Sequence record: PZ445435.1
DNA: 64,000 nucleotides
Source of the DNA: a phage
Strand: one strand, 5' to 3'
Below are positions 1 through 64,000 of the stretch, piece after piece. Under the pieces are notes generated by a model. It worked only from the letters and a program-made list of their open reading frames with translations. It had not been told where the DNA came from and did not search any database. Each line of letters starts with the position of its first letter. Within the stretch, counting starts at the first letter, position 1. Both the position numbers and the translations under genes were made by a program.

Positions 1-686
1 GTAGTGTTCCAACGAAAAGAATCATTTTTAATCATCTTTTCAATTACATCTTTTATAGCTTTTTCACTATCAAAACTTTCTTTATTTTCCTTTGGTGAAA
101 AAAGCTTATTCTCTACATCGTTCCATGTATAAACTCGCTGAGCGGTTTTTGGAATACTGTCACGTTCCCCTCGAGCCATCCAATACACAGGAACACGTAA
201 TATTTCACTCGCATGATCGCAGTGGTGAGCGAGATCGTCAATATAACAAATTACGTTATATTTCTCTTTTGCCTTTTTGAACAACTCTTCTTTTGAAGAA
301 TCATGACCACACATCATTACTTCTGAGAAGGCACCAGGAAAAAGAGCATTCAAATTAAATTGACGATTCAGCAGAGCGTCAATAGAATCACCCAATGCTG
401 TAACAGCTACAAAATTATAATCTTCTTTTAATTTGTTAATTACACACAGGGCATCTTTATATGGAGACAAGTAACGAATAAAATCTGAACGATTGTATTT
501 TTCAATTAGCTTAACGCCAAGCTCTTCATCGCAATTAAATAGTTTACCTGGAGAGATAAATTTCTCATCTTGGATCATTTTTAAAATATGTTCCAACGGA
601 AGATTATATTTCTGAGCAAAATAAGGAAGACCTGATTGCCAGCTTAAACATACTCCATCAATATCAGTTAAAATAGTAGGCTTCAT
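1..686 (-). CDS. HAD-like hydrolase, N-terminal ~228 codons (C-terminus lies beyond window start)
   Basis: Minus-strand ORF starting ATG 686..684 (ATGA overlap with upstream ORF stop); N-terminal MKPTILTDIDGV resembles HAD motif I (DxDG); position matches T4 30.2 region. Confidence 0.5.
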   Translation of the reverse strand, partial: MKPTILTDIDGVCLSWQSGLPYFAQKYNLPLEHILKMIQDEKFISPGKLFNCDEELGVKLIEKYNRSDFIRYLSPYKDALCVINKLKEDYNFVAVTALGDSIDALLNRQFNLNALFPGAFSEVMMCGHDSSKEELFKKAKEKYNVICYIDDLAHHCDHASEILRVPVYWMARGERDSIPKTAQRVYTWNDVENKLFSPKENKESFDSEKAIKDVIEKMIKNDSFRWNT

Positions 687-1147
687 AGAGAGTCTCTTAA
701 TAGGTTTAACACATCAATAAATTCAGCTTCGGTTAGTATTGTATCATCTTTTGTTAGACCACTAGCCATGCTGTGCTTCAAAACTTTTCCTTTCGAGGCT
801 TGTAATGCATCACGAAAGCCCTTGTTTTGGATCGCTGCTTCAAAATATGCATTTGTGTATAATTCTTTCCACGCCGGGGAGTATCTTGAAAACGGAACTC
901 CAAGCCAGAAGAGGGTCCCACGGTCCTGAGCTCTAGCATAAGACCTTCCAGCTTGTTGGGCGGCAAGCCCGGATAACCCAAATATACGACGTTGTTGTTC
1001 AACATTTTTCACCTTACACCCTTGGAGGAATCCTTCAAGACCTCCAAATTGAATACCATCCATAACGAAAGGCCATTGGACGAAATTACTTAATGCACAT
1101 GATGGCCACCTAAAATTACTTCTAATCTCTAACTCAGACATTTTCAA
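683..1147 (-). CDS. NADAR/YbiA-like domain protein (154 aa)
   Basis: ORF track; motif LSNFxxWPFxxDGxxF...E.FLQ..K resembles YbiA/NADAR signature; T4 30.3 position. Confidence 0.55.
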   Translation of the reverse strand: MKMSELEIRSNFRWPSCALSNFVQWPFVMDGIQFGGLEGFLQGCKVKNVEQQRRIFGLSGLAAQQAGRSYARAQDRGTLFWLGVPFSRYSPAWKELYTNAYFEAAIQNKGFRDALQASKGKVLKHSMASGLTKDDTILTEAEFIDVLNLLRDSL

Positions 1148-1340
1148 TGCTTATAATTTCAACATCAGCCCAATGACCATAGCAAGGAAGACGAAATTCA
1201 ACTGGCCAGTTAGGGTCCTTTTCTAATATAATAGACTTAACTTGTGGTTCTTCGTGTTCATCAGTATACGGATTTTTATCTGTTACTTTATATGTGACCT
1301 TAATGTACTGAATTCCAAAAATCTTATTAATTATATTCAT
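1134..1340 (-). CDS. hypothetical protein (68 aa)
   Basis: ORF track, tightly packed minus-strand early gene array. Confidence 0.4.
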   Translation of the reverse strand: MNIINKIFGIQYIKVTYKVTDKNPYTDEHEEPQVKSIILEKDPNWPVEFRLPCYGHWADVEIISIENV

Positions 1341-1534
1341 ACTAATTCCTTTAATCCGTAGATAGGAGATAATTCATCACCCATACGAAGGTCTTCATTT
1401 CCATCTACCCAGGAAACAATATAAGCCTCTTTTATTTGAATACCACTCCATTTAAATGGAGGTAGAACCTTAGAAATTAATCCAGGTATACCAACTCCCT
1501 TTAATTCAACGGTTTGACCTAAAAAGAATTTCAT
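1337..1534 (-). CDS. hypothetical protein (65 aa)
   Basis: ORF track, overlaps neighbours by 4 nt. Confidence 0.4.
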   Translation of the reverse strand: MKFFLGQTVELKGVGIPGLISKVLPPFKWSGIQIKEAYIVSWVDGNEDLRMGDELSPIYGLKELV

Positions 1535-1821
1535 TAAAACCTCATCTGAAAACCATGCGATTTAACGTTACCACCGCCAATATCAGAAATATTAATTTCA
1601 CGCGCAATTGAAGGGTCAATGTCAATTTCACGATTGAGTTTAGTGATAGCTAAAGTATCGCGCCCATTTACAGTACGGAACTCTAAAGGACAAACCACAT
1701 CAACGTAGTTTTTAATCGATTCGCTAGTAGGTTGCAAATGAGCAGGAAGGTCTTTGGGCGCCTTTGAGAAAACCACTTCACAGAAATTTTTGCGGGTATC
1801 AAAATAAGTAGTCATAAACAT
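1534..1821 (-). CDS. hypothetical protein (95 aa)
   Basis: ORF track; GAGGA Shine-Dalgarno upstream. Confidence 0.45.
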   Translation of the reverse strand: MFMTTYFDTRKNFCEVVFSKAPKDLPAHLQPTSESIKNYVDVVCPLEFRTVNGRDTLAITKLNREIDIDPSIAREINISDIGGGNVKSHGFQMRF

Positions 1822-1837
1822 AATATTTTCCTCAGTA

Positions 1838-1853
1838 AGGGGCCGAAGCCCCT
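1838..1853 (-). promoter_or_regulatory. intercistronic stem-loop (AGGGGC-UUCG-GCCCCU) immediately upstream of RBS
   Basis: Perfect 6-bp stem with UUCG tetraloop between two ORFs, no U-tract. Confidence 0.4.
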
Positions 1854-1863
1854 CATTTTATTT

Positions 1864-2241
1864 TTAAATATCAAATTCGTTAAGAACTACATCAAAGATT
1901 GCTTCCAAGTGCTCAGGTTTAGCTTTGTTACTCAGAATATGACGAATCCAAGTTTTAACTAAGAGTTTACGATTAGCACCATTCCAGCAAGGATGAGTCC
2001 CTAAATCGCGTTGGCGGAAATCATCATCCAGAGCGATTTTGAAGTTGGAACCTTTCATCGTGATTGAAACCGTGATACCGTTTTCAAATCGCATATAAAC
2101 GTAGTTAGGAGTCATATACTGTTCAATTTCGCATACTGATCCGTTTTGATGTTTCCAGAGGCAAATAGTATCAATAGAACCTGCAATACCATTAGAAACA
2201 TATTTACGTTCAAAGTTGATGTAGTTCATTTTATTCTCCAA
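1864..2241 (-). CDS. hypothetical protein (125 aa)
   Basis: ORF track. Confidence 0.45.
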   Translation of the reverse strand: MENKMNYINFERKYVSNGIAGSIDTICLWKHQNGSVCEIEQYMTPNYVYMRFENGITVSITMKGSNFKIALDDDFRQRDLGTHPCWNGANRKLLVKTWIRHILSNKAKPEHLEAIFDVVLNEFDI

Positions 2242-2264
2242 GATGTTTAATTGCGGTACAGGTA

Positions 2265-2294
2265 TATAATATCATATCCTGTACCAAAGTAAAC
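2265..2294 (-). promoter_or_regulatory. T4-type early promoter (-35 GTTTAC, -10 TATTAT region)
   Basis: GTTTAC at 2294..2289, -10 about 17-18 nt downstream; palindrome gtacagg...cctgtac encloses the -10. Confidence 0.5.
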
Positions 2295-2296
2295 AA

Positions 2297-2629
2297 TTAT
2301 TTTACTACTTTCCAATGCTGCATGTCAAGTTTACCAACTTTTTTCATCTTCTCAATTAAGCGTTCTGCACGTTGGCGAGCTGTAACATAATGCCATTCGC
2401 CTAATTCATTTTGTTCAATTTTTCCAACGATTACTGTATTCAATTCATAAATCCAACCAGTAAAGAAATTATGAACTTGAATTGTAAAGGTGAAATCTGT
2501 TCCCATACCTTCTGTTGTTTCTACTTCAATAATATCACCTTCAACTGCCATTAAGAACCACATAGTTTCATTATATTTACCATTGAAGCATTTAGTTTTA
2601 ACTGCAGCGTTCAGATTAATCGTTTTCAT
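2297..2629 (-). CDS. hypothetical protein (110 aa)
   Basis: ORF track. Confidence 0.45.
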   Translation of the reverse strand: MKTINLNAAVKTKCFNGKYNETMWFLMAVEGDIIEVETTEGMGTDFTFTIQVHNFFTGWIYELNTVIVGKIEQNELGEWHYVTARQRAERLIEKMKKVGKLDMQHWKVVK

Positions 2630-2656
2630 TTTATTCTCCTTTGTTTGTGTAAGATA

Positions 2657-2686
2657 ATACTATCACAAAGGAACCATACTGTAAAC
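2657..2686 (-). promoter_or_regulatory. T4-type early promoter (-35 GTTTACA, -10 TAGTAT)
   Basis: Motif match and spacing; just downstream of a terminator hairpin. Confidence 0.5.
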
Positions 2687-2708
2687 AACTTTGTGCAATC
2701 TTTGGAAA

Positions 2709-2734
2709 ATAAAAAAGGACTCCCGAAGGAGTCC
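2709..2734 (-). terminator. rho-independent terminator (GGACTCC-UUCG-GGAGUCC + U6)
   Basis: Perfect 7-bp stem, UUCG loop, T-run on minus strand. Confidence 0.7.
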
Positions 2735-2739
2735 TCAAC

Positions 2740-2916
2740 TTATGCTTTCTGCTTACCAAAACGAGAAGCATCATCTCGAAGAACCGCACGTGCTCGGCGC
2801 ATGATCTTCTCAACAGTTTGATTGATACGAGAGTTCGACCCACGCTTGTAGCCAGCGCGTTTAGAATCACCAACTTTCTTTTCAACTGCTTTCTTTGCTT
2901 TAGCTTGTTTTGCCAT
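2740..2916 (-). CDS. small basic protein (58 aa, start at internal ATG)
   Basis: ORF track; Lys/Arg-rich; T4 30.9 position. Confidence 0.4.
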   Translation of the reverse strand: MAKQAKAKKAVEKKVGDSKRAGYKRGSNSRINQTVEKIMRRARAVLRDDASRFGKQKA

Positions 2917-3204
2917 TATAAATTCTCTTTTAAATGAAAATGCAGGACTTATTGGCATTGCCTGCGAAAGCCCTCAAAGGGGTACTTAGGTTTTGAATAT
3001 TTACCGACAGGATAACCATAAACCCGTCATCATACCACCAAGACTTACACAGATAACACTTTTCTGACGCATGATAGTAACATTCAAGAGGTACACCATA
3101 AAACTGCCGGGGTCTTAAAACTATAATGATTCGCAAATCATTAATCAGACAGTTCGACGGCTCCTCGTTTTAACTTCACACTAAGGCAGTGACTCTCCAA
3201 TAAA

Positions 3205-3453
3205 TTACTTCAGTGTTACCACAAAGTGACGAACTGCTTTTCGTGCGGCAGAAGCCAGAGGCTTAGCATATTTAAGTTCATCTTTTTCCTGAAGCTCAGC
3301 AGCTAATGCAGTTTGAGCAGGATTCAGATGTTTGAAATAACGCAGGATTTCAAGAGCTTCGGCTTCAACATCAATAGATGCGCCATAGTTTTCGTGACCA
3401 TTATTCCATGCGTTTCGTTGCAGTTCAAGAGCGTGTTGTAATTGTTTAATCAT
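3205..3453 (-). CDS. rIII: lysis inhibition accessory protein rIII
   Basis: 82-aa product matches recalled T4 RIII sequence and position next to gene 31. Confidence 0.85.
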   Translation of the reverse strand: MIKQLQHALELQRNAWNNGHENYGASIDVEAEALEILRYFKHLNPAQTALAAELQEKDELKYAKPLASAARKAVRHFVVTLK

Positions 3454-3571
3454 TTAAAAATTCTCGTTAGAGATTAAAACTCGGTAGTCACGTTCTTCTG
3501 AATTTCATCTTCTTTCGACAGATCTCTCAGTTGTAGACTACCACATAGAATTGAAACTCAATTCATATTAT

Positions 3572-3579
3572 TATTTATA
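3572..3579 (-). promoter_or_regulatory. candidate late promoter TATAAATA
   Basis: Exact TATAAATA on minus strand upstream of rIII. Confidence 0.35.
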
Positions 3580-3915
3580 TCACTTATAAAGACACGGAAT
3601 AGCTTTATAGTGACAGGTAACAAATTTTTGTTTAATTTCTTTTGGCTGCTTAAGACCTAGAGCTACAAAAGGATGCGGAACGTTTCGAATTTGACCAACT
3701 GGAAGAGAAGTCAAATCACCAACTTCGCAGAAACCTTCAGGAACATCAGGACCAACAGAGTGAACTACACACAGTTCAGGAACTTCACCTTGGACACGTT
3801 TACCAATAATAAGTCCTGATTCTGTAACTTCTTCATCACCGGCTTGCGCAGGTTCAGAAACTAAAATAACATATTCACCGACAGCACGAATTGGTAGCTG
3901 TTGTACTTCAGACAT
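3580..3915 (-). CDS. 31: co-chaperonin gp31 (GroES analogue for capsid folding)
   Basis: 111-aa product matches recalled T4 gp31. Confidence 0.9.
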
Positions 3916-3971
3916 CGTTTTTCCTTTTTGTTAACAGATGAATTAATAATAACAAATAATTCTTAAAGCAT

Positions 3972-4280
3972 TTATTTACCAATAAATTGAAGCAAATGCT
4001 CAACTTTCATGCCATTAACGGAAATCAATTTGTCAATAGAAAAACCTCGCCATGCACCGAGTTCAACATCAAATATCGGAATCATATCAGTAGATTCTTT
4101 CCGAGTAGATTCAGTCAATTTACCGGTTTGCATAGTTGGCATAAAGTCAGCATCACGGGTGCCTTTCATAGTACGAATAGTACCATCAGACTTTTCAAAA
4201 ACCACGTTTGAAATACCCATGGACAATTTAGTTTTCAAAATTTCACGAATTGCTACTTTCTGTTCAGTTGTCAGTTTCAT
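3972..4280 (-). CDS. hypothetical protein (102 aa)
   Basis: ORF track. Confidence 0.45.
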   Translation of the reverse strand: MKLTTEQKVAIREILKTKLSMGISNVVFEKSDGTIRTMKGTRDADFMPTMQTGKLTESTRKESTDMIPIFDVELGAWRGFSIDKLISVNGMKVEHLLQFIGK

Positions 4281-4517
4281 TTATTTACCTATTACAGTTT
4301 TAATATGAGTTGTTCCACGTTCTTTAAGAGTGGAAAGCAACTTTTGGCATTTTTCTAAATCAGATTTCCAACTATATGGTCTATCAATACTAGTCCAATC
4401 AGTTTTATAATACTGCTTCCATTTAGAGAAAAAATATTTCTTATACTCTACAGCAAATGAAATGTTCTCATTAGAATAAGAACTAATTGCTGTGAGTTGT
4501 ACCAAACGAAATTTCAT
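4281..4517 (-). CDS. hypothetical protein (78 aa)
   Basis: ORF track. Confidence 0.4.
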   Translation of the reverse strand: MKFRLVQLTAISSYSNENISFAVEYKKYFFSKWKQYYKTDWTSIDRPYSWKSDLEKCQKLLSTLKERGTTHIKTVIGK

Positions 4518-5098
4518 TATTCACCACAGAATTCGTTGATATTTTCCCAATTTAACTTATTCAAGTTTTTCTTAGGAACATTAAACACTTCAATACCTGC
4601 ATTTCGCAGAATATCATCCCAGCCAGGTTTATTTTTATCGTATGTTTCGCAATAAACCAGTTTTTTAATTCCAGATTGAGCTATGGCTTTTGCGCAATCT
4701 GGACAAGGAGAAAGTGTTACATACATAGTAGCACCTTCAATAGAAGAACCATTTCGTGCAGCAAACAAAATTGCATTTAGTTCAGCATGAATTTCATTTT
4801 TAGACGACCATTCAGAGTGAGCGCTACGGTGTTCTTTCGCCAAGACAAAGCGATCAGTTGAACCAAATGATACGCATTCAGGCTTATGGCCTTGGATGAT
4901 AGTATGTTTAGGTTTATTCAGCAACCAACCTTGCTCAGCGGCATAATCACAACAGTTCACACCTCCTGCGGGTGAACCGTTATACCCAGTAGAAATAATA
5001 CGTCCATTCTTTTCAATTACTGCTCCTACCTTCCAGGAGCAACATTTTGATTCTTGTGATACTAAATATGCAATTTGAAGTACTGTACTCGCTTTCAT
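4517..5098 (-). CDS. cd: dCMP deaminase
   Basis: 193 aa; HAE...PCxxC zinc-binding deaminase motifs. Confidence 0.9.
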   Translation of the reverse strand: MKASTVLQIAYLVSQESKCCSWKVGAVIEKNGRIISTGYNGSPAGGVNCCDYAAEQGWLLNKPKHTIIQGHKPECVSFGSTDRFVLAKEHRSAHSEWSSKNEIHAELNAILFAARNGSSIEGATMYVTLSPCPDCAKAIAQSGIKKLVYCETYDKNKPGWDDILRNAGIEVFNVPKKNLNKLNWENINEFCGE

Positions 5099-5433
5099 TT
5101 CATAATCACCAGATAAGCAGATTTAGCAGTTTCAACACGATAAATTTCATGACGAAGTTTAGTTATACTTTTAATAACAGAACTAATTATATTCTGTCCG
5201 TCTTTAAAGCGGTTTTTCTTATCAATAAAAATTGCGCCAACCATCTTTTTGTGAAGCTCAACTGGATACTTCGTCACAATAATAGCATCATATACAGAAG
5301 GATGAATACTATTTACTAGAGTGTCATTCATTAAAGTTATTCTAATGAACTGTGCTGTTTCAGAGTCAAGCGCTCTATGATCGCCAGTATCATTTTCAAG
5401 ACAATTATCAATTATATCAGTTAAATTCATCAT
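5095..5433 (-). CDS. hypothetical protein (112 aa)
   Basis: ORF track, ATGA overlap. Confidence 0.45.
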   Translation of the reverse strand: MMNLTDIIDNCLENDTGDHRALDSETAQFIRITLMNDTLVNSIHPSVYDAIIVTKYPVELHKKMVGAIFIDKKNRFKDGQNIISSVIKSITKLRHEIYRVETAKSAYLVIMK

Positions 5434-5708
5434 AGTACGCCATACACCCTTTGTGCTTCAACTAATCCATCAAAATCCAGTTTAAGATGCGATATTTGAT
5501 CGCCATCACCTGGATTCACAATTACTAATACTGAACGAGGAGTTTCGGTAATAACACGAACCGATGTTTCAGGAAATCGTTCAGAAACCTTATTTACCAA
5601 TTCCTGAGCAAATAGTTTAACTTTTTCTTGGAATTCTTTAACAGTAATTGGTTTTTCACTTAGCAGCATTTTGTTTTCCTCATTTGTTTGGTAGAGCCAT
5701 AATATCAC
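5430..5708 (-). CDS. hypothetical protein (92 aa)
   Basis: ORF track. Confidence 0.45.
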   Translation of the reverse strand: MILWLYQTNEENKMLLSEKPITVKEFQEKVKLFAQELVNKVSERFPETSVRVITETPRSVLVIVNPGDGDQISHLKLDFDGLVEAQRVYGVL

Positions 5709-5725
5709 AACTCTACCGTAAACTA

Positions 5726-6001
5726 TTAAATCGCTTTGAATTCCGCAGTTTGAGATTCAAAGCGAATGTCGCCTTTGATAACTAACTCAGCATCAAGACC
5801 GAATACGACAATGATATGCGCGGAACCTGGATACAGCGTAATGGCAACAGAATCCACCTGGTCTGGAAGCAAAGTGTTTAATACATGAGTCACTTGAGCA
5901 TGGATTCGAAGCTCGGCTGCGTTATCAAGCTTTTCAAACATATTATTAGCGATAATTTGACTAAACACTACTTCTACGATTTTAGAATAAGTCGGAAACA
6001 T
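5726..6001 (-). CDS. hypothetical protein (91 aa)
   Basis: ORF track. Confidence 0.45.
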   Translation of the reverse strand: MFPTYSKIVEVVFSQIIANNMFEKLDNAAELRIHAQVTHVLNTLLPDQVDSVAITLYPGSAHIIVVFGLDAELVIKGDIRFESQTAEFKAI

Positions 6002-6003
6002 AT

Positions 6004-6204
6004 TTACCTCATATAATTTTCTTCAAGCCAATCAATAACATCCAAAGCGTTATCAAAAGTTGAACCATCTACTTTGTCTTCTGTTTCATAATCAAGAACA
6101 TCTAAGCCTACTCTTCCGTCAACAATAGGCCATAAACAAAATAGATATTTCTTTTCTTTTTCAATTTTATCACAAAGACGATAAATCTTTTCTATGTTAT
6201 TCAT
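6004..6204 (-). CDS. hypothetical protein (66 aa)
   Basis: ORF track. Confidence 0.4.
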   Translation of the reverse strand: MNNIEKIYRLCDKIEKEKKYLFCLWPIVDGRVGLDVLDYETEDKVDGSTFDNALDVIDWLEENYMR

Positions 6205-6382
6205 AAGTTTTCCATGGTAAAGGCAGTTTAGTTTTCTTTACTGTTAGTTCAACATCAGGATTCTTTTCTCTCAATTTAAGACATTCCTCCCAAGCTCTGA
6301 TTTCACTAGTGAATACACAAAATTGCCCATTACTAGTACCGACTAAACCACTATTTACAATAATAATAGCCCCAAGTTTCAT
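6197..6382 (-). CDS. hypothetical protein (61 aa)
   Basis: ORF track. Confidence 0.4.
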   Translation of the reverse strand: MKLGAIIIVNSGLVGTSNGQFCVFTSEIRAWEECLKLREKNPDVELTVKKTKLPLPWKTYE

Positions 6383-6394
6383 GATGCCACGCCA

Positions 6395-7616
<1,222 letters not shown>

Positions 7617-7620
<4 letters not shown>

Positions 7621-7847
7621 TTATTTTTCTCAACTAATGATTGAATATAATCATGCAGATCTTTAGATGCCTTACCCCACTTATTTTGATATTCATTTTT
7701 AAGATTAGCACGTGATTGAGCTAATAAAACATCATTAGTTGGAGGTAAAGATTCTAACCGCTGAATTTGGCGTCCATAAATCATTGCAGCCATCTCGGAT
7801 TCATAAATCAATCCTTTGAGATGTTCAAATTGATGCCATGAAATCAT
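7617..7847 (-). CDS. hypothetical protein (76 aa)
   Basis: ORF track. Confidence 0.4.
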
Positions 7848-8143
7848 TTACATTTATCCTCTTTTAACTCTTGACGATAATAACATATCATAGTTTTCTG
7901 GTCATGTACATATCGTTTTACATCATTAAGCCAAATACGAAATTCCTGAGAATCTTCAAATGGCATACCGACCCAAGCTTTACCATCGATAACTTTAACT
8001 TGCCAAGATAGTTTAGCTTCATCATATGACTTTATCTGCACAGGCCAATTAGGATGAACTGTTTCTTTCTTTACTTCTAGAGGCTTTGTCGAACAACCAA
8101 CTAGAAGACCAATAGATAATATTACTGCTGATAGTTTAATCAT
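7844..8143 (-). CDS. putative lipoprotein (99 aa)
   Basis: N-terminal signal with LLVGCS lipobox. Confidence 0.45.
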   Translation of the reverse strand: MIKLSAVILSIGLLVGCSTKPLEVKKETVHPNWPVQIKSYDEAKLSWQVKVIDGKAWVGMPFEDSQEFRIWLNDVKRYVHDQKTMICYYRQELKEDKCK

Positions 8144-8493
8144 TTAGAAAGGTCCTGGATGTCTTCTGCGAACTTGTTGAAGGAGTTGTTGATTTGTTTT
8201 TCAACCAATCCTGGCTTATGAGCCACCACATCCGCCTTCTTTGCGTCTTTGCGCAGTTTTTCATTTTCACGCTCAATAGCAGCAATTGCCTCACGATTTT
8301 TATTATTCATCGCATCAATATAATTATACTGAATTCGCAAATTATCTAATGCTAAAGCGTTTTCATTGGCCGTTTTTGTAATTTCTACAACAGACGTTTC
8401 TAATCTTTCAATTTTACTTTTTAAAATTAAAGAAGTTCCGCCCAATGCAATTACAATTAATAGCAAGCCTGCTGTCGTATTACTTAATTGCAT
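8140..8493 (-). CDS. membrane-anchored coiled-coil protein (117 aa)
   Basis: N-terminal hydrophobic helix then charged heptad-like region. Confidence 0.4.
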   Translation of the reverse strand: MQLSNTTAGLLLIVIALGGTSLILKSKIERLETSVVEITKTANENALALDNLRIQYNYIDAMNNKNREAIAAIERENEKLRKDAKKADVVAHKPGLVEKQINNSFNKFAEDIQDLSK

Positions 8494-8990
8494 AAAGTTT
8501 TAATAACCTCTATAATATCGTCTTGAGAAAGACCGTTAATTAAAATATGATGTTCAGCAGGAGATTTAGAAATTTTAAAGCATGCCTCAACATCTTCTGC
8601 CATATCCGATGCGCTACGATTTGGATTACTGATTCCAAGACGATGTTTTCCCGTCAAAGGATTAACGATGATGTAGCATTTACAATTATTGATATGAACA
8701 TTAGGTTGAGTCTGATTAATGAACACATCACAATCATATTTCGCAAGCTGATTTTCTAAAAAGACTTTCATCTCCTCAACTGCATCAGGAAGCATATCAC
8801 GGGCTTGCTCAAGACGACGATTTCGATATTCTTTAATGGTCGTTTTCCGCTTGACTTGCTTAGCTAAATCTTTCTTAAGATCGGTGATATATCCAACTCG
8901 ACGATTTCCTTTAAATACAGAAATCCCATCTGTAGTATCACCGTATGCTTCAACGACCATCTCAGTAGTAATAAGCTGCAAATCCATCAT
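8484..8990 (-). CDS. alc: probable Alc (host transcription shutoff), assigned by size and synteny only
   Basis: 167/168 aa between pseT cluster and rnlA, as in T4. Confidence 0.45.
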   Translation of the reverse strand: MMDLQLITTEMVVEAYGDTTDGISVFKGNRRVGYITDLKKDLAKQVKRKTTIKEYRNRRLEQARDMLPDAVEEMKVFLENQLAKYDCDVFINQTQPNVHINNCKCYIIVNPLTGKHRLGISNPNRSASDMAEDVEACFKISKSPAEHHILINGLSQDDIIEVIKTLCN

Positions 8991-9018
8991 AAAGTCCTCA
9001 TGTTATGTCAGTAAAATT

Positions 9019-9048
9019 ACTATAACACAACACGAGGGACTTGTAAAC
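9019..9048 (-). promoter_or_regulatory. T4-type early promoter (-35 GTTTACA, -10 TATAGT)
   Basis: Motif and 17-18 nt spacing upstream of 8990 start. Confidence 0.5.
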
Positions 9049-9051
9049 AGC

Positions 9052-10639
<1,588 letters not shown>

Positions 10640-10647
10640 AATAAAAT

Positions 10648-10661
10648 GGGCCTTGCGGCCC
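10648..10661 (-). promoter_or_regulatory. GNRA-loop hairpin (GGGCC-GCAA-GGCCC) 8 nt upstream of denA ATG
   Basis: Perfect 5-bp GC stem between nrdB stop and denA start. Confidence 0.4.
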
Positions 10662-10666
10662 ACTCC

Positions 10667-11845
10667 TTAAAAATATTTTTTAAAACTCATCATAACTTTA
10701 TCATCAACATCATTATCAATCTGTGCAACAAGATAAGATGACAGTTCTACTTCTTGTGGCGCGGATTGAACATTATCAGAATTAAGATATTCACGAATCC
10801 AAGGATATGGGTGTTTAACCGGAGCATCGGTAATTGGGCATGGAAGACCACACTGTTTCATACGAGATACAGTTAAGTAATCAATAAAGCTCCACATGTT
10901 ATTTGTATTTAATCCAGGAACATCGCCATCTTTAAATAAATGAACTGCCCAATCTTTTTCTTGGCGGTTAACTTCCATGAAAATATCAACTGCTTCTTGT
11001 TCACACTCTTGAGCAATTTTAACCCATTCATCGCCATCAGTGCCAAGTTGAAGTTGACGAATAATATATTGAGTGCCTTTAAGGTGAAGCTGTTCATCAC
11101 GTGCAATGAACTTCATAATCTTTGCATTGCCTTCCATAATTTCCATGTTCTTATGGAAGTTAAAGGTACATGCGAAAGATACATAAAAACGAATAGCTTC
11201 CAATGCGTTGATTACATGCAAACAGAGGTAAAGAGATTTCATTAGCTCACGCTTCCAATATGTCTCATGCTCAATAGCATCTTCAATAACATCTTCGTCT
11301 GCATTAATTTCTTTTTGGTATTCGATATCAGCTTTAGCGTTTTCCCAATAACGAGTTTTAGTCAGAACATCATCATAATAACGTCCAATGGATTCAGCAC
11401 GTTTCATAATAGCTTCATCTAATACAATCTCATCAAATACCTTTGACGGATCAGTATAAAGATTTCGCATGATATGTGTATATGAACGAGAGTGAATAGT
11501 TTCACTAAAAGTCCACGTAGCAACCCATGTATCAAGGCTTGGGTCTGAAATTAATGACATAAGTACAGCAGACGGCGCACGACCCTGAATGCTATCCAAA
11601 AGTGATTGATACTTCAGGTTATTAGTAAAAATATTTTGCTGATACTGAGGAAGCTTATTAAACTGTGCAGCATCCATCATTAAGTTTACTTCTTCAGGAC
11701 GCCAAAAAAATGATAAAGATTTCTCAATAAGTTCTTCAAATACTCTATGTCGTTGAATATCATATCGAGCTAAACCCAATCCAGAACCAAAAAACATCGG
11801 CTCAGTCAAAATATTAACAGGGGATGTATTAAAAACTGTACTCAT
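10667..11845 (-). CDS. nrdB: ribonucleotide reductase small subunit (intronless)
   Basis: 392 aa, di-iron/tyrosyl radical R2 family, contiguous ORF. Confidence 0.9.
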   Translation of the reverse strand: MSTVFNTSPVNILTEPMFFGSGLGLARYDIQRHRVFEELIEKSLSFFWRPEEVNLMMDAAQFNKLPQYQQNIFTNNLKYQSLLDSIQGRAPSAVLMSLISDPSLDTWVATWTFSETIHSRSYTHIMRNLYTDPSKVFDEIVLDEAIMKRAESIGRYYDDVLTKTRYWENAKADIEYQKEINADEDVIEDAIEHETYWKRELMKSLYLCLHVINALEAIRFYVSFACTFNFHKNMEIMEGNAKIMKFIARDEQLHLKGTQYIIRQLQLGTDGDEWVKIAQECEQEAVDIFMEVNRQEKDWAVHLFKDGDVPGLNTNNMWSFIDYLTVSRMKQCGLPCPITDAPVKHPYPWIREYLNSDNVQSAPQEVELSSYLVAQIDNDVDDKVMMSFKKYF

Positions 11846-12483
11846 TTAGAATCCTTAAATTTACATTTATCATAATGCCATCTTAAAGCATTGCCTTTAT
11901 TAACTTTCTTGCCACAATGCGGACAAGGCGGATACTCTGTACCTTGCTTAGTTCTCAAAGAAATCAAATCACGGGTTTCTTTAGTATGAGGAACATCTCT
12001 TGTCGGAGAGATTGTACCATACATCGGATTAAGCACGCCGACTTTAGCAGCAGCTATATTCTTTTTAGCTTCTTCGGTTTTAGGTTTTCTCATGCGAGCT
12101 AAATGCTCTTTGGTAAATTTCCTTCCTTTAAGGGCTCTACTTATCTTTTCTCTGGTTTCCATAGAAACTTCACGTCCTGTAGCAGCTTCAGATAAACGTC
12201 GTCTACCTAATTCGTACAGTTGAGAAGAAATTTTATATGAGCGATTTTTACCAGTCAAGCACATTAAACCAAAAGCTTTCTTTAATCCTGGAGTGTCATA
12301 TATTTTACATAAAAGCCAATGAGCTATAAAATGCTCTCTACCTGTTAATTCAACTAAATTTTCTTTATCATCAGAACCTCCCATACATCTAGGGATTATA
12401 TGATGAGTCTCTTTATATCCTAATAAAGGTTCCCGGGTTTGAGCCCGGGAAATTAAACTATTATATACATTTTGATAATTCAT
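11842..12483 (-). CDS. mobE: free-standing HNH homing endonuclease (MobE-like)
   Basis: HHIIPRCMGGSDDKENLVELTGREHFIAHW HNH core and C-terminal CPHCG zinc finger; lies between nrdA and nrdB. Confidence 0.75.
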   Translation of the reverse strand: MNYQNVYNSLISRAQTREPLLGYKETHHIIPRCMGGSDDKENLVELTGREHFIAHWLLCKIYDTPGLKKAFGLMCLTGKNRSYKISSQLYELGRRRLSEAATGREVSMETREKISRALKGRKFTKEHLARMRKPKTEEAKKNIAAAKVGVLNPMYGTISPTRDVPHTKETRDLISLRTKQGTEYPPCPHCGKKVNKGNALRWHYDKCKFKDSK

Positions 12484-14747
12484 TATAATTTACAGGATGA
12501 ACAATCTTCAGCTTTTGGAGTTTCTATTTCATAATCATCAGTACCAGAACCATCGCGGGTATTATGATAATAGAAATTTTTTCCGCCAAAATACCAGAAA
12601 TACAAAAGGTCATCAATCATTATTGACATTGGAACCTTGCCTTTAGGGAAGATTTGGGGGTCATAGTATGTATTCGCCGAAGCTGATTGACAAACCCATT
12701 TCAGCATAATAGCTACCTGCGTAAGATAAGGTTTATTACCTTTCTTAGCTAATTTCCATGTATAATCATAGAGGTCTATGTTATGCTCAATATTGGGCAC
12801 GACTTGATTAAAGGAGCCCTCTTTTGATTCTTTAACAGAGACTGGTCCACGTGGAGGCTCGATACCGTTTGTACTGTTAGAAACTTGGGAAGATGACTCA
12901 CATGGCATAAGTGCTGATAATGTGCTATTACGGATGCCAAAGAGCTTAAGGTCTTCCCGCAGCGACGACCAGTCACAAACGTATTTTGGAGCTGCGATTT
13001 GGTCAATCTTTTTATTGTACCAGTCGATAGGTAATTCGCCTCGAGACCAACGAGTGTCTGAATAATATTCGCAAGGTCCTTTTTCTTTGGCGAGCTTAAT
13101 GGATGCTTTAATGAGTCCATACTGTAATCTCTCAAATAGTTCATGTGTTAAATCGTTAGCATCTTCATAAGAAGCAAAGTTACTTGCCAGCCAAGCCGCA
13201 TAGTTGGTAACACCTACACCGAGGTTACGACGCTTTTTAGCTTTTTCTGCTTCAGGAACTGGATATCCTTGATAATCCAAAAGATTATCAAGAGCACGAA
13301 CTTGAACTTCTGCCAATTCATTAATTTTATCTTGGTCTTGCCAGTCAAAATTATCTAGTACGAATGCAGAGAGAGTACACAATCCAATTTCAGCATCAGG
13401 ACTGTTCACATCATTTGTTGGAATAGCAATTTCACAGCACAAGTTACTCTGACGAATAGGTGCCTTTTCACGAATAAACGGAGTATAGTTATTCGTATTA
13501 TCAATGAACTGCACATAAATCCTTGCTGTTCCTGAACGTTCAGTCATGAGCAATTCAAATAGTTCACGGGCTTTAATACGCTTTTTACGAATATTAGGGT
13601 CTTTTTCTGCTGCTTCGTATAATTCACGGAAACGGTCTTGGTCTTTAAAATAAGAATAATAAAGCTCGCCACCCATTTCATGCGGACTGAACAAAGTAAT
13701 GTAATCGTTCTTTCCGAATCGTTCCATCATCAAATCATTCAGCTGAACACCATAATCCATATGACGAATGCGGTTTTCTTCTACGCCTTTGTTATTTTTC
13801 AAAACGAGAAGATTTTCAACTTCCAAATGCCAAATAGGATAATAAGCAGTAGCAGCGCCGCCACGAATTCCACCCTGTGAGCATGATTTAACTGCAGTCT
13901 GAAAATGTTTCCAAAAAGGAATAACACCAGTATGGCGTACTTCACCCATGCCAATCTTAGAACCTTCGGCACGAATCATACCAACATTAATACCAATTCC
14001 AGCGCGTTTAGAGATATATTCAACAATTGAAGCGGAAGCCTTATTGATAGACTTCAATGAATCACCTGCCTCAATAACAACACATGAACTAAACTGTCGA
14101 GTCGGAGTACGACAACCAGCCATAATAGGAGTTGGCAATGAAATCTGTCGAGTAGATACTGCTTCATAAAAACGGATAACATGTTTTAATCTATCAACAG
14201 GTTCATCTTGATGCAGTGCCATTCCAATAGTCATAAATGCAAACTGCGGAGTTTCATAAATTTGACCGGTGGTTTTATCTTTAACTAGATATTTTTCTTT
14301 TAATTGCATCGCCCCGGAATAAGTAAATTCCATATCCCGCTCGTGCTTAATTTTTGATTCTAAAAATGTAATTTCTTCTGCTGAATATTTTGACAATAAT
14401 TCAGGGTCATATTTACCTGCATTTACACAATAAGAAATATGGTCAATAAATGAACGCGGTTCATACTGCCCATAAACATGCTTACGAAGAGCAAACATTA
14501 AACAGCGTGCAGCTACATATTGATAATCAGGCTCTTCAACCGAAATAGAATTCGCAGCAGCCTTAATGACAATAGTCTGAATATCATCAGTTGTCATTCC
14601 ATCACGGAGATAAGATTTAATATTTTCATATAATTCATAAGGATCTACTGATGTTCCCTCAGCTGCCCAAGATAAAACTTTAATAATTTTTTGTGGGTCA
14701 AAGCTCTGAGAAACACCACTACTTTTGATAACATTAATTAATTGCAT
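12483..14747 (-). CDS. nrdA: ribonucleotide reductase large subunit
   Basis: 754 aa class Ia R1, C-terminal CxxC tail. Confidence 0.95.
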   Translation of the reverse strand: MQLINVIKSSGVSQSFDPQKIIKVLSWAAEGTSVDPYELYENIKSYLRDGMTTDDIQTIVIKAAANSISVEEPDYQYVAARCLMFALRKHVYGQYEPRSFIDHISYCVNAGKYDPELLSKYSAEEITFLESKIKHERDMEFTYSGAMQLKEKYLVKDKTTGQIYETPQFAFMTIGMALHQDEPVDRLKHVIRFYEAVSTRQISLPTPIMAGCRTPTRQFSSCVVIEAGDSLKSINKASASIVEYISKRAGIGINVGMIRAEGSKIGMGEVRHTGVIPFWKHFQTAVKSCSQGGIRGGAATAYYPIWHLEVENLLVLKNNKGVEENRIRHMDYGVQLNDLMMERFGKNDYITLFSPHEMGGELYYSYFKDQDRFRELYEAAEKDPNIRKKRIKARELFELLMTERSGTARIYVQFIDNTNNYTPFIREKAPIRQSNLCCEIAIPTNDVNSPDAEIGLCTLSAFVLDNFDWQDQDKINELAEVQVRALDNLLDYQGYPVPEAEKAKKRRNLGVGVTNYAAWLASNFASYEDANDLTHELFERLQYGLIKASIKLAKEKGPCEYYSDTRWSRGELPIDWYNKKIDQIAAPKYVCDWSSLREDLKLFGIRNSTLSALMPCESSSQVSNSTNGIEPPRGPVSVKESKEGSFNQVVPNIEHNIDLYDYTWKLAKKGNKPYLTQVAIMLKWVCQSASANTYYDPQIFPKGKVPMSIMIDDLLYFWYFGGKNFYYHNTRDGSGTDDYEIETPKAEDCSSCKL

Positions 14748-15064
14748 AAGTCCTCAACTTGAAAATCGTCTTTAAACAATCGGTTAACTATATGAGCTAT
14801 TATATCACCATGACACGGCTTTGGTTTACATGTGCATCCTAGCCTCATTCCACGTAAAGGCTCTAAATGTGCTTTAGTTATTTCTCCGGATTTAATTCGA
14901 CGTATAAAATCTTTTTTGAATAATTCAATGGCAGCCTCCCGGCTGCCAGCATCTTTACCGACGTAATTTCCCCAAAATGTACCGCGGTGAATATTAACAT
15001 CAAAGTCGGATTTGTATTTATTCACTACCCGGCATAGACGGCCCGGTTGGTAATAATTCTTCAT
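14738..15064 (-). CDS. DUF4326-like protein (108 aa)
   Basis: C...CxC...CHGD pattern; ORF track. Confidence 0.45.
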
Positions 15065-15281
15065 ATTGTTTTTCCGTTAAAACAGTAATATCGTAGTAAC
15101 AGTCAGAAGAAGTTTTAACTGTGGAAATTTTATTGTCAAAATACTCACGAGTCATTTTATGAGTATAGTATTTTTTACCATAAATGGTAATAGGCTGTTC
15201 TGGTCCTGGAACTTCTAACTCGCTTGGATTAGGAAGTGTAAAAAGAACGACACCAGAAGTATCTTTAAATCGTAAAATCAT
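15018..15281 (-). CDS. hypothetical protein (87 aa)
   Basis: ORF track; 47-nt overlap with downstream ORF. Confidence 0.4.
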
Positions 15282-16138
15282 ATTGCCATTTTCCCTTTAA
15301 TTGCTGGATGCGATTCATAATTTTCAAGGATAAAATCTTTCGGTTTCATGTATTCAGTTAACCAGTAAAGCTGTGTTTCGGTGTCACAATTTTCAAACTC
15401 TATAGGCCAATCAATTTTAAGTTCGCACAGTTCTTTAGGCTCACGACGTAAAATTTCTTTACATTGTTCTACATGATTCATATAGATATGAGTATTACCA
15501 CCAGAAAATATCAAATCTCCTGGGATAAGATTACACATCTTAGCCATAATATGCGTCAAGGCAGCGTACGAGGCAATGTTGAATGGCAAGCCCAAGAAAA
15601 CATCTACACTTCTTTGGTACCACTGTAAATCAAGATAACCATTACGCACATTAAACTGATAGAACATATGACAGGGTGGTAATGCCATTTGATTGATTTC
15701 AGCTGGATTCCATGCTGAAACGATTTGACGTCGATCAGTTGGTAATTTTTTAATACGATCAATAGTTTCAACTAATTGATCCACACCACCGAAATCACGC
15801 CATTGTTTACCATATATAGGACCCAGTTCACCACTATGATATCCTAGGTCTTTAGCTTGGTTTTCATAATTGTCATCCCAGATAGTTTTACCTTGAATAA
15901 GACTACCGTGAGTAAGAAGACGTAAATCATTAACATTGGTAGAACCGGAAATAAACCATAAAAGCTCAGCAATGCATGCATTCCAGGCGAGCTTCTTAGT
16001 TGTTACTGCAGGAAAACCTTTACTTAAATCCCAGCGTAATTTAGTACCGAACAAAGCAATTGTTCCTGTGCCCGTTCGGTCATCGGTTTCATAGCCATTT
16101 TCAAAAATGTCTTTAATTAAATCTTGGTATTGTTTCAT
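15278..16138 (-). CDS. td: thymidylate synthase (intronless)
   Basis: 286 aa contiguous; matches recalled T4 TS. Confidence 0.95.
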
Positions 16139-16183
16139 TTAGTACCTTATATAAATTATAATACATTTTATGAAGCTAAATAA

Positions 16184-16531
16184 TCAATACGGTTTAGCAT
16201 CAAATTTTCTCTCAATTTCAGGCGTGAAATATAATTCTTTACCGCGTTTGGAAAAGCGACCAATAATATGATAATTATTCTCATCAAACGTGATATTACC
16301 AATATCCATAGCTTTCAACCAAATATCGATATTTCTATCCAACTTTATGTCAAAATTCCAATACGGAGAACTATTACCGAAAATACTGCAAGCGGATTCA
16401 GTAAAACAACTACTATAAATCTTATCTTTAGGAACTACTAATTGATAGACACCTTTAATAAACTGAGGACCCTGCCATTTTGGTTGTTTCGTGTCTTTTT
16501 CTAATAGAATAGGGTAATAATTAAAATTCAT
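16184..16531 (-). CDS. hypothetical protein (115 aa) inserted between frd and td
   Basis: ORF track; no recognisable motif. Confidence 0.45.
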   Translation of the reverse strand: MNFNYYPILLEKDTKQPKWQGPQFIKGVYQLVVPKDKIYSSCFTESACSIFGNSSPYWNFDIKLDRNIDIWLKAMDIGNITFDENNYHIIGRFSKRGKELYFTPEIERKFDAKPY

Positions 16532-16550
16532 ATTTCCGCCACGCGTTATT

Positions 16551-17377
<827 letters not shown>

Positions 17378-17388
17378 ATTATCTCCTA

Positions 17389-17721
17389 TTAAAAAGGATC
17401 AGGAACATATCCGCTAGCTTTAATCATTTTAATTAACGTTAACATTCCTTTGTTAACTGCTCGTGAGATTTCATCAAAAACTTCATCACTAAAAAGTTCT
17501 AACACACCCTTCTGAACTTTTAATTTACAGCCAACAATTTCGTCATCGCCTATAGTAAATTCATTACCACCAATTCCTCCGAAAAACTTAATTACACCAG
17601 TTAACTGTCTTCCACGAGAATATGGATCGTGTGATAAATTAATATGAGTCACCCCGGGTACAGTTTTAAATTGGCAGCGAATGTTTACTTGTGAAATTCC
17701 AGTTACATGAATATCAGACAT
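17389..17721 (-). CDS. hypothetical protein (110 aa)
   Basis: ORF track. Confidence 0.45.
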   Translation of the reverse strand: MSDIHVTGISQVNIRCQFKTVPGVTHINLSHDPYSRGRQLTGVIKFFGGIGGNEFTIGDDEIVGCKLKVQKGVLELFSDEVFDEISRAVNKGMLTLIKMIKASGYVPDPF

Positions 17722-17731
17722 AATATTTTCC

Positions 17732-17974
17732 TCAAATAGACTTTTTCACAATTTTCCAATCAGCTTTAAACTGATCGACGTCAGAGTGATAAATCCAAAA
17801 TCCTGCGCTTTCACCGTCTTCATAAAGCGGACACCCATCACATTCATCTTCCCATCCCATGCCACGTAAAAGGTGTTCAGCTTTTTCAACAAGTTCAGAA
17901 TCTTTACCGATGATATTAAAATACCATTTACCTCTAACTTCCGAATCTTTGATGCTCTGACGTTGTAATCTCAT
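17732..17974 (-). CDS. hypothetical protein (80 aa)
   Basis: ORF track. Confidence 0.45.
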   Translation of the reverse strand: MRLQRQSIKDSEVRGKWYFNIIGKDSELVEKAEHLLRGMGWEDECDGCPLYEDGESAGFWIYHSDVDQFKADWKIVKKSI

Positions 17975-18002
17975 TTTATTCTCCTCGGTAGTTGATAGGG
18001 TA

Positions 18003-18032
18003 ATAGTATCACACTACTACCCTTCTGTAAAC
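18003..18032 (-). promoter_or_regulatory. T4-type early promoter with conserved leader cassette
   Basis: GTTTACA ... TGATACTAT then leader CCCTATCAACTACCGAGGAG, also seen near 38284 and 38791. Confidence 0.55.
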
Positions 18033-18418
18033 TACTTTTTGAAAGTTTTTCGCAAAAGTTCAATGATTTCATCTACATTGTTTTCGTCAACAATGCAGTG
18101 AATTTTTGTTACGCCAGAAACTATACCTTCATTAGCGGATTGAGGCTTTTCTAAAGTTACCTCAGTAAAGTATTTGAATTCTTCAGAGTAAATCTCAAAA
18201 TACGTCTCAAGTGGGCCACCCGCCATGTATTCAGTGCCATCTTCCATAGTTACACGTACCACACATTCACCAGCGCAATCATCACTTTCCATTTCATCTA
18301 CAACAAAACTAGGTCCGTGCTTCTCTATTAAATTTAGCATCATTACATTGCAACGGCACTCGTTAGCAAAGTCATTTTTAAATAAAGGGTTAATGATATA
18401 AGTTTTTCCAACTTCCAT
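18032..18418 (-). CDS. hypothetical protein (128 aa)
   Basis: ORF track. Confidence 0.45.
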   Translation of the reverse strand: MEVGKTYIINPLFKNDFANECRCNVMMLNLIEKHGPSFVVDEMESDDCAGECVVRVTMEDGTEYMAGGPLETYFEIYSEEFKYFTEVTLEKPQSANEGIVSGVTKIHCIVDENNVDEIIELLRKTFKK

Positions 18419-18464
18419 TTTGATTTCCTCAGTTTAACGGGGCTATCAAATAGCCCCTTGATAA

Positions 18465-18692
18465 TTATTGTTCAATCAGTCCCATGTAAAATTCTGCGTC
18501 TTCAGAATCCATACCATCACAATATTCATTAGCCATAAAGCGGGTGAGGTCTTCAAGAGGACCTTCAACAACAATTTGAATACTCCAAAATTTAGAATCT
18601 TGCACACTTGTGATACTAAGTTCAGGATAACGATTACGAATAATTTCTTCGATATATTCAAAATCAACGATGTCAATATCAACTTTAGCCAT
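18465..18692 (-). CDS. hypothetical acidic protein (75 aa, start at internal ATG with AAGAGGAAA SD)
   Basis: Upstream part of the track ORF overlaps a promoter, so internal start preferred. Confidence 0.45.
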
Positions 18693-18735
18693 ATTATTTT
18701 CCTCTTTAATCATCAGCAGTATTGCCGATAGTTGT

Positions 18736-18765
18736 ATAGTACCATGGAAGGACAAGGATGTAAAC
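18736..18765 (-). promoter_or_regulatory. T4-type early promoter (-35 GTTTACA, -10 TGGTACTAT)
   Basis: Motif and spacing; directly downstream of gene 32 terminator. Confidence 0.55.
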
Positions 18766-18789
18766 CATTTTGTGAAAAAATTTTTTGAA

Positions 18790-18816
18790 ATAAAAAAGGG
18801 GACCCTAGAGGTCCCC
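18790..18816 (-). terminator. rho-independent terminator downstream of gene 32
   Basis: GGGGACC-loop-GGTCCCC perfect stem followed by U6 on minus strand. Confidence 0.75.
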
Positions 18817-18838
18817 AATTAATTAGTAATATAATCTA

Positions 18839-19747
18839 TTAAAGGTCATTCAAAAGGTCATCCAGGTCCGTGTCATCAGCACTAGATGAACTGCCAGAGC
18901 TTGAGCTCATAAAATCATCTTCAGTTTTTGTTTTGAAGTCATCAACATTGAATGCATCCAAATCATCAGCAACTTTATCAGCTTTCTTAGCGGCAGTTGC
19001 TGCGGCACCACCCATAGCAGCAGTTCCCATAACTTGACTGAACTTAGTGCTCAGTTCTTCAAATGATTTGAATTTATCTTTAGAAGTCATTTCAGAAAGG
19101 TCAACCATTTGTTCGAACAGTTCTTTCTGGAAAGATTCATCGTCAATGTTTGGAATCGCAGATTGATTCAGGAATTTAGATTCATCGTAATTACTAAATC
19201 CAGAAACCTGTTTAACTTTCAGTACAAAGTTAGCACCTTCCCACGGACAAGTTACATCAACTGGAGTTTCACCCATTTCAACATCAACCGCAATCATTGC
19301 ATTGATTTTATCCCAGATTTTCTTACCGAAACGGTATTTAAATACTTTACCTTCGTTTTCTGGAGCAGCTGGGTCTTTTACTACAAGAATGTTAGCCCAG
19401 TAAGAAGTTTTACGTTTAACAAGACTGTACTCTTTATTGTCAGTGTTGTACAGATCATTTTTACTAATGTATTGACATACTGGGCAAGAATCGTAATCAC
19501 CGTGGGTAGATGAACAGTTTTCAATATACCATTTACCATTTTTCTTGAAACCGTGATTTACAAGAATTGCGAATGGTGCTTGTTCATCATTTTTAGACGG
19601 AAGAAAACGAATTACTGCTTGACCGTTACCCGCATTGTCGAGTTTCAGTTTCCACTCGCCTTTATCTTCAGAAGAAAAACCACCTTTATTTCCAGCCAGT
19701 TTAGCCATTTGTGCAGCGAGTTCAGCAGTAGATTTACGTTTAAACAT
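18839..19747 (-). CDS. 32: single-stranded DNA-binding protein gp32
   Basis: Matches recalled T4 gp32, acidic Ser/Asp-rich C-terminal tail. Confidence 0.95.
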
Positions 19748-19818
19748 TTTTATTTCCTTTTTAATTTAATTAACAGTTGGTGCTATGACGATGTATGACC
19801 TCATAGCTGGTCAGTGAG
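19748..19818 (-). promoter_or_regulatory. gene 32 translational operator (5' pseudoknot plus AU-rich leader)
   Basis: Leader reads ...GGUCAUACAUCGUCAUAGCACC...UUAAUUAAAUUAAAAAGGAAAUAAAAAUG as in T4. Confidence 0.7.
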
Positions 19819-19821
19819 ATA

Positions 19822-19846
19822 ATTATAATCTATTTATAATAAGCAA
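19822..19846 (-). promoter_or_regulatory. gene 32 promoter region: candidate MotA-box middle promoter (TTGCTTA ... TATAAT) overlapping a TATAAATA late promoter
   Basis: Minus strand reads AATTGCTTATTATAAATAGATTATAAT. Confidence 0.5.
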
Positions 19847-20500
19847 TTAATACTTACAAGATTTCACAGTTTCAATGAAAACACTTTTAGCTTTCTGTGA
19901 ATCAATATTTAAAATTTTTCTATAAGCCTTTAACTTTATAGAATAATTATTCCAGACTAAATTATCAGTCTGTTCATCATGTTTATCAATTATATTTAAA
20001 AATGAATCAAGCAAGATAAACGTCTCAAACGAAATTATGTTCGACTGAAGCAGTTTAAAAATATAACTTGATTGAACTTTTGGATTATATTCAAAAATTT
20101 CTTTAAAAGCAGAAACTTCAACTTTTTTACTAAAATAATAAATGTTGCGAATATCTTCTTCAAACTTAAATTTAATTTGCTTTAAGCGTCCGATATATTC
20201 ACGATAAAACACAAGTGCATCAGCGTCAGAGATGTCACCAATCCAAGCATCTTGGTTAGCAACCAAATTACTTATAAAGATTAAAGCAAGTTCCTTTAAT
20301 TTATATTTTTCTGATAACTTCTGGAAAAAATACTTATCCCTTCGCTTTTGATAAGCGGCATCAGACACCCGCATGCACCAATTATACTTAATAACATCAT
20401 ACTTTCCATTCATATGTTGTTTTATCATTAAGTATAATTTATAAACTGATTTACCATCAATGTATCTTTCACCACCAGCAGGCATGCGGAGTTTAATCAT
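19847..20500 (-). CDS. 59: helicase loader gp59
   Basis: 217 aa; matches recalled T4 gp59. Confidence 0.85.
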   Translation of the reverse strand: MIKLRMPAGGERYIDGKSVYKLYLMIKQHMNGKYDVIKYNWCMRVSDAAYQKRRDKYFFQKLSEKYKLKELALIFISNLVANQDAWIGDISDADALVFYREYIGRLKQIKFKFEEDIRNIYYFSKKVEVSAFKEIFEYNPKVQSSYIFKLLQSNIISFETFILLDSFLNIIDKHDEQTDNLVWNNYSIKLKAYRKILNIDSQKAKSVFIETVKSCKY

Positions 20501-20835
20501 AGTAGAAAATCTAATGTATTAGTTTTTTCACAACGAACAACAGAAGGACGTAAAAGATTTTCATCAATAGCTTCTGACTGAATTTTTTCAATTATACCCG
20601 AAGGAATAAATTTAGCAAATTGAGTTTCAGGAATAGAGTTTTCTTCCAAGAATGCTGTCGTAGCTTCAAGATAACTCATTCCAAACTCTTCTACCATTTT
20701 TTCAATAATAAATCCATTTTCTTGACGATCAAGAAGCTTTGCTATTTCATCCTTTTCTTTCTTAATTGAAAGTTCTTTTTCTGAAAGACCGGTCTCATCG
20801 ACCGGACGAATATCATTTAGAGAAAACTGTGTCAT
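20497..20835 (-). CDS. 33: late transcription co-activator gp33
   Basis: 112 aa from ATG 20835; matches recalled T4 gp33. Confidence 0.8.
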   Translation of the reverse strand: MTQFSLNDIRPVDETGLSEKELSIKKEKDEIAKLLDRQENGFIIEKMVEEFGMSYLEATTAFLEENSIPETQFAKFIPSGIIEKIQSEAIDENLLRPSVVRCEKTNTLDFLL

Positions 20836-21082
20836 AAAGTTCAACTACCTCTTCAGTTTCAGCTTCAAACACATCACGGTTATCTTTATGATACAAAGCT
20901 AATAGACGATTAAACATCTTACCATCAACACCAAGTTCATCTTTGGCACGAATTCGAATATCTTTAATCAGTTCATTATAACCGGAAATTTTCAGTTTAT
21001 GGTCAGATGCTTCTTTAATAAATTTAGCCAAGTCTTCGCCATGGATAGCTTCATCAAATTCAACCATTTCTTTTTTAGCCAT
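20813..21082 (-). CDS. dsbA: dsDNA-binding protein DsbA (late transcription enhancer)
   Basis: 89 aa; position between 33 and rnh. Confidence 0.7.
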   Translation of the reverse strand: MAKKEMVEFDEAIHGEDLAKFIKEASDHKLKISGYNELIKDIRIRAKDELGVDGKMFNRLLALYHKDNRDVFEAETEEVVELYDTVFSK

Positions 21083-21090
21083 TATTCACC

Positions 21091-22008
21091 TCAAAATTCA
21101 TTAATGCTATTAGTTAATTTAGAAAGACCCGCTTTTACAAAATATGAATAAATTTTGCCACGCGGTGGTAATTTATATGAATTATAGTAATTCACAATGT
21201 TTGAAGCAATATTATCAGGAATATAATCAAAATCAATTAGAACTAAATTTTCTTTATAACGATTATATTCAGATTCAGTGAGAAGCACCTTAGCTTGCTC
21301 ACGGTCATTAGCAATAGCTTCAACAATAGAGGTTTTCATTGAAGGAGTTCGTTCACCTTCAACTCTGGTAAACCAAAAGTCAGATCGTACTTTAACTGAA
21401 GCAACGTTGTCCTTTTTGTCGCCTTTAAGGATTTTAGTCATGCAATCAATTTCAGCAGAACCGCTTTTAATTTTAACCCATTTCTTATGCATCGGTGACC
21501 ATTGCTTAACATTTGGATATTTGTGAAGCTGTGTAAAGTCACCATCCGATGAAATGATTAAAATCTTGTGTCCTTCTAAAGAGAACTTTTTAACAAGAAC
21601 AGCAATGTGGTCATCCGCTTCATACTTATCAATATCCATAACAATGTATGGCATATAAGCTTTCAATTCATCTATAACTTTATGGCTGGATTCAAAATAA
21701 CCTTCCCAGTCCCAAGTAGATTCTTCTCGTGCTTTTCCACGGTTTTTCTTATAATAATAAGCGAAATCACGACGCCAGTATCCAGATTTCGCGTTATCAA
21801 TACACAGTACAATTTTAGTGTATCCAAGCGTTTTTGCTTTTTTGACATTAAACTTAATTGAGTTCAATATCAAATGACGAACCATTGATAAATTAATTTT
21901 TTCTTTATCTGGGAAGTTTACTAAAGCAGTTGAAAGCGCAATTTGACTAAAGTCAATAAAGCAAATTCCTTCTTTGTAATCTTCATCCAACATCATTTCT
22001 AAATCCAT
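21091..22008 (-). CDS. rnh: RNase H (5'-3' exonuclease, FEN-1 family)
   Basis: 305 aa from ATG 22008 (track start is TTG); matches recalled T4 RNase H. Confidence 0.9.
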   Translation of the reverse strand: MDLEMMLDEDYKEGICFIDFSQIALSTALVNFPDKEKINLSMVRHLILNSIKFNVKKAKTLGYTKIVLCIDNAKSGYWRRDFAYYYKKNRGKAREESTWDWEGYFESSHKVIDELKAYMPYIVMDIDKYEADDHIAVLVKKFSLEGHKILIISSDGDFTQLHKYPNVKQWSPMHKKWVKIKSGSAEIDCMTKILKGDKKDNVASVKVRSDFWFTRVEGERTPSMKTSIVEAIANDREQAKVLLTESEYNRYKENLVLIDFDYIPDNIASNIVNYYNSYKLPPRGKIYSYFVKAGLSKLTNSINEF

Positions 22009-22070
22009 ATGAACCTCGTTCAATTAGTGAGATTTCTATTATATACCATCCAAATCTTAAAGTAAACAAG

Positions 22071-22078
22071 TATAAATA
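22071..22078 (+). promoter_or_regulatory. late promoter TATAAATA for gene 34
   Basis: Exact consensus about 35 nt upstream of gene 34 ATG. Confidence 0.7.
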
Positions 22079-22112
22079 CTTATTATTGAAAACACAATAG
22101 GAGCCCGGGAGA

Positions 22113-25100
22113 ATGGCCGAGATTAAAAGAAAGTTCAGAGCAGAAGACGGTCTGGACGCAGGTGGCGATAAAATAATCAACGTAGCTTTAGCTGATCGTA
22201 CCGTAGGAACTGACGGTGTTAACGTTGATTACTTAATTCAAGAAAACACAGTTCAACAATATGATCCAACTCGTGGATATTTAAAAGATTTTGTAATCAT
22301 TTATGATAACCGCTTTTGGGCTGCTATAAATGATATTCCAAAACCGGCAGGAGCTTTTAATAGCGGGCGCTGGAGAGCATTACGTACAGACGCAAACTGG
22401 ATTACGGTTTCATCTGGTTCATATCAATTAAAATCCGGTGAAGCTATTTCGGTTAATACTGCAACTGGAAATGACATCACGTTTACTTTACCATCTTCTC
22501 CAATTGATGGAGATACTATCGTTCTCCAAGATATTGGAGGAAAACCTGGAGTTAACCAAGTTTTAATTGTAGCTCCAGTGCAAAGTATTGTAAACTTTAG
22601 AGGTGAACAGGTACGTTCAGTACTAATGACTCATCCAAAGTCACAGCTAGTTTTAATTTTTAGTAATCGTCTGTGGCAAATGTATGTAGCTGATTATAGT
22701 AGAGAAGCTGTAGTTGTAACACCAGCGAATACTTATCAAGCGCAATCTAATGATTTTATCGTGCGTAGATTTACTTCTGCTGCACCAATTAATGTCAAAC
22801 TTCCAAGATTTGCTAATCATGGCGATATTATTAATTTCGTTGATTTAGATAAACTGAATCCACTTTATCATACAATTGTTACTACATACGATGAAACGAC
22901 TTCAGTACAAGAAGTTGGAACTCATTCCATTGAAGGCCGTACATCGATTGACGGTTTCTTGATGTTTGATGATAATGAGAAATTGTGGAGATTGTTTGAC
23001 GGGGATAGTAAAGCACGTTTACGCATTATAACGACTAATTCTAATATTCGTCCAAACGAAGAAGTTATGGTATTTGGTGCGAATAACGGAACAACCCAAA
23101 CAATTGAGCTTCAGCTTCCTACTGATATTTCTGTTGGTGATACTGTTAAAATTTCCATGAATTACATGAGAAAAGGACAAACAGTTAAAATCAAAGCTGC
23201 CGGTGAAGATAAAATTGCTTCTTCAGTTCAATTGCTGCAATTCCCAAAACGCTCAGAATATCCGCCTGAAGCTGAATGGGTTACAGTCCAAGAATTAGTT
23301 TTTAATGGTGAAACTAATTATGTTCCAGTTTTACAGCTCGCTTATATTGAAGATTCTGATGGAAAATACTGGGTTGTACAGCAAAATGTTCCAACTGTAG
23401 AAAGAGTAGATTCTTTAAATGATTCTACTAGAGCAAGATTAGGCGTAATTGCTTTAGCTACACAAGCTCAAGCTAATGTCGATTTAGAAAATTCTCCACA
23501 AAAAGAATTAGCAATTACTCCAGAAACGTTAGCTAATCGTACTGCTACAGAAACTCGCAGAGGTATTGCAAGAATAGCAACTACCGCTCAAGTAAATCAG
23601 AACACCACATTCTCTTTTGCAGATGACCTTATCATTACTCCTAAAAAGCTGAATGAAAGAACTGCTACAGAAACTCGTAGAGGTGTTGCTGAAATTGCTA
23701 CGCAGCAAGAAACTAATACAGGTACTGATGATACTACAATCATCACTCCTAAAAAGCTTCAAGCTCGCCAAGGTTCTGAATCATTATCTGGTATTGTAAC
23801 TTTTGTATCTACTGCAGGTGCTACTCCAGCTTCTAGTCGTGAATTAAATGGTACGAATGTTTATAATAAAAACACTAATAATTTAGTTGTTTCACCTAAA
23901 GCTTTGGATCAGTATAAAGCTACTCCAACACAGCAAGGTGCAGTAATTTTAGCAGTTGAAAGTGAAGTAATTGCTGGACAAAGTCAGGAAGGATGGGCAA
24001 ATGCTGTTGTAACGCCAGAAACGTTACATAAAAAGACATCAACTGATGGAAGAATTGGTTTAATTGAAATTGCTACACAAAGTGAAGTTAATACAGGAAC
24101 TGATTATACTCGTGCAGTCACTCCTAAAACTTTAAATGACCGTAGAGCAACTGAAAGTTTAAGTGGTATAGCTGAAATTGCTACACAAGTTGAATTCGAC
24201 GCAGGCGTCGACGATACTCGTATCTCTACACCATTAAAAATTAAAACTAGATTTAATAGTACTGATCGTACTTCTGTTGTTGCTCTATCTGGATTAGTTG
24301 AATCAGGAACTCTCTGGGACCATTATACCCTTAATATTCTTGAAGCAAATGAGACACAGCGTGGTACACTTCGTGTAGCTACACAGGTTGAAGCTGCTGC
24401 AGGAACATTAGATAATGTTTTAATAACTCCTAAAAAGCTTTTAGGTACTAAATCTACCGAATCGCAAGAAGGTGTTATTAAAGTTGCAACTCAGTCTGAA
24501 ACTGTGACTGGAACATCAGCAAATACTGCTGTATCTCCAAAAAATTTAAAATGGATTGTGCAGAGTGAACCTACCTGGGCAGCTACTACTGCGATAAGAG
24601 GTTTTGTTAAAACTTCATCTGGTTCAATTACATTCGTTGGTAATGATACAGTCGGTTCTACCCAAGATTTAGAACTGTATGAGAAAAATAGCTATGCGGT
24701 ATCACCATATGAATTAAACCGTGTATTAGCAAATTATTTGCCGTTAAAAGCAAAAGCTGTAGATAGTAATTTATTGGATGGTCTAGATTCATCTCAGTTC
24801 ATTCGTAGGGACATTGCGCAGACAGTTAATGGTTCACTAACCTTAACCCAACAAACGAATCTGAGTGCCCCTCTTGTATCATCTAGTACTGCTGCGTTTG
24901 GTGGTTCAGTTTCGGCAAATAGTACATTAACTATTTCTAATACTGGAACGGCAACTCGTCTGATTTTTGAGAAAGGACCTCAAACTGGAACTAACCCAGC
25001 GCAGACGATGACTATCAGAGTTTGGGGAAATCAGTTTGGTGGTGGATCAGATACAACACGTTCTACTGTATTTGAAGTTGGTGATGAAACATCTAATCAC

Positions 25101-25982
25101 TTTTATTCTCAACGTAATAAAGCTGGTAATATTACGTTTAGCATTAATGGTACTGTGATGCCAATAAATGTTAACGCTTCCGGTTCATTGAATGCGAATG
25201 GCGTAGCAACATTTGGTAGTTCAGTTACAGCCAATGGTGAATTCATTAGCAAGTCTGCAAATGCTTTCAGAGCAATAAACGGTGATTATGGATTCTTTAT
25301 CAGGAATGATGGCGGCAGTACATATTTTATGCTTACTGCATCTGGTGATCAGACCGGTGGATTTAATGGATTACGTCCATTATCAATTAATAATCAATCC
25401 GGTCAAGTCACAATTGGTGAAAGCTTAATCATTGCCAAAGGTGCTACTATAAATTCAGGCGGTTTAACTGTTAACTCGAGAATTCGTTCTCAGGGTACTA
25501 AAACATCTGATTTATATACCCGTGCGCCAACATCTGATACGGTAGGATTCTGGTCAATTGATATTAACGATTCAGCCACTTATAACCAATTCCCGGGTTA
25601 TTTTAAAATGGTTGAAAAAACTAATGAAGTGACTGGGCTTCCATACTTAGAACGTGGAGAAGAAGTTAAATCTCCTGGTACACTGACTCAGTTTGGTAAT
25701 ACACTTGATTCACTTTACCAAGATTGGATTACTTATCCAACGACGTCAGACGCGCGTACCACTCGCTGGACACGTACATGGCAGAAAACCAAAAACTCTT
25801 GGTCAAGTTTTGTTCAGGTATTTGATGGAGGTAACCCTCCTCAACCATCTGATATCGGTGCTTTACCATCTGATAATGCCACAATGGGTAATCTTACTAT
25901 TCGTGATTTCTTACGAATTGGTAATGTTCGCATTATTCCTGACCCAGTGAATAAAACGGTTAAATTTGAATGGGTTGAATAA
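22113..25982 (+). CDS. 34: long tail fibre proximal subunit gp34
   Basis: 1289 aa; internal phage-fibre repeats; N-terminus matches T4 gp34. Confidence 0.95.
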   Translation: MAEIKRKFRAEDGLDAGGDKIINVALADRTVGTDGVNVDYLIQENTVQQYDPTRGYLKDFVIIYDNRFWAAINDIPKPAGAFNSGRWRALRTDANWITVSSGSYQLKSGEAISVNTATGNDITFTLPSSPIDGDTIVLQDIGGKPGVNQVLIVAPVQSIVNFRGEQVRSVLMTHPKSQLVLIFSNRLWQMYVADYSREAVVVTPANTYQAQSNDFIVRRFTSAAPINVKLPRFANHGDIINFVDLDKLNPLYHTIVTTYDETTSVQEVGTHSIEGRTSIDGFLMFDDNEKLWRLFDGDSKARLRIITTNSNIRPNEEVMVFGANNGTTQTIELQLPTDISVGDTVKISMNYMRKGQTVKIKAAGEDKIASSVQLLQFPKRSEYPPEAEWVTVQELVFNGETNYVPVLQLAYIEDSDGKYWVVQQNVPTVERVDSLNDSTRARLGVIALATQAQANVDLENSPQKELAITPETLANRTATETRRGIARIATTAQVNQNTTFSFADDLIITPKKLNERTATETRRGVAEIATQQETNTGTDDTTIITPKKLQARQGSESLSGIVTFVSTAGATPASSRELNGTNVYNKNTNNLVVSPKALDQYKATPTQQGAVILAVESEVIAGQSQEGWANAVVTPETLHKKTSTDGRIGLIEIATQSEVNTGTDYTRAVTPKTLNDRRATESLSGIAEIATQVEFDAGVDDTRISTPLKIKTRFNSTDRTSVVALSGLVESGTLWDHYTLNILEANETQRGTLRVATQVEAAAGTLDNVLITPKKLLGTKSTESQEGVIKVATQSETVTGTSANTAVSPKNLKWIVQSEPTWAATTAIRGFVKTSSGSITFVGNDTVGSTQDLELYEKNSYAVSPYELNRVLANYLPLKAKAVDSNLLDGLDSSQFIRRDIAQTVNGSLTLTQQTNLSAPLVSSSTAAFGGSVSANSTLTISNTGTATRLIFEKGPQTGTNPAQTMTIRVWGNQFGGGSDTTRSTVFEVGDETSNHFYSQRNKAGNITFSINGTVMPINVNASGSLNANGVATFGSSVTANGEFISKSANAFRAINGDYGFFIRNDGGSTYFMLTASGDQTGGFNGLRPLSINNQSGQVTIGESLIIAKGATINSGGLTVNSRIRSQGTKTSDLYTRAPTSDTVGFWSIDINDSATYNQFPGYFKMVEKTNEVTGLPYLERGEEVKSPGTLTQFGNTLDSLYQDWITYPTTSDARTTRWTRTWQKTKNSWSSFVQVFDGGNPPQPSDIGALPSDNATMGNLTIRDFLRIGNVRIIPDPVNKTVKFEWVE

Positions 25983-25990
25983 GAGGTATT

Positions 25991-27106
25991 ATGGAAAAAT
26001 TTATGGCAGAGTTTGGACAAGGATATGTCCAAACGCCATTTTTATCGGAAAGTAATTCAGTAAGATACAAAATAAGTATAGCGGGTTCTTGCCCGCTTTC
26101 TACAGCAGGACCATACGTTAAATTTCAGGATAATCCTGTAGGAAGTCAAACATTTAGCGCAGGTCTTCATTTAAGAGTTTTTGACCCTTCCACCGGAGCA
26201 TTAGTTGATAGTAAGTCATATGCTTTTTCGACTTCAAATGATACTACATCAGCTGCTTTTGTTAGTTTCATGAATTCTTTGACGAATAATCGAATTGTCG
26301 CTATATTAACTAGTGGAAAGGTTAATTTTCCTCCTGAAGTAGTATCTTGGTTAAGAACCGCCGGAACGTCTGCTTTTCCATCTGATTCTATATTGTCAAG
26401 ATTCGACGTATCATATGCTGCTTTTTATACTTCTTCTAAAAGAGCTATTGCATTAGAGCATGTTAAATTAAGTAATAGAAAAAGCACAGATGATTATCAA
26501 ACTATTTTAGATGTTGTATTTGACAGTTTAGAAGACGTCGGAGCTACCGGGTTTCCAAGAAGAACGTATGAAAGCGTTGAGCAATTCATGTCAGCGGTTG
26601 GTGGAACTAATAACGAAATTGCGCGTCTACCAACTTCAGCTACTATAAGTAAATTATCTGATTATAATTTAATTCCTGGCGATGTTCTTTATCTTAAAGC
26701 TCAGTTATATGCTGATGCCGATTTACTTGCTCTTGGAACTACAAATATATCTATCCGTTTTTATAATGCATCAAATGGATATATTTCCTCGACACAAGCT
26801 GAATTTACCGGACAAGCTGGGTCATGGGAATTAAAGGAAGATTATGTAGTTGTTCCAGAAAACGCTGTAGGATTTACGATATATGCACAAAGAACTGCTA
26901 AAGCTGGCCAAGGTGGCATGAGAAATTTAAGCTTTTCTGAAGTATCAAGAAACGGTGGTATTTCAAAACCTGCTGAATTTGGCGTCAACGGTATTCGTGT
27001 TAATTATATCTGTGAATCCGCTTCACCTCCGGATATAATGGTACTTCCTACGCAAGCATCATCTAAAACTGGTAAAGTGTTTGGGCAAGAATTTAGAGAA
27101 GTATAA
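25991..27106 (+). CDS. 35: long tail fibre hinge protein gp35
   Basis: 371 aa; matches recalled T4 gp35. Confidence 0.9.
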   Translation: MEKFMAEFGQGYVQTPFLSESNSVRYKISIAGSCPLSTAGPYVKFQDNPVGSQTFSAGLHLRVFDPSTGALVDSKSYAFSTSNDTTSAAFVSFMNSLTNNRIVAILTSGKVNFPPEVVSWLRTAGTSAFPSDSILSRFDVSYAAFYTSSKRAIALEHVKLSNRKSTDDYQTILDVVFDSLEDVGATGFPRRTYESVEQFMSAVGGTNNEIARLPTSATISKLSDYNLIPGDVLYLKAQLYADADLLALGTTNISIRFYNASNGYISSTQAEFTGQAGSWELKEDYVVVPENAVGFTIYAQRTAKAGQGGMRNLSFSEVSRNGGISKPAEFGVNGIRVNYICESASPPDIMVLPTQASSKTGKVFGQEFREV

Positions 27107-27108
27107 AT

Positions 27109-27137
27109 TGAGGGAGCCTTCGGGTTCCCTTTTTCTT
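27109..27137 (+). terminator. rho-independent terminator after gene 35
   Basis: AGGGAGCC-UUCG-GGUUCCCU hairpin followed by UUUUCUUU. Confidence 0.6.
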
Positions 27138-27145
27138 TATAAATA
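27138..27145 (+). promoter_or_regulatory. late promoter TATAAATA for genes 36-37
   Basis: Exact consensus 24 nt upstream of gene 36 ATG. Confidence 0.7.
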
Positions 27146-27168
27146 CTATTAAAATAAAGGGGCATACA

Positions 27169-27834
27169 ATGGCTGATTTAAAAGTAGGTTCAACAACCGG
27201 AGGCTCTGTCATTTGGCATCAAGGAAATTTTCCATTGAATCCAGCCGGTGACGATGTACTCTATAAATCATTTAAAATATATTCAGAATATAATAAACCA
27301 CAAGCTGCTGATAACGATTTCGTTTCTAAAGCTAATGGTGGTACTTATGCATCAAAGGTAACATTTAACGGTGGAATTCAAGTTCCGTATGCTGTAAACA
27401 ACACAAACCCATGCGGTGTTTATCCAGGTAACGGTGATAATGCTACTTTTGCTGTAGCAAATATCGATATTGTTTCGTGGAATGGTATTGGTTTTAAATC
27501 ATCACAAGGTTCAGCAGCTCGAACTGTTGTAATTAATGCACGTAATGGTGATATTAGTACAAAAGGCGTTGTGTCGGCAGCAGGTCAAGTAAGAAGTGAT
27601 GCGGCTGCTCCTATAGCAGCGAATGACCTTACTAGAAAGGACTATGTTGATGGAGCAATAAATACTGTTACGGCAAATGCAAACTCTAGGGTGCTACGGT
27701 CTGGTGACACCATGATAGGTAATTTAACAGCGCCAAACTTTTTCTCGCAGAATCCTGCATCTCAACCTTCACACGTTCCACGATTTGACCAAATCGTAAT
27801 TAAGGATTCTGTTCAAGATTTCGGCTATTATTAA
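27169..27834 (+). CDS. 36: long tail fibre distal connector gp36
   Basis: 221 aa; synteny and size. Confidence 0.9.
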
Positions 27835-27842
27835 GAGGACTT

Positions 27843-30800
27843 ATGGCTACTTTAAAACAAATACAATTTAAAAGAAGCAAAACCGCAGGTGCACGTCCTG
27901 CTGCTTCAGTATTAGCCGAAGGTGAATTGGCTATAAACTTAAAAGATAGAACAATTTTTACTAAAGATGATTCAGGAAATATCATCGATTTAAGCATTTC
28001 TACTGGCGGTAATATCAGTGGTAATATCACTCAAACTGGTGATTATACACAGACTGGAAAATTTAATTTAATTGGTCCGCAAATTGTAGCAAGCGGTGGA
28101 TATATTGAGTTTAATTATCGTACTACTGGAAGTGGGGCTTGGTCCGGTCAACATACTGCGAAAGCTCCAATTTTTGTAGATTTAAGCTCAGCTACTTCCA
28201 CATCTGAATATAATCCTATAATTAAACAGCGCTTTAAAGATGGAACTTTTTCATTAGGTACTTTAGTTTCTGAAGGTTCGTTGAAGATTCATTATATCAA
28301 TGAATCTGGCGATTCGAAATATTGGACGTTTCGACGTGACGGCGGATTTACTGTTGACGGTGGAGGTTTAGCAGTATCAGGAGGTAGTATAACTACATCT
28401 GGAAATATTGCAGCTATTGGAAATATTACTTCGCCTCAGATTAATACTAAAAATATTATTTTAGATACAAAAGCATTTGGACAATACGATTCGCAATCAT
28501 TAGTTCAATATGTTTATCCTGGAACAGGCGAAGAAAATGGTATAAACTATCTTCGTAAAGTTCGAGCTAAATCAGGCGGTACAATTTATCATGAATTAGC
28601 TTCTGCGCAAACCGGAAAAAGTGATGAACTTTCTTGGTGGACTGGTAATACAGCCGTTAATAAACAAATGGGTCTTCGTAATGATGGGGCTTTAGTATTA
28701 CGACGCTCACTCGCAATTGGTACAATTACAACAGATGAAAACATTAATAACTACGGCTCCGCTGGAGCAATGGGCGAATGTTATATAGTTATCGGTGATG
28801 CATCAACAGGCTTATCATACAAAAAAACTGGAGTATATGATTTAGTTGCTAGTGGTCTTTCTTTAGCATCTATTACTCCTGATAGTTTCCGTAGTACCCG
28901 TAAAGCGATTTTTGGTCGTTCCGAGGACCAAGGTACAACATGGATTATGCCTGGAACCAACGCCGCGTTTTTATCGGTTCAAACACAAGCTGATGAAAAC
29001 ACTGCTGGAGACGGCCAGACGCATATTGGCTATAACTCAGGCGGAAAAATGAACCACTATTTCCGTGGTAAAGGCAAAACTAATATTAATACTCAAGAAG
29101 GCATGGAAGTTAACCCGGGTATTTTGAAATTGGTAACTGGCTCTAATAATGTAATGTTTTATGCTGATGGCGGTATTACATCTGTTAAGCAGCTTTCAAT
29201 ATATAATGGCATATATTTAGCAGCTAATAATTCTACTGCTGGGCTAACATTCGCTCCAACTACTACAATTGATGGCACTAAGCAAATTTTGTGGGAAGGC
29301 GGTACTCGTGCTGGTCAGAATAAAAGCTATGTAACTGTTAAAGCATGGGGTAATTCATTTAACGCATCTGGCGATCGTAATCGTGAAACGGTTTTTGAAG
29401 TAGCTGATGGACAAGGATATTATTTTTATTCACAGCGTGTGGCTCCAAGTGGCTCTGAAACTACTGGGCCTGTTGTAACCCAGTTCAATGGACAAGTTAA
29501 TGCTAGAGGAAGTATTATTACTGACGGAAGTTTTAAAGTTAATGGATTAAGCACTTTAGTCGGTAATGTTACCATGTCTAATGGTTTGTTTGTCCAAGGT
29601 GGTTCTTCTATTACTGGACAAGTAAAAATTGGTGGAACTGCTGATGCATTAAGAATTTGGAATGCCGAATACGGTGCTATTTTCCGTCGCTCAGAAACAG
29701 CATTACATATTATCCCGACTCCTAAAGATGCCGGTGAAAGTGGTGGAATAAGTAATCTCCGCCCACTTAGTATTAGTCTTAATAATGGTATGGTACAAAT
29801 GCGCCATTCTGTTACGTTAGGCGATGATGGCGCTGGCGGTAATATGATTACTGTGGACAACGATACCAAACTTGTTGTTGTTACTAGTAATAGTCGCATT
29901 TCTCCTAATTACCGTATGCAGGTAGGACAAGCAGCTTATATTGATGCTGAATGTACTGACACAGTTCGCCCGGCTGGTGCAGGGTCTTTTGCTTCACAAA
30001 ATAATGAAAACGTTCGTGCTCCATTCTATATGAATATTAATCGTACAGATACAAGTACTTACGTTCCTATTTTGAAACAACGATATGTCCAAGGAAACAG
30101 TTGTTATTCTCTGGGAACTCTAATTAACGGCGGTAACTTCAGAGTTCATTATCATGAAGGCGGCGATGGCGGTTCGACTGGCGCTATTATAAAGGATTTA
30201 GGTTGGGAATTTAACAAAAATGGTGATTTTATATCTCCTAAGCGTGTTTCTGCTGGTGGTTCAGTTTATTTAGGTACAGACGGCAATATTACAGGTGGTT
30301 CTGGCAATTTTGCTAATTTAAACAGTACAATTGAATCACTTAAAACCGATATTGTATCGAGTTACCCAATCGGTGCTCCTATTCCATGGCCAACGGATAC
30401 TCCTCCTGACGGTTACGCTATTATGGAAGGCCAGACTTTTGATAAGTCTGCATACCCAAAATTGGCTATGGCTTACCCATCTGGCGTAATTCCAGATATG
30501 CGCGGGCAAACTATTAAAGGTAAACCAAGTGGTCGAGCTGTATTAAGCGCAGAAGCCGATGGTGTTAAGGCTCATAGCCATAGTGCATCGGCTTCAAGTA
30601 CTGACTTGGGTACTAAAACTACGTCGAGTTTTGATTATGGTACTAAGACGACAAGTAGCTTTAACTATGGCACTAAGACTAGCAATACCACAGGTAACCA
30701 CTCTCATACTGTAAGCGGTACTACGAGTTCTGCTGGTGCACACCAACATGCGCGCTCAGGTCCTCAGATACAAGCCGGCATACCCAATAACATATTCTAT

Positions 30801-31118
30801 GACGGATATAATAGTGTAGGTGCAAACGCCAACGCTAAATTCACTGGAACCGTGAACGGTGCTACTGCAGGGTCGAATATAGCCAAAACTTCTTCAGACG
30901 GTGCTCATACTCATACTTGGTCTGGTACTACAAGCACTACAGGTAACCATGCTCACACAGTAGGTATTGGTGCTCATACCCATACTGTAGGTATCGGTGC
31001 TCATACCCACACGGTAGCAATTGGCTCGCATGGTCATACTATCACTGTAAATAGTACAGGTAATACAGAAAACACGGTTAAAAACATTGCTTTTAACTAT
31101 ATCGTTCGTTTAGCATAA
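27843..31118 (+). CDS. 37: long tail fibre distal subunit gp37 (receptor-binding tip with HxH needle)
   Basis: 1091 aa; N- and C-termini match T4 gp37, central region divergent. Confidence 0.95.
30609..30689 (+). repeat. 30-bp tandem repeat (about 2.7 copies) encoding GTKTTSSF(D/N)Y within gene 37
   Basis: Direct inspection of adjacent near-identical 30-mers. Confidence 0.7.
30954..31034 (+). repeat. 27-bp tandem repeat x3 encoding HTVGIGAHT His-box (metal-binding HxH) in gene 37
   Basis: Three consecutive 27-mers. Confidence 0.7.
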
Positions 31119-31122
31119 GGAG

Positions 31123-31138
31123 AGGGGCTTCGGCCCCT
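31123..31138 (+). promoter_or_regulatory. stem-loop (AGGGGC-UUCG-GCCCCU) sequestering the gene 38 RBS region
   Basis: Perfect stem between gene 37 stop and gene 38 ATG, no U-tract. Confidence 0.45.
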
Positions 31139-31145
31139 TCTAAAT

Positions 31146-31697
31146 ATGAAAATATATCATTATTATTTTGACACTAAAGAATTTTACAAAGAAGAAAATT
31201 ACAAACCGGTTAAAGGCCTCGGTCTTCCTGCTCATTCAACAATTAAAAAACCTTTAGAACCTAAAGAAGGATATGCAGTTGTATTTGATGAACGTACTCA
31301 GGATTGGATTTATGAAGAAGACCATCGCGGAAAACGAGCATGGACTTTTAATAAAGAAGAAATTTTTATAAGTGAAATTGGAAGCCCGGTTGGTATAACT
31401 TTTGATGAGCCTGGCGAATTTGATATATGGACTGATGACGGTTGGAAAGAAGACGAAACATATAAGCGAGTTTTAATTCGTAATAGAAAAATTGAAGAAT
31501 TATATAAAGAGTTCCAAGTTTTAAATAATATGATTGAAGCTTCTGTCGCCAATAAAAAGGAAAAATTTTATTATAAAAACCTTAAGCGGTTCTTTGCTCT
31601 TTTAGAAAAGCATGAGCATTTAGGTGGTGAATTCCCTTCATGGCCTGAAAAAGAACGGAAACCTTGGTATAAGCGTTTATTCAAGCATTACGTATAA
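31146..31697 (+). CDS. 38: tail fibre assembly chaperone gp38 (T4-type)
   Basis: 183 aa; matches recalled T4 gp38. Confidence 0.9.
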   Translation: MKIYHYYFDTKEFYKEENYKPVKGLGLPAHSTIKKPLEPKEGYAVVFDERTQDWIYEEDHRGKRAWTFNKEEIFISEIGSPVGITFDEPGEFDIWTDDGWKEDETYKRVLIRNRKIEELYKEFQVLNNMIEASVANKKEKFYYKNLKRFFALLEKHEHLGGEFPSWPEKERKPWYKRLFKHYV

Positions 31698-31700
31698 ATA
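31693..31700 (+). promoter_or_regulatory. late promoter TATAAATA for gene t
   Basis: Exact consensus overlapping gene 38 stop. Confidence 0.65.
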
Positions 31701-31717
31701 TCTTAAAAGGAGGGTCT

Positions 31718-32374
31718 ATGGCAGCACCTAGAATATCATTTTCGCCCTCTGATATTCTGTTTGGTGTTCTAGATCGCTTGTTCAAAGATAACGCTACTGG
31801 GAAGGTTCTTGCTTCCCGGGTAGCTGTCGTAATTCTTTTATTTATGATGGCGATTGTTTGGTATAGGGGAGATAGTTTCTTTGAGTACTATAAGCAATCA
31901 AAGTATGAAACATACCGTGAAATTGTTGAAAAGGAAAGAACTGCACGCTTTGAATCTGTCGCCCTGGAACAACTCCAGATAGTACATATATCATCTGAGG
32001 CAGACTTTAGTGCGGTGTATTCTTTCCGCCCTAAAAACTTAAACTATTTTGTTGATATTATAGCATACGAAGGAAGATTACCTTCAACAATAACTGAAAA
32101 ATCACTTGGAGGATATCCTGTTGATAAAACTATGGATGAATATATAGTTCATTTAAATGGACGTCATTATTATTCTGACTCAAAATTTGCTTTTTTACCA
32201 ACTAAAAAGCCTACTCCCGAAATAAACTACATGTATAGTTGTCCATATTTTAATTTGGATAATATCTATGCTGGAACAATAACAATGTACTGGTATAGAA
32301 ATGATCATATAAGTAATGACCGCCTTGAATCAATATGTGCTCAGGCGGCCAGAATATTAGGAAGGGCTAAATAA
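31718..32374 (+). CDS. t: holin T
   Basis: 218 aa, single N-terminal TM segment and large periplasmic domain. Confidence 0.9.
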   Translation: MAAPRISFSPSDILFGVLDRLFKDNATGKVLASRVAVVILLFMMAIVWYRGDSFFEYYKQSKYETYREIVEKERTARFESVALEQLQIVHISSEADFSAVYSFRPKNLNYFVDIIAYEGRLPSTITEKSLGGYPVDKTMDEYIVHLNGRHYYSDSKFAFLPTKKPTPEINYMYSCPYFNLDNIYAGTITMYWYRNDHISNDRLESICAQAARILGRAK

Positions 32375-32647
32375 TTATTTGTTCGTATACATCTCTAGAT
32401 ATCGATATACACCCTCAAAACCCTCGTTGAATTCGTCGATGAGGGTTTTCTTATCTTCTTGAGTTAATTCAGAAACAATTTTACGGAATGAATTCTGATT
32501 TAATTTTCTACCTTCATGCGTTACTCCAATCTCATTCAGAAATGCAATAAAATTAGCACGATTCTCAACAATATCTTCTCTGGAAAATTTAATCAAAATA
32601 GACGCAACAGTAATAATTTCACGAACTGTATCAATGTTTTTATTCAT
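32375..32647 (-). CDS. asiA: anti-sigma70 factor AsiA
   Basis: 90 aa; matches recalled T4 AsiA. Confidence 0.9.
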   Translation of the reverse strand: MNKNIDTVREIITVASILIKFSREDIVENRANFIAFLNEIGVTHEGRKLNQNSFRKIVSELTQEDKKTLIDEFNEGFEGVYRYLEMYTNK

Positions 32648-32659
32648 TAACTATACCAC

Positions 32660-32812
32660 TCAATTAGTTGACTTTGTTATAATATCATCAGACGCTTGAT
32701 TTGTAAACTGGTCTGTGTTATTTTCTTCAAAAATTTTTTCTACGAATTCCTTGAACGACTCGCGTTCCTGAGCTACATTATGCTCGATTACTTTTTCAAG
32801 ATTATGACTCAT
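32660..32812 (-). CDS. small acidic ORF (50 aa, not in supplied track)
   Basis: Own translation; ATGA overlap with upstream ORF stop. Confidence 0.3.
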   Translation of the reverse strand: MSHNLEKVIEHNVAQERESFKEFVEKIFEENNTDQFTNQASDDIITKSTN

Positions 32813-33087
32813 TCGAAATAATCTTCAATTTCATAATCATGGACGTAAATCATTATAGTTTTTAATACATCATCAATACTTTTTCCTGGAGCTGGAATTA
32901 CGTAGAAATATCCTGCTTTTGAGAGGTCTTTATAAGTTCCAATCAAGAAATCATTATTCTCAAGATGTAGTTCTTCAACTAATTCATTAACAATTGAATG
33001 GTATAGGTTTGGTAGAAACTTATATAGCTTTTCTAGAATATCAATTTTGATTGTGTATTGAACCACGGATTGAGAATCAATAATCAT
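32809..33087 (-). CDS. arn: probable Arn (anti-restriction, McrBC inhibitor)
   Basis: 92 aa acidic protein at the T4 arn position. Confidence 0.6.
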   Translation of the reverse strand: MIIDSQSVVQYTIKIDILEKLYKFLPNLYHSIVNELVEELHLENNDFLIGTYKDLSKAGYFYVIPAPGKSIDDVLKTIMIYVHDYEIEDYFE

Positions 33088-33170
33088 AGACCTTCCCCTT
33101 ATGTTTCTGTTTGCGATTAGATTCTTTAAACGCTTTCTTCTTATCCTTATGAACAGAAGCTTTATTAAAA

Positions 33171-33389
33171 TTATGTTTTGCGACTAAATTGTTCATAGTG
33201 CTGAATTACCTCTCTCAAACATTTGCATGTGAATGAAAACTTTTTAGCTACACCACATTCAAATATATGTTCTCTTAAATCGTGTGTATCCGTATATCCC
33301 ATCTCAACAATAAAATGCCGTATTAGATTTTTATCTTTATCATTGAGAGAATTAAAATAATCAGATTTTGAATTAATTTCCCTGGCCAA
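33171..33389 (-). CDS. hypothetical protein (72 aa, Cys-containing)
   Basis: ORF track. Confidence 0.4.
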   Translation of the reverse strand: MAREINSKSDYFNSLNDKDKNLIRHFIVEMGYTDTHDLREHIFECGVAKKFSFTCKCLREVIQHYEQFSRKT

Positions 33390-33669
33390 ATTGAATCACC
33401 TTCAGTTGACGTTTTAACTCTTTTATCATTTCTTCGTTCATCGCAATATAAAGATCACGTAAAGCAGGTTTTAGCATTCCATTTATTGGGGAACTAAATG
33501 GACATACATAATCTTTTCCTACGAGCTTTTTGGTGAATTCCATATTACAGAATTGAAATGCCGGTTCATTGGCATAAATTCCCCAATTAGTTGACATCAT
33601 TTTATTGGCATATTCCAGTGCCTTAATTTGATTCGTAATTCCGTCAATTTGAAACTTTTTAATATTCAT
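33373..33669 (-). CDS. hypothetical protein (98 aa)
   Basis: ORF track. Confidence 0.45.
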   Translation of the reverse strand: MNIKKFQIDGITNQIKALEYANKMMSTNWGIYANEPAFQFCNMEFTKKLVGKDYVCPFSSPINGMLKPALRDLYIAMNEEMIKELKRQLKVIQFGQGN

Positions 33670-34130
33670 TAGTAAAGGTCCTCAGAGTAAAGTTCTTTTT
33701 CACTACCACCGCGTTCAATACGTACTTGTCCAGCATAAGTTGCAATAATCATTGCTTCTTCACGTGTCCAATAATTACTATATTGGTCAATAAACCCTTG
33801 GTCATCATCACAAACTTGCTGAGTAACTAATTGAGGTTTAACTACATCTAAAACTTCTGCCATATCTTTAGAATAATGACGAGCACCTGGAATAACAAGA
33901 GTTCGTCCATCTTTTAATTTAAAACGGTTGGCTGCACAGACAATTCGTCGTTGATACTTTTGGTTTTCATCCCAGTACGCAGTCTGCCAACAGATTTCAG
34001 GAACTTCTTTCAGAATATCTTCTTCTGTGCATTTATAACCATGCGCTTTAAATTTTTCAACAAGACTTTCTGGAGTTTCACGAGATAAAGGAACATTCAG
34101 CATTTTTAAACGATTAATAAATGGGTTCAT
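33669..34130 (-). CDS. hypothetical protein (153 aa)
   Basis: ORF track. Confidence 0.45.
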
Positions 34131-34456
34131 TTAAACCATCCTTTAATACGTTGCCACAAAGTTTTCTGCTGAGCTTTGTTAACACCAATTGAACGAATAA
34201 CCGGTTGAGATTCCTGGAATTCTTTATAATCGGCAAGGTAAATTTCGTAAGCTGCATCCGCAAATGAACTTATCGCTGCCATAAAATTATTGCGAATACC
34301 TACTGGAGCATCTTTACTTTCACGAATAATCATGTATTTACCAGTCTTAATCTTTACAATAGTTCCAAGATAAGCTCCATGGTACCAAATATCCCAACCC
34401 TCTTGAGTAGGTTCTGCGCAACGACGAAGTTCATTAACAATTTCTAACTTGTTCAT
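34127..34456 (-). CDS. hypothetical protein (109 aa)
   Basis: ORF track. Confidence 0.45.
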
Positions 34457-34466
34457 TATTTATTCC

Positions 34467-35102
34467 TCACAGTTCAGATGCTACAGTGATTACTGCTTCA
34501 ATGTTTTCTGCCGAACGTCTAATGTCAAGATACACATTACCGTTTTTAGCGATTTTACATGACATTCCGATATCAGTAAATTTCTGAATATGATGTTCCA
34601 TCATTTTGTATCCAAAAATTCGCATATTTCCATTGTTGTTAATTTCAAAATTACGAATTCCGTGAGTGCGTTTTTCTAAAATGGCAAGATAATTACTACG
34701 ATAAGTTTCAACCTTTTTAAGAACAAATCCATTTTCATCTAAAAGTTTTAACATGAGGTCTTTATCTTCTTCCATATCGGAAGTAATCTCGCGAGCTTTA
34801 CGAGTTGCTCGTTTTTTCAGTAGTTCCGGAGCATTTTCCTGTGCATATAAAGTTGCTGCATTTGAAATAATATCCTGAGCTTCACCAGTAATGATTAATC
34901 CATCACCAGATTTCTCCACCAGGCCTTTTTTAATCAATACCCCAATATTACTATTAACTACTGCGTTACCTAAATCTGGATGCACCTCACGAACTTCTGC
35001 AGCTGTAATGAAATCTTTCTTAGCAATAGTAATTAAAATCGCAGCAGTTTTTTCATTCAGAACATCGTTAGAAGCTTTGATGATGTAAGTTACTTTAGAC
35101 AT
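34467..35102 (-). CDS. motA: middle transcription activator MotA
   Basis: 211 aa; matches recalled T4 MotA. Confidence 0.9.
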   Translation of the reverse strand: MSKVTYIIKASNDVLNEKTAAILITIAKKDFITAAEVREVHPDLGNAVVNSNIGVLIKKGLVEKSGDGLIITGEAQDIISNAATLYAQENAPELLKKRATRKAREITSDMEEDKDLMLKLLDENGFVLKKVETYRSNYLAILEKRTHGIRNFEINNNGNMRIFGYKMMEHHIQKFTDIGMSCKIAKNGNVYLDIRRSAENIEAVITVASEL

Positions 35103-35143
35103 TTTCTAATCTCCGTAATTCTGTATCAGTAGTTGATAGTTGT

Positions 35144-35173
35144 ATAGTACCACAGTATGCTTTGGTTGTAAAC
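35144..35173 (-). promoter_or_regulatory. T4-type early promoter upstream of motA
   Basis: GTTTACAACCAAAGCATACTGTGGTACTATACAACT on minus strand. Confidence 0.6.
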
Positions 35174-35195
35174 CGTTTTGTGAAAAAAATTTTGA

Positions 35196-35223
35196 AATAA
35201 AAAAGGAGAGCCGAGGCTCTCCC
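35196..35223 (-). terminator. rho-independent terminator downstream of the gene 52 unit
   Basis: GGAGAGCC-GAG-GGCTCTCC perfect stem followed by U6. Confidence 0.75.
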
Positions 35224-35228
35224 TAAAA

Positions 35229-35378
35229 TTACTGCATGACAGTTATCACAGTCATGATAACACGTTGAATTCCGAACGCAAGAAGACCTCCTGCTACGGC
35301 TGGAACAACGCCTAACCCTGCCAGTAAAACGCTACCAGATACTAATGCAGCGCTTGTAATACCAATGAATGGACTCAT
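35229..35378 (-). CDS. small hydrophobic membrane peptide (49 aa, not in track)
   Basis: Own translation; ATGA overlap with gene 52 stop. Confidence 0.35.
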   Translation of the reverse strand: MSPFIGITSAALVSGSVLLAGLGVVPAVAGGLLAFGIQRVIMTVITVMQ

Positions 35379-36703
35379 TTGATTTCCTCTAAATCTTTGG
35401 TGTATTCAGTAACTACATCAGTAGTTTTCCAATATTCGTTTTCTTCTTTTTTAGCTTTAGCTTCTTCAGCAAGTTTCTTTGCTTCGTCGGAAGTCATATG
35501 AAAAATATTCATACCAACTAGTTTATCAACATAAGAAGAATACATCTCAATTTTAGAAAGTTCTTCAGTCAGTTCTTTGCGAGTTTTACCCTGCACAACG
35601 ATTTCGCCTGAAATTACTTTCTTAATGAAATGTGCCTTGGCAAAGGCTAAACGAAAAGCTGATTCAGTTTCTTTGATTTTGTTATCAATTCGTTTTTGGA
35701 CATAAGTTTTACGAACTTCAACAAAGTCTTTAATTAAATCAACTACATTATCGTAAACTTGTAGCTTTCCTTTCTCATTAATAACGGTGATATTCTGGGA
35801 ACGACGCTCAATCAACCCAAAGTCTTTCATGATTTTTGCATGGCGTTCTTCTTCGTTATCGCTTAAGGAATATTCTTTACGGAATTTAACTTTGAAGCCA
35901 AAACCATGCTCACCGCAAGCATCATCCCACGTAATGAAGCCTTTATCTTCAAGCGGGTCTAAGATTTTACTCACATAAGTTTCACGATCATACTTATACG
36001 GAATCTCAGTGATATGCATTTGAGTTCGTGAAGTAAACTTGTATGTTCCACGAATTTCATATTGACCGTCAATTTCAACGACTTCACCGCGAAATTCTGG
36101 GAATTCTACCTTCGGTTTAGTTACTTTCTTTCCTTGAAGAGCTTGCAGTACAGCTTTCTTGACAGAAGAAACGCTATGAGGAAGAATGTAAGTTGCATAA
36201 CCAGTTGCAATACCGGAAACACCATTAAGAAGAACAGTAGGAATAATAGGCAAATAGAAAGCAGGCGGAATGTGTTCTTTATCTTGATGTACCGGAGCAT
36301 ATTCAGTATCTTTATATACATTATAGAAATTTTTACTTACACGAGCAAAAATATAACGACTTGCCGCTGCTTTTTGAACGGTACGAGAACCAAAGTTTCC
36401 TTGACCATCTAACAAAGGAAAGTTATTATTCCAAGTGTTAGCCATCAAAGCACCTGCGTCTTGCGCAGAGTTTTCACCATGATGATATCCAAGGTCTGCT
36501 ACACCGCCTGCAATAGAAGCGAGTTTGTGAAACTTATCTTTATTTCCTCGTGCCAAATCAAGAGCTCGAGCAATAACAAATCGTTGAACTGGCTTAAATC
36601 CATCAATCATATTTGGGATAGCACGATTTTCAACCGTGTACATAGCATAAGCCAATGCTTCATTATCAATGATACTTTTTAAATCGCGATTATTCAGTTG
36701 CAT
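35375..36703 (-). CDS. 52: DNA topoisomerase II medium subunit gp52
   Basis: 442 aa; GyrA-like N-terminal domain, size and synteny. Confidence 0.9.
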   Translation of the reverse strand: MQLNNRDLKSIIDNEALAYAMYTVENRAIPNMIDGFKPVQRFVIARALDLARGNKDKFHKLASIAGGVADLGYHHGENSAQDAGALMANTWNNNFPLLDGQGNFGSRTVQKAAASRYIFARVSKNFYNVYKDTEYAPVHQDKEHIPPAFYLPIIPTVLLNGVSGIATGYATYILPHSVSSVKKAVLQALQGKKVTKPKVEFPEFRGEVVEIDGQYEIRGTYKFTSRTQMHITEIPYKYDRETYVSKILDPLEDKGFITWDDACGEHGFGFKVKFRKEYSLSDNEEERHAKIMKDFGLIERRSQNITVINEKGKLQVYDNVVDLIKDFVEVRKTYVQKRIDNKIKETESAFRLAFAKAHFIKKVISGEIVVQGKTRKELTEELSKIEMYSSYVDKLVGMNIFHMTSDEAKKLAEEAKAKKEENEYWKTTDVVTEYTKDLEEIK

Positions 36704-36707
36704 AAAT

Positions 36708-36848
36708 TTACCATACTAGTGAATGTAGTGCCATAATAACATCAGAAATGAAAAGCACGACTTGAATTAATCCGAACATTATTCCGTAATATAATGCTAT
36801 CAATAAAATAGCAAGGGCTAATGAATAGCCCAAGATTTTCTTAATCAT
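36708..36848 (-). CDS. small membrane peptide (46 aa, not in track)
   Basis: Own translation; hydrophobic. Confidence 0.3.
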   Translation of the reverse strand: MIKKILGYSLALAILLIALYYGIMFGLIQVVLFISDVIMALHSLVW

Positions 36849-36999
36849 TAGTAGATAACAACACAAATGTTAAATATGCACACATACCCTGAGCTAAAGC
36901 TTGCGAAAACACACTGCTGGCATCAATACAGATAGTTAAAACACATGCTACTATCCAACAAATAAATGAAATAACTCCTAATAATTTTGCAATATTCAT
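36841..36999 (-). CDS. small membrane protein (52 aa), possible ac homologue
   Basis: Own translation; GAGGA SD; position downstream of stp as in T4. Confidence 0.35.
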   Translation of the reverse strand: MNIAKLLGVISFICWIVACVLTICIDASSVFSQALAQGMCAYLTFVLLSTND

Positions 37000-37006
37000 A
37001 TTTTCC

Positions 37007-37087
37007 TCACTGGTGTCCGAAGACGCCTTTGGTTTTAAGATTGTTACGATAGAACTGCATCACGTGTTCGTTGTGGAAATTACTCAT
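37007..37087 (-). CDS. stp: Stp peptide (26 aa, anti-restriction peptide that activates PrrC)
   Basis: Own translation [26 protein letters not shown], matches recalled T4 Stp. Confidence 0.7.
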
Positions 37088-37545
37088 TAATATGCCTGCA
37101 AAACAAATTTAAAGTTATCAGCCAACATACGGTTCATTTCTTCAAGTGTTTGATACTCAGAATGATGATTACGAGTAAACGCTAAAGCTAACTGTCCTTT
37201 TCCAAATCCCGTCGTCAGAGGTTTCATCTTAGAAGCAGGCAGATAAAATACTGTGTATACCATATTGTTATTTGCAATAGTACGTGCAAGCTGAGACCGA
37301 CGTTGACGAATATGACTTAGAACTGCACTGAATCCTTGCTTAGAACGCTGATTACCTACATAAAATCGTGCAGACACACATGGATTACTAAATGGACGAC
37401 CATCTAATTTACTTACTAAAAAGTAAAATCCAGGTTTAGATAAAATGTCTTTATGCGGAGTTCCCAAAAACCATTCACCGCCCTTGATTGTGCCAATAAC
37501 AGTAGCGCCTGCATTATTCAGATCAGTAACAGTCATGTATTTCAT
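37087..37545 (-). CDS. ndd: nucleoid disruption protein Ndd
   Basis: About 152 aa from internal [12 protein letters not shown]; matches recalled T4 Ndd. Confidence 0.8.
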
Positions 37546-37605
37546 ATTAATTTCCTCTAAATTATTTTCTACTCCAAGGCCGCATGAATACACGCGGCCA
37601 TTAAA

Positions 37606-37821
37606 TTAATCGTCGCAGTCGACGCTCAATTCCCAAAACTCTTCTACGGTATAAGTTTCAGTATCATTTTCAATACAGAAACGTTCATTACTGTTATTTG
37701 CTAAAGTAGCGTTAACTGTCATTTTCTCGCTGGTGCTCTTAAGAGGTGAAATACGAATTAACTGATCACCACTATCCAAGCAAAAAATTTCACCAACTTT
37801 TACATCTTTAAAGATTTTCAT
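37606..37821 (-). CDS. hypothetical protein (71 aa)
   Basis: ORF track. Confidence 0.4.
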   Translation of the reverse strand: MKIFKDVKVGEIFCLDSGDQLIRISPLKSTSEKMTVNATLANNSNERFCIENDTETYTVEEFWELSVDCDD

Positions 37822-37936
37822 AATTCACCTCAAGGAGTATAAAATCCAAATGCAGTTGTTGACCATCCCATCCAATATGGAAAATTTGCACCAATGTAAA
37901 ACATAAGAATATAAAACCAAATGTTTAGTAAATTCA

Positions 37937-38155
37937 TCATTTTACACCATTCCAAATTGTTTCAACTACGGATTTTAAACCATTCTGATGAATATCCATT
38001 CCGACTACCGCCATCAAATAGATTCCAACTACAACTGAACCTAAGGCAAAAATCAGCATGAAAATGAATAAAGCCGGAAAAATATTATCGAAAAACCATT
38101 CAATAAATGTAAAAGCACTGCGTTTACGCTTCATATTTTCCTCACATAAATCCAA
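37937..38155 (-). CDS. small membrane protein (72 aa)
   Basis: Two predicted TM helices. Confidence 0.4.
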   Translation of the reverse strand: MDLCEENMKRKRSAFTFIEWFFDNIFPALFIFMLIFALGSVVVGIYLMAVVGMDIHQNGLKSVVETIWNGVK

Positions 38156-38255
38156 AGTAAACGTTTAATACATCAATCATTAAAACGATTGGGAATATAC
38201 TCAAAACTACTAGTATTATAACTACATTCCATATAGCTTTAACAATCTTTTTCAT
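38142..38255 (-). CDS. small single-TM peptide (37 aa, internal start of track ORF)
   Basis: Start follows promoter and GGAGGA SD. Confidence 0.35.
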   Translation of the reverse strand: MKKIVKAIWNVVIILVVLSIFPIVLMIDVLNVYFGFM

Positions 38256-38283
38256 TTTCTGTTCCTCCGTAGTTGATAGGGTA

Positions 38284-38313
38284 ATAGTACCACGGAAGAA
38301 CAGTCTTGTAAAC
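38284..38313 (-). promoter_or_regulatory. T4-type early promoter with conserved leader cassette
   Basis: Near-identical to the 18003 and 38791 copies. Confidence 0.55.
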
Positions 38314-38498
38314 AACTTTTTTAAAAATATTCGTAATAAATGTGAATACCAACTACTACCGCTGAAACCTGTGCAACCCACCACGCACAAGCAATAAGTA
38401 CAGAATTCAAAATTTTCATAATAACCTCATCACAAAAGTAAATGTTAAACAAATTACTGGAATACTAATTAACCAAACAAAACACCACCATAATGAAC

Positions 38499-38762
38499 TC
38501 ATAGTTCAATCTCAGCGATTTTCATTTTATTACTATTAATAGCCTCTTTAAGACTATCTGAAAGAATTACATTCCAGTGGTCATTCATATGACCATTAAC
38601 TAAGCGTGTAATTTCTTCAGGAGTTGAAAAATAAGGCTGATCAGACTCCCAATGCGATAATCCTAAGCGAGTATAAATCATGCCTTCATCATCGCTAGAA
38701 TATTCAACTGACACAAACTCATCAGTTATTTTATGTTTAGCGTAATAAAATTTAAATTTCAT
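38499..38762 (-). CDS. hypothetical protein (87 aa)
   Basis: ORF track. Confidence 0.45.
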   Translation of the reverse strand: MKFKFYYAKHKITDEFVSVEYSSDDEGMIYTRLGLSHWESDQPYFSTPEEITRLVNGHMNDHWNVILSDSLKEAINSNKMKIAEIEL

Positions 38763-38790
38763 TTTCCGCTCCTCCGTAGTTGATAGGGTA

Positions 38791-38820
38791 ATAGTACCAC
38801 GGTCCTTGTGGTATGTAAAC
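38791..38820 (-). promoter_or_regulatory. T4-type early promoter with conserved leader cassette
   Basis: GTTTACA...TGGTACTAT then CCCTATCAACTACGGAGGAG. Confidence 0.55.
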
Positions 38821-38838
38821 CGTTTTGTGAAAAAATTT

Positions 38839-39396
38839 TTAAATGGAAAGATACCATCCGTTGTAGTTGCTTTTTCTTACAACCCTACGAAGGTCTTCTC
38901 TGTCACCGATGAACTTCGGAGTGTACTGGATGACACCTGGATGAATTTCTTTAGTGTTGAATATAATTATACAGTCAGCGACTTGATGATTTAGAATGGG
39001 CCCTAAATTTATTCCAGAACCATATGGATACTCTCCGCTGCATCCCGTTGTTACCGAAATCCAACGCGAGTCAGTTTGATGTGTTTTGACTTCTACACGA
39101 AGCCCGCAATATTTTGGATGCGCTAAAACATCCCATGCATACGTGTACGGATCATCGACATTTTCTTGGCCTTTATTGACATATCCGCTTAGCCAATCTG
39201 CCACAAAAAACTCTGCGTACACAGCGATACGGCATCTTTCGATAACTTCTGCTTTATCCTGGTTCGGGTTTTGTTTTAAAGAGTATCTTGCTGTATCAGC
39301 AATTTTGACCTTCATTTCACTAGTCAAGTCACTGTTCGATAGGGTAAATGTCGGAATCTGAAATAGTCTCTGTAAACCCGGATTCGTTTTCTGCAT
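38839..39396 (-). CDS. denB: probable endonuclease IV (DenB), by size and synteny
   Basis: 185 aa adjacent to rIIB. Confidence 0.55.
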   Translation of the reverse strand: MQKTNPGLQRLFQIPTFTLSNSDLTSEMKVKIADTARYSLKQNPNQDKAEVIERCRIAVYAEFFVADWLSGYVNKGQENVDDPYTYAWDVLAHPKYCGLRVEVKTHQTDSRWISVTTGCSGEYPYGSGINLGPILNHQVADCIIIFNTKEIHPGVIQYTPKFIGDREDLRRVVRKSNYNGWYLSI

Positions 39397-39443
39397 TTAA
39401 ACTTTCCTTTATGTCGGAATCATAATTTCTCTTAAAACAAAAG

Positions 39444-39462
39444 GGCCGAAGCCCTTATTTTA
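39444..39462 (-). terminator. hairpin AAGGGC-UUCG-GCCCUU followed by U-rich tract
   Basis: Perfect stem then UUGUUUU on minus strand. Confidence 0.45.
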
Positions 39463-39654
39463 TTTGAATTGTGCGATTCTTTTCTCTAGACACTCAGCAT
39501 AAGATTTCATTGAGATGAACTGTGAAAGCAGCAGTTCTTGCTCAACTGCACTAACCGTTAGAAACTTTGTGCTTTCTAAAAATTTGCTCAGTGCATTAAT
39601 TTTGAGCATTAATTGATCGTATTCTTCTTTTACTCGTGCTTGATAACCTAACAT
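39460..39654 (-). CDS. hypothetical protein (64 aa)
   Basis: ORF track. Confidence 0.4.
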   Translation of the reverse strand: MLGYQARVKEEYDQLMLKINALSKFLESTKFLTVSAVEQELLLSQFISMKSYAECLEKRIAQFK

Positions 39655-39667
39655 AATTTTCCTTAAT

Positions 39668-39690
39668 ATGATAAGGGCCGAAGCCCTTAT
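39668..39690 (-). promoter_or_regulatory. intercistronic UUCG stem-loop upstream of RBS
   Basis: UAAGGGC-UUCG-GCCCUUA perfect stem. Confidence 0.4.
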
Positions 39691-40625
39691 TTAAATTGTT
39701 CAGTAACGTCTTCAACTACTTCGTATTGGCAGGTACGCATTTTAGCATCGTTGTAATCAATCGGAATTGATACTACATCACGTGGATGTACTTTAACTTT
39801 TACAACTCGGCTGGTTGAACTGCCAAAGTGACGAATATAAGATTTAGAACACACATGCAGACCACGAGAACAAGTTTGTGTATCATCGTCATTTACACGA
39901 GTACGCGGCATTTTAACTACTTTACCAGGACTGTTATCAAAGGTGTTTGAGTGACAGTCAAAGTAGTTGTCACGAACTACTTTCCAAGCATAGAAGTAAC
40001 CATCTTCTGTAATTTCAATATCGTTTGCTACCAAGAAATCAAAGAGTCGAGATACCGCTTTCTGGCTTGGGTTTTCCAGCAGATTTTCCAAGAACGGAAA
40101 ATAAAATTCAAAGTTTTCACCTTTTTCCATCGAATCGAGAATACGATCAACTAAACCAGACCGTAATTCGATATTTTGATAGAACAAGCTTCCGCCTTCA
40201 ATTCGAACATCGCCGGAAATATATTTTTCAACAGCGCGACGAACATTAATTTTTTGTGCCGCTTCTTCCAACTTATCTGCTACAAGCAGATTAAGAATTT
40301 CCTGGAAGTTTGAATGAGTATTAGGAGTTGCGTTATAAGTTACACCGTCAACAGTAATTGAAATGAATTTTTTAGATGCATTCCAAATAATGTCAGATTT
40401 AGCAACTGGAGCAATAACTGCATCGCTATTAACTTTAATTGTAATATCACCGCTAATAGTAACTTTAGAGCGTTTAGCTTCTTCAGCATTTTTCAAAACA
40501 CGACGAATTGTGTCAACCGATACACCTTGCCAATCAGCCAATTCCTGTTGGGTGTAATTACCACTTGAATACAGCTTAACAATTTCAGCTTGTTCGTTTT
40601 TGGTCAGGCATTTAATATTGTACAT
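39687..40625 (-). CDS. rIIB: rIIB protein
   Basis: 312 aa; N-terminus and size match T4 rIIB. Confidence 0.9.
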   Translation of the reverse strand: MYNIKCLTKNEQAEIVKLYSSGNYTQQELADWQGVSVDTIRRVLKNAEEAKRSKVTISGDITIKVNSDAVIAPVAKSDIIWNASKKFISITVDGVTYNATPNTHSNFQEILNLLVADKLEEAAQKINVRRAVEKYISGDVRIEGGSLFYQNIELRSGLVDRILDSMEKGENFEFYFPFLENLLENPSQKAVSRLFDFLVANDIEITEDGYFYAWKVVRDNYFDCHSNTFDNSPGKVVKMPRTRVNDDDTQTCSRGLHVCSKSYIRHFGSSTSRVVKVKVHPRDVVSIPIDYNDAKMRTCQYEVVEDVTEQFK

Positions 40626-40636
40626 AATTTTCCTTA

Positions 40637-42814
40637 TTAGGCCGCAAGGGCCTTCATAGTTTTAGCGATTTGGGAAACTTCATCATCACTTAAAGAGTTG
40701 CGATAACCGATGAAGTCGGAAACAATACGGAATTTCTTGGTAAACTCAGCAACCATTTTATCACTATTTTTTGAAGCATTACGTGATAATTCATCAAAGA
40801 GATTAGTTACTGTCCAGATATCATGACCGATGGTATCTTTTCCACCATTGAAATACACACCGCGTAATGAACTAACCATATTACCAAGTCGTGTATATTC
40901 TTCAGAAACTTCATCTGTACTGAAGTACTTCATCATAAAATCTAGTTCAGGATACTTGATAATTTTATCAATATATCGTTGAGCTGAACTTGAATAACCT
41001 ACATACTTATCATAATCTACATCATCAAAAGCATCTACATATAAATCACGCAAAGCTTCAAAAATACATTGGCACTGACCGAGTTCTTTTACCTTTTTCT
41101 GTAAAAGCGGACGAATAACATAAAATTCATTAATGCCAATAAGATTAGCCATACGAATCAAAATATTCATAGATGGATGACAAAGAGATGTAGTACCATC
41201 CATAGAGAAAATATCAGAACGATGCATATACGCTACATAACCAGTAATTTCATCTGCTTCTGATGTGAGCGTAAATAATTCCTCTTTTTCCCAGCGCCCG
41301 TCTTTAATTTCAAACTTAAATGCTGTAGCAGCTTTAGGACGAGGAGCTTTACTTTTAACTACCTTTGGAATATAGCTTTTAACTAAAGCTTCAATTTCTG
41401 ACAAATAATGAATGTTAACTTCATCACTTTCAAACATCGCCATAATATCAGGAAGTAAATCAATCTGCGATTCTACTTCTGGATTAATAAACAGAAGACG
41501 CTCATTATGATGAATATTCAAAGTGTTATTAAATTCACTATCATCTAACGCTCGTGCTAATCCACGAACAATATTAACACGATTTTTAATATTATCAATA
41601 ACAATATTAATTTTTGTTGTATTAATACCAAACAGACGATAACTTGATGCAACAGCTGAAGTTTCATGACTTTGCTTAATGCGCTTCAGTCGAGGGTCAA
41701 GATTTACTTCATACACAACTCCTGCATTGCATAACTTACTATCAGGTTCAAACATGCTTTGCATCTTCTTATATGACAGATTTTTAGTCGTAAATTTGAC
41801 TGAATTACTAATCATATAATCTCGAGCAGAATACCCCATCTTCATCAATTCACGATATGTATGACGAGGAGATGTAGATTCTTTAAATCGTTTTACATCT
41901 TCATTGAATGCCTTCTCACTAAGCTCTTTAACACGCTCAATAATATTTTTACGGGTACGATCATCTAATGAAAGAGCTTCGCGTGATGGAGCAATATCAA
42001 GTGAACCCATTGGAAACTTAATGTAATTCACTTCATTGCGGATGCTTAACCAGTTACGGTCTCTAATAACACCATCGATAGGATAAACAATACCACCATA
42101 GATAGCATACAATCCACCACGATCTGGCCAGTATCTTTCTGGATTTACGCCGTAATAGTCATCAAAATCCGGAAAATAATCAATTTCGCGGTCAAGACCG
42201 TTAATAATAGCCAAATCTTTGAATGGTCGCATGATATAAGAAACTTCATAAGCAAAGTTTCTAAAGTCTTTTTCTTCAACTGGAACTACGATTTCAATAC
42301 CAGTTTTATCATTTGGACCCATTTCTTTTACGAATGTAGGTTTAATTTGTGGACCATCGCCATCCATGTAAGCTACATAACCACGAATTTCGCCTTTATG
42401 ATATGAAGTAATACTAAATGTATCAGTATAACTAAACGGAGATTTAGAACCTAAACCAAATCCGCCAATGAAATCGTTAGATTCAGCCTTAGATGAACTA
42501 AAGTATGAATTATACAACCCAGGAGAATTATCATCACCTTGAATATCAAAATCGCTCATACCCGGACCAAAATCTCGGCAAACAAATCGCGGATCTAATC
42601 GTCCTGGAACTTGAATGATAAATTTTTCAGGATTTCCATTGAGAGCATGGGCATCAATCATGTTGGTAATCAATTCACGGACTACTGCGCGAATCTTGTT
42701 TGTATACAAATCAGATGACAGAATTTTAAATACTTTAGGAGATGCTGTGATGCTAAATGCTTTTGATTTAGAACCATTGCCAAGAATTGTTTCTTTTTCA
42801 GTGGTGATAATCAT
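40637..42814 (-). CDS. rIIA: rIIA protein
   Basis: 725 aa; synteny. Confidence 0.9.
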
Positions 42815-42824
42815 AATTTCCTCA

Positions 42825-43028
42825 TTAATTCATATTGCGTTTAATAACTTCAGCAACTTCTAGTAGTTCATCTTTAGTTGCGGTGTCGGATTGAATTTTA
42901 TCTCTAATATCCTTAAAGCGGTTTTTAAACTCTTCGGCTTCTCCCATATCGAAAAAGCGTTGAATGATTCTATATTCTCGATGAACTGCTTTATCAAAAA
43001 GTTCTAAATTTACTTTATATGATTTCAT
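42825..43028 (-). CDS. hypothetical protein (67 aa)
   Basis: ORF track. Confidence 0.4.
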
Positions 43029-43053
43029 TTCAATATCCTCATTTGCCCAATTA

Positions 43054-43083
43054 ATTATACCACATCCTTGTGGTAAAGTAAAC
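43054..43083 (-). promoter_or_regulatory. T4-type early promoter (palindrome CCACATCCTTGTGG in spacer)
   Basis: GTTTAC ... GTATAAT on minus strand. Confidence 0.5.
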
Positions 43084-44900
43084 TACTGGCTCATCCATTC
43101 TTTACGAAGGTCAGCATTATCTCCCATGAGCATTTCAAAAAGCTCTTTCCAGTTCTCAGGAAGTTTAACAACATCATATACTGGGTTTTGAATCATCTCA
43201 CGATATTCAGATTTTTCCAAAGAGCCAAGTCCCTTAATATAACGGATGCTATGTTTAGGTAGAGCATCTTTGGCACTCTCATATTCAGCGACTGTATAAA
43301 ACCATTCTTGTTTTTTACCGACCTGAGCGATGATTACAGGAGTTTTGACGAAGCGAATTCTTCCTTGTTCAAACAGTTCTGGCCAATTACTAAAAAATCC
43401 GAGCAGAGAAGGATAAATGCTTCCTAGACCATCGTGGTCAGCATCGGTCATAATAGCAATATTATGATAATTCAAGTTTTCAGCTTTTTCACCAAGAACT
43501 AATCCAGTGATTGCGCAAATATCAAATAGTTCTTTGTTTTTAAGCATATCAGCATATGACATACCCCAACTGTTGAGAACTTTACCACGCAATGGATAAC
43601 CACCATGAAGTTCTTTATCACGAACATCAATAAGATATCCGATAGCAGAATCACCCTCAGTCAAGAAAAGAGTAGTATCAGCATCTTTACCGCACAGATT
43701 AGCTTTAATATGTTTATGAACCTTTGCCTTAGAAGCCTTTTTAGCTGCTTTAGTTTCAGCTGCTTTTTCTGCTGCCAATTTACGAGCTAGTGCAGCTTCA
43801 ATAATTGGCATTAAAATTGCTTCATTATTTAAAATAGCGCGTGAAATCTTTTTAGCGTCAAGTTGAATATGACTACGGATTTCACCAAATGGAGAAGTCA
43901 AACGCTCTTTAGTTTGAGAATCAAATCGCATGTTTTTCATATCACGAAGAAACATAACGATAGTCAAACATTCTTTAACACGTGCTTTAGTTACATCAAT
44001 TTTGAATTTACGTTTGATTTGTGGAATAAGGTCTTCACAAATATCATCCATAACGCAGTCAATGTGATGGCCACCATTCTTAGTGTGAATGTTATTCACA
44101 TAAGTTAATTGACGAAAACCATCCGGTGAACGACCAACCGCAATAGAACAATTTTCTTGTTCTTGAACAATAGCATGTTCATCATACTGTCGTGCATATT
44201 TCTTAAAATTGCCCTGAACCTTTTTACCATTAAAGGTAAATTGAATATCAGGATAAACTACTGCAAGTGTCTGGAGACGATCCAGTGTAATGTCAAGATA
44301 AACTTGGGACAGCTCATTAGTTTCAAATGACATAAAATCTGGAATGAAAGTAACACGAGTTCCTTTCCATTTTCCAGGAATAGTTTCCCAGGATTTATTT
44401 TCCATGCCATTTGAACAACGAACTACAATATTATTTTGACCATCGCCAGTTTCACCGACAAACATCACAGAAAAAATGTTAGTTAAACTAGAACCAACAC
44501 CATTCATACCACCGGTGACACGTTCTTTATCATCACCAAAGTTACCACCCGCTTTTGGAATAGTCCAAGCAGCAACTGGACCAGGAATTTCTTCACCGGT
44601 AGGTGTTTTAACCATCGCTTGTGGAATACCACGACCGTTATCTTCAACTGTTACTTGATTGTTTTTGATAGTAACATTAATTTTATTTGCGAATTTAAAC
44701 TTAGTACGAATACCTTCATCTACTGAGTTATCGATAATTTCATCAATAAGCTTAACAAGACCAGGTACATACTGAACACTTTCCCATTTACCAAACAGAA
44801 AGCGCTCATGCATTTCATTAGCAGAAGAGCCAATATACATGCCGCTACGCTTTTTGATATGTTCAATATCGCTCAGAATTTTAATTTCATTCTTAATCAT
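43083..44900 (-). CDS. 39: DNA topoisomerase II large subunit gp39, uninterrupted (T4 39 and 60 equivalents fused)
   Basis: 605 aa continuous ORF; C-terminal 90 aa correspond to what T4 encodes separately in gene 60. Confidence 0.9.
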   Translation of the reverse strand: MIKNEIKILSDIEHIKKRSGMYIGSSANEMHERFLFGKWESVQYVPGLVKLIDEIIDNSVDEGIRTKFKFANKINVTIKNNQVTVEDNGRGIPQAMVKTPTGEEIPGPVAAWTIPKAGGNFGDDKERVTGGMNGVGSSLTNIFSVMFVGETGDGQNNIVVRCSNGMENKSWETIPGKWKGTRVTFIPDFMSFETNELSQVYLDITLDRLQTLAVVYPDIQFTFNGKKVQGNFKKYARQYDEHAIVQEQENCSIAVGRSPDGFRQLTYVNNIHTKNGGHHIDCVMDDICEDLIPQIKRKFKIDVTKARVKECLTIVMFLRDMKNMRFDSQTKERLTSPFGEIRSHIQLDAKKISRAILNNEAILMPIIEAALARKLAAEKAAETKAAKKASKAKVHKHIKANLCGKDADTTLFLTEGDSAIGYLIDVRDKELHGGYPLRGKVLNSWGMSYADMLKNKELFDICAITGLVLGEKAENLNYHNIAIMTDADHDGLGSIYPSLLGFFSNWPELFEQGRIRFVKTPVIIAQVGKKQEWFYTVAEYESAKDALPKHSIRYIKGLGSLEKSEYREMIQNPVYDVVKLPENWKELFEMLMGDNADLRKEWMSQ

Positions 44901-44953
44901 CACTTATCCTCGTTTGGTTTCGGGAATATTATACTCCGGTAATCATAAAGCTA

Positions 44954-44970
44954 AAGGCCCGAAGGCCTTT
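44954..44970 (-). terminator. hairpin AAGGCC-UUCG-GGCCUU downstream of lipoprotein gene
   Basis: Perfect stem; weak U-tract. Confidence 0.4.
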
Positions 44971-45239
44971 TATTTAAAACGAATAGTTGAATCCTTAAAG
45001 AACAGCCCAGAACATACTGTTCCTTCTACTTTCTGCCCAGTAGGTCCAACAGCACGAAATCCAGTATGTTGGAAATCATTTTCAGAGCAACCGAACCAGT
45101 TATATCCAGTGATTTCAATATTCGTAAAACCACTTGATGATAAAATTTTAGTTGCATTATCAGCATCAGTGCATCCTACTAAAGATACTGCTAATACTAA
45201 TGCTGCGATAGAACGATTAACATATTTCATAATTTTCAC
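44970..45239 (-). CDS. putative lipoprotein (89 aa)
   Basis: Signal peptide with LVGCT lipobox. Confidence 0.5.
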   Translation of the reverse strand: MKIMKYVNRSIAALVLAVSLVGCTDADNATKILSSSGFTNIEITGYNWFGCSENDFQHTGFRAVGPTGQKVEGTVCSGLFFKDSTIRFK

Positions 45240-45607
45240 TTAAATTTAATGGCTTGAAGGAGACTAATAATTCTTAAACGGCTTCTTTCATCTTTAACTG
45301 TAAAAGAAAGAGGGTCGCCAGATTTCATAGTAATAGTGCATTCAAAATCAAAATCTTCAGGAACTTCTTCGAAGAAGTCAAATTCTTCATCATAAATTAG
45401 AACATTACTCTGAAAACTGTGAAGAATTTTTCCATCATTTCCAGATGCTGTACTAATCATTGTAACATTATTACCTTTCATATCTTCAACGATAAATTCG
45501 CTTGTAGATATTACATTACTAATAGAACCATTCCTATAAATAGCAGAAAATAGATATTTCTTTTCTTCGCCTTCGCGAATACGATACTTCTTACCGATTT
45601 TAAACAT
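45236..45607 (-). CDS. hypothetical protein (123 aa)
   Basis: ORF track. Confidence 0.45.
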   Translation of the reverse strand: MFKIGKKYRIREGEEKKYLFSAIYRNGSISNVISTSEFIVEDMKGNNVTMISTASGNDGKILHSFQSNVLIYDEEFDFFEEVPEDFDFECTITMKSGDPLSFTVKDERSRLRIISLLQAIKFK

Positions 45608-45609
45608 AA

Positions 45610-45786
45610 TTACCCTTTAAGTAAGTCGTAAAAACCGCCATTCACATGCTTAGGAGCAGAAGGCCGACGAGTAGACAGACGATGACATTTAGGGCAAACA
45701 TCATTTTCTCGTTCAGAAATCTTTTTAATTTTTTCATATTCATGCCCGCAATCTTCGGATTGGCATTTATAATCATACATTGGCAT
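45610..45786 (-). CDS. zinc-ribbon protein (58 aa, CxxC...CxxC, not in track)
   Basis: Own translation MPMYDYKCQSEDCGHEY...CPKCH. Confidence 0.4.
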   Translation of the reverse strand: MPMYDYKCQSEDCGHEYEKIKKISERENDVCPKCHRLSTRRPSAPKHVNGGFYDLLKG

Positions 45787-45788
45787 AA

Positions 45789-46208
45789 TTATTCCTTAAA
45801 GTGTACTTTCAACATCTGATACAAGGACCATGCCTGTTCATTATTTTCAATAGTAACTTTCATGACAGGAAATTCTGTGAAATCTTCTATTTGTTCTTGC
45901 TCTTCCTGCTTTTGCTCTTCGGACGCTTGATATGGATTTCCAACTTCGTCAAAGAACTCTGCTTCATTCGTGGAGAGCCAGATAAAGTTTTCATCAAGGA
46001 TATCACCGCCTGTTGCGTATCCAACCGTGCCAGTAGATGTCACAATTTTAGTAGGACGACTGAGATGGTCAACATCTAAAATTTTAAAAGGTTCCATACC
46101 TAAACGTCGTGCGTAGATTCCGTTATCAATATGGTCTTTAATAAAAGCTTCTTGAGCTTGTTTATTTTTAAATTGATACCATTTATTAACTTCAAATCTA
46201 ATAGCCAT
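45789..46208 (-). CDS. hypothetical protein (139 aa)
   Basis: ORF track. Confidence 0.45.
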
Positions 46209-46423
46209 TAATAAATTTCCTTCCAGTAAGTTGTACCGTCTTCAGTGATTTCACGGAATACACCATAAATCGGTTGTTTATCACCAACCTTTTCATACAC
46301 ATAAACCGAAGTCAAGTGAGTAAACTTGATGGTGTGTTCCTTTTGAACTACTACCAAATCTGGATCGAATAATACATCTTCAAATTCGTCATTAGTGCAA
46401 TTCTGAACAATTTTACGTTTCAT
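46208..46423 (-). CDS. hypothetical protein (71 aa)
   Basis: ORF track. Confidence 0.4.
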
Positions 46424-46436
46424 TACAATTTCCTCA

Positions 46437-46718
46437 TTAATTGAACAGTGGAGCGATGCGTTTCAGAAGAGTAGCAGCACCTTTAGCGAATTTTACATCA
46501 TGAAAAACAGTTTCTTCTTCCGTTACAACACGAGCTTTAATGTTTTCACAATCCCAATTTTTGCGAACAATCTTCAAAAGCTGCAGTAAATCTTTACATT
46601 CAGCAATATCGATAACACATCCACGAGAATCTTCCATTATCGCACGATAACCGTAAGCCATACCATAATCATTGAAAGATTGCTCGATGATAATTAAATT
46701 TTCCATTTTATTCTCCAA
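46437..46718 (-). CDS. hypothetical protein (93 aa)
   Basis: ORF track. Confidence 0.4.
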   Translation of the reverse strand: MENKMENLIIIEQSFNDYGMAYGYRAIMEDSRGCVIDIAECKDLLQLLKIVRKNWDCENIKARVVTEEETVFHDVKFAKGAATLLKRIAPLFN

Positions 46719-46803
46719 GTTGTTTTCTGTATCAGTAGTTGATATTGATATAGTACCATAATCAACTACTGATGTATATAGTTTTATGAAAAAATTTTAA
46801 ACT

Positions 46804-47295
46804 TTATGCATAGCGAGCTTTGCTATAGTGTTTAATCCAACTTTCAGGAATGACTTTGTATGTTCCTAAAAATACCGCGTTGTATAACTTAACGCCATCT
46901 TCTACCCATTGATCAGTAATGTATGCACACATAGCGCGAGTACGGTTAACAACACCTTCCTCACCTTCAGTAAATTCAAACTCATAAGGAGCAACGAACT
47001 TAATAGCCTGACCGAGTTTCCACTTAAAGTCTACACCTACATGCGAAGTATCAATCGTTTCAATTCCTTTAGCAGGAACAGCTTTCAAAAACGCAGATTC
47101 AAGAAATTTCGCACGAACATAGCCAAACTGAGGTTTAGACTTTCCATCTTTAGGAATGATACGCACTTTTACTTCAGAATCTTCATCTTTAACACCGTGT
47201 TTAAGCTGAATGCTTACAACTTCGACCAATTTTCCTGCCGCTTTAGAGCGGGATTTATCAGATACACGAGCTAATTCACCAATATTAATAATCAT
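46804..47295 (-). CDS. possible MotB-like protein (163 aa)
   Basis: Size and position between 39 and dexA. Confidence 0.4.
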   Translation of the reverse strand: MIINIGELARVSDKSRSKAAGKLVEVVSIQLKHGVKDEDSEVKVRIIPKDGKSKPQFGYVRAKFLESAFLKAVPAKGIETIDTSHVGVDFKWKLGQAIKFVAPYEFEFTEGEEGVVNRTRAMCAYITDQWVEDGVKLYNAVFLGTYKVIPESWIKHYSKARYA

Positions 47296-47339
47296 AGTTA
47301 TCTCTCACTTGTTAAAAAGATTTTATACTCCACGGGACC

Positions 47340-47369
47340 ATTATACTCTGGTCCCAAGAGTTTGTAAAC
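47340..47369 (-). promoter_or_regulatory. T4-type early promoter (GTTTACA, 18 nt, TATAAT)
   Basis: Consensus -10 embedded in inverted repeat GGGACCA...TGGTCCC. Confidence 0.6.
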
Positions 47370-47806
47370 TAGCTTACACGAACATTAATCACTGCGCTGC
47401 GAGGAACTACAGAGTACTCTCCAGCATGAACTACGTTCAGAAGTTCAACACCATCTTCAATCCACTGATCAGTCACCCATCCACCCACAGGATTCGCGAA
47501 TGGACGACGAATATAAACTGCCTTACACAGTAGATCAGTTGGATCTTCAGGTTTTTCAATTTCTGTCAATAGACTAAAATCTTTTTCATAAATAATAAGC
47601 GGTGATACCATTCCATAATAGTTTCTAATTTCAATATACATCATACCGATAAGAATTCCGCTATTAACACTAATAACAGTAAAAGGATATCCGCCAGTTA
47701 AACCAAGAAGTTCACAAAACTTATTATGAGCTGTATTAGACAGTACCGAAAAATTCTTAATTTCATCAAATTTTTTCAATTGATAAACAGCATTATTTTT
47801 AATCAT
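47369..47806 (-). CDS. hypothetical protein (145 aa), C-terminal domain paralogous to upstream 163-aa protein
   Basis: Shared motif TDQWxEDGVxLxNxV. Confidence 0.45.
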   Translation of the reverse strand: MIKNNAVYQLKKFDEIKNFSVLSNTAHNKFCELLGLTGGYPFTVISVNSGILIGMMYIEIRNYYGMVSPLIIYEKDFSLLTEIEKPEDPTDLLCKAVYIRRPFANPVGGWVTDQWIEDGVELLNVVHAGEYSVVPRSAVINVRVS

Positions 47807-47816
47807 AATTTTCTCT

Positions 47817-48320
47817 TTAATCTAAGGTAATAAAGCCTTTTAATTCGGCATGTGACTTGCGGAACATTACTTGATGCCCACCAATGATAACTTTATCTTC
47901 AGGTACTTCGTATACAGCGAGATAAAATCCTTTAGAAGCTAATTCTTCACGCTCTTCTCGTGTGAACCATCTCATCATATCATATTCACTAGCAAAAGCA
48001 AAATGATAAAGAGCTATAAACCATCCTGGAATATAGTGATCTACGCCTACATATTCTTCTTTCTCAAAATTAGTATTAATTGCTATATTAGCATTTTTAA
48101 CTAATAGTTTGTCTTCGTGCGGAAGAGGAATTCTTTTATTATCATTACTATGATGCATAAAATTAGGTCTGTCATAACCTACGTGTAATAACCACTCTTC
48201 GCTCCATGAATCCATTATACTCCTGTACGGCGTTATTTGAACACAAAGATCTCGACGTATTGTTATAGCATCTTCATAATTAAGAATACTAAATGATGAT
48301 TCAACACGATAAATTTTCAT
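47817..48320 (-). CDS. hypothetical protein (167 aa from internal ATG)
   Basis: GAGGA SD before internal ATG; track start would overlap the promoter. Confidence 0.45.
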   Translation of the reverse strand: MKIYRVESSFSILNYEDAITIRRDLCVQITPYRSIMDSWSEEWLLHVGYDRPNFMHHSNDNKRIPLPHEDKLLVKNANIAINTNFEKEEYVGVDHYIPGWFIALYHFAFASEYDMMRWFTREEREELASKGFYLAVYEVPEDKVIIGGHQVMFRKSHAELKGFITLD

Positions 48321-48347
48321 TTTATTATCCTCAGTAGCTATGGTGTT

Positions 48348-48377
48348 ATAATACCACAACTAACCGAGGAAGTAAAC
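48348..48377 (-). promoter_or_regulatory. T4-type early promoter
   Basis: GTTTAC ... GGTATTATAA. Confidence 0.5.
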
Positions 48378-48383
48378 AACTTT

Positions 48384-49067
48384 TTATCGTTTTGTTGGAA
48401 GAGATAGAGGATCGCACTCTTCCTCTGACGGAGCATCTTCAAGACCCATAGCATATCGCAAAGCATACTTCATCATCAGGATGTCTTTCGCACAATCATG
48501 AATAGAATCATGCGCAACGAATCCATCTAAAGTTCCCTTTGGAAGAGGACATGTAGTCATATCACGAACAAGCAGAAGTGCTTCAATTCTGGTACGAATA
48601 TCACGCTGATTCCAGAATTTACAAGGTTCTAACTTAAACGTATCAAGCTCATTCTCAGAAACGCCATTAAGACGTTGAATATCGCGAATGAGATCGACTA
48701 AAATTGGAAAATCAAACGACATTCCACGGCACCAACCTTGAGATTTCCAAGGATCGATATTATGTGCATTGATGTAATCGTTGAATTTTGCAATACCATC
48801 AATGGTGCTTACATCTTCATCGGATGGTGCAATATTTTTTCGAGCTTCAGGAGACTGATTTTTCCACCATTCGATAGTGCTTTTAGTAAAAAGACGATGT
48901 CCTTTTTGGCTTTTTAAATCAAATTTGATTTTAATGCCACGTGAAACTAATTCATCAAATGTTTCAACAACTTCTGGGTTAGGGTCAAAGGCAATAACAG
49001 CCAAATCAATAACCGCTGCTTTTTCACCGCTTCCCATTGTTTCAAAATCTATAATAAAATCAAACAT
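48384..49067 (-). CDS. dexA: exonuclease A (DEDD 3'-5' exonuclease)
   Basis: 227 aa; N-terminal FDFETMG exo motif. Confidence 0.8.
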   Translation of the reverse strand: MFDFIIDFETMGSGEKAAVIDLAVIAFDPNPEVVETFDELVSRGIKIKFDLKSQKGHRLFTKSTIEWWKNQSPEARKNIAPSDEDVSTIDGIAKFNDYINAHNIDPWKSQGWCRGMSFDFPILVDLIRDIQRLNGVSENELDTFKLEPCKFWNQRDIRTRIEALLLVRDMTTCPLPKGTLDGFVAHDSIHDCAKDILMMKYALRYAMGLEDAPSEEECDPLSLPTKR

Positions 49068-49309
49068 TAAATTTTCCTCGCTAAATCGCGAATTTGACCT
49101 ACAGTATAATCTTGGATATAAACTTTATTAATGGGCTCATCAATAAATTTTGCCATAGATTCAATATCTTTTTGTATCTCTTCAAGACTGTATACTATCT
49201 TTAAAGCTTTTTCGCGAATAGTAACATTATCAGGTCCTGGATTTTCCTCAATGACAGCTTTGACATTTGTCATAAGAGATTTAAACTGATGCAAACTTAA
49301 TTCAATCAT
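49067..49309 (-). CDS. hypothetical protein (80 aa)
   Basis: ORF track. Confidence 0.4.
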   Translation of the reverse strand: MIELSLHQFKSLMTNVKAVIEENPGPDNVTIREKALKIVYSLEEIQKDIESMAKFIDEPINKVYIQDYTVGQIRDLARKI

Positions 49310-49562
49310 TAATAATCGCCTTATAAAGATAGCTAATTTCGCCTAAAACATAATCATTAATTGTAACAGTTTTCACTTCACCGCAAAAGAATTCTAACGC
49401 AATTAAATCTCGTTCAATTTCTTCTAATTGAAGCATCAACTTACTAGATTCAATTTTTACAGTTTCACGATTTTTACCATGAGCAATTTCATAAATTTCG
49501 CTAACTTTATCCTGAAGAAGATAAAACTGATCTTTAGTTATTTCCACGAATAGCTTCCTCAA
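49302..49562 (-). CDS. hypothetical protein (86 aa), weak paralogue of preceding ORF
   Basis: Shared LEEIxxD...TIxDYxxGxI pattern. Confidence 0.4.
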   Translation of the reverse strand: MRKLFVEITKDQFYLLQDKVSEIYEIAHGKNRETVKIESSKLMLQLEEIERDLIALEFFCGEVKTVTINDYVLGEISYLYKAIIND

Positions 49563-49568
49563 ATTTAA

Positions 49569-50888
49569 TCATACGTAAAACACATCATAACGACCACGAG
49601 TGACACCAACATAAAGAAGCTGCTGAGCTAATTCAGCATCTGCATAATGAATACAAGGCGTATAGATGAAAGCACGGTCTACAGACATACCCTGCGCTTT
49701 ATGGAATGTTGATGCAGGAAGTGCTTTCACTTTACTAAACTGTGATTTAGCATCCCAAAAATCACTCCATGGAGCTTTTCCGCCTTTATTCCAATTTTTA
49801 TAAGTTTCTGCGGTTTTACCTAAAAATAGGTTAAACTTATATAGCTCTTCATCGGATGAAATTATTTTAATCTTTTCACGATAATATTCATCATCGCCAT
49901 AAGTTTCTACTGTTAAATCCCAATGACGAATTAGATATTCTCCAGGAACACCACGAGCTTTAACAAAGGTTGATGTATACTCTGCTTCTATAATACGAAC
50001 TAATTGTCCGTTATTAAAAATAATTTCTGACACAGGCTTTCCATCAATTTTATATGTTTTAATTAATGGTTCCTGCATTACAATAATTTCACCGACAATA
50101 AAATCTTTATCAGTTTCAAAAATCTTTTTACGAATAATGCTATTTAACTTGTCAACAGATTTATTCGTAAATGCCATTACGCGATTTTCAAACAAATCAT
50201 CTAGTGATTTGACGATTGAAAAATAATTTACCATAAAATCGCGTAAAGCGGTATCACCGGTAAATCCACGTACTCCATGACCGTCAACAACTTTATCATA
50301 AATCCACTTACCGTTACGAACGTCAGTAGCTACATCAATAATAGGAGCATTACTGCGTTTAACTTCAGTGAGTTCACACTGATAAAAATCTTTGTGTGTA
50401 AAGAATGGACTGATATAAGCAGTATTTTCTCCTGGGTCAACAGGTCTAATTTGCTTATTATCACCTATTCCAATTATAGTACACCAAGGTGGAATGGTTG
50501 AAAGCAGAATTTTAAATAGCTTTCTATCATACATTGACACTTCGTCGCAGATTAATACCCTGCATTTAGCTAAATCTGGTACTTCTTTTTGTTCAAAAAG
50601 AACGTTTTCTTCATATGTTACTGGGTTAATTTTGAGAATACTGTGAATAGTACTTGCTTCTTTCCCAGATAGTTTTGAAAGAATCTTTTTAGCTGCATGA
50701 GTAGGAGCTGCTAAAATAATACCAGTTTCACCTGTAGATATTAGGGCTTCAATAATGAACTTAGTAAGAGTAGTCTTACCAGTACCAGCAGGTCCATTAA
50801 TAGTTACATGGTGTTTCTTTTCTTTGATAGCCCTCATAACGATGTTAAAGGCATTTTTCTGGCCTTCGGTCAAATCATCAAATGTCAT
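49569..50888 (-). CDS. dda: DNA helicase Dda (SF1B)
   Basis: 439 aa; GPAGTGKTT Walker A. Confidence 0.9.
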   Translation of the reverse strand: MTFDDLTEGQKNAFNIVMRAIKEKKHHVTINGPAGTGKTTLTKFIIEALISTGETGIILAAPTHAAKKILSKLSGKEASTIHSILKINPVTYEENVLFEQKEVPDLAKCRVLICDEVSMYDRKLFKILLSTIPPWCTIIGIGDNKQIRPVDPGENTAYISPFFTHKDFYQCELTEVKRSNAPIIDVATDVRNGKWIYDKVVDGHGVRGFTGDTALRDFMVNYFSIVKSLDDLFENRVMAFTNKSVDKLNSIIRKKIFETDKDFIVGEIIVMQEPLIKTYKIDGKPVSEIIFNNGQLVRIIEAEYTSTFVKARGVPGEYLIRHWDLTVETYGDDEYYREKIKIISSDEELYKFNLFLGKTAETYKNWNKGGKAPWSDFWDAKSQFSKVKALPASTFHKAQGMSVDRAFIYTPCIHYADAELAQQLLYVGVTRGRYDVFYV

Positions 50889-51196
50889 CGTAAATTCCCT
50901 GCAATTGGTATACTAACAATACGCCCAGTATCTAAAATTCGCTGATATAATCTTTGCGTGTCTACGTCAGGCTTAACATGTTTAACTTCTATTTTATTAA
51001 ACCAAAACTTACGTGGAGTCTCAACTAATCTTGGAATTCCCTTACCTAAAGCTAGTCGATACTGCTCTTTAAGAGTAGTAAATACTTTATCAGCAATATT
51101 CCATTCAAAAAATACAGCAGGACGATGTTCATCAAGTGGAACTGGCGCTGTAAATCCGTCTTTGTCTCGGTAAACTATCGCATATACATAAACCAT
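50885..51196 (-). CDS. hypothetical protein (103 aa)
   Basis: ORF track. Confidence 0.45.
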   Translation of the reverse strand: MVYVYAIVYRDKDGFTAPVPLDEHRPAVFFEWNIADKVFTTLKEQYRLALGKGIPRLVETPRKFWFNKIEVKHVKPDVDTQRLYQRILDTGRIVSIPIAGNLR

Positions 51197-51197
51197 A

Positions 51198-51944
51198 TTA
51201 TCCTCGGATAAGTTTAAAAATTGAACAATTTAGCGGGTATCCTCTTTTCAGTTTAAGTTTATCAATAAAAGACAAATTTTGATACCGCTCTACACCTTGA
51301 ATAATTTTATCACACATATCATATTGCATTTCTGCTTCTGACAGCTTTTTCACAATTTTCCAATCCGAGCCTTTAAGAAGAACGTTCAGTTTAACAACTT
51401 CAGCGCCTTCTGCTATGCGAGAACCATCAATACGAGCTTTAAGTGCTATAATCCTTAGCTTAATGTCAGAGGTCTGTTTTGATTTAGAAAGCTGAGAAAT
51501 GTGTTCAATTCGATTTTCACGTTTTTTCTGTATAGCTTTAATTTGATTATAAGTCTTTTTGATTTTAGCCCATTTCTTTTCATCTAAATTTAGTTTATGA
51601 ACTTTTTTCGCAGATGAACGACCAATTCGCAAAGCAAATAAATCCCGTTTTTCAATCAACTCTTCTAAAGTATAATCAGAACGAAATGTATTATACTTTT
51701 TCTTTACTGCAATAACATTCCCTTTAATATATCCAATGTTATTATCAAAACGTTCTAATGATAATTTCTCTCCTTCAATACGATTATCAAAAGGTTCTCC
51801 CGAGTAAGCACAAACTTTTTGATCTAAAATGTTCTTAATGTAATTGAAGTCTAAGTTAAAATCTTTAGAACGTCTTTTAGCAGATGCCTGAGTGTGCTCT
51901 AAACGACGTTTAATTTTACGAATTTGATTATTAGACAGTTTCAT
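51198..51944 (-). CDS. basic protein (248 aa), possibly Srd, by synteny only
   Basis: Position between dda and modA. Confidence 0.4.
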   Translation of the reverse strand: MKLSNNQIRKIKRRLEHTQASAKRRSKDFNLDFNYIKNILDQKVCAYSGEPFDNRIEGEKLSLERFDNNIGYIKGNVIAVKKKYNTFRSDYTLEELIEKRDLFALRIGRSSAKKVHKLNLDEKKWAKIKKTYNQIKAIQKKRENRIEHISQLSKSKQTSDIKLRIIALKARIDGSRIAEGAEVVKLNVLLKGSDWKIVKKLSEAEMQYDMCDKIIQGVERYQNLSFIDKLKLKRGYPLNCSIFKLIRG

Positions 51945-51979
51945 ATTTTTCTCACATCTTACGGACGATTGACTACTAT

Positions 51980-52009
51980 ACTATAACATTTTTACTTCAG
52001 ATTGTAAAC
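51980..52009 (-). promoter_or_regulatory. T4-type early promoter (GTTTACA, TATAGT)
   Basis: Motif and spacing. Confidence 0.5.
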
Positions 52010-52066
52010 AACTTTATGCAAAAATGCTTTAAAACTTTCGTGGTATAATGAATCTAAGTCCTTCCA

Positions 52067-52669
52067 TTATAGATTAAATCCTTCAAAATCAAGAGTATAG
52101 ATAGTATATGTTGAATACTTTTTATACTCATATCTATCTGCAATTCTAAATACACTTCCAGCTGGTATCATTACTTCTTGTTCATCTGAAACTAATTCCA
52201 TATTACGATAACGATGGCTATCCGGAAACTTAAAGTTTGGATTGTATTCTTTACAGCGTAGAGCTTTTATGGCATACTCCTGGAAATTGAATACCATAGG
52301 AGCTTTGAATTCAAAAATAACCTGTGTGTTATACTCTAAACCGGAAGCAAAATGTAGAGCTATATTTTTATCATATGAAGCTGATACGACTTTATCAAAT
52401 GTAATAATATCAATTCCTTGATTTAACACCTGCTTAGTCTCAGCTGGAACACCTCTCCAAAGAGGTTTATCGTTTGGAACCAAACGAGATTTGATTATTT
52501 CATTTAACCAAGTATGGTCATCTGGTTTGTTGGTAATACAATGAATTAAAAGTTCAATTTCAGATAAATTAAACCCTTCAGAAAGTAATTCTTCACGAAT
52601 AGAAGCACGCACCGATGCATCCATTGATTTTATTTTAAAATCTTTTAGTTGCATTACTGAGTATTTCAT
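52067..52669 (-). CDS. modA: ADP-ribosyltransferase ModA
   Basis: 200 aa; paralogue pair with ModB. Confidence 0.75.
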   Translation of the reverse strand: MKYSVMQLKDFKIKSMDASVRASIREELLSEGFNLSEIELLIHCITNKPDDHTWLNEIIKSRLVPNDKPLWRGVPAETKQVLNQGIDIITFDKVVSASYDKNIALHFASGLEYNTQVIFEFKAPMVFNFQEYAIKALRCKEYNPNFKFPDSHRYRNMELVSDEQEVMIPAGSVFRIADRYEYKKYSTYTIYTLDFEGFNL

Positions 52670-53289
52670 TCAACTACCTCAATATCATAAACTTTAAATG
52701 TTCCAAATGAATCGTGTAATTTTTCTTTTGAAATAGAAGTTATTCTATACTTTCCAATTGGAATCATCCATTCCTGTTCACGCACAATCATCATTAAGTT
52801 ATCAGTACGCTCTGAATCTAGCCCATCAGTATCTTCATACGTATACTTAAACTCAGTATTAGGAGAAGAAAGTATAATATCGCTGATATGGTCAGAATAA
52901 TTAAAAGCTTTATCAGTTTTTAAGCGAAGTATTATTTTAGTAAAATATTCAGCATAAGAAAAAGAACATGCTGTGAGCAAACTAGTAGTAAATGAATCTA
53001 CTCTATTCGTTGAAAACACTTCTCCAACTTGTAAATCTTTAATAAGTTCTTCTGTTGATTTTGATATACCACGATATAACTGATAAGGCGATTTAGTTAA
53101 ATGCTTTTTAACGATTTTATTCAACTGCTGATGAAGAGCTTCATTCTTTTTAGCTTCCATACATTGCCAAAGAATTGACTGCTCAAAGTCAGTAAATTTT
53201 TCACAGACTTTTTTATACATATCATATTGAAAATCAACGCTTTCAGCTTTTATAGATAACTGTTCAACATCTGCAAGATTAATAATCAT
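52666..53289 (-). CDS. modB: ADP-ribosyltransferase ModB
   Basis: 207 aa. Confidence 0.75.
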   Translation of the reverse strand: MIINLADVEQLSIKAESVDFQYDMYKKVCEKFTDFEQSILWQCMEAKKNEALHQQLNKIVKKHLTKSPYQLYRGISKSTEELIKDLQVGEVFSTNRVDSFTTSLLTACSFSYAEYFTKIILRLKTDKAFNYSDHISDIILSSPNTEFKYTYEDTDGLDSERTDNLMMIVREQEWMIPIGKYRITSISKEKLHDSFGTFKVYDIEVVE

Positions 53290-53315
53290 GATAGCCTCCG
53301 TATACTTCAGAAGCT

Positions 53316-53345
53316 ATCATATCATTGTTAGGAAGGAAAGTAAAC
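53316..53345 (-). promoter_or_regulatory. candidate T4-type early promoter
   Basis: GTTTAC with weaker -10. Confidence 0.4.
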
Positions 53346-53356
53346 AACTTTTTGAA

Positions 53357-53539
53357 TTATTTTGCCCAGGGAGCCCAGGGCGGAGGGTCAAGATGGTATG
53401 AAGCTAGTTCTTCTAGAAGAGCATCTGGGGCTTCAATTCCATAATTCTGTAATACTATACGGTACTCTTTCTTATAATCACTAGAATCATTCTGGATATT
53501 CGTAGAATGATTATCTTCTAACATCTCAAATAAATCCAT
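53357..53539 (-). CDS. hypothetical protein (60 aa)
   Basis: ORF track. Confidence 0.35.
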   Translation of the reverse strand: MDLFEMLEDNHSTNIQNDSSDYKKEYRIVLQNYGIEAPDALLEELASYHLDPPPWAPWAK

Positions 53540-53547
53540 ATTAATTC

Positions 53548-54018
53548 CTAGCGATAAAAACCAAAATGACGATTAGCTTCAGCAATCTTTCTTTCTTCTT
53601 CGGACATTCTCCATCGTAGTCCAACATCAAAATGAGCCCAGACCATCCTAACAAATGCATTTATATCTTTAATATCTTCAATAATGAATGTTTTACTTTT
53701 AGAAGGTTGACTCGCTAATTTAACTTTATCGTCTTCAAACATGTCAAAAAGACCATATTCATGAGCTCTTTTATAGCCTTTAATAGTTAAAGCTTCAGAA
53801 GAAGAAAATGGTGAATCTGTATTCTGCAAAATATCTTCAGTATGCTTTATAATTAGAATAATATTTTCTGGATATTTTCTTTCTTTTATATCTTTAATTA
53901 AAATATCCGGATTTTCTGCTAAAGGAATAATTAATGAGCATTTTTTATCAAGTGTATTTACTGATTTACCTTCTTTAGACATAAATTCTATTGAATAATG
54001 TTTTGCTACTTCAATCAT
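53548..54018 (-). CDS. hypothetical protein (156 aa)
   Basis: ORF track. Confidence 0.45.
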
Positions 54019-54171
54019 GGGATTTCCTTTTGCCTACTAATGGACCATCGGGAATTTTGTTTTCCTGGATATATTTCTCATTTTCTTCCATCATTTTACT
54101 GCCAATTTTAAGAAGCAAATCTAAGGCTTCATTTGCTTTAGCTTTAGCCTCTTCTAACGTCATGTTCTTGT

Positions 54172-54375
54172 TCATGATTTATCCCCATAGATGTCTCTCA
54201 TCAATTTAAGTGCTGAGCGTTCTAATTTCTTTTCTTTCTCAGCACTAATCATTGATTTCATCCATTCTTCCGATTCGTTCTGCATTTCTTTATTTGCCTG
54301 TTCAACCCAACCATCGTCAATATACATTGAGTTTGGTCTATTGAACCATTCAAGCATTTTCTTCAGAACTTTCAT
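54172..54375 (-). CDS. hypothetical protein (67 aa)
   Basis: ORF track. Confidence 0.4.
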
Positions 54376-54847
54376 TTGTTTTACCTAAAACAATAGTAGG
54401 AGCATCGTCAAATTCATGAATTTTTAGCAATTTTGGATTTAAATTATTCCATACATAATAAATAAAGTATGATAAAGCATCTTCACTCGCAATTATAAAT
54501 TTATTTCCTTCATTTATTTTCCAGTCATATACTGAATCGTACGAATAAAAAGATAAAGGATTACCATTATATTGTTCTGCGCTAACATTAATGTATTCGG
54601 ATTTAGTAAATGCTTCAATTGCTCTAAACGGACTATTTGGCACAGTTTCAATAATTCCGATCTTTTTAAGTTTTATTTCAACATCTTCTGGAACTGGCAT
54701 TGAAACGAAATTTTCTACGAGATACATAGGGTTACAATAACCCTTATCAATCACTACGGCTACAGTAATTGGAACATCTTTAGCAAACGACATGCTATTA
54801 CTGCTAATATACATTTCAAACAAAATTGCTTCCATAATTTTCCTCAA
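54350..54847 (-). CDS. hypothetical protein (165 aa)
   Basis: ORF track. Confidence 0.45.
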
Positions 54848-55185
54848 TCACAAGATGTAGATGAACAGCTAGAATCACAAGAACTTCCGCATGAATCACC
54901 TGCCCATACATGAACAGGGACATTTGTATCATATGAATCAGAACTAGACTGTGTATTCTGTGCATTAGATGATGTAGTAGGTACTGACCAGCGCCAAGGA
55001 TTTTTATAATATTCTTGGGCTTCTTCATAAGTCATAGTAACTGCTTCTACTGTTCCATCTCCCATATAAACATACTCAACTACAGTTAAAGGAAGGTAGT
55101 CATTTGAAATAGGAACTACACCTTCTCCCGGAGTTGTAGAGAAAAAATCTGTAAAGAAATTTTTAAACCAATTAAAGATAAACAT
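54844..55185 (-). CDS. hypothetical protein with Cys/Ser-rich C-terminal tail (113 aa)
   Basis: C-terminus [15 protein letters not shown]. Confidence 0.45.
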
Positions 55186-55397
55186 TACAAAAAGCCTCTT
55201 TGAAATTCGACTCTTTGAAATCCACCCCAGTCAGTATATCGCATTTCAGCATTGAACTCGACTGAACCATCTGCATGCATCATGAATGAATGCGTGACGA
55301 CATCACAATCCCAGCTTTTCATACCCCATTTATCAGAGATAGCTTTATCAAGAACCTTCTGAAGGTCTTCATTTGGTTTAATCCAACGATTTAACAT
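55185..55397 (-). CDS. hypothetical protein (70 aa)
   Basis: ORF track. Confidence 0.4.
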   Translation of the reverse strand: MLNRWIKPNEDLQKVLDKAISDKWGMKSWDCDVVTHSFMMHADGSVEFNAEMRYTDWGGFQRVEFQRGFL

Positions 55398-55423
55398 AGT
55401 GTTCTCCTCTATAAGATATTTTT

Positions 55424-55453
55424 ATTATACCACACTCATTTTGACATGTAAAC
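55424..55453 (-). promoter_or_regulatory. T4-type early promoter (GTTTACA, 18 nt, TATAAT)
   Basis: Consensus elements. Confidence 0.6.
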
Positions 55454-55461
55454 CATAAAAT

Positions 55462-55488
55462 GAAAAAAGGAATCCCGAAGGATTCCTT
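55462..55488 (-). terminator. rho-independent terminator downstream of soc
   Basis: GGAATCC-UUCG-GGAUUCC perfect stem followed by U6. Confidence 0.75.
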
Positions 55489-55495
55489 AAATTAT

Positions 55496-55753
55496 TTAAC
55501 CACCTACACCTGGTGTAGGTGTAACAGTCCAAAGACCTTCATTAGCAGTGATCCATTCAGTACGTTGATTTTCTTCATATACTGTAGAATATGCTGCTTT
55601 TTCAGAAGGGAATGTCTGATAATGAGCACCAGAAATTTTGTGAACATCAGAATAAAGAGGGAAAGCTACAGAAATTTCTTTACCCTGAATTGTACCACCA
55701 TCAACTGCTTGGTCAAATGTTTTAATATTAACATAACCGCGAGTACTAGCCAT
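55496..55753 (-). CDS. soc: small outer capsid protein Soc
   Basis: Matches recalled T4 Soc. Confidence 0.85.
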   Translation of the reverse strand: MASTRGYVNIKTFDQAVDGGTIQGKEISVAFPLYSDVHKISGAHYQTFPSEKAAYSTVYEENQRTEWITANEGLWTVTPTPGVGG

Positions 55754-55769
55754 GTAATTCTCCTTTTAT

Positions 55770-55979
55770 TTAAATTACATGATTATTTATAATAAATTCT
55801 CGCGGAACGTTAAAATACCCGATTTTAGTTAATATAACAACATCGCCGTTAATAATTACCGGAGAATAATCTTCTGGAGCATTAAATTTCCAATGGGCTC
55901 TAATATTATATCCATCAGAACCAAATGCTCGAGTAGCCGGTCTCCCGGCTTTTTGCCACGCGTAGAAATCAAATTTCAT
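55770..55979 (-). CDS. hypothetical protein (69 aa)
   Basis: ORF track. Confidence 0.4.
   Translation of the reverse strand: MKFDFYAWQKAGRPATRAFGSDGYNIRAHWKFNAPEDYSPVIINGDVVILTKIGYFNVPREFIINNHVI
55784..55791 (-). promoter_or_regulatory. late promoter TATAAATA for soc
   Basis: Exact consensus about 30 nt upstream of soc ATG. Confidence 0.6.
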
Positions 55980-56170
55980 TTTGAATGCTCTATAATTAAT
56001 TTTAAAGCTTCTTCACTGACAAAAATTTCGTCAGGACCTTCTATAACTTCAACCATACGAAGTTGATTAGTTAAGAGCTCACATACGAGCTCCTTGTTAT
56101 AATCTTTAAATAGCTGGTCAATACGTTTCTTATGGGCTTTCTTAAGCTGACGCTTATTTAAACGAGCCAT
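55976..56170 (-). CDS. hypothetical protein (64 aa)
   Basis: ORF track. Confidence 0.4.
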   Translation of the reverse strand: MARLNKRQLKKAHKKRIDQLFKDYNKELVCELLTNQLRMVEVIEGPDEIFVSEEALKLIIEHSK

Positions 56171-56688
56171 TAATAACCTCGGTCTTGACGAGCGAAGTTT
56201 TCAGCATTTTTCAGATAATAAAGTTTAAATATTTCTTCAGCTGACATTCCAAGAGCAATGAATTTATTCATGAAAAAGTGAAATTGATCAATCAGTTCAA
56301 ATTTAATTTCAAGTTGATCTTCAGGAGATAAGTCTTGAATTTTCTTGGATTGCATTTCAGAATAACGTTTCTTCCAAGGTTTCCATACGGCAGAAGCTTC
56401 TTTTTCACCATTACTCATACCACCAAGAGAAGTATATAGCTCGCGAGTTTCATCTGCGATATAATCGTCTTGGTTTCGCAACCAAGCAAGAACTTCTCCT
56501 GCAGTTTCAAGTGAATCGGGATGACGATTTGTTTCTGGTTTATCATTAGCCAAACGAATCTGTAAATGCCGCTGCATATCAAGCATAACCTGCAATGGGT
56601 CAATACTGTGCATAATATACTCAGCATATGCACGATTTGCTTTATCAACACCTTCGATCAAATGAGCACATTCATTAAAGTGAGCCAT
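56170..56688 (-). CDS. 56: dCTPase/dUTPase gp56 (MazG-like pyrophosphatase)
   Basis: 172 aa from internal ATG with AAGGA SD; track N-terminal extension is hydrophobic. Confidence 0.75.
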   Translation of the reverse strand: MAHFNECAHLIEGVDKANRAYAEYIMHSIDPLQVMLDMQRHLQIRLANDKPETNRHPDSLETAGEVLAWLRNQDDYIADETRELYTSLGGMSNGEKEASAVWKPWKKRYSEMQSKKIQDLSPEDQLEIKFELIDQFHFFMNKFIALGMSAEEIFKLYYLKNAENFARQDRGY

Positions 56689-56759
56689 TATTTTTCCTTT
56701 CAATTCATGGGTTAGTAGATTAATTATACAATAAATATATAAAGCAATAAGGAGGACAT

Positions 56760-56960
56760 ATGGTACAAAAATTAATGGCACTTGTTAATGCCATAAAAGG
56801 TAATAAGAAACGTATAGCTTTTACTATTTCTGCTATGGTAGGAATTTTACTCTGGAACTTTATTTTATCACCTGTTGCAATTGCACATGGTATTAATATT
56901 CCAGTAGTTACTCTTGATACATTCGTAGATTTAGCATTTGCTTTAGTTGGGTTAATTTAA
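56760..56960 (+). CDS. small membrane protein (66 aa) on plus strand in the 56-61 gap
   Basis: Strong AAGGAGG SD 7 nt upstream of ATG; two hydrophobic segments. Confidence 0.35.
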   Translation: MVQKLMALVNAIKGNKKRIAFTISAMVGILLWNFILSPVAIAHGINIPVVTLDTFVDLAFALVGLI

Positions 56961-57985
56961 ATCTTAGCATATTTAGATAGCCGCATTTTAGCCATCAACC
57001 CCTGGGCAATATTATTTTTCATATATTCCATAATTTGTTCAGGGGTTGCACCTTCCTTTCTAATCATATCATTAACATCTTTTGATTTCCAGGGAGATTT
57101 ATCCCAAAACATAACCCTTTCTCCTGCATCAACTAATTTAGTCATTCGTTTGATAGTGTCAGGGTGACGAGGTTCATTATCTAAAACCCACACTCGTCTA
57201 TCTTTAAATGGAACAACTTCTAGGTCTAATTGACCACCCGTAATAGCTATACCATTTTCAATAAAAAGTGAATCTATAGGTCCTTCTAGAACATATACAT
57301 CACCATCTTTAACTCGTTCGACTCCATATATTTTTGTTGCCTCAGGATAAGCTTTGATGGTGATATATTTTTGAGGAGCATCTTTCTTTAATGCACGTCC
57401 TTGAAAAGACTCAGCTTTTCCATTAGCATTATAAATTGGAATAACAAGACGAGGCTCAGAAATTTCCTTTTTGTATGTTCCCGGTGCTATGCTATTAACT
57501 AATTTAGGCCATTCGGTTGTAAACCAAAGATATTTCCATTTATCCTTTGGAATACAACGAGCTTTTACATATTTTATAATTGGATGGTCTTCCGCCAGTT
57601 TATCTAATCTAACGCATGACGGAAGAGATTTAATTATTTTCTTCTCAGGTTGTTTAGGAAGTTCTTTAGGTTTTTCTACTGGACGACTTTTACCTTTTTC
57701 TTTTCTTATTTCAAAGATATACTCACGATATAAATCAGGTTCAAACTCCTTTAAATATATTCCGATTGGTGCATGATAGTTACAGTTATAACAATGAATA
57801 TTTCCTTCATTATTATCACCATAATACCATCCACGAGCTTTATTCTGGTCGGTTTTTGAATCTCCACAAACAGGGCATCTAAACCGTAATTTAAAAGTTG
57901 AACTATTATTTACTTGTGTGAATTTAGGTAAATGAGCTAATGCACGGTATGCAAACTCATTATCAATCCAAGGTATTGATGACAT
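56957..57985 (-). CDS. 61: DNA primase gp61
   Basis: 342 aa; N-terminal CxxC...CxxC zinc ribbon plus TOPRIM. Confidence 0.9.
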   Translation of the reverse strand: MSSIPWIDNEFAYRALAHLPKFTQVNNSSTFKLRFRCPVCGDSKTDQNKARGWYYGDNNEGNIHCYNCNYHAPIGIYLKEFEPDLYREYIFEIRKEKGKSRPVEKPKELPKQPEKKIIKSLPSCVRLDKLAEDHPIIKYVKARCIPKDKWKYLWFTTEWPKLVNSIAPGTYKKEISEPRLVIPIYNANGKAESFQGRALKKDAPQKYITIKAYPEATKIYGVERVKDGDVYVLEGPIDSLFIENGIAITGGQLDLEVVPFKDRRVWVLDNEPRHPDTIKRMTKLVDAGERVMFWDKSPWKSKDVNDMIRKEGATPEQIMEYMKNNIAQGLMAKMRLSKYAKI

Positions 57986-57987
57986 TT

Positions 57988-58152
57988 TTACTCTTCTTTT
58001 TCTTTAGATTCCTCTTTTTTCTTTTTAGGAATCTGTTCAGGACCTTTATTTACTACAGCGCCTGACGTTGTTCCAGTAGAGATATTTTCAGGATTACCAC
58101 CTGAATCTCCAGCGACCATATCTTCTTTGATAAATTCTTTATATGTTTTCAT
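57988..58152 (-). CDS. small hydrophilic Lys/Glu-rich ORF (54 aa, not in track)
   Basis: Own translation. Confidence 0.3.
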   Translation of the reverse strand: MKTYKEFIKEDMVAGDSGGNPENISTGTTSGAVVNKGPEQIPKKKKEESKEKEE

Positions 58153-58153
58153 A

Positions 58154-58510
58154 TTAACCTCTATTCATAAAAGCATTAAAAATTTGGTCATCAATAGATG
58201 GTGCAGTAATATTTTCTGCATCATTTAGCAAATCATTAATTTCATCAGATAGCATAACACATGTACCTTTATTTCCTGTAATTGTTACTGCACAATTACG
58301 AACGTTTTCTTTATCAAATTTTAGGTTAATATTTTCGTAGTGAAAATCCTTTAATGCCGAATATATCTTTAAAATAAAATTGTCTTTTACTACAATAAAC
58401 CCAACCTCACTATTAAAACGTGGTTCATGGAAACTGTAATAAACCTTTTCATCTATAAAATCGTATGAAATTTTTTCCATTTTTAAATATGAAAATTCAG
58501 AACTATACAT
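58154..58510 (-). CDS. hypothetical protein (118 aa), single-domain paralogue of next ORF
   Basis: Shares FIVVKDN-type core and C-terminal SIDDQIFNAFMNRG with 215-aa neighbour. Confidence 0.5.
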   Translation of the reverse strand: MYSSEFSYLKMEKISYDFIDEKVYYSFHEPRFNSEVGFIVVKDNFILKIYSALKDFHYENINLKFDKENVRNCAVTITGNKGTCVMLSDEINDLLNDAENITAPSIDDQIFNAFMNRG

Positions 58511-58511
58511 A

Positions 58512-59159
58512 TTAACCTTTATTCATAAAAGCATTAAAAATTTGATCGTCAATAGAAACTTTTACTTTAGGCTGTTCTTCAAACGGTAATTCATATCCAC
58601 ATATTACAATTTTGTGATCGATACCAAAATACACAGAAGCAATATGATTAATATTATTTTCAGTGAAATCTAAATCAACATCAATATCTTTTTGACTAAC
58701 GCTCAAAGGATAATTAATACGAATAATTCGATTATCTTTAACAAAGATTCCACCGACATACTCTGTGTTGCGTTTAAAGTTTACACGTTTCCTAAATGAA
58801 AAATATTCAGGTTCTTTATGAGCCCGACTCATAGGACACAATGAGTAGCTAGAATAAGAGATGTCAAATCCTACACCTTCAATATGAATATGAGCCAACG
58901 TGTCATGATTAAACCAATTATAATCATATGCCAAATCCATTATATTGTAATATGTGAAAGGCACCGGATTAACATCATATGTTGTACCTTTAAAATCTGC
59001 CCAGGCAACGATTTCGTTATCTTTAACAATTACAAAAATTGTGCCAATAAGATATCCACGGTTATTTTCATCAGGTGTTATATTATAACATTGTGCATCA
59101 GGAAATTTACCGTATTTAAACGGTGGATTTTTGTGCATATAATAAATCATATTATTCAC
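58512..59159 (-). CDS. hypothetical protein (215 aa), two-domain paralogue
   Basis: Internal duplication; identical C-terminal 14-aa module. Confidence 0.5.
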   Translation of the reverse strand: MNNMIYYMHKNPPFKYGKFPDAQCYNITPDENNRGYLIGTIFVIVKDNEIVAWADFKGTTYDVNPVPFTYYNIMDLAYDYNWFNHDTLAHIHIEGVGFDISYSSYSLCPMSRAHKEPEYFSFRKRVNFKRNTEYVGGIFVKDNRIIRINYPLSVSQKDIDVDLDFTENNINHIASVYFGIDHKIVICGYELPFEEQPKVKVSIDDQIFNAFMNKG

Positions 59160-59445
59160 CTGTGATTTCGGTTACGATATTTTTGTTATTAAAGTTTTTA
59201 TCGCAATACAGAACATAATTATACTGCATTACACCACCAGACTTAAGTTGTTTTTGCACTTCAGCTTTCATTTCAGGACGATCGCGCTCAACGATATTCA
59301 TAATATCTGCTTCAATTTGGGTTTCAACTTCAGTCTGATCCGCAGTCATAGACCATTCGCACAAATCTTTATCATAGCCTGCCATAGCAGGCTGAGCAGC
59401 ACAAGAAGCCAAAGTAAAAATTGTAGCAAAAATAAATTTTTTCAT
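59152..59445 (-). CDS. sp: probable Spackle (periplasmic superinfection-exclusion protein)
   Basis: 97 aa with cleavable signal peptide; position between 61 and 41. Confidence 0.55.
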   Translation of the reverse strand: MKKFIFATIFTLASCAAQPAMAGYDKDLCEWSMTADQTEVETQIEADIMNIVERDRPEMKAEVQKQLKSGGVMQYNYVLYCDKNFNNKNIVTEITGE

Positions 59446-59505
59446 GATAATCTCCTCAGTAGTTTATGTTTATATAGTATCTCAATTTCCAACAAAAGTA
59501 AACAG

Positions 59506-59805
59506 CTATTTTAAAACTTCTGCATAATCACATGTTACAAACTGTTTCTCTAGCTTGACGATTTTACGAAAGTATCTTTTGCATTGGCGAATCTGTCGCT
59601 TCGTGGGGCGAACAGCAAACTTAATAAATTCCACTCGACCAAATGGAGGACTTTCTTCTGCTGGAATATCTAACACCAATTCCCACGTATCTGCAATAAG
59701 TGCTTTGAATTGAGTATTTTTCCTGACGTTATACGGAGTAGGTTTAAATAAAACAATATGCATATTATCCTCGGCAATCCACTTCGCACACTTTCTTGTC
59801 ATCAA
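59506..59805 (-). CDS. hypothetical protein (99 aa)
   Basis: ORF track. Confidence 0.45.
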   Translation of the reverse strand: MMTRKCAKWIAEDNMHIVLFKPTPYNVRKNTQFKALIADTWELVLDIPAEESPPFGRVEFIKFAVRPTKRQIRQCKRYFRKIVKLEKQFVTCDYAEVLK

Positions 59806-59947
59806 TGAAAGCTTTAACTAATGCTTTATTAACTTCAGCATATTGAGTAGTAGCCCATTGAACGTCATCTTTCATCATTGTGATTTCTTTAGTAAACATG
59901 CTTTCATTCTTAAACCACCCCATAAAAACTACCTTTACCAATTCCAT
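59765..59947 (-). CDS. hypothetical protein (60 aa)
   Basis: ORF track. Confidence 0.4.
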   Translation of the reverse strand: MELVKVVFMGWFKNESMFTKEITMMKDDVQWATTQYAEVNKALVKAFIDDKKVCEVDCRG

Positions 59948-59976
59948 AACAATCTCCTCATTTAACCAACAAGACT

Positions 59977-60006
59977 ACTATACCATAGTCTTGTCAGCTT
60001 GTAAAC
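59977..60006 (-). promoter_or_regulatory. T4-type early promoter (GTTTACA, TATAGT within inverted repeat AAGACTA...TAGTCTT)
   Basis: Motif and spacing; overlaps gene 41 stop. Confidence 0.55.
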
Positions 60007-61433
60007 TAAAATTTTAATTCATTTGCCAAAGCATCTAACTGAGCTCGAGTGGATTCATTTCTTTGATAGCGATTCTGCTCAGCCTGAATCTGTTGTGAAC
60101 CTGCTACTTCACTCACTTCAGTTGGAGTAGAATCTTGTTCAATTTCTACCCATTTTTGATTTCCTTTTTGAACACCCATCAAAAACTTATTCCACTTATT
60201 CTTATCACCATATCGTGATTTGATTTGCTTAATGAGTTGTTGTTCAGCAGCTGCTAGCTCCTCGGTTTCAATGACCGCAAGCATAAAATCAGCTGTTGCT
60301 GGAAGACCAGCAGATTCTGCAATATCGCTCATGTTAACATCGGAAGAGTCCCAAGCTTGTTTACCAACCTGTGCTGCAGTCCAAAGAACAGTTTCGGTTT
60401 CAACAGCCAGAGCACGCAATTCCTCTGCGATAGCTTTAACAGTTGTGTAACTATTTTCTGAATAAACTCTAATGCGGCAAGATTTACAAATACCTAGATA
60501 GTCGACAATAATGATTGTTGGAACAAAATTCTTCTTGAGCTTTAATTCATTTAAAAGTGATCGAAATGTATTAGCGTCTGCTCCACCAGTAGGATATTGC
60601 TTAACGATTAAACGACCAAGGGTAGATTTCTCACGCCATTTTTCCATTTTTCCTTTATACTCAGCGTAAGAAATATGCCCATCATCAATGTCATCAAGAG
60701 AAACATCGAGCATGTTAGCATCAATACGTTTAGCACAGACTTCTTCTGCCATTTCCATGGAGATATAAAGAACGTTATGACCAAGCTGCAAATAATCTGC
60801 TGCCAATGAACACAGACCTAATGACTTACCAACGTTAACGCCAGCCATTAAAACGTTCAGTGTTCCAGTCTCAGCTCCACCTTTCGTAATTTTGTTTAGA
60901 ATTCTGAGTTTAAATGGAACCTTACGAGCTTTATTCATATAAGATAGCCAACGCGCTTCATAGTCATCCATCCAATCATGACCAACGTAGCTATCAAATG
61001 AAATTGATAATGCTTGGCGCATGATGTCAGGAATAGCACCTACATCTGGCATTTTCTTATTTCGTTTTTCCGGAGGAAGCTCAGCATTAGTTTGAATTTC
61101 GATTATTTTAGACGTAGCATTAAACATCGCCCTTTGCTGAACATATTTTTCTGTTTCTTTTACTAACCAGCTGTGGTCTTCTGGAGAATCAGCCAGTTTT
61201 GAAATAAGTGTTTTTACACCAGAATATTCTGTTTCAGTAAATGAACTATTTTCTAATGCAACATTTAACGCATTAATAGATGGAACGCTATGATACTCAT
61301 TAACATGAGATTTAATTAATTTGAATGTATTTTTAGCTGGACCACTTTCAAAATATTCTGAATCCATATATGGCCAAACTTTTGAAAAATAAGCTTGATC
61401 AAATATGAGATGAGAAAGAATAATTTCTACCAC
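60006..61433 (-). CDS. 41: replicative DNA helicase gp41 (DnaB family)
   Basis: 475 aa; GVNVGKS Walker A; GTG start codon. Confidence 0.95.
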   Translation of the reverse strand: MVEIILSHLIFDQAYFSKVWPYMDSEYFESGPAKNTFKLIKSHVNEYHSVPSINALNVALENSSFTETEYSGVKTLISKLADSPEDHSWLVKETEKYVQQRAMFNATSKIIEIQTNAELPPEKRNKKMPDVGAIPDIMRQALSISFDSYVGHDWMDDYEARWLSYMNKARKVPFKLRILNKITKGGAETGTLNVLMAGVNVGKSLGLCSLAADYLQLGHNVLYISMEMAEEVCAKRIDANMLDVSLDDIDDGHISYAEYKGKMEKWREKSTLGRLIVKQYPTGGADANTFRSLLNELKLKKNFVPTIIIVDYLGICKSCRIRVYSENSYTTVKAIAEELRALAVETETVLWTAAQVGKQAWDSSDVNMSDIAESAGLPATADFMLAVIETEELAAAEQQLIKQIKSRYGDKNKWNKFLMGVQKGNQKWVEIEQDSTPTEVSEVAGSQQIQAEQNRYQRNESTRAQLDALANELKF

Positions 61434-61442
61434 ACTTACTCC

Positions 61443-61799
61443 TTAAAAGAATTTAAATTTTTTCTTTGACCTTTTATTAAATGCATCTTGCAGTTGCATT
61501 GTAATACATTTTTCTACATGAGGAGCTAACTCAGCTTTTCTTTCTTGGTCAAGAACAGCAAAGTCCATTACGACTTTTCCATCAACCCAATCTAATTTTG
61601 TCACATACACAATGTGTGTAGAACCATCTTCTAGTTTAATGACAATCTCCTGGATAACATTTTCCATGGCAGATTTAATTATCTTAAGAGATTCATTAAA
61701 AAGACGTTCTTTTCTTTCTTCTTCCCCCTCCGAAGAGGGGGATTCATCGATAATTTCTAAATCTAAATCATCTTTACTCATTAAATTCTTCCATATCAC
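61443..61799 (-). CDS. 40: probable gp40 (head vertex assembly), by synteny
   Basis: 118 aa between 41 and uvsX. Confidence 0.5.
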   Translation of the reverse strand: MIWKNLMSKDDLDLEIIDESPSSEGEEERKERLFNESLKIIKSAMENVIQEIVIKLEDGSTHIVYVTKLDWVDGKVVMDFAVLDQERKAELAPHVEKCITMQLQDAFNKRSKKKFKFF

Positions 61800-62955
61800 T
61801 TAACTGCTCGAGGTCAGTTTCTAAATCAGCAGCTGATTTACTTTTACTTTCTGGAGATTTAAATTTTTCAACCTTTGAGTTAATCAATTCATCAACTTCA
61901 GCTTCAACAATTTCATTACTATCAATAGCACCTAACTGATAAGCACGTTTAATAGCATCTCGGAATGGTTGATGCTTAAATAAAGGACCCCAGAATGTAG
62001 TGCAGTTGGTATCTTTTGCACGCCAAGATTTTTCTTCGCGAATCATCTCGCCGGTTTCTTCATCAAGAAATTCACGAGCATACCAGCCATTTTTAGGTTT
62101 TACCACGAATCCTAATTCTAAAGCCATATCTAACAATCCAGAATAAGGATCGATACCACCGTCAAATTTAACATCAATAAAGAATTTACTTTTTTCTTTA
62201 ACGGTACGAGATTTTTCTACATTTAGAACAAATTGATACCCCTGAAGATCAGAACCATCTTTAATCTGACGCTTACCGATAATGAATACAGTATCAGCCG
62301 AATACATTACGCCTGTACCACCTGTCATCACGGTTTTACTAAACATTTCAATTGTTTCAATTGTATGGTTAACCGCAACACATGGAATATTTTTAATGCT
62401 AAAGTAAGGAGTAACAATACGGAATAATGACTTCAGTGATTTAGCACGAGTCATATCTGCCACAGATTTTTCATTCAAGGCATCTTCAGTTTCTTTCTTA
62501 GAAGCCATATTACCGATTGAGTCGATGAATACAATAACTTTTTCACCACGCTCAATATCTTCAAGCTGATTCACCATATCAATTTTCAGCTGTTCAACTG
62601 ACTGGATTGGCGTATGAATTACTCGTTCCGGGTCAACTCCCATGGATCGCAAATAAGCTGGAGTAATACCAAATTCGCTATCATAGAATAGACAAACCGC
62701 GTCAGGATATTTGTTCAAATACGCCGCAACCATAGTCAAAGACATATTTGATTTAAAGTGTTTAGAAGGCCCTGCGAAAATAGTTAAACCAGACTGCATA
62801 CCACCATCAATCGCACCAGAAATAGCAATATTAAGCATTGGGATTTTTGTACGGATTACATCCTTTTCATTAAAGAATTTAGATGTAGTCAGTTCAGCAG
62901 TCATTTTAGAAGTGGAAGCTTTAATCAAACGGGATTTTAAATCTGCAATAGACAT
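61774..62955 (-). CDS. uvsX: recombinase UvsX (RecA/Rad51 family)
   Basis: 393 aa; Walker A FAGPSKHFKS; matches recalled T4 UvsX. Confidence 0.95.
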   Translation of the reverse strand: MSIADLKSRLIKASTSKMTAELTTSKFFNEKDVIRTKIPMLNIAISGAIDGGMQSGLTIFAGPSKHFKSNMSLTMVAAYLNKYPDAVCLFYDSEFGITPAYLRSMGVDPERVIHTPIQSVEQLKIDMVNQLEDIERGEKVIVFIDSIGNMASKKETEDALNEKSVADMTRAKSLKSLFRIVTPYFSIKNIPCVAVNHTIETIEMFSKTVMTGGTGVMYSADTVFIIGKRQIKDGSDLQGYQFVLNVEKSRTVKEKSKFFIDVKFDGGIDPYSGLLDMALELGFVVKPKNGWYAREFLDEETGEMIREEKSWRAKDTNCTTFWGPLFKHQPFRDAIKRAYQLGAIDSNEIVEAEVDELINSKVEKFKSPESKSKSAADLETDLEQLSDMEEFNE

Positions 62956-63032
62956 TCATTTTTTCCATAGGCATCATTATATTTTCCTCACTGGTTAAAG
63001 ATAGAGTAATTATAACACAATAAATTTAGGCA

Positions 63033-63875
63033 TTAATCAACTGCTATTGGATGAATAGCATTAAACTTATGAAATGCTTCTGATTTTTCTTTGCGCGAAA
63101 CACACATGCGAAGAACCTTTAATGGCTCGTCTTCTTCACCCAACGATTTTCGTTTTTCAATATTAGAAGTTTTCCAACGAGCTTGCTCTGGAAACTCTCT
63201 ATTGATTTGCTCAAGCGCTCTATTATGTTTAGAATTACTACGAATTGAACTGCACCCGCCAGGAGCTTGTGCTTTTCCAGATACAACCAGATATTTGAAC
63301 AAGGCCAAATGCGGATAACCTTGATTAATTAAATTGAGAAATGCATACATATCTTCACATAAATCAATTTTTCCATACCCAATTTGTTCTGTCGTAAGTT
63401 TTCCGAGGTCATACCATGTATTCGTGAATCCATATGAATTTTCACGATAATTACCCCAAGATGAAGTAATTTTAAAAATAGGTAGACGAGCATGGCCATG
63501 ATAATACCCGCAATCCATAGCATCTTCAACGTATTGAATCAATTCGTAGAATTGTTCACGGGTTAATTGATTGACTTTATCTACACAGCGACGATCATCT
63601 CTTTTTCGCATTGAGCTCATACGAATCGTAGTATCATCGTCAATCATCCAGATTCGTTGACCTGCATACATATCAGTAATTGCTTTACGAGTACCGGCAA
63701 TTCCGTTTACATCATCAGGAATAGTTACAATTTTAGCTCTAGACCCATAGGCGTCATAATAAGCTTTTTCTTCATGTTCACGTACTACAATATGAGGTTC
63801 ATAATCAGTCGGAAACATATCAAGGGCAGAAACTGCCCCTACGCGTTGATAGCTCGGAATTACGAATTGAATCAT
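63033..63875 (-). CDS. GT-A fold (DxD) glycosyltransferase at the T4 beta-gt locus (about 280 aa)
   Basis: IWMIDDDTTI DxD motif; lies between uvsX and gene 42; does not resemble recalled T4 Bgt. Confidence 0.55.
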   Translation of the reverse strand: MIQFVIPSYQRVGAVSALDMFPTDYEPHIVVREHEEKAYYDAYGSRAKIVTIPDDVNGIAGTRKAITDMYAGQRIWMIDDDTTIRMSSMRKRDDRRCVDKVNQLTREQFYELIQYVEDAMDCGYYHGHARLPIFKITSSWGNYRENSYGFTNTWYDLGKLTTEQIGYGKIDLCEDMYAFLNLINQGYPHLALFKYLVVSGKAQAPGGCSSIRSNSKHNRALEQINREFPEQARWKTSNIEKRKSLGEEDEPLKVLRMCVSRKEKSEAFHKFNAIHPIAVD

Positions 63876-64000
63876 TTCCACTCACCGTTATAATCTTTTT
63901 TCACAATATGAGTTTCGCCAGTATTCCACCAATGATCAACCAAGTAAAAATGACGAGAATATACATGAAGACTTCCAACATTCCATATAATAGAACCTGC
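63872..64000 (-). CDS. 42: dCMP hydroxymethylase gp42, C-terminal 42 codons (partial)
   Basis: Own translation ...GSIIWNVGSLHVYSRHFYLVDHWWNTGETHIVKKDYNGEWK matches recalled T4 gp42 C-terminus. Confidence 0.65.
   Translation of the reverse strand, partial: AGSIIWNVGSLHVYSRHFYLVDHWWNTGETHIVKKDYNGEWK

Follow-up and report, generated by a model that had tools for sequence, protein, structure and literature searches.

Stem-loops embedded in the early promoters of T4-type phages have been described as promoter-early stem-loops (PeSLs) by Arbiol et al. (2010, Genome Biol Evol 2:140; PMC2839356) for RB49/phi1, where they lie mostly between the -35 and -10 elements or overlap the -10, with G-T pairs marked, and where terminator/attenuator and recombination roles were proposed for them. 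Comeau et al. (2014, Genome Biol Evol 6:1611; PMC4122927) extended PeSLs to the T4/PST pair, with a promoter consensus of TTTACW-N17-TAYWAT and stems of the form AGNA-loop-TCNT. A second described arrangement is found at the T4 genes e (lysozyme), soc, 49 and I-TevI, where the promoter lies inside a hairpin that sequesters the Shine-Dalgarno sequence (SD) (PMC3014915).

The window examined here is a 64,000-nt stretch of phage DNA (sequence record PZ445435.1), analysed at its full length. An earlier note on this DNA had listed five early promoters in which the -10 or the spacer lies inside a perfect palindrome. All five inverted repeats were found on the minus strand, and the -10 or spacer was inside the palindrome at each of them, an arrangement that generalises to the promoters of relatives; the positions given for the repeats correspond roughly to the promoters and not to the repeats themselves. 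The comparison with T4 that the note had proposed also held, with the same hairpins observed at T4 P-dmd (T4 coordinate 20612), P-rIIA.1 (2458), P-modB (13186) and P-motB.2 (8218). Promoter-embedded hairpins are thus real, conserved and already known as PeSLs. Each of the five sites has a strong sigma-70-type promoter (e.g. TTTACA-17-TATAAT, 47368-47340) with a stable stem-loop overlapping or adjoining it, is intergenic with a stop codon and AT-rich sequence on its 5' side and an SD and start codon on its 3' side, and belongs to a kind of cassette that is repeated at several loci, here and in the published cases; upstream stop, AT-rich stretch, sigma-70-like early promoter, stem-loop, SD and start codon are common to both. 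The feature is documented in T4-type genomes, which makes it ordinary as a discovery; it is still of use for annotation. We consider it probable that these sites are PeSL composites of a T4-type phage whose hairpin acts on read-through RNA.

Promoter hairpins of the window

The window derives from a T4-like phage (Tequatrovirus), and its genes run from the gene 31/cd region through nrd, td, 32, the tail-fibre genes, motA, rII, 39, motB, dda, modA/B and 41 to uvsX. Over 46000-49000 it matches Escherichia phage PaulHMueller (MZ501098) with 100% identity and many relatives with 96-99%, and at least 700 Tequatrovirus genomes have a match to this region. Identity to PaulHMueller is limited to about 45.3 kb onward; the first 45 kb, which is 96-98% identical to other Tequatrovirus genomes with indels, departs from it, so the source genome is mosaic. 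Since the early genes are almost all on the minus strand, the palindromes must be read on that (sense) strand, and all features below lie on it. An ORF map of the window was made anew, and 17 strong minus-strand early promoters were taken, all in non-coding gaps. From relatives, 76 IMG/VR loci were fetched using gp39 and gp41 as anchors (59-100% protein identity), and 168 non-redundant GTTTAC-type promoters were extracted from them, a pool that includes paralogous cassettes and related phages, so that counts drawn from it are partly dependent events. Curated promoter or terminator features were sought in the T4 records NC_000866 and AF158101, and none were present there.

The motB early promoter (47327..47368) has its -35 (TTTACA, 47368-47363) and -10 (TATAAT, 47345-47340) at 17-nt spacing, and its embedded hairpin was recognised by folding and by covariation in orthologs and paralogous cassettes. 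The core stem GGGACCA/TGGTCCC at 47355-47334 encloses an 8-nt loop, gagTATAA, and the extended stem (47361-47327) folds at -19.7 kcal/mol. At this promoter the -35 adjoins the TAG stop (47371-47369) of the upstream ORF, and the same TAG-TTTACA junction (47371-47363 at motB) recurs at 60008-60000 in the dmd early promoter (59964..60005), which directly follows the gene 41 stop and for which we had 45 orthologous loci and the T4 ortholog. The dmd -35 is TTTACA (60005-60000) and its -10 TATAGT (59982-59977). The repeat reported there was present and is longer than had been claimed, with 9 bp rather than 7: the core stem is ACAAGACTA-tggtatag-TAGTCTTGT at 59994-59969, in the same register as that of motB, and the extended stem (59999-59964) reaches -18.9 kcal/mol. 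A third promoter, in front of ORF 1864-2229 (2255..2293; 16-nt spacer; fold enrichment), has a -35 of TTTACT at 2293-2288, a -10 of TATTAT at 2271-2266 and an 8-bp hairpin, GGTACAGG-15 nt-CCTGTACC, at 2285-2255 (-16.1 kcal/mol). In these three of the five (motB 47368, dmd 60005 and the ORF promoter 2293) the -10 is in the loop between the arms.

The remaining two (rIIA.1 43082 and the ORF promoter 38819) carry a hairpin confined to the spacer region. The rIIA.1 early promoter (43054..43082), supported by fold enrichment and by recurrence of its cassette, combines a -35 of TTTACT (43082-43077) and a -10 of TATAAT (43059-43054) with the 7-bp hairpin TACCACA-agga-TGTGGTA at 43075-43058. The early promoter of ORF 38499-38762 (38791..38819; fold enrichment) has its -35 (TTTACA) at 38819-38814, its -10 (TACTAT) at 38796-38791 and a 6-bp hairpin, TACCAC-aaggacc-GTGGTA, at 38813-38795. 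The 3' arm of both consists of the TGTGG extended -10 together with the first TA of the -10. All five sites fit the early consensus G-TTTAC[A/T], 16 or 17 nt, TAnnnT; they are intergenic, with an SD and ATG within 28-47 nt downstream, and the genes that follow are motB, dmd, rIIA.1 and two ORFs of unknown function. A sixth promoter-hairpin, absent from the earlier list, was observed by fold enrichment at 17994..18031 (-35 at 18031-18026; -10 TACTAT), with GGGTAGTAG.../...TACTATTACCC at 18025-17994 folding at -15.9 kcal/mol.

Several further elements were observed near these promoters. In the gap between motB and the ORF that follows, at 46775-46731, ATCAGTAGTTGAT/ATCAACTACTGAT form a perfect 13-bp stem around tatggTACTATat (-19.7 kcal/mol); the sole -35 candidate is a weak TATACA 17 nt upstream, and the element resembles a promoter-hairpin whose -35 has degraded. 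At 5725-5681, TAG-TTTACG is followed by GGTAGAG-ttgtgaTATTATgg-CTCTACC with a -10-like element and TGTGA in the loop, and the -35-like hexamer is only 12 nt upstream of the -10-like element. Judged by its sequence, it is a possible 'degraded PeSL' in the sense of Comeau et al. 2014 (PMC4122927). Just 3' of the motB hairpin, at 47331-47321, GGAGTATAAAA matches 6 of the 7 positions after GGAG in the consensus of strong RegB sites, GG*AGRAYARAA; it is distinct from the motB SD, and its GGAG is kept in paralogous cassettes of relatives (GGAGAATAAAC, GGAGCACAAAA).

Sequences repeated between cassettes were also observed. In the IMG/VR contigs L037/L039, L041/L046 and L043/L044, a near-identical 45-nt cassette, GTGTACAAACTCTT-stem-GAGTATAA-stem-ACTGGAG, is present in two copies per genome, the first before motB and the second before an unrelated gene starting MTTYMTRR, and the stems differ between the copies in two of the three genomes. 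Within the window, aaaattttttcacaaaa(c/t)ggTTTACA is found upstream of three promoters (-35 at 38819, 35172 and 18764) and TACTATtaccctatcaactac(c/g)gagga downstream of three (-35 at 38819, 38312 and 18031); such repeated flanks are possible substrates for recombination between cassettes. The spacer-only hairpins (43075-43058 and 38813-38795, with those of L020, L055, L066, L067, L072, L078 and others) keep a GGA in the loop (AGGA, TGGA, AAGGACC) as their stems covary, and the pattern CCACAnGGAn(1-2)GTGG had 39 occurrences, all of them in sense orientation, of which 35 directly follow a -35. The GGA loop was considered as a RegB-type loop motif and dropped, GGA at -22 to -19 being generally enriched in spacers.

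Enrichment, fixed register and covariation of the hairpins

The window contains 123 perfect repeats (stem 7 or longer, loop 3-14), or about 1 every 520 bp, compared with about 62 in shuffled sequence. Taken alone, one 7-bp repeat is accordingly weak evidence, and chance palindromes in AT-rich DNA, aided by a partly self-complementary consensus (TGTGG, TATA), have that frequency in their favour, as well as the 3' arm of the spacer-only class, which is the conserved TGTGG element. The link of palindromes to promoters is nevertheless not chance. Segments of 45 nt from the 17 window promoters had a mean minimum free energy (MFE) of -7.85 kcal/mol versus -4.99 +/- 0.53 kcal/mol after column permutation among promoters, which preserves the promoter consensus, and none of 1000 permutations reached the observed value. 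A fold of -15 kcal/mol or below was reached by 4 of the 17 segments and by 0.46% of coding windows (binomial P ~1e-6). Among the 168 promoters of relatives, 63% had a stem score of at least 7 (21% of random segments) and 23% a score of at least 10 (1.1% of random segments).

One exact register stands out. A Watson-Crick stem of at least 7 bp in which -16 pairs with -7, the last T of the -10, leaving an 8-nt loop of TGn+TATAA, was found in 30 of the 168 promoters versus 0.3 +/- 0.5 under column permutation, and the motB and dmd promoters of the window belong to this -16:-7 register. With G.U pairs allowed, runs of at least 6 pairs occurred in 47 promoters at -16:-7 versus 1-7 at neighbouring registers. 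The spacer-only class, with stems of at least 6 bp, accounted for 16 of the 168 (1.1 +/- 1.0 expected). A matrix of per-cell pairing z-scores gave weak signals (best mean z 1.5); each hairpin is present in a subset of promoters only, so run-length statistics are needed rather than per-cell scores. Overall, the short hairpin is carried by about a fifth to a third of early promoters. In an independent covariation test, an ungapped alignment of 147 unselected promoters was compared with 500 shuffles and with slid registers: 58.0% of cells were paired versus 52.7 +/- 0.9 in shuffles, the covariation score was 0.312 versus 0.238 +/- 0.011, and both values exceeded all 500 shuffles and every slid register (29-45% paired). 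Consensus-preserving column-permutation nulls were exceeded 10- to 100-fold and compensatory substitutions are present; chance origin is refuted by the MFE permutation, the fixed-register count and the 147-promoter test, and we give it next to no probability.

Compensatory substitutions are seen in these stems. At motB the stem series runs GGGACCA/TGGTCCC (window), GGGACCA/TGGTCCT, GGGATCA/TGGTCCT, GGGGCCA/TGGTCCC and GGGGTCA/TGACCCC, in which two pairs are fully compensated via G.U intermediates. Directly after the gene 41 stop, unrelated arms occupy one position across phages (45 loci), including ACAAGACTA/TAGTCTTGT, GGTAGGGCTA/TAGCCCTACC, GTGTAGGAGC/GCTCCTACAC and GATAGGAC/GTCCTATC, and individual stem positions show 2-6 standard pair types each. 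Internal transition mismatches of G.U and A.C type numbered 47:18 in promoter stems versus 159:143 in random stems (Fisher p = 0.004); the G.U excess was significant at stem scores of at least 7 and at least 8, with p = 0.15 versus control at scores of at least 9. Such a bias favours, on comparative grounds, a structure read on sense RNA over a duplex or cruciform signal. From these comparisons of promoter sequences the pairing is shown to be under selection, fixed in position, variable in sequence and biased to the sense strand.

The same comparisons bear on the proposal that the palindromes are operators, through which a dimeric repressor would shut off early promoters. The dyad has its centre at the -10, so that a protein bound there would obstruct RNA polymerase, and the mechanism of early-promoter shut-off in T4 is not fully explained (PMC2988021). 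Within one genome, though, GGGACCA, ACAAGACTA, GGTACAGG and TACCACA have no half-site in common, which makes a common repressor unlikely, and no palindromic half-site shared between promoters was found in the window or across orthologs. Arms covary freely across phages to the point of being wholly different between orthologous promoters; many stems are imperfect DNA palindromes that pair only via G.U as RNA, which breaks the DNA dyad; and the fraction of early promoters with a short hairpin, given above, also speaks against an operator. We regard this reading as highly improbable.

A DNA-level element of another kind, in which the palindromes are recombination or cruciform sites that shuffle promoter-gene cassettes (the PeSL mini-circles) and RNA structure is incidental, has more in its favour. 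An identical promoter-hairpin cassette precedes two unrelated genes in three genomes, a CCACAAGGATGTGG cassette is found after gene 39 in the window and after gene 41 in L066 and L067, promoter flanks are repeated inside the window, and mini-circles from PeSL-PeSL crossover have been reported (PMC2839356). Compensatory change and G.U intermediates on the sense strand only would not be expected for a duplex or cruciform signal, however; homologous recombination requires sequence identity and not dyad symmetry; and the register keeps a constant distance from the -10 and the start site. As the sole explanation it appears unlikely to us, although a recombination role at the DNA level may exist alongside an RNA role.

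Start site, read-through RNA and possible roles of the short hairpins

The start-site position was taken from sigma-70 geometry and from the logo of the 168 promoters, in which the nucleotide 7 nt downstream of the -10 is A in 71% and positions -4 to -1 before it are rich in pyrimidines. This placement of +1 agrees with the promoter numbering of Nolan et al. 2006 and with the +1A tendency in T4 dRNA-seq (bioRxiv 10.1101/2024.04.04.588121). Across the 168 promoters, 5' arms peak at -28 to -16 and 3' arms at -6 to +3 or at +11 to +23; in the fixed-register class the 3' arms end between -2 and +7. With the inferred +1 at the end of the 3' arm, a promoter's own transcript would be without the 5' arm and without most of the 3' arm, so the hairpin would be present only on RNA reading through from upstream promoters. 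Early transcripts that extend into downstream genes are standard T4 biology (PMC2988021), and restriction of the hairpin to such read-through transcripts is what the promoter geometry predicts. The earlier note's alternative to an operator, an RNA hairpin at the 5' end, is thus supported as RNA structure on read-through from upstream promoters. As a 5' hairpin of the promoter's own RNA we rejected it: the inferred start coincides with the 3' arm or follows it, and of 106 hairpins just 2 begin after the estimated start and so belong wholly to the promoter's own transcript. Both mechanisms suggested in that note were, as stated, mostly wrong.

Under the favoured reading, the promoter positions that RNA polymerase does not read, roughly -28 to -16 in the spacer and -7 to +3 in the discriminator, would encode the two hairpin arms, and the constrained TGn plus -10 would become the loop. 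The hairpin would appear only in upstream-initiated read-through RNA, where it would mark a cistron boundary on the polycistronic message. Two roles, separate or combined, may be envisaged. In one, the hairpin would sequester the pyrimidine-rich, anti-SD-like discriminator, so that the downstream ribosome binding site (RBS) stays open on read-through RNA; in the other, it would be a 3' barrier guarding the upstream cistron after cleavage at the next RBS.

For the former, the discriminator is anti-SD-like in that CTCC, CCTC and TCCT occur almost only upstream of +1. When the 5' arm of fixed-register hairpins was scrambled in silico, opening of the SD on read-through RNA cost 4.43 instead of 2.95 kcal/mol (p = 1e-7), with an increase of at least 1 kcal/mol in 15 of 30 and a decrease in none of the 30. 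The rise on scrambling makes insulation of the downstream RBS by the short hairpins a plausible role, with a modest predicted effect of about 1.5 kcal/mol. The five listed hairpins leave the SD free, with SD-AUG opening costs that differ between read-through and own RNA by no more than 2 kcal/mol. For the latter, the median distance from the end of a short hairpin to the SD is about 8 nt, and T4 SDs are commonly GGAG and cut by RegB, after which 3' exonucleases enter at the cut (PMC3014915). A short hairpin as 3' barrier for the upstream cistron is plausible from this placement.

The function proposed in the PeSL papers is that of an attenuator or terminator, in which the hairpin stops or lowers transcription from upstream promoters, with each gene then driven mainly from its own promoter. 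The hairpins are intergenic and directly follow the upstream stop codon, the structure would form only on read-through RNA, and the stem-loop of RB49 PeSL211/210 cut downstream lacZ about as much as rrnB T1 (PMC2839356), a result that leaves room for an attenuator role even without a U-tract. That lacZ assay mixes termination with effects of RNA processing or translation. Hairpin tails are 46% A and 22% T, with at least 5 T in 8 nt in only 3 of 31, and lacking a GC-rich stem followed by a U-tract the short hairpins are, by their sequence, not canonical terminators; the terminator scan flagged none of them and did flag the canonical UUCG terminator at 55488-55467. The same genomes use UUCG-loop, U-tailed terminators where needed (55488-55467; GGAGCttcgGCTCC-TTTTTT in relatives). 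We regard attenuation as a lesser possibility, and rather unlikely as the main function of the short hairpins.

Hairpins with a UUCG tetraloop were observed on the sense strand at 55488-55467, 2735-2716, 39690-39671, 44970-44953 and 61742-61723. The terminator at 55488-55467 is followed by TTTTCATTTT and is directly upstream of the -35 of promoter 55452, and the hairpin at 2735-2716 is followed by a T-run. In relatives with a true terminator after gene 41, the terminator is placed upstream of the -35.

Promoters paired with the Shine-Dalgarno sequence and relation to known systems

Besides the short hairpins we observed a second class with longer hairpins, in which the 5' arm is the spacer or -10 and the 3' arm is the SD or AUG. 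Four of these were characterised by folding and opening cost and one by a perfect repeat and opening cost. At the promoter of ORF 47817-48320, the T4 motB.2 ortholog (48328..48376), the spacer TCCTCGGTTAGTTGTGGT pairs with the SD-containing ACCATAGCTACTGAGGA (48370-48328; -23.5 kcal/mol), and opening of the SD-AUG region costs 13.1 kcal/mol on read-through RNA versus 2.3 on own RNA; orthologs of this promoter have unrelated arms that still reach the SD. At modB (53282..53344), the -10 TATGAT plus discriminator pair with the SD GGAGG and the AUG (53325-53282; -18.8 kcal/mol), at an opening cost of 16.8 kcal/mol on read-through versus 2.2 on own RNA. The modB pairing is conserved down to 36% protein identity, with compensatory change from GATAGC/GCTATC to GATGAC/GTCATC. 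The alc promoter (8996..9047) has a spacer that pairs with the SD region (9037-8996; -20.8 kcal/mol; 16.3 kcal/mol read-through versus 4.0 own RNA), and at the promoter of the small ORF 38142-38255 (37 aa; 38261..38312) the spacer GTTCTTCCGTGGT pairs with the SD-containing ACTACGGAGGAAC (38301-38261; -17.4 kcal/mol; 19.0 kcal/mol read-through versus 0.9 own RNA). In front of ORF 2297-2629 (110 aa; promoter 2638..2685), the spacer CCTTTGT (2671-2665) pairs with the SD-overlapping ACAAAGG (2644-2638), and the cost is 10.5 kcal/mol on read-through versus 0.1 on own RNA. In silico, SD opening at the five thus costs 10-18 kcal/mol more on read-through than on own RNA. Among relatives, 21 of 158 promoters had a spacer/discriminator complementary to the SD over 6 bp or more, versus 3.1 +/- 1.7 in shuffled and 8.7 +/- 2.4 in partner-swapped controls. 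The PeSL papers (PMC2839356, PMC4122927) and the T4 reviews consulted here make no mention of this class.

In the second class the same free positions would have the opposite outcome, pairing with the SD or AUG so that read-through copies are translationally silent. A tentative extension, which we put forward as possible and rather less than probable, is that spacer and discriminator form a genome-wide code for the fate of read-through RNA, with a short-hairpin and an SD/AUG-paired setting. In the first setting the fixed-register hairpin would neutralise the discriminator and cap the upstream cistron, so that the downstream gene is also translated from the polycistronic RNA. In the second (modB, alc and others) read-through would be silenced, and these genes, some of them with toxic takeover functions, would be made only while their own early promoter fires. 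Were such a code true, the e/soc/49/I-TevI paradigm would extend from late to early promoters, and PeSL stem-loops would gain a post-transcriptional role absent from PMC2839356, PMC4122927 and these T4 reviews. If the RNA-level reading is true, early-promoter spacers would hold a second layer of information that decides expression from long read-through messages, with a bearing on the expression timing of the takeover genes modB, alc, motB and dmd and on the behaviour of promoter cassettes moved in engineered phages. For annotation, palindromes at these promoters should not be taken as repressor operators or terminators.

Among known systems, the second class is most like e, soc, 49 and I-TevI, where the proximal start is inside or after the 5' arm, so that own transcripts are without the inhibitory strand and upstream-initiated RNA hides the SD/AUG. 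The modB, alc, 48376, 38312 and 2685 promoters have this property in silico (10-18 kcal/mol), whereas the five listed hairpins leave the SD untouched, with the small difference given above. The T4 cases also differ in that they use late promoters (TATAAATA) and silence early read-through, and the promoters here are early sigma-70 promoters. Rho-independent terminators of T4-type phages are similar in that they, too, are GC-containing sense-strand hairpins located between genes, immediately behind a stop codon; they have 4-nt UUCG loops, lie upstream of the -35 and have T-runs where the downstream sequence was examined, in contrast to the 8-15-nt loops holding the -10 and the A-rich tails of the hairpins described here. 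The early promoters of phage N4 are DNA hairpins with a 3-nt loop, involving extrusion of single-stranded DNA and recognised by the virion RNA polymerase, and a promoter element presented in a short hairpin is the point of likeness. N4 has a dedicated polymerase for this, whereas sigma-70 promoters of the standard duplex kind are present here, with evidence in favour of RNA rather than DNA structure.

The closest relation is to the PeSLs, whose AGNA-loop-TCNT motif corresponds to the pairing of AGGA at -22 to -19 with TCCT at -4 to -1. The published reading is of terminators or attenuators and recombination sites, and ours is of a read-through RNA hairpin without a U-tract; translation and the ribosome are not mentioned in PMC2839356, and the fixed register (-16:-7), the G.U bias of the sense strand, the absence of U-tracts in the T4 clade and the link to translation were not found in PMC2839356, PMC4122927 or the T4 reviews consulted. 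The fixed register, sense-strand bias, lack of U-tracts and link to SD accessibility are refinements of the known PeSLs.

Follow-up and report, generated by a model that had tools for sequence, protein, structure and literature searches.

In phage T4 (NC_000866), the gene for the DNA adenine methyltransferase, dam (16846..17625), lies between gene 56 (16270..16785) and gene 61 (17935..18963). These coordinates bear out the placement from which a preliminary description of the present DNA had started, and T4 does not share the short gap that was noted there. The stretch analysed here, a 64-kb piece of phage DNA referred to as the window throughout, has only 268 bp between the two genes (56689..56956), and no dam-sized open reading frame (ORF) is found inside. 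This raises the question of whether dam is truly missing from such a genome, what the small ORF in its place represents, and how the layouts with and without dam are related. The locus is very probably an 'empty-site' junction, in which genes 56 and 61 flank dam.1, a genuine gene with a predicted late promoter and a predicted membrane protein as its product, and in which dam is not part of the genome type.

Layout of the junction

The window was assigned to a T4-like phage (Tequatrovirus). A 1-kb query around the junction was 100% identical to Escherichia phage PaulHMueller (Bas45, MZ501098.1); the window as a whole is a mosaic, with 100% identity to this phage only over 52100..61100 and 78-97% elsewhere, the lowest values being found in the nrd and long-tail-fibre regions. 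Phage records and IMG/VR contigs were searched as well, and none of them matched the window over its whole length. Gene 56 (dCTPase/dUTPase) occupies 56170..56688 on the minus strand. Its ORF is 100% identical in PaulHMueller, where it is annotated as dCTPase, and its product shows about 70% amino acid identity to T4 gp56 and a weak match to the Pfam family dUTPase_2. Gene 61, annotated as DNA primase in PaulHMueller, is located at 56957..57985, likewise on the minus strand, and encodes a protein with 99.4% amino acid identity to T4 gp61 and a weak match to the DnaG core family of Pfam.

Between the two, a 66-codon ORF (56760..56960) runs on the plus strand. It corresponds to dam.1 (RB69ORF029w / RB32ORF030w; phrog_2024), encodes MVQKLMALVNAIKGNKKRIAFTISAMVGILLWNFILSPVAIAHGINIPVVTLDTFVDLAFALVGLI, and has the hypothetical protein bas45_0141 as its counterpart in PaulHMueller. 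A Shine-Dalgarno (SD) sequence, AAGGAGG (56749..56755), stands 4 nt ahead of the ATG, and the ORF is convergent with gene 61, the two stop codons overlapping by 4 nt (56957..56960) in the palindrome TTAA. The length of the gap, the hydrophobic plus-strand ORF of 66 codons, its SD and its convergence with gene 61 can all be read directly from the sequence, as the preliminary description had reported.

Absence of dam

The suspected absence of dam was upheld by two types of search, neither of which recovered a Dam homologue from the window or from its nearest relative, PaulHMueller, whose complete genome was used. A tblastn search with T4 Dam, the check proposed beforehand, gave no match in the window at E<=10 and a best E of 1.4 over the 170,053 bp of PaulHMueller, against 1.8e-176 in the T4 control. 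Six diverse phage Dam proteins served to build a profile HMM, which was run with hmmsearch --max (filters off) on all six-frame ORFs of at least 60 aa; its best E was 0.44 in the window and 0.17 across the window and PaulHMueller together, compared with 1.9e-155 for the T4 control. Furthermore, a methyltransferase is named in none of the annotation tables covering the PaulHMueller record.

The catalytic motif IV, (D/N/S)PP(Y/F/W), was scanned for in all frames of the window of at least 120 codons and matched three times, always in unrelated contexts: NPPW in an endonuclease II homologue, NPPF at the N-terminus of a 61.2-like ORF, and SPPY in an antisense frame. None of these three frames scores with the Dam profile, and no methyltransferase-sized ORF in the window combines motif IV with a SAM-binding motif. 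Dam is absent, then, from the 64-kb window and from the nearest complete relative. About 100 kb of the source genome lies outside the window and, since the window is a mosaic with partial identity to PaulHMueller, a dam gene could strictly speaking still be present elsewhere in the exact source phage.

The lack of dam had been taken to imply a loss of the protection conferred by GATC methylation, which is not borne out where it was tested. The tested set included BASEL isolates (PMC8594841), several of which share the dam-less junction at 98.5-100% identity; the absence of Dam therefore had no obvious cost in those assays. As a separate observation, GATC is strongly under-represented in the window, with 75 sites observed versus 208 expected from base composition, and likewise in PaulHMueller, with 198 versus 557, both phages being without Dam.

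Comparison with T4, T2 and T6

The small ORF had been proposed as a lineage-specific replacement of dam, and this part of the preliminary description did not hold. The 310-bp stretch between dam and gene 61 of T4, unannotated in RefSeq, contains the same 66-codon ORF at 17738..17938 on the plus strand (NC_000866.4; 4739..4939 of the T4 locus L003), with 64 of the 66 residues identical, and this ORF is annotated in other T4 records. In T2, the order is gene 56, dam, a 181-aa hypothetical ORF (T2_31), the small ORF ('similar to RB69ORF029w; RB32030w') and gene 61. T6 has gene 56, a small ORF annotated as 'dam.1' and gene 61, with no dam at the site. The T6 'dam.1', the T2 ORF and the T4 ORF all encode the same 66-aa protein, at 95% identity or more, and share both their orientation and their location at the 3' end of gene 61. 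As the ORF coexists with dam in T4, and equally stands beside it in T2, it is not a replacement for dam; moreover, it is kept at this position in at least four genera.

In layout, the window matches the classical phage T6 (MH550421), which is dam-less in the same way. Its 71-bp spacer is nearly identical to that of the window, including the mot box, the -10 element and the late-promoter motif AATAAATA described below, and the two junctions differ by a few point differences only. The annotated start of T6 dam.1 lies 15 nt further in than that of the window, since the ATG of the window is ATT in T6. T4 (X01416, 'gene 69 spanning an origin of replication') has the same flanking genes and the same mot-box promoter of gene 56, and it shares with the window the small ORF, the SD and the ATAAATA motif ahead of the end of gene 61. 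It differs in having about 880 bp more between the mot box and the dam.1 SD, which hold dam, the early promoter of dam, P(E)17.40, and a 28-codon remnant of a nuclease-like ORF. The omission of dam.1 from T4 RefSeq has a practical side: the gene is conserved, under selection and, judging from its promoter motif, apparently expressed late, and T4 omics studies relying on that annotation would miss it.

Signals for expression at the junction

On the minus strand, a putative MotA-type middle promoter of gene 56 (56723..56748) was recognised by sequence match. The mot box ATTGCTTTA (56748->56740) is followed, after an 11-nt spacer, by the -10 element TATAAT (56728->56723), in agreement with the pattern sought, in which (a/t)(a/t)TGCTT(t/c)A precedes a -10 of the sigma-70 type by about 12 bp. 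In the T4 record X01416, the stop codon of dam is immediately followed by the annotated mot box and -10 of P(M)16.53. This is the homologous position, and the element of the window is probably the counterpart of this middle promoter of oriA and gene 56.

On the opposite strand, the motif AATAAATA (56730..56737), a putative T4-type late-promoter core with the consensus TATAAATA, sits inside the spacer of the opposing middle promoter, 22 nt before the dam.1 ATG. The shorter core ATAAATA recurs 16-22 nt upstream of the ATG in Tequatrovirus, both with and without dam, and in Mosigvirus, Gaprivervirus and Kanagawavirus, in flanks that are themselves unalignable, and the two strands of the 64-kb window together have only 15 copies of it. 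The full motif reads AATAAATA in the window, T6 and Mosigvirus, GATAAATA in T4 and the T2-like phages, the exact consensus TATAAATA in Kanagawavirus Q7622, CATAAATA in Gaprivervirus, and CATAAATA and CTAAATA in the Kanagawavirus-like contigs L022 and L025. Most lineages have A, G or C in place of T at position -13, and this position is known to vary between A and T in T4-like late promoters (PMC1524935). The arrangement at dam.1 fits that of the T4 late genes, whose transcription depends on gp55, gp33 and gp45 and in which an element of the TATAAATA type serves as the -10, some 6 nt ahead of the start and close to the SD. Since the ATAAATA core is conserved in every lineage examined, with CTAAATA in one contig, and rare in the window, and since variation at -13 is documented, dam.1 is probably transcribed late, in a gp55-dependent manner, from a predicted start near 56743. 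The SD is in turn conserved upstream of the dam.1 homologues of all genera examined.

An exact TATAAATA was also found at 55784..55791 on the minus strand, 30 nt ahead of the position at which soc starts (ATG at 55753). It is the expected late promoter of soc and offers an internal positive example of the motif.

A terminator scan placed a terminator-like hairpin of the gene 61 transcript at 56765..56794 (minus strand). Its 8-bp stem and 4-nt loop (56794..56775) come before a U-run, UAAUUUUUGU, and the whole is embedded in codons 6-12 of dam.1 in antisense orientation. The fold is present in the window and in T4 and absent in Mosigvirus, Kanagawavirus and Gaprivervirus; a terminator is annotated at this site in several related records. 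In the arrangement that these elements suggest, gene 61 would end on the minus strand and its transcript would meet the hairpin, after which the MotA-dependent middle promoter, as the counterpart of P(M)16.53/oriA, would drive gene 56. On the plus strand, the gp55-type core AATAAATA, placed back-to-back with the middle promoter, and the strong SD would drive dam.1.

Conservation of dam.1

Taken by itself, a 66-codon ORF is not beyond chance in an AT-rich window, where many spurious ORFs of similar size are listed. The dam.1 protein, however, matches phrog_2024 over its full length (E=1.4e-31, residues 2-66 on profile positions 1-65 of 65), and the homologues from Mosigvirus and Kanagawavirus match the same profile at 2e-27 and 1.5e-24. 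A tblastn search found dam.1 in a total of 696 phage records, 502 at 90% identity or more and 194 at about 50-56%, and, among the rows listed, all those that give its neighbours place it beside the primase gene. Synteny is kept across Tequatrovirus, Mosigvirus, Gaprivervirus and Kanagawavirus, the ORF running on the plus strand towards the 3' end of the primase gene. The DNA of dam.1 is essentially unalignable between these genera, and the protein keeps its length, place and orientation; a blastn search with the junction returned only three records at 60-80% identity, the one listed covering 86 nt at 77%. Pairwise dN/dS is mostly in the range 0.08-0.40, which denotes purifying selection, and the substitutions between genera fall on codon positions 1, 2 and 3 in proportions such as 29/12/41. 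Both protein alignments show W32-N33-F34, G44 and G64-L65 without any change; all phage homologues share P38 and P48, and position 53 keeps an acidic residue.

The family is confined to enterobacterial T-even genera. A word-indexed protein search with dam.1 found only relatives with more than 90% identity, and an exhaustive HMMER search of 1.8 billion representatives added about three full-length clusters, some fragments and spurious matches to long repetitive proteins. No Pfam family matched the protein, Rfam returned only a chance miRNA match, and literature searches on 'dam.1', T4 ribosome profiling and T4 small proteins found nothing relevant; the literature on dam in T-even phages yielded general background only.

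The same sequence could in principle be conserved for another reason, namely as the 3' untranslated region and terminator of gene 61 together with the promoter region of gene 56, so that the 66-codon ORF would not be a gene at all. A minus-strand terminator-like hairpin does lie inside the ORF, the T4 RefSeq annotators did not call it, and spurious ORFs of similar length antisense to genes are numerous in an AT-rich genome. This explanation is hardly tenable in view of the protein, which is recovered in the 194 more distant records although the DNA is unalignable between genera, and of the 29/12/41 pattern and the mostly low dN/dS. Furthermore, the hairpin is not conserved outside Tequatrovirus, where the ORF, the SD and ATAAATA are, and no Rfam family matches. 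The ORF as an artefact of the gene 61 terminator was dropped on the codon-position evidence. What identifies dam.1 as a real gene is thus its conservation across genera, the way in which substitutions are distributed over the codon positions, its SD and a promoter motif that is likewise conserved.

A different role for the plus strand would be that of antisense control, the late transcript mainly serving to lower the primase mRNA late and the peptide being secondary. Consistent with it, dam.1 and gene 61 are convergent and overlapping, the terminator scan gave none on the plus strand over the 440 bp or so that follow the ORF, and the arrangement beside gene 61 is conserved in all genera examined. 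We consider it very unlikely, as the purifying selection on the amino acid sequence and the conserved strong SD indicate that the protein matters; in addition, about 110 bp separate the end of the ORF from gene 61 in Gaprivervirus, and the overlap itself is therefore not conserved. The reading of dam.1 as a protein-coding gene is followed below.

Predicted structure and role of the dam.1 protein

The dam.1 protein is strongly hydrophobic (GRAVY 1.25). Its AlphaFold2 (AF2) model has helices at residues 2-12, 16-42 and 52-63 and a mean pLDDT of 80, a value to be read with the knowledge that AF2 is not membrane-aware and that the alignment behind the model comprised 9 sequences only. The layout consists of an N-terminal amphipathic helix, a KGNKKR basic patch, one long transmembrane (TM) helix and a short C-terminal acidic/hydrophobic helix, the position of the patch ahead of the TM helix following from hydropathy and charge. 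In the topology suggested by these features, the basic N-terminus would be cytoplasmic, followed by the single TM helix, and the short C-terminal helix would lie at the periplasmic face. Most likely, therefore, judging from the model and the promoter motif, dam.1 would be a small, N-in, single-pass inner-membrane protein made late. As to its role, an accessory envelope or lysis-phase factor appears the most likely one, at low confidence.

Small size, high hydrophobicity, a putative late promoter and a basic cytoplasmic patch are also what a holin, pinholin or antiholin-like protein involved in the timing of lysis could present, and 'Holin' is the automatically assigned name of one of the family's UniProt entries. 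Such an identity is nonetheless unlikely. The protein has no similarity to the holin families of Pfam or PHROGs, and a fold search with its AF2 model against viral structures returned only its own family, along with unrelated holins at E~10. Its C-terminus (ALVGLI) is hydrophobic, where holins typically end in a charged hydrophilic tail. Annotations of a T-type holin, of the antiholin gene rI, of rIII and of spanins are found elsewhere in PaulHMueller, and dam.1 has no lysis gene nearby. Holin identity was accordingly rejected: of the features that mark such proteins only the transmembrane domain is present, with no family match, charged tail or lysis linkage.

Prevalence of the dam-less junction

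The complete 272-bp dam-less junction is covered in 334 of the 505 matching phage records; in the rest, the match begins only at the SD of the small ORF, which corresponds to the dam-containing layout. Most sequenced Tequatroviruses therefore have the dam-less junction. A search for T4-type Dam gave 182 phage records with 90% identity or more. Outside the genus, genes 56 and 61 flank a dam.1 homologue in Mosigvirus (AlbertHofmann), Gaprivervirus (TH57) and Kanagawavirus (Q7622), with no Dam match in any of the three; Q7622 has an extra 75-aa ORF between gene 56 and the homologue. The dam-less junction is, in other words, an ordinary and already catalogued gene-content polymorphism, and dam.1 is already annotated as a hypothetical gene, its product being listed as a hypothetical protein in hundreds of genomes. 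For the window itself the missing dam matters little, given that the dam-less condition is the majority state and also that of the classical phage T6.

A nuclease-like partner of dam in related phages

In T2-like phages, dam does not stand alone at this site. In the T2-like IMG/VR sequence L011, a 186-aa ORF overlaps the start of dam by 1 nt. It has an invariant D72...E85-I-K87 motif and a weak match to the Pfam family DpnII (E=0.0045, below the cut-off), and a search of the PDB gave no sequence match. The ORF is present at 95% identity or more in about 155 phage records, T2 included, and in every locus examined its homologues at 42-63% identity stand immediately ahead of a MethyltransfD12 gene. 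Such cassettes occupy the same 61-56 site in Kanagawavirus-like metagenomic contigs and the denB-ndd interval in Klebsiella phage SmallBear. In the Kanagawavirus-like contigs, a Dam with 69-70% identity to T4 Dam is found with the nuclease-like ORF between 61/dam.1 and 56.

T4 keeps only the last 28 codons or so of the nuclease-like ORF, and the missing segment is bounded by TTTGTGAT repeats in L011. The dam-only state of T4 looks like the outcome of a deletion of about 560 bp between these 8-bp direct repeats (L003 4627..4738 vs L011 2342..3000), and P(E)17.40 falls within the T4 remnant stretch (L003 4627..4738). In sum, T2-like phages carry a two-gene cassette, made up of the 186-aa PD-(D/E)XK nuclease-like ORF and dam, between the dam.1 SD region and the mot box of gene 56; T4 has dam and the nuclease-like remnant, and T6, the phage of the window and most sequenced Tequatroviruses have neither.

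The cassette resembles the DpnII-type modules of Type II R-M systems, in that T2 (T2_31 and dam), L011 and the loci L021-L025 show a gene of the PD-(D/E)XK nuclease fold upstream of, or overlapping, a MethyltransfD12 gene. It differs from them in that the nuclease-like protein of the relatives is short (186 aa) and of putative activity, and the cassette is wholly missing from the window. The pairing with MethyltransfD12 makes the T-even dam look like the methylase half of an R-M-like cassette. That dam is accompanied by a restriction-endonuclease-like gene in T2 and about 150 other phage records may shed light on where the 'orphan' Dam of T4 came from and what it does. A more far-reaching version, which we regard as doubtful, would have the 56-61 interval as a recurrent docking site of a mobile R-M-like cassette (PD-(D/E)XK nuclease and Dam), serving T2-like phages as a weapon against dam-less co-infecting relatives. 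Orphan Dam would then be the surviving M half, and the window a naive empty site whose sole resident is dam.1, a late inner-membrane protein. Only two by-products of the comparison are mildly novel: that RefSeq omits dam.1 from T4, and that dam has a nuclease-like partner in the T2-like phages.

Direction of the polymorphism

An empty site may be original, or it may be what is left after dam, or the cassette of nuclease and dam, was lost by secondary deletion in this lineage. Loss is possible, if clearly the less probable course of events. The Kanagawavirus-like contigs carry the cassette at the same locus, so that its presence there may be old, and T4 demonstrates that deletions take place at the site, its 186-aa ORF having been removed between the TTTGTGAT direct repeats. 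The 71-bp spacer of the window, in turn, contains no remnant of dam or of the 186-aa ORF. Compared by eye, the spacers of the dam-containing and dam-less layouts differ substantially, which speaks against a simple deletion of recent date. At the site, dam is missing from T6, Mosigvirus, Gaprivervirus and Kanagawavirus Q7622 alike, and the location of the cassette at another locus in SmallBear points to mobility; the dam of Pseudotevenvirus is likewise located elsewhere, beside nrdC/49. A simple deletion between the TTAATT motifs flanking T4 dam was also considered and does not reproduce the junction of the window.

Given the lack of scars, the diverged spacers and the several outgroup genera with an empty site, the view that this lineage never had dam at the junction, or lost it long ago, is favoured. 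An ancient presence of the cassette followed by repeated loss is also conceivable, since the cassette is found at the same locus in a lineage as distant as the Kanagawavirus-like one.

Surroundings of the junction

Two features of the neighbourhood deserve a brief description. Identity to T4 breaks sharply at the junction, from 99.4% in gp61 and 97% in dam.1 to only about 70% in gp56 (window 55770..56688). Downstream of gene 56, the window has two small soc.2-/soc.1-like ORFs (64 and 69 aa), in the place taken in T4 by segF, a homing endonuclease gene. On the other side, two adjacent minus-strand ORFs of 118 and 215 aa (58154..58510 and 58512..59159) occupy the position of T4 61.2. They share a near-identical C-terminal peptide, SIDDQIFNAFMNRG in one and SIDDQIFNAFMNKG in the other, which suggests that a tandem duplication or an insertion may lie behind the pair.

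Follow-up and report, generated by a model that had tools for sequence, protein, structure and literature searches.

The analysed window is a 64,000-nucleotide stretch of phage DNA (PZ445435.1), in which the 1.6-kb stretch of interest is 100% identical to Escherichia phage PaulHMueller (BASEL collection Bas45, MZ501098), a Tequatrovirus. All genes of the region lie on the minus strand and follow one another in the order of transcription helicase 41, dmd, tifA/61.4, sp, adfA, a 118-aa ORF, 61.1 and primase 61 (Table 1). The interval has been published as a candidate anti-TA island of T-even phages, in which TifA is the product of 61.4 (PMC9391042); tifA is annotated with 258 nt in MZ501098. Spackle forms the upstream edge of a variable slot occupied here by two tail-bearing genes, and its position immediately upstream, as noted in the initial annotation, was corroborated by Pfam.

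Table 1. Positions of genes and sequence features of the 61-41 interval in the window
Feature	Position	Strand	Basis or remark
Helicase 41	60006-61433	-	Context
dmd (T4 gene 61.5), anti-RnlA/LsoA antitoxin	59765..59947	-	Annotated in MZ501098; PMC9391042; context
tifA (T4 gene 61.4), ToxN inhibitor	59506..59763	-	Pfam DUF7279, E 1.7e-20; context
sp (spackle), upstream edge of variable slot	59152..59445	-	Pfam PF25676 (T4_Spackle), E 5.8e-45
adfA (T4 gene 61.2), anti-DarT factor A, 212 aa from ATG	58512..59150	-	Pfam PF23813, phrog_3781
AdfA His169 codon (equivalent to RB69 AdfA position 164)	58644..58646	-	NINHIAS vs RB69 NINRIAS
Repeat copy 2: AdfA tail codons S199-G212 (58515-58556), TAA, AAGG RBS and ATG of 118-aa gene	58508..58556	-	
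Second P61-like promoter (predicted): MotA box 58527-58536, spacer ATGAATAAAGGT, -10 TAATAT 58509-58514, start ~58502	58502..58536	-	
118-aa ORF, probable half-size AdfA paralogue (type B; RB32ORF033c family, phrog_4122)	58154..58510	-	Pfam AdfA, hhalign
Repeat copy 1: 118-aa gene tail codons (58157-58198), TAA, GAGG RBS and ATG of 61.1	58150..58198	-	
P61 orthologue: MotA box TAATGCTTTT 58169-58178, 12-nt spacer, -10 TAATAT 58151-58156, predicted start 58144	58144..58178	-	
Gene 61.1, 54 aa, next cistron; RBS and ATG within repeat copy 1	57988..58152	-	phrog_1823, E 7e-34; T4 synteny
Primase 61	56957-57985	-	Context

AdfA and the 118-aa ORF

The larger of the two ORFs was initially described as encoding 215 aa. 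This reading frame (58512-59159, minus strand) opens at a GTG at 59159, while the GenBank record and all homologues use the ATG at 59150, giving a protein of 212 aa. Pfam PF23813 matched the 212-aa ORF with an E value of 1.4e-136 over profile positions 1-211 of 211, i.e. over its full length. The protein is 73% identical to T4 gp61.2 and 82% identical to RB69 AdfA, and its gene comes immediately after sp between genes 61 and 41, the location expected of the family. By sequence the larger ORF is thus AdfA, T4 gene 61.2, in agreement with the initial annotation's reference to an anti-DarT factor encoded in the T4 61.x region. At the equivalent of RB69 position 164 the protein carries His (His169, within NINHIAS), which would correspond to the allele that binds and neutralises DarT1; the RB69 R164H substitution switches DarT1 binding in two-hybrid assays (PMC11257639). 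Binding or neutralisation of DarT has been published only for RB69 AdfA(R164H) and T4 AdfA (PMC11257639). Deletion of T4 adfA gave no phenotype, the main anti-DarTG1 factor being AdfN (PMC11257639, PMC11825919). The alleles found at position 164 are His, Arg and a third, Asn (loci L023, L029 and L030). Furthermore, AdfA is mosaic, with its first 60 residues RB69-like and saturated relative to T4 (dS 1.6), and the remainder T4-like.

The 118-aa ORF was recognised by the Pfam AdfA profile with 31.9 bits (cut-off 27), a match that covered profile positions 113-211 only and to which the tail supplied part of the score. According to hhalign, the ORF is collinear with AdfA residues ~97-212 (probability 97.6-97.8%, E 4.5e-12 to 7.7e-13, tail included). 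Because the identical tail carries much of this score, the last 14 residues were trimmed and the similarity tests were rerun. Trimmed hhalign comparison with AdfA yielded an E value of 0.0026 for a shallow profile and 8.6e-4 over 57 columns for a more diverse one, and the trimmed Smith-Waterman score of 59 (28.7+/-5.4 in shuffles) was reached by none of 3000 shuffled sequences. With the AdfA model as the query, Foldseek recovered a type-B protein (E 3.4e-4) as its sole match beyond the family. Similarity therefore persists without the tail, although it is modest (~33% identity over 57 columns), and the paralogy proposed in the initial annotation is supported at the sequence level for two proteins that have diverged. 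A likeness confined to the C-terminus, which the initial annotation had named as refuting it, was thus not what the comparison showed. Given the partial-profile match and the tail-trimmed homology, the 118-aa ORF would be a half-length paralogue and a non-canonical member of PF23813.

It had also been proposed that the larger protein contains two copies of a core found once in the smaller. The motif counts hold, with one VKDN in the 118-aa protein and two in the 215-aa protein, but a true internal repeat is only weakly backed. Comparison of the N-terminal and C-terminal halves of AdfA by hhalign aligned 11 columns around VKDNxI (E 0.0025, probability 12%), and the 118-aa body compared with the AdfA N-terminal half gave p ~0.04. 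In the AlphaFold (AF2) model of AdfA, for which mean pLDDT is only 67, each half comprises five strands followed by a helix; in both halves the VKDN turn connects strands 3 and 4, and an NI..[LI]A...Y helix lies at a comparable distance. Internal duplication within AdfA may be considered plausible.

The 118-aa family is annotated as hypothetical only (RB32ORF033c; phrog_4122). It is present in 337 phage records, and the ORF is intact at coverage of at least 80% in 336 of them, including diverged Gaprivervirus versions with 43-49% identity. Asn72 of the 118-aa protein is aligned to the AdfA His/Arg switch, in a region where the alignment is weak. The AlphaFold models of AdfA and the paralogue are of moderate confidence (pLDDT 67 and 60, respectively) and disagree at the region aligned to residue 164, which is a helix in AdfA and coil or strand in the paralogue; structure comparison yielded no fold assignment. 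T2, which encodes the 118-aa gene and lacks adfA, cannot plaque on DarTG1 cells after adfN deletion (PMC11825919), indicating that the 118-aa protein fails to neutralise that DarT1 at its native level.

Variation of the slot across the Tevenvirinae

The slot downstream of spackle is filled by three tail-bearing families (AdfA, 118-aa and 145-aa) in four genera of Tevenvirinae. T4 encodes sp, adfA and 61.1 and, according to a three-way alignment, lacks exactly one 358-bp repeat period; the window phage encodes sp, adfA, the 118-aa gene and 61.1, and T2 encodes sp, the 118-aa gene only and 61.1. RB69 (Mosigvirus) encodes sp and adfA (Arg allele) followed by other small ORFs. In Gaprivervirus, sp is followed by a 145-aa ORF (phrog_8539) and then by a type-B ORF of 117-122 aa, with the tail on both, while Dhakavirus contains sp and the 145-aa ORF alone. 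These arrangements confirm the copy-number variation among T-even phages that the initial annotation had anticipated. T2 has been described as naturally without an adfA homologue, only full-length genes being counted (PMC11825919).

Body-based tblastn identified 486 AdfA, 337 type-B and 86 type-C genes (909 in total), and an unconstrained blastn search with the tail identified 908 copies in 709 phage records, from which ~199 genomes are estimated to encode two tail-bearing genes. A further class of ~127 genomes, assigned from the <60% identity class, would encode the 118-aa type only. AdfA ends in NKG whenever the 118-aa gene follows, and the gene adjoining 61.1 ends in NRG (window/L003, L023, L029, L030 and L037 compared with L001, L007, L010, L011 and L022), suggesting the junction lies within the tail. 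The 145-aa family has only the tail in common with the AdfA and 118-aa families (Smith-Waterman p 0.04-0.37; hhalign E 0.089). A split AdfA, in which the Gaprivervirus 145-aa and 122-aa proteins would represent the N- and C-terminal halves, was rejected on the same values for the 145-aa protein against the N-terminal half, the hhalign match being an 8-residue K.P.AQ.Y motif.

Exhaustive HMMER search of 1.84 billion representatives yielded 6 matches only, all of them AdfA or fragments, and word-indexed searches returned only close relatives or fragments. In contigs from viruses and metagenomes, codon-pattern scans detected no body types other than the three known ones; 185,579 prokaryotic genomes contained no match, and Rfam and NCBIfam gave none either. 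By these sequence searches, the family is confined to the Tevenvirinae.

Values of dN/dS ranged from 0.15 to 0.34 across all three families (0.17-0.33 for the 118-aa family), indicating purifying selection and not fast sequence evolution. The initial description of the locus as rapidly evolving therefore fails at the sequence level, in the three families as in the tail (below). Variation at this locus consists of cassette gain and loss, AdfA mosaicism and the position-164 alleles. As to the direction of events, duplication and deletion are both compatible with the data.

The 49-nt repeat and the P61 promoter

Both ORFs end in the same 14 residues, SIDDQIFNAFMN[R/K]G, as was claimed for the 118-aa and 215-aa frames. 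At the nucleotide level, this tail is part of a direct repeat of 49 nt (58150-58198 and 58508-58556) with a spacing of 358 and 46 of 49 positions identical (94%); the binomial chance of at least 46 of 49 matches anywhere in the 1.6-kb stretch is ~1e-15. The near-perfect repeat first described thus stands, with two corrections: the second copy had been placed one base off, and 7 nt rather than ~12 follow the last sense codon. Each copy comprises the 14 codons, TAA, a single T and the next gene's ATG, and the ribosome-binding site lies within it as well.

The repeat further contains the middle promoter P61, the point missed in the initial annotation. The P61 start site has been mapped to T4 position 19122 (Hinton 2010, PMC2988021 Table 1, citing Marshall, Sharma & Hinton 1999), and MotA promoters are defined by a box wwwTGCTTtA located 12+/-1 bp upstream of a sigma-70 -10 element TAtaaT (PMC2988021). 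T4 19122 is an A, 8 nt past the A of the 61.1 start codon. In T4 the sequence TAATAT occupies -12 to -7, overlapping the adfA TAA stop and the AT of the 61.1 ATG, and is preceded by a 12-nt spacer, ATGAATAGAGGT, which encodes M-N-R-G and holds the GAGG ribosome-binding site. Upstream of the spacer, the MotA box TAATGCTTTT matches 9 of 10 positions of the consensus and falls on the N-A-F codons of the tail. Box, spacer and -10 element together place the T4 +1 exactly at 19122.

From the MotA box to the 61.1 ATG, copy 1 of the window does not differ from T4, and its start is predicted 8 nt past the A of that ATG. Copy 2 shares the box and the -10 element, has a 12-nt spacer with one change, and is predicted to start within the 5' end of the 118-aa ORF. 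Both copies thus combine a 9/10 box, a 12-nt spacer and TAATAT, in agreement with the MotA promoter definition, and both sites are independently annotated as promoters in MT682714, the related phage Lutter. By sequence, the window phage accordingly has two copies of P61, with the activity of copy 2 being a prediction. Nothing informative on MotA promoters came from a generic scan for sigma-70 promoters and terminators. In Gaprivervirus and RB69 the core of the MotA box is altered (TGCC.., TGCA..), suggesting the promoter role may be genus-specific.

Conservation is not limited to the promoter and continues upstream of the MotA box for another 21 nt, the 7 codons of SIDDQIF. Between genera, for which the set of tails derives partly from a codon-constrained scan, the tail DNA differs by third-position changes (GCT/GCC/GCA, TTT/TTC, CAA/CAG, GAT/GAC, ATT/ATA) that leave the peptide unchanged, some of them altering the MotA core. 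The dN/dS of the tail is 0.07-0.08, its reading frame is identical in all three families, and it is conserved in every family member found by body similarity. Amphipathicity of the tail was not above that of shuffled sequences (p 0.3). The tail would match the clamp-binding C-termini of T4 only poorly.

With tail, promoter and translation signals all carried by the repeat, it can be described as a junction cassette with three overlapping codes. This cassette sits at the 3' end of every family member, with P61 inside it in Tequatrovirus. The repeat is probably kept by peptide and DNA constraints both, the promoter and ribosome-binding site adding a nucleotide-level constraint within Tequatrovirus, and much of its near-perfect nucleotide identity is accounted for by the DNA constraint of the promoter and translation signals.

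Interpretation and relation to known systems

The locus is best read as the AdfA slot of a dmd-tifA-sp-adfA island, occupied by adfA and a 118-aa paralogue, joined by a 49-nt junction cassette, varying by whole cassettes and serving AdfA-like toxin inhibition; we consider this reading probable (about 0.7). The initial proposal of a candidate counter-defence locus is in this respect upheld by the AdfA assignment (Pfam PF23813), the paralogy and the copy-number variation, though not as regards the rate of evolution; the locus departs only modestly from a known counter-defence locus and is for the most part explained. The 118-aa gene would have arisen by a tandem duplication that took in only the 3' half of an adfA-like gene, along with the promoter cassette. 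By analogy with AdfA, its product may be a stoichiometric, single-domain toxin binder or inhibitor, possibly targeting a variant DarT-type ADP-ribosyltransferase different from the DarT1 that was tested; specificity would reside in the diverged body, while the conserved tail would serve as a common structural or contact element. The idea of an inhibitor also fits the published antitoxin candidacy of other genes of the anti-TA island (PMC9391042).

As regards expression, AdfA and the 118-aa protein would both be produced from the early sp-adfA-...-61 transcript, and each P61 copy would feed middle-mode expression of the downstream genes, 61.1 and primase 61. Since both promoter copies start just after the following ATG, the 118-aa protein and gp61.1 are presumably translated from longer, upstream (early) transcripts. 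The repeat would be maintained by peptide constraint together with promoter and translation constraints, and could provide the homology for cassette gain and loss.

A competing explanation holds that the tail is a by-product of a DNA cassette (P61, ribosome-binding site, stop and start codons) read through by unrelated genes, with neither peptide function nor a protein family. MotA box, spacer and -10 element do cover the last 7 codons plus stop and start, nucleotide identity collapses right upstream of the repeat, and the 145-aa family matches AdfA and the 118-aa protein only in the tail. However, conservation extends the 7 codons SIDDQIF beyond the MotA box, the synonymous third-position differences between genera alter the MotA core and keep the peptide, the tail dN/dS is low, one reading frame is used in all three families, and the 118-aa body is homologous to the AdfA C-terminal half without the tail; this explanation is judged unlikely. 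As a second rival, the repeat could reflect recent gene conversion or recombination between long-separated genes, leaving concerted 3' ends, and not selection on peptide or promoter. Consistent with this, the paralogous tails of the window differ at 2 synonymous sites (pS ~0.28) and the window and RB69 AdfA tails show pS 0.59, but these are tiny numbers (~7 synonymous sites); likewise, the two tails of DK-13 are identical over 27 nt, and those of EAWsc9 differ at 4 sites. Conversion within a genome cannot by itself explain tail conservation over four genera and three families, and as a full account it appears highly improbable. Gene conversion could complement the preferred reading without displacing it.

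The 118-aa ORF might instead be a decaying remnant of a partial adfA duplication, kept for a second promoter or for spacing and encoding no functional protein. It is only half of AdfA, T4 does without it, T2 with this gene alone is sensitive to DarTG1 once adfN is removed, and the predicted start of the duplicated promoter falls after its ATG. Decay is difficult to reconcile with an ORF intact in 336 of 337 records, the Gaprivervirus versions at 43-49% identity included, with a dN/dS of 0.17-0.33, with a ribosome-binding site of its own, normally spaced from the ATG, and with its being the sole retained family member in ~127 genomes, and we regard a remnant as improbable. A more ambitious extension of the paralogue-and-cassette reading, which we hold to be doubtful, is that the tail is a portable docking peptide of three inhibitor bodies, bringing each to one partner, the DNA acting as promoter and recombination linker. 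Possible partners include a surface conserved among DarT-type ADP-ribosyltransferases and a component of the replisome at DarT-attacked ssDNA. If so, the Tevenvirinae would possess a modular counter-defence cassette system, each body aimed at a different toxin variant. Among the three body types there was no evidence of body exchange onto tails.

Approximately half of T4-like coliphages carry the half-size AdfA paralogue, and Dhakavirus and Gaprivervirus carry a third tail-bearing family. The 118-aa and 145-aa families thus provide two candidates for unexplained T-even resistances, e.g. to DarTG2 or other DarT variants. When the 3' end of adfA or of the 118-aa gene is deleted or recoded, a P61 copy and the translation signals of the next cistron are lost with it, and this loss could confound the knock-out phenotypes of both genes. 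The locus is furthermore a compact case in which a repeat preserves several overlapping codes, for the peptide, the promoter, the ribosome-binding site and the start.

Compared with the described AdfA system, the 212-aa ORF of the window belongs to the family over its full length, carries the His allele at the specificity position and likewise follows sp. The 118-aa ORF resembles AdfA in matching its C-terminal half above the Pfam cut-off, in its tail and in its slot. It differs in lacking the entire N-terminal half, in a body only ~33% identical in the aligned core, and in the Asn found where AdfA has the His/Arg switch, the T2 data indicating that the tested DarT1 is not neutralised. T4 P61 is matched by window copy 1 from the box through the 61.1 ATG and by copy 2 in box, -10 element and spacer length; T4 has one copy, whereas here there are two, 358 bp apart, the second predicted to start inside the 118-aa ORF. 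The locus occupies the same interval as the T4 anti-TA island (dmd, tifA/61.4 and adfA/61.2; Srikant, Guegler & Laub 2022, PMC9391042), and natural gain and loss of cistrons at short repeats is reminiscent of the laboratory dmd-tifA amplifications at microhomologies of 6-10 bp (PMC9391042). In contrast to those amplifications, the homology here is a 49-nt functional cassette, and the duplicates have diverged into distinct proteins and are not dosage amplifications. Finally, a constant short tail common to alternative bodies at one locus, with cassette-like presence and absence, may be likened to polymorphic toxin/immunity cassettes, with the difference that the constant part here is C-terminal, is 14 residues long and is combined with three body types only.

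Mosaic structure and alleles of adfA

On sequence comparison, AdfA (anti-DarT factor A, T4 gene 61.2) of the window phage is a mosaic with an RB69-like start and a remainder near T4. Across the first ~60 codons dS was 0.44 versus RB69, while the same codons were saturated versus T4 (dS 1.6, dN 0.55); beyond them, dS versus T4 fell to 0.2-0.4. The protein is 212 aa long versus 210 aa in its closest relatives, because a 6-nt tandem duplication (CATATT CATATT on the coding strand) inserted an additional His-Ile, yielding HIHIEGV versus HIEGV. At position 164, the residue governing DarT1 specificity, His and Arg are alleles already published; a third, Asn (NINNIAS), was observed in several viral/metagenome contigs (L023, L029, L030).

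Coordinates of features at the adfA locus and in compared phages
Feature	Locus	Position	Strand	Remark
66-aa hydrophobic ORF	window	56760-56960	+	overlaps 3' end of primase gene 61, opposite strand
Codon equivalent to AdfA position 164	window	58644-58646		
6-nt tandem duplication	window	58881-58892		in adfA
First ~60 adfA codons	window	58970-59150		
K-x-P-[ND]-A-Q-x-Y region	window	59090-59150		in adfA
K-x-P-[ND]-A-Q-x-Y region	EAWsc9 (L005)	2062-2130		145-aa family
GTTTACTTTTGTTGGAAATTGAGATACTAT then TATAAACA	window	59446-59520	-	upstream of sp
12-nt spacer	T2 (L002)	2489-2500		sp stop to 118-aa start
145-aa ORF	EAWsc9 (L005)	2062-2499		tail-bearing

Junctions and expression around sp

T2 lacks adfA, and 12 nt, TTAGAGGTTAGT, separate the stop of sp (spackle) from the start of the gene for the 118-aa AdfA paralogue. 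This spacer is similar to the final bases of the AdfA tail cassette, the C-terminal end and stop/start DNA (ATAGAGGTTAAT); it may be a leftover of an adfA deletion, or it may be just a ribosome-binding site. Upstream of sp, GTTTACTTTTGTTGGAAATTGAGATACTAT and TATAAACA are marked as promoters in the record of the related phage Lutter, and are apparently early-type and late-like promoters. The adfA and 118-aa genes are probably translated from a transcript arising at these putative promoters.

The 145-aa family and an ORF opposite primase

An 8-residue motif, K-x-P-[ND]-A-Q-x-Y, is common to AdfA and the unrelated-looking 145-aa family that bears the same tail. It lies equally far from the N-terminus in both (residues 15-22 and 14-21, respectively); the match was without statistical significance (hhalign E 0.089). 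In PQ341120 the EAWsc9 145-aa ORF is named 'serine/threonine protein kinase' and the following ORF 'DUF2528 domain-containing protein', and a Pfam search backed neither name. The CLB_P2 record gives its 145-aa family gene a late start, resulting in 122 aa.

The 66-aa ORF opposite gene 61 is kept at the same place in T2, RB69, Dhakavirus, and Gaprivervirus, where its labels vary between hypothetical and 'holin family'; in T4, dam lies in the neighbourhood where the others have this ORF.

Follow-up and report, generated by a model that had tools for sequence, protein, structure and literature searches.

The closest described relatives of the gene studied here are the ba-gt genes of phages T2 and T6, whose cloning and sequencing date from 1993 (Winkler & Rueger, PMID 8464751, as cited in PMC11946311). 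Their product, the beta-glucosyl-HMC-alpha-glucosyltransferase, is a member of the TAGT (TET-associated glycosyltransferase) family, adopts a GT-A fold according to AlphaFold3 and clusters beside GT2; alpha-GT and beta-GT are GT-B enzymes (PMC13216743). The function of the wider TAGT family has been called 'yet-to-be defined' (PMC13216743), and only within the T2/T6 clade is the biochemical assignment a firm one. LC-MS of phages including the Durham Tequatroviruses NR1 and Some found about one third hmdC and about two thirds alpha-gentiobiosyl-hmdC, with beta-glucosyl-hmdC undetected. These phages encode alpha-GT together with a TAGT protein whose position is syntenic with that of T4 beta-GT, and this TAGT was considered 'likely responsible' (PMC13390438). 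In T6 without ba-gt, alpha-glucosyl-hmC is reported as the modified base, the DNA can be degraded by Brig1 and the phage is more Brig1-sensitive (PMC11078745), and in a T6 g-gt deletion the alpha-glucose becomes accessible to the glucosidase BapA (PMC13160076). In vitro, gentiobiosyl-hmC withstands both the glycosylase Brig1 and the glucosidase BapA, but it is still cut by GmrSD-type enzymes. Published work already covers the enzyme, its product, the GT-A fold, the synteny with T4 b-gt and the bearing on restriction evasion, with fold, synteny and product treated in papers from 2024-2026 (PMC13216743, PMC13390438, PMC11078745).

The window, that is the whole 64,000-nucleotide stretch of phage DNA that was analysed, contains a gene of this type close to its end. 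We assign it, with a probability of roughly 0.93, as the ba-gt gene of Escherichia phage PaulHMueller (Bas45), encoding a T2/T6-type beta-glucosyl-HMC-alpha-glucosyltransferase that makes alpha-gentiobiosyl-hmC. The identity of the gene, its orthology, the fold of its product, the conserved residues and the genomic context come from our own analysis of this DNA. The source record MZ501098.1 already annotates the gene correctly, and identifying it holds nothing new.

The ba-gt locus of Bas45

Positions 56000-64000 of the window (8 kb) show 100% DNA identity with the genome of PaulHMueller (BASEL Bas45, MZ501098.1), a Tequatrovirus. The coordinates 63033-63875 are exactly those of the coding sequence bas45_0152 in that record, which is labelled "hmC beta-alpha-glucosyltransferase ba-gt". 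The longest open reading frame at this site (63033..63881, minus strand) begins with GTG and has 282 codons for amino acids; translation from the in-frame ATG at 63875 gives the 280 aa product MIQFVIPSYQRVGAV...IWMIDDDTTIRM...AIHPIAVD. The initial annotation had expected a protein of roughly 280 aa at these positions, in the slot between uvsX and gene 42 where T4 has its 351-aa b-gt. Both parts of this description agree with the minus-strand reading frame and with the two neighbouring genes, T4 having segA in addition. All feature coordinates are collected in Table 1.

Table 1. Features of the ba-gt locus and partner genes in the hmC pathway (window coordinates unless a locus is named).
Feature	Coordinates	Strand	Basis
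ba-gt (= ggt, TAGT), complete CDS, 280 aa, beta-glucosyl-HMC-alpha-glucosyltransferase	63033..63875	-	ORF, source CDS, Pfam, PHROG, T2/T6 comparison, GT-A model
R11 codon, N-terminal 'IPSYQR' motif after strand 1	63843..63845	-	R11 invariant in 87 homologues
D79-D80-D81 codons, DxD motif	63633..63641	-	sequence; conservation; position in model
E174-D175 codons ('CEDMY')	63351..63356	-	D175 invariant in 87 homologues
gene 42 3' end (dCMP hydroxymethylase), cut by window end	63872..64000	-	translation ...HIVKKDYNGEWK*; source annotation; Pfam Thymidylat_synt
uvsX (RecA-like recombinase), downstream neighbour	61774..62955	-	ORF; MZ501098.1 annotation
gene 56 dCTPase/dCDPase, bas45_0140	56170..56688 (L001 18171-18689; window = locus + 37999)	-	MZ501098.1 annotation
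alpha-GT	L001 (MZ501098.1) 38942-40144, outside window, 13 kb from ba-gt	same strand as ba-gt	annotation; PF11440 at 4e-237

The order uvsX / ba-gt / gene 42 on the early-gene strand is common to Bas45, T6 and T2. Gene 42 lies upstream of ba-gt and its final codons read ...KKDYNGEWK*. Its TGA stop and the ATG of ba-gt overlap as ATGA (63872-63875) in both the window and T2, whereas the start of T4 b-gt lies 23 nt after the end of gene 42 (locus L004, 5456-5480). To judge by the sequence, the overlap suggests translational coupling of gene 42 and ba-gt. On the other side, b-gt and uvsX of T4 are separated by segA, a homing endonuclease gene; segA is absent in the window, where a spacer of 77 nt lies between uvsX and ba-gt. 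A promoter scan of the ba-gt region returned 8 candidates compared with 5.8 +/- 3.0 in shuffled sequence, which is not above expectation. Two plus-strand reading frames within ba-gt (63091-63318 and 63657-63893) were taken as mechanical antisense ORFs. A terminator scan additionally flagged a hairpin with a 9-bp stem (TAGGGGCAGTTTCTGCCCTTG) at 63821-63841 on the minus strand, in codons 12-18 of ba-gt and about 35 nt past its start. T2 and T6 have the hairpin in identical form, and it may represent an mRNA structure acting on translation or stability.

The gene 56 product is a member of the hmC pathway and keeps dC out of phage DNA. Within the 44 kb of MZ501098.1 annotation that we examined, ba-gt and a-gt are the sole glycosylation genes, and sugar-nucleotide synthesis genes were not found in that interval. 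A search for a T4 Bgt homologue across 82 kb (window plus L001) of the 170 kb genome returned none, with the T4 control being recovered. Two putative homing endonuclease genes (L001 33492-34379 and 38142-38765) are located outside the window, between ba-gt and a-gt, where they adjoin gene 45 and gene 47 of the replication-gene cluster.

Family membership, predicted fold and conserved residues

The product of ba-gt matches the Pfam family PF20691 (TAGT) with 38.1 bits, above the gathering threshold of 27.5 (E-value 2e-9). The match spans residues 3-207 and profile positions 2-205 of 205. It also matches PHROG 842, "beta-glucosyl-HMC-alpha-glucosyltransferase", at 3e-89. By tblastn, the gene was detected in 688 phage records, with a length coverage of 80% or more in 684, and such distribution identifies ba-gt as a real conserved gene and not a chance ORF. 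Around 470 of the 688 are Tequatrovirus-type records with an identity of at least 95%, and about 200 belong to phages of Klebsiella, Enterobacter, Salmonella and Citrobacter with approximately 65% identity. Exhaustive searching with HMMER identified 336 relatives compared with only 11 in a word-indexed protein search; 87 full-length ones were aligned for conservation analysis and structure prediction. All 87 match PF20691, and one touches the Pfam family Glycos_transf_2 (E = 0.008). The T-even clade forms a distant branch of the TAGT family with 20-35% identity to most members. The hmC on which ba-gt acts is supplied by gp42 at the level of the nucleotide and not by a TET/JBP dioxygenase.

GenBank labels for ba-gt are inconsistent, and many records mislabel the gene as a beta- or alpha-glucosyltransferase or as hypothetical. 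It appears as 'putative beta-glucosyltransferase' in teqsoen and KRT47, as 'alpha-glucosyl-transferase' in Ge15, under the gene name 'b-gt' in LC348380, RB7 and RB9, and as 'hypothetical protein' in RB14, RB51, ECML-134 and the T2 record AP018813.

Using the 87-sequence alignment, AlphaFold2 produced a model of the ba-gt product with a pLDDT of 95.2 and a pTM of 0.92; this run replaced one on the single sequence that was unusable (pLDDT 39). The model consists of a single Rossmann-like domain of alternating beta strands and alpha helices in which strand 74-78 (IWMID) leads straight into D79-D80-D81. The DxD motif is thereby placed where the fourth strand ends, as is canonical for GT-A enzymes. 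In a Foldseek comparison with solved structures, the best matches are the GT-A/GT2 enzymes RmlT, the fucosyltransferase WrtF, the chondroitin polymerase K4CP, TarS and TarP (E from 4e-6 to 5e-5, TM of about 0.5). For TarS, TarP, RmlT and K4CP the E-values are 4e-6 to 3e-5, over some 250-290 columns with 10-15% identity. Structurally related sugar nucleotidyltransferases (RmlA, thymidylyltransferases) are also present among the top PDB matches. Among viral models, the "Beta-glucosyl-HMC-alpha-glucosyl-transferase" of Klebsiella phage PKO111 matches best (TM 0.96), and TAGT-domain proteins come next (TM 0.65-0.75). Searching the PDB by sequence and by profile gave chance matches only (E of at least 0.5), with no solved member of the family among them. 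The initial annotation had read a GT-A-type DxD motif (MIDDDTTI) at this site and had called for structure prediction to look for a glycosyltransferase fold. The segment IWMIDDDTTIRM is indeed present, the TAGT profile scores above its gathering threshold and the model is that of a GT-A enzyme, so that ba-gt is predicted with high model confidence to be a GT-A fold glycosyltransferase with a DxD motif.

Four residues are invariant in the 87 homologues, namely R11, D80, D175 and G207. I6, P7, R63, D79, D81, G186, G206, R212 and P229 are near-invariant, the two outer aspartates of the DxD motif being conserved in at least 90% of sequences. The I-P-x-Y-x-R segment, the DxD motif and the "ED" pair (E174-D175) appear to resemble motifs of inverting GT2 enzymes. 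By analogy with such enzymes, ba-gt would be an inverting, metal-dependent GT-A glycosyltransferase in which D79-D80-D81 coordinate the divalent cation together with the diphosphate of UDP. The comparison with GT2 enzymes such as TarS, TarP and RmlT makes D175 a candidate for the catalytic base, and R11 of the IPSYQR motif would help to bind the nucleotide sugar. The acceptors are different, with the bacterial GT2 enzymes (TarS, TarP, RmlT, K4CP) acting on teichoic acid or polysaccharide and ba-gt on a sugar attached to DNA.

Alleles of Bas45, T2 and T6

The window allele is full length, carries Arg11 and an intact DDD motif and retains all family-invariant residues. T2 differs from it at three of 280 residues (R11H, V50I and P251S), and T6 MH550421, when read through, at four (Y40N, V50I, D55G and R106H) in addition to a stop at Q10. 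The NR1 enzyme differs at two residues and that of Some at three, and conserved positions are unaffected in both. This comparison with the Durham phages covers NR1 and Some; the group iii phages (Geo, EL and BGP, with a 1:2:2 ratio) were left out. A scan of IMG/VR yielded only 5 near-identical loci, a number too small for allele statistics, and allele counts were instead obtained by tblastn with 31-residue peptides. The Arg11 form of the N-terminal 31-mer found in the window is the majority allele, present in 338 records. The His11 form is found in 8 of approximately 680 records, all of them T2 or SV76, a phage with a genome of T2 size.

Unusual alleles are present in the classical laboratory phages. 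In T2, residue 11 is His in two separate records, AP018813 (locus L003, 4283-5125) and MH751506 (locus L006, 4286-5128). In T6 MH550421 (locus L002, 4138-4980), codon 10 is changed from CAA to TAG and the coding sequence is annotated from Met20 with 261 aa, which removes strand 1 and the invariant Arg11. This stop lies in the phage classically richest in gentiobiosyl-hmC. The second T6 record, AP018814 (locus L005, 4135-4974; apparently equal to RefSeq NC_054907), has an intact N-terminus and reads MIDDTTI due to the in-frame loss of one GAT from the GAC-GAT-GAT run coding for the DxD motif. No further phage record with the MIDDTTI allele was found. Both T6 lesions may be stock mutations or sequencing errors.

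T2 DNA contains about 5% gentiobiosyl-hmC compared with about 72% for T6, a classical observation made some 60 years ago (PMC13390438, PMC13160076). Since Arg11 is invariant in the family and His11 is confined to T2 and SV76, the low value of T2 makes R11H a candidate hypomorphic allele, and this substitution could be a cause of the low gentiobiosyl-hmC content of T2. A broader and tentative reading of the sequences, which we regard as possible and somewhat less probable than its opposite, is that the window allele represents the fully active natural form of ba-gt, that the classical laboratory phages carry compromised alleles and that His11 explains the value of about 5% in T2.

Lesions of this kind also raise the question of whether the Bas45 enzyme itself is weak or inactive, which would leave Bas45 DNA essentially mono-alpha-glucosylated. 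The lesions of the laboratory phages (T2 R11H, the Q10 stop of T6 MH550421 and the lost Asp of T6 AP018814) show that such alleles do occur, and some laboratory T2 and T6 stocks may have a weak or inactive enzyme. Brig1, to which Bas45 is sensitive, requires alpha-glucosyl-hmC (PMC11078745). Against this, the window allele is complete with every invariant residue in place, and its N-terminal 31-mer is the majority form. Wild-type T6 is moreover Brig1-sensitive in vivo despite its approximately 72% gentiobiosyl-hmC (PMC11078745), and Brig1 sensitivity is therefore no sign of an inactive ba-gt. We consider an inactive Bas45 enzyme improbable and favour a functional T2/T6-type ba-gt.

Acceptor, sugar and host defences

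T4 Bgt and ba-gt are both inverting enzymes that use UDP-glucose as donor and form a beta linkage on phage DNA adducts. The two genes share the slot beside gene 42 and differ in fold, GT-B for T4 Bgt versus GT-A for the window gene, and in acceptor, which is bare hmC for T4 Bgt and alpha-glucosyl-hmC for ba-gt. The initial annotation had held the protein to be distinct from T4 Bgt, and no similarity of the kind that would speak for Bgt was found. The best BLASTP alignment of ba-gt with T4 Bgt covers 8 residues at E = 2.2, and the Bgt Pfam domain gave no match in the ba-gt product even at E-values up to 10. On the BLASTP result and the absence of a Bgt homologue from the 82 kb searched, we reject the reading as a T4 Bgt homologue. 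The further suggestion of a T2/T6-type ba-gt has held up well, given the handful of differences from the T2 and read-through T6 MH550421 proteins, the PHROG 842 match and the annotation of the source genome.

Product and phenotypes are assigned to the Bas45 enzyme from the literature on near-identical enzymes. In the proposed pathway, gp42 would make hydroxymethyl-dCMP that is incorporated into phage DNA as hmC, with gp42 and gp56 together supplying the hmC DNA. The GT-B enzyme alpha-GT would put alpha-linked glucose on hmC, generating the acceptor for ba-gt, and ba-gt would extend this glucose by another one, donated by UDP-glucose and joined through a beta-1,6 linkage, yielding alpha-gentiobiosyl-hmC. 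The predicted effect is a T6-like modification pattern, as opposed to the mix of alpha- and beta-monoglucosyl-hmC in T4, which would change the set of host defences able to act on the DNA. Bas35-45, including Bas45, are restricted by Brig1 and Brig3 (PMC11078745, PMC13160076), which implies that the DNA of these phages contains alpha-glucosyl-hmC and bare hmC as well.

A GT-A replacement of T4 Bgt, with bare hmC as the direct acceptor of a single beta-glucose, would fit the genomic position of ba-gt in the T4 b-gt slot and the several GenBank records that name it 'putative beta-glucosyltransferase' or 'b-gt'. TAGT homologues also occur together with beta-GT or alone (PMC13216743), so that acceptor specificity may vary across the family. 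An enzyme of this specificity is, however, at odds with the phages whose TAGT is two to three residues away, in which beta-glucosyl-hmC is undetected and about one third of hmC is bare (PMC13390438). T6 without ba-gt is reported to contain only alpha-glucosylated hmC (PMC11078745), and about 25% of hmC remains bare in T2 and T6 despite the presence of ba-gt (PMC13160076). We judge direct beta-glucosylation of hmC by the window enzyme to be very unlikely. The transfer of a different sugar such as arabinose or another hexose, resulting in chemistry unlike that of T2/T6, is the least credible reading of all. In its favour, other phages have a diverse range of GT-A/TAGT relatives (20-35% identity), few of them characterised, and Mosigviruses of the same subfamily arabinosylate their DNA (PMC13390438). 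Against it, the enzyme is nearly identical to those of T2, NR1, Some and T6 MH550421 whose phages make gentiobiose adducts, the 44 kb of annotation holds no sugar-nucleotide synthesis genes and no glycosylation genes besides ba-gt and a-gt, and Bas35-45 behave as alpha-glucosyl-hmC phages towards Brig1 (PMC11078745). Another sugar transferase, which the initial annotation had kept as an alternative, consequently finds no support, and a T2/T6-type ba-gt acting on alpha-glucosyl-hmC remains the preferred assignment.

If the laboratory alleles are indeed compromised, the gentiobiosyl content of Bas45 DNA would be high and T6-like; this would represent allelic variation of a known enzyme and not a new type of system. 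Which host defences a T-even phage escapes, among them Brig1, Brig3/BapA, GmrSD/BrxU, McrBC and CRISPR-Cas, depends on the kind of sugar that its hmC carries, and the T6-type set of alpha-GT and ba-gt is therefore useful for predicting the restriction profile of Bas45.
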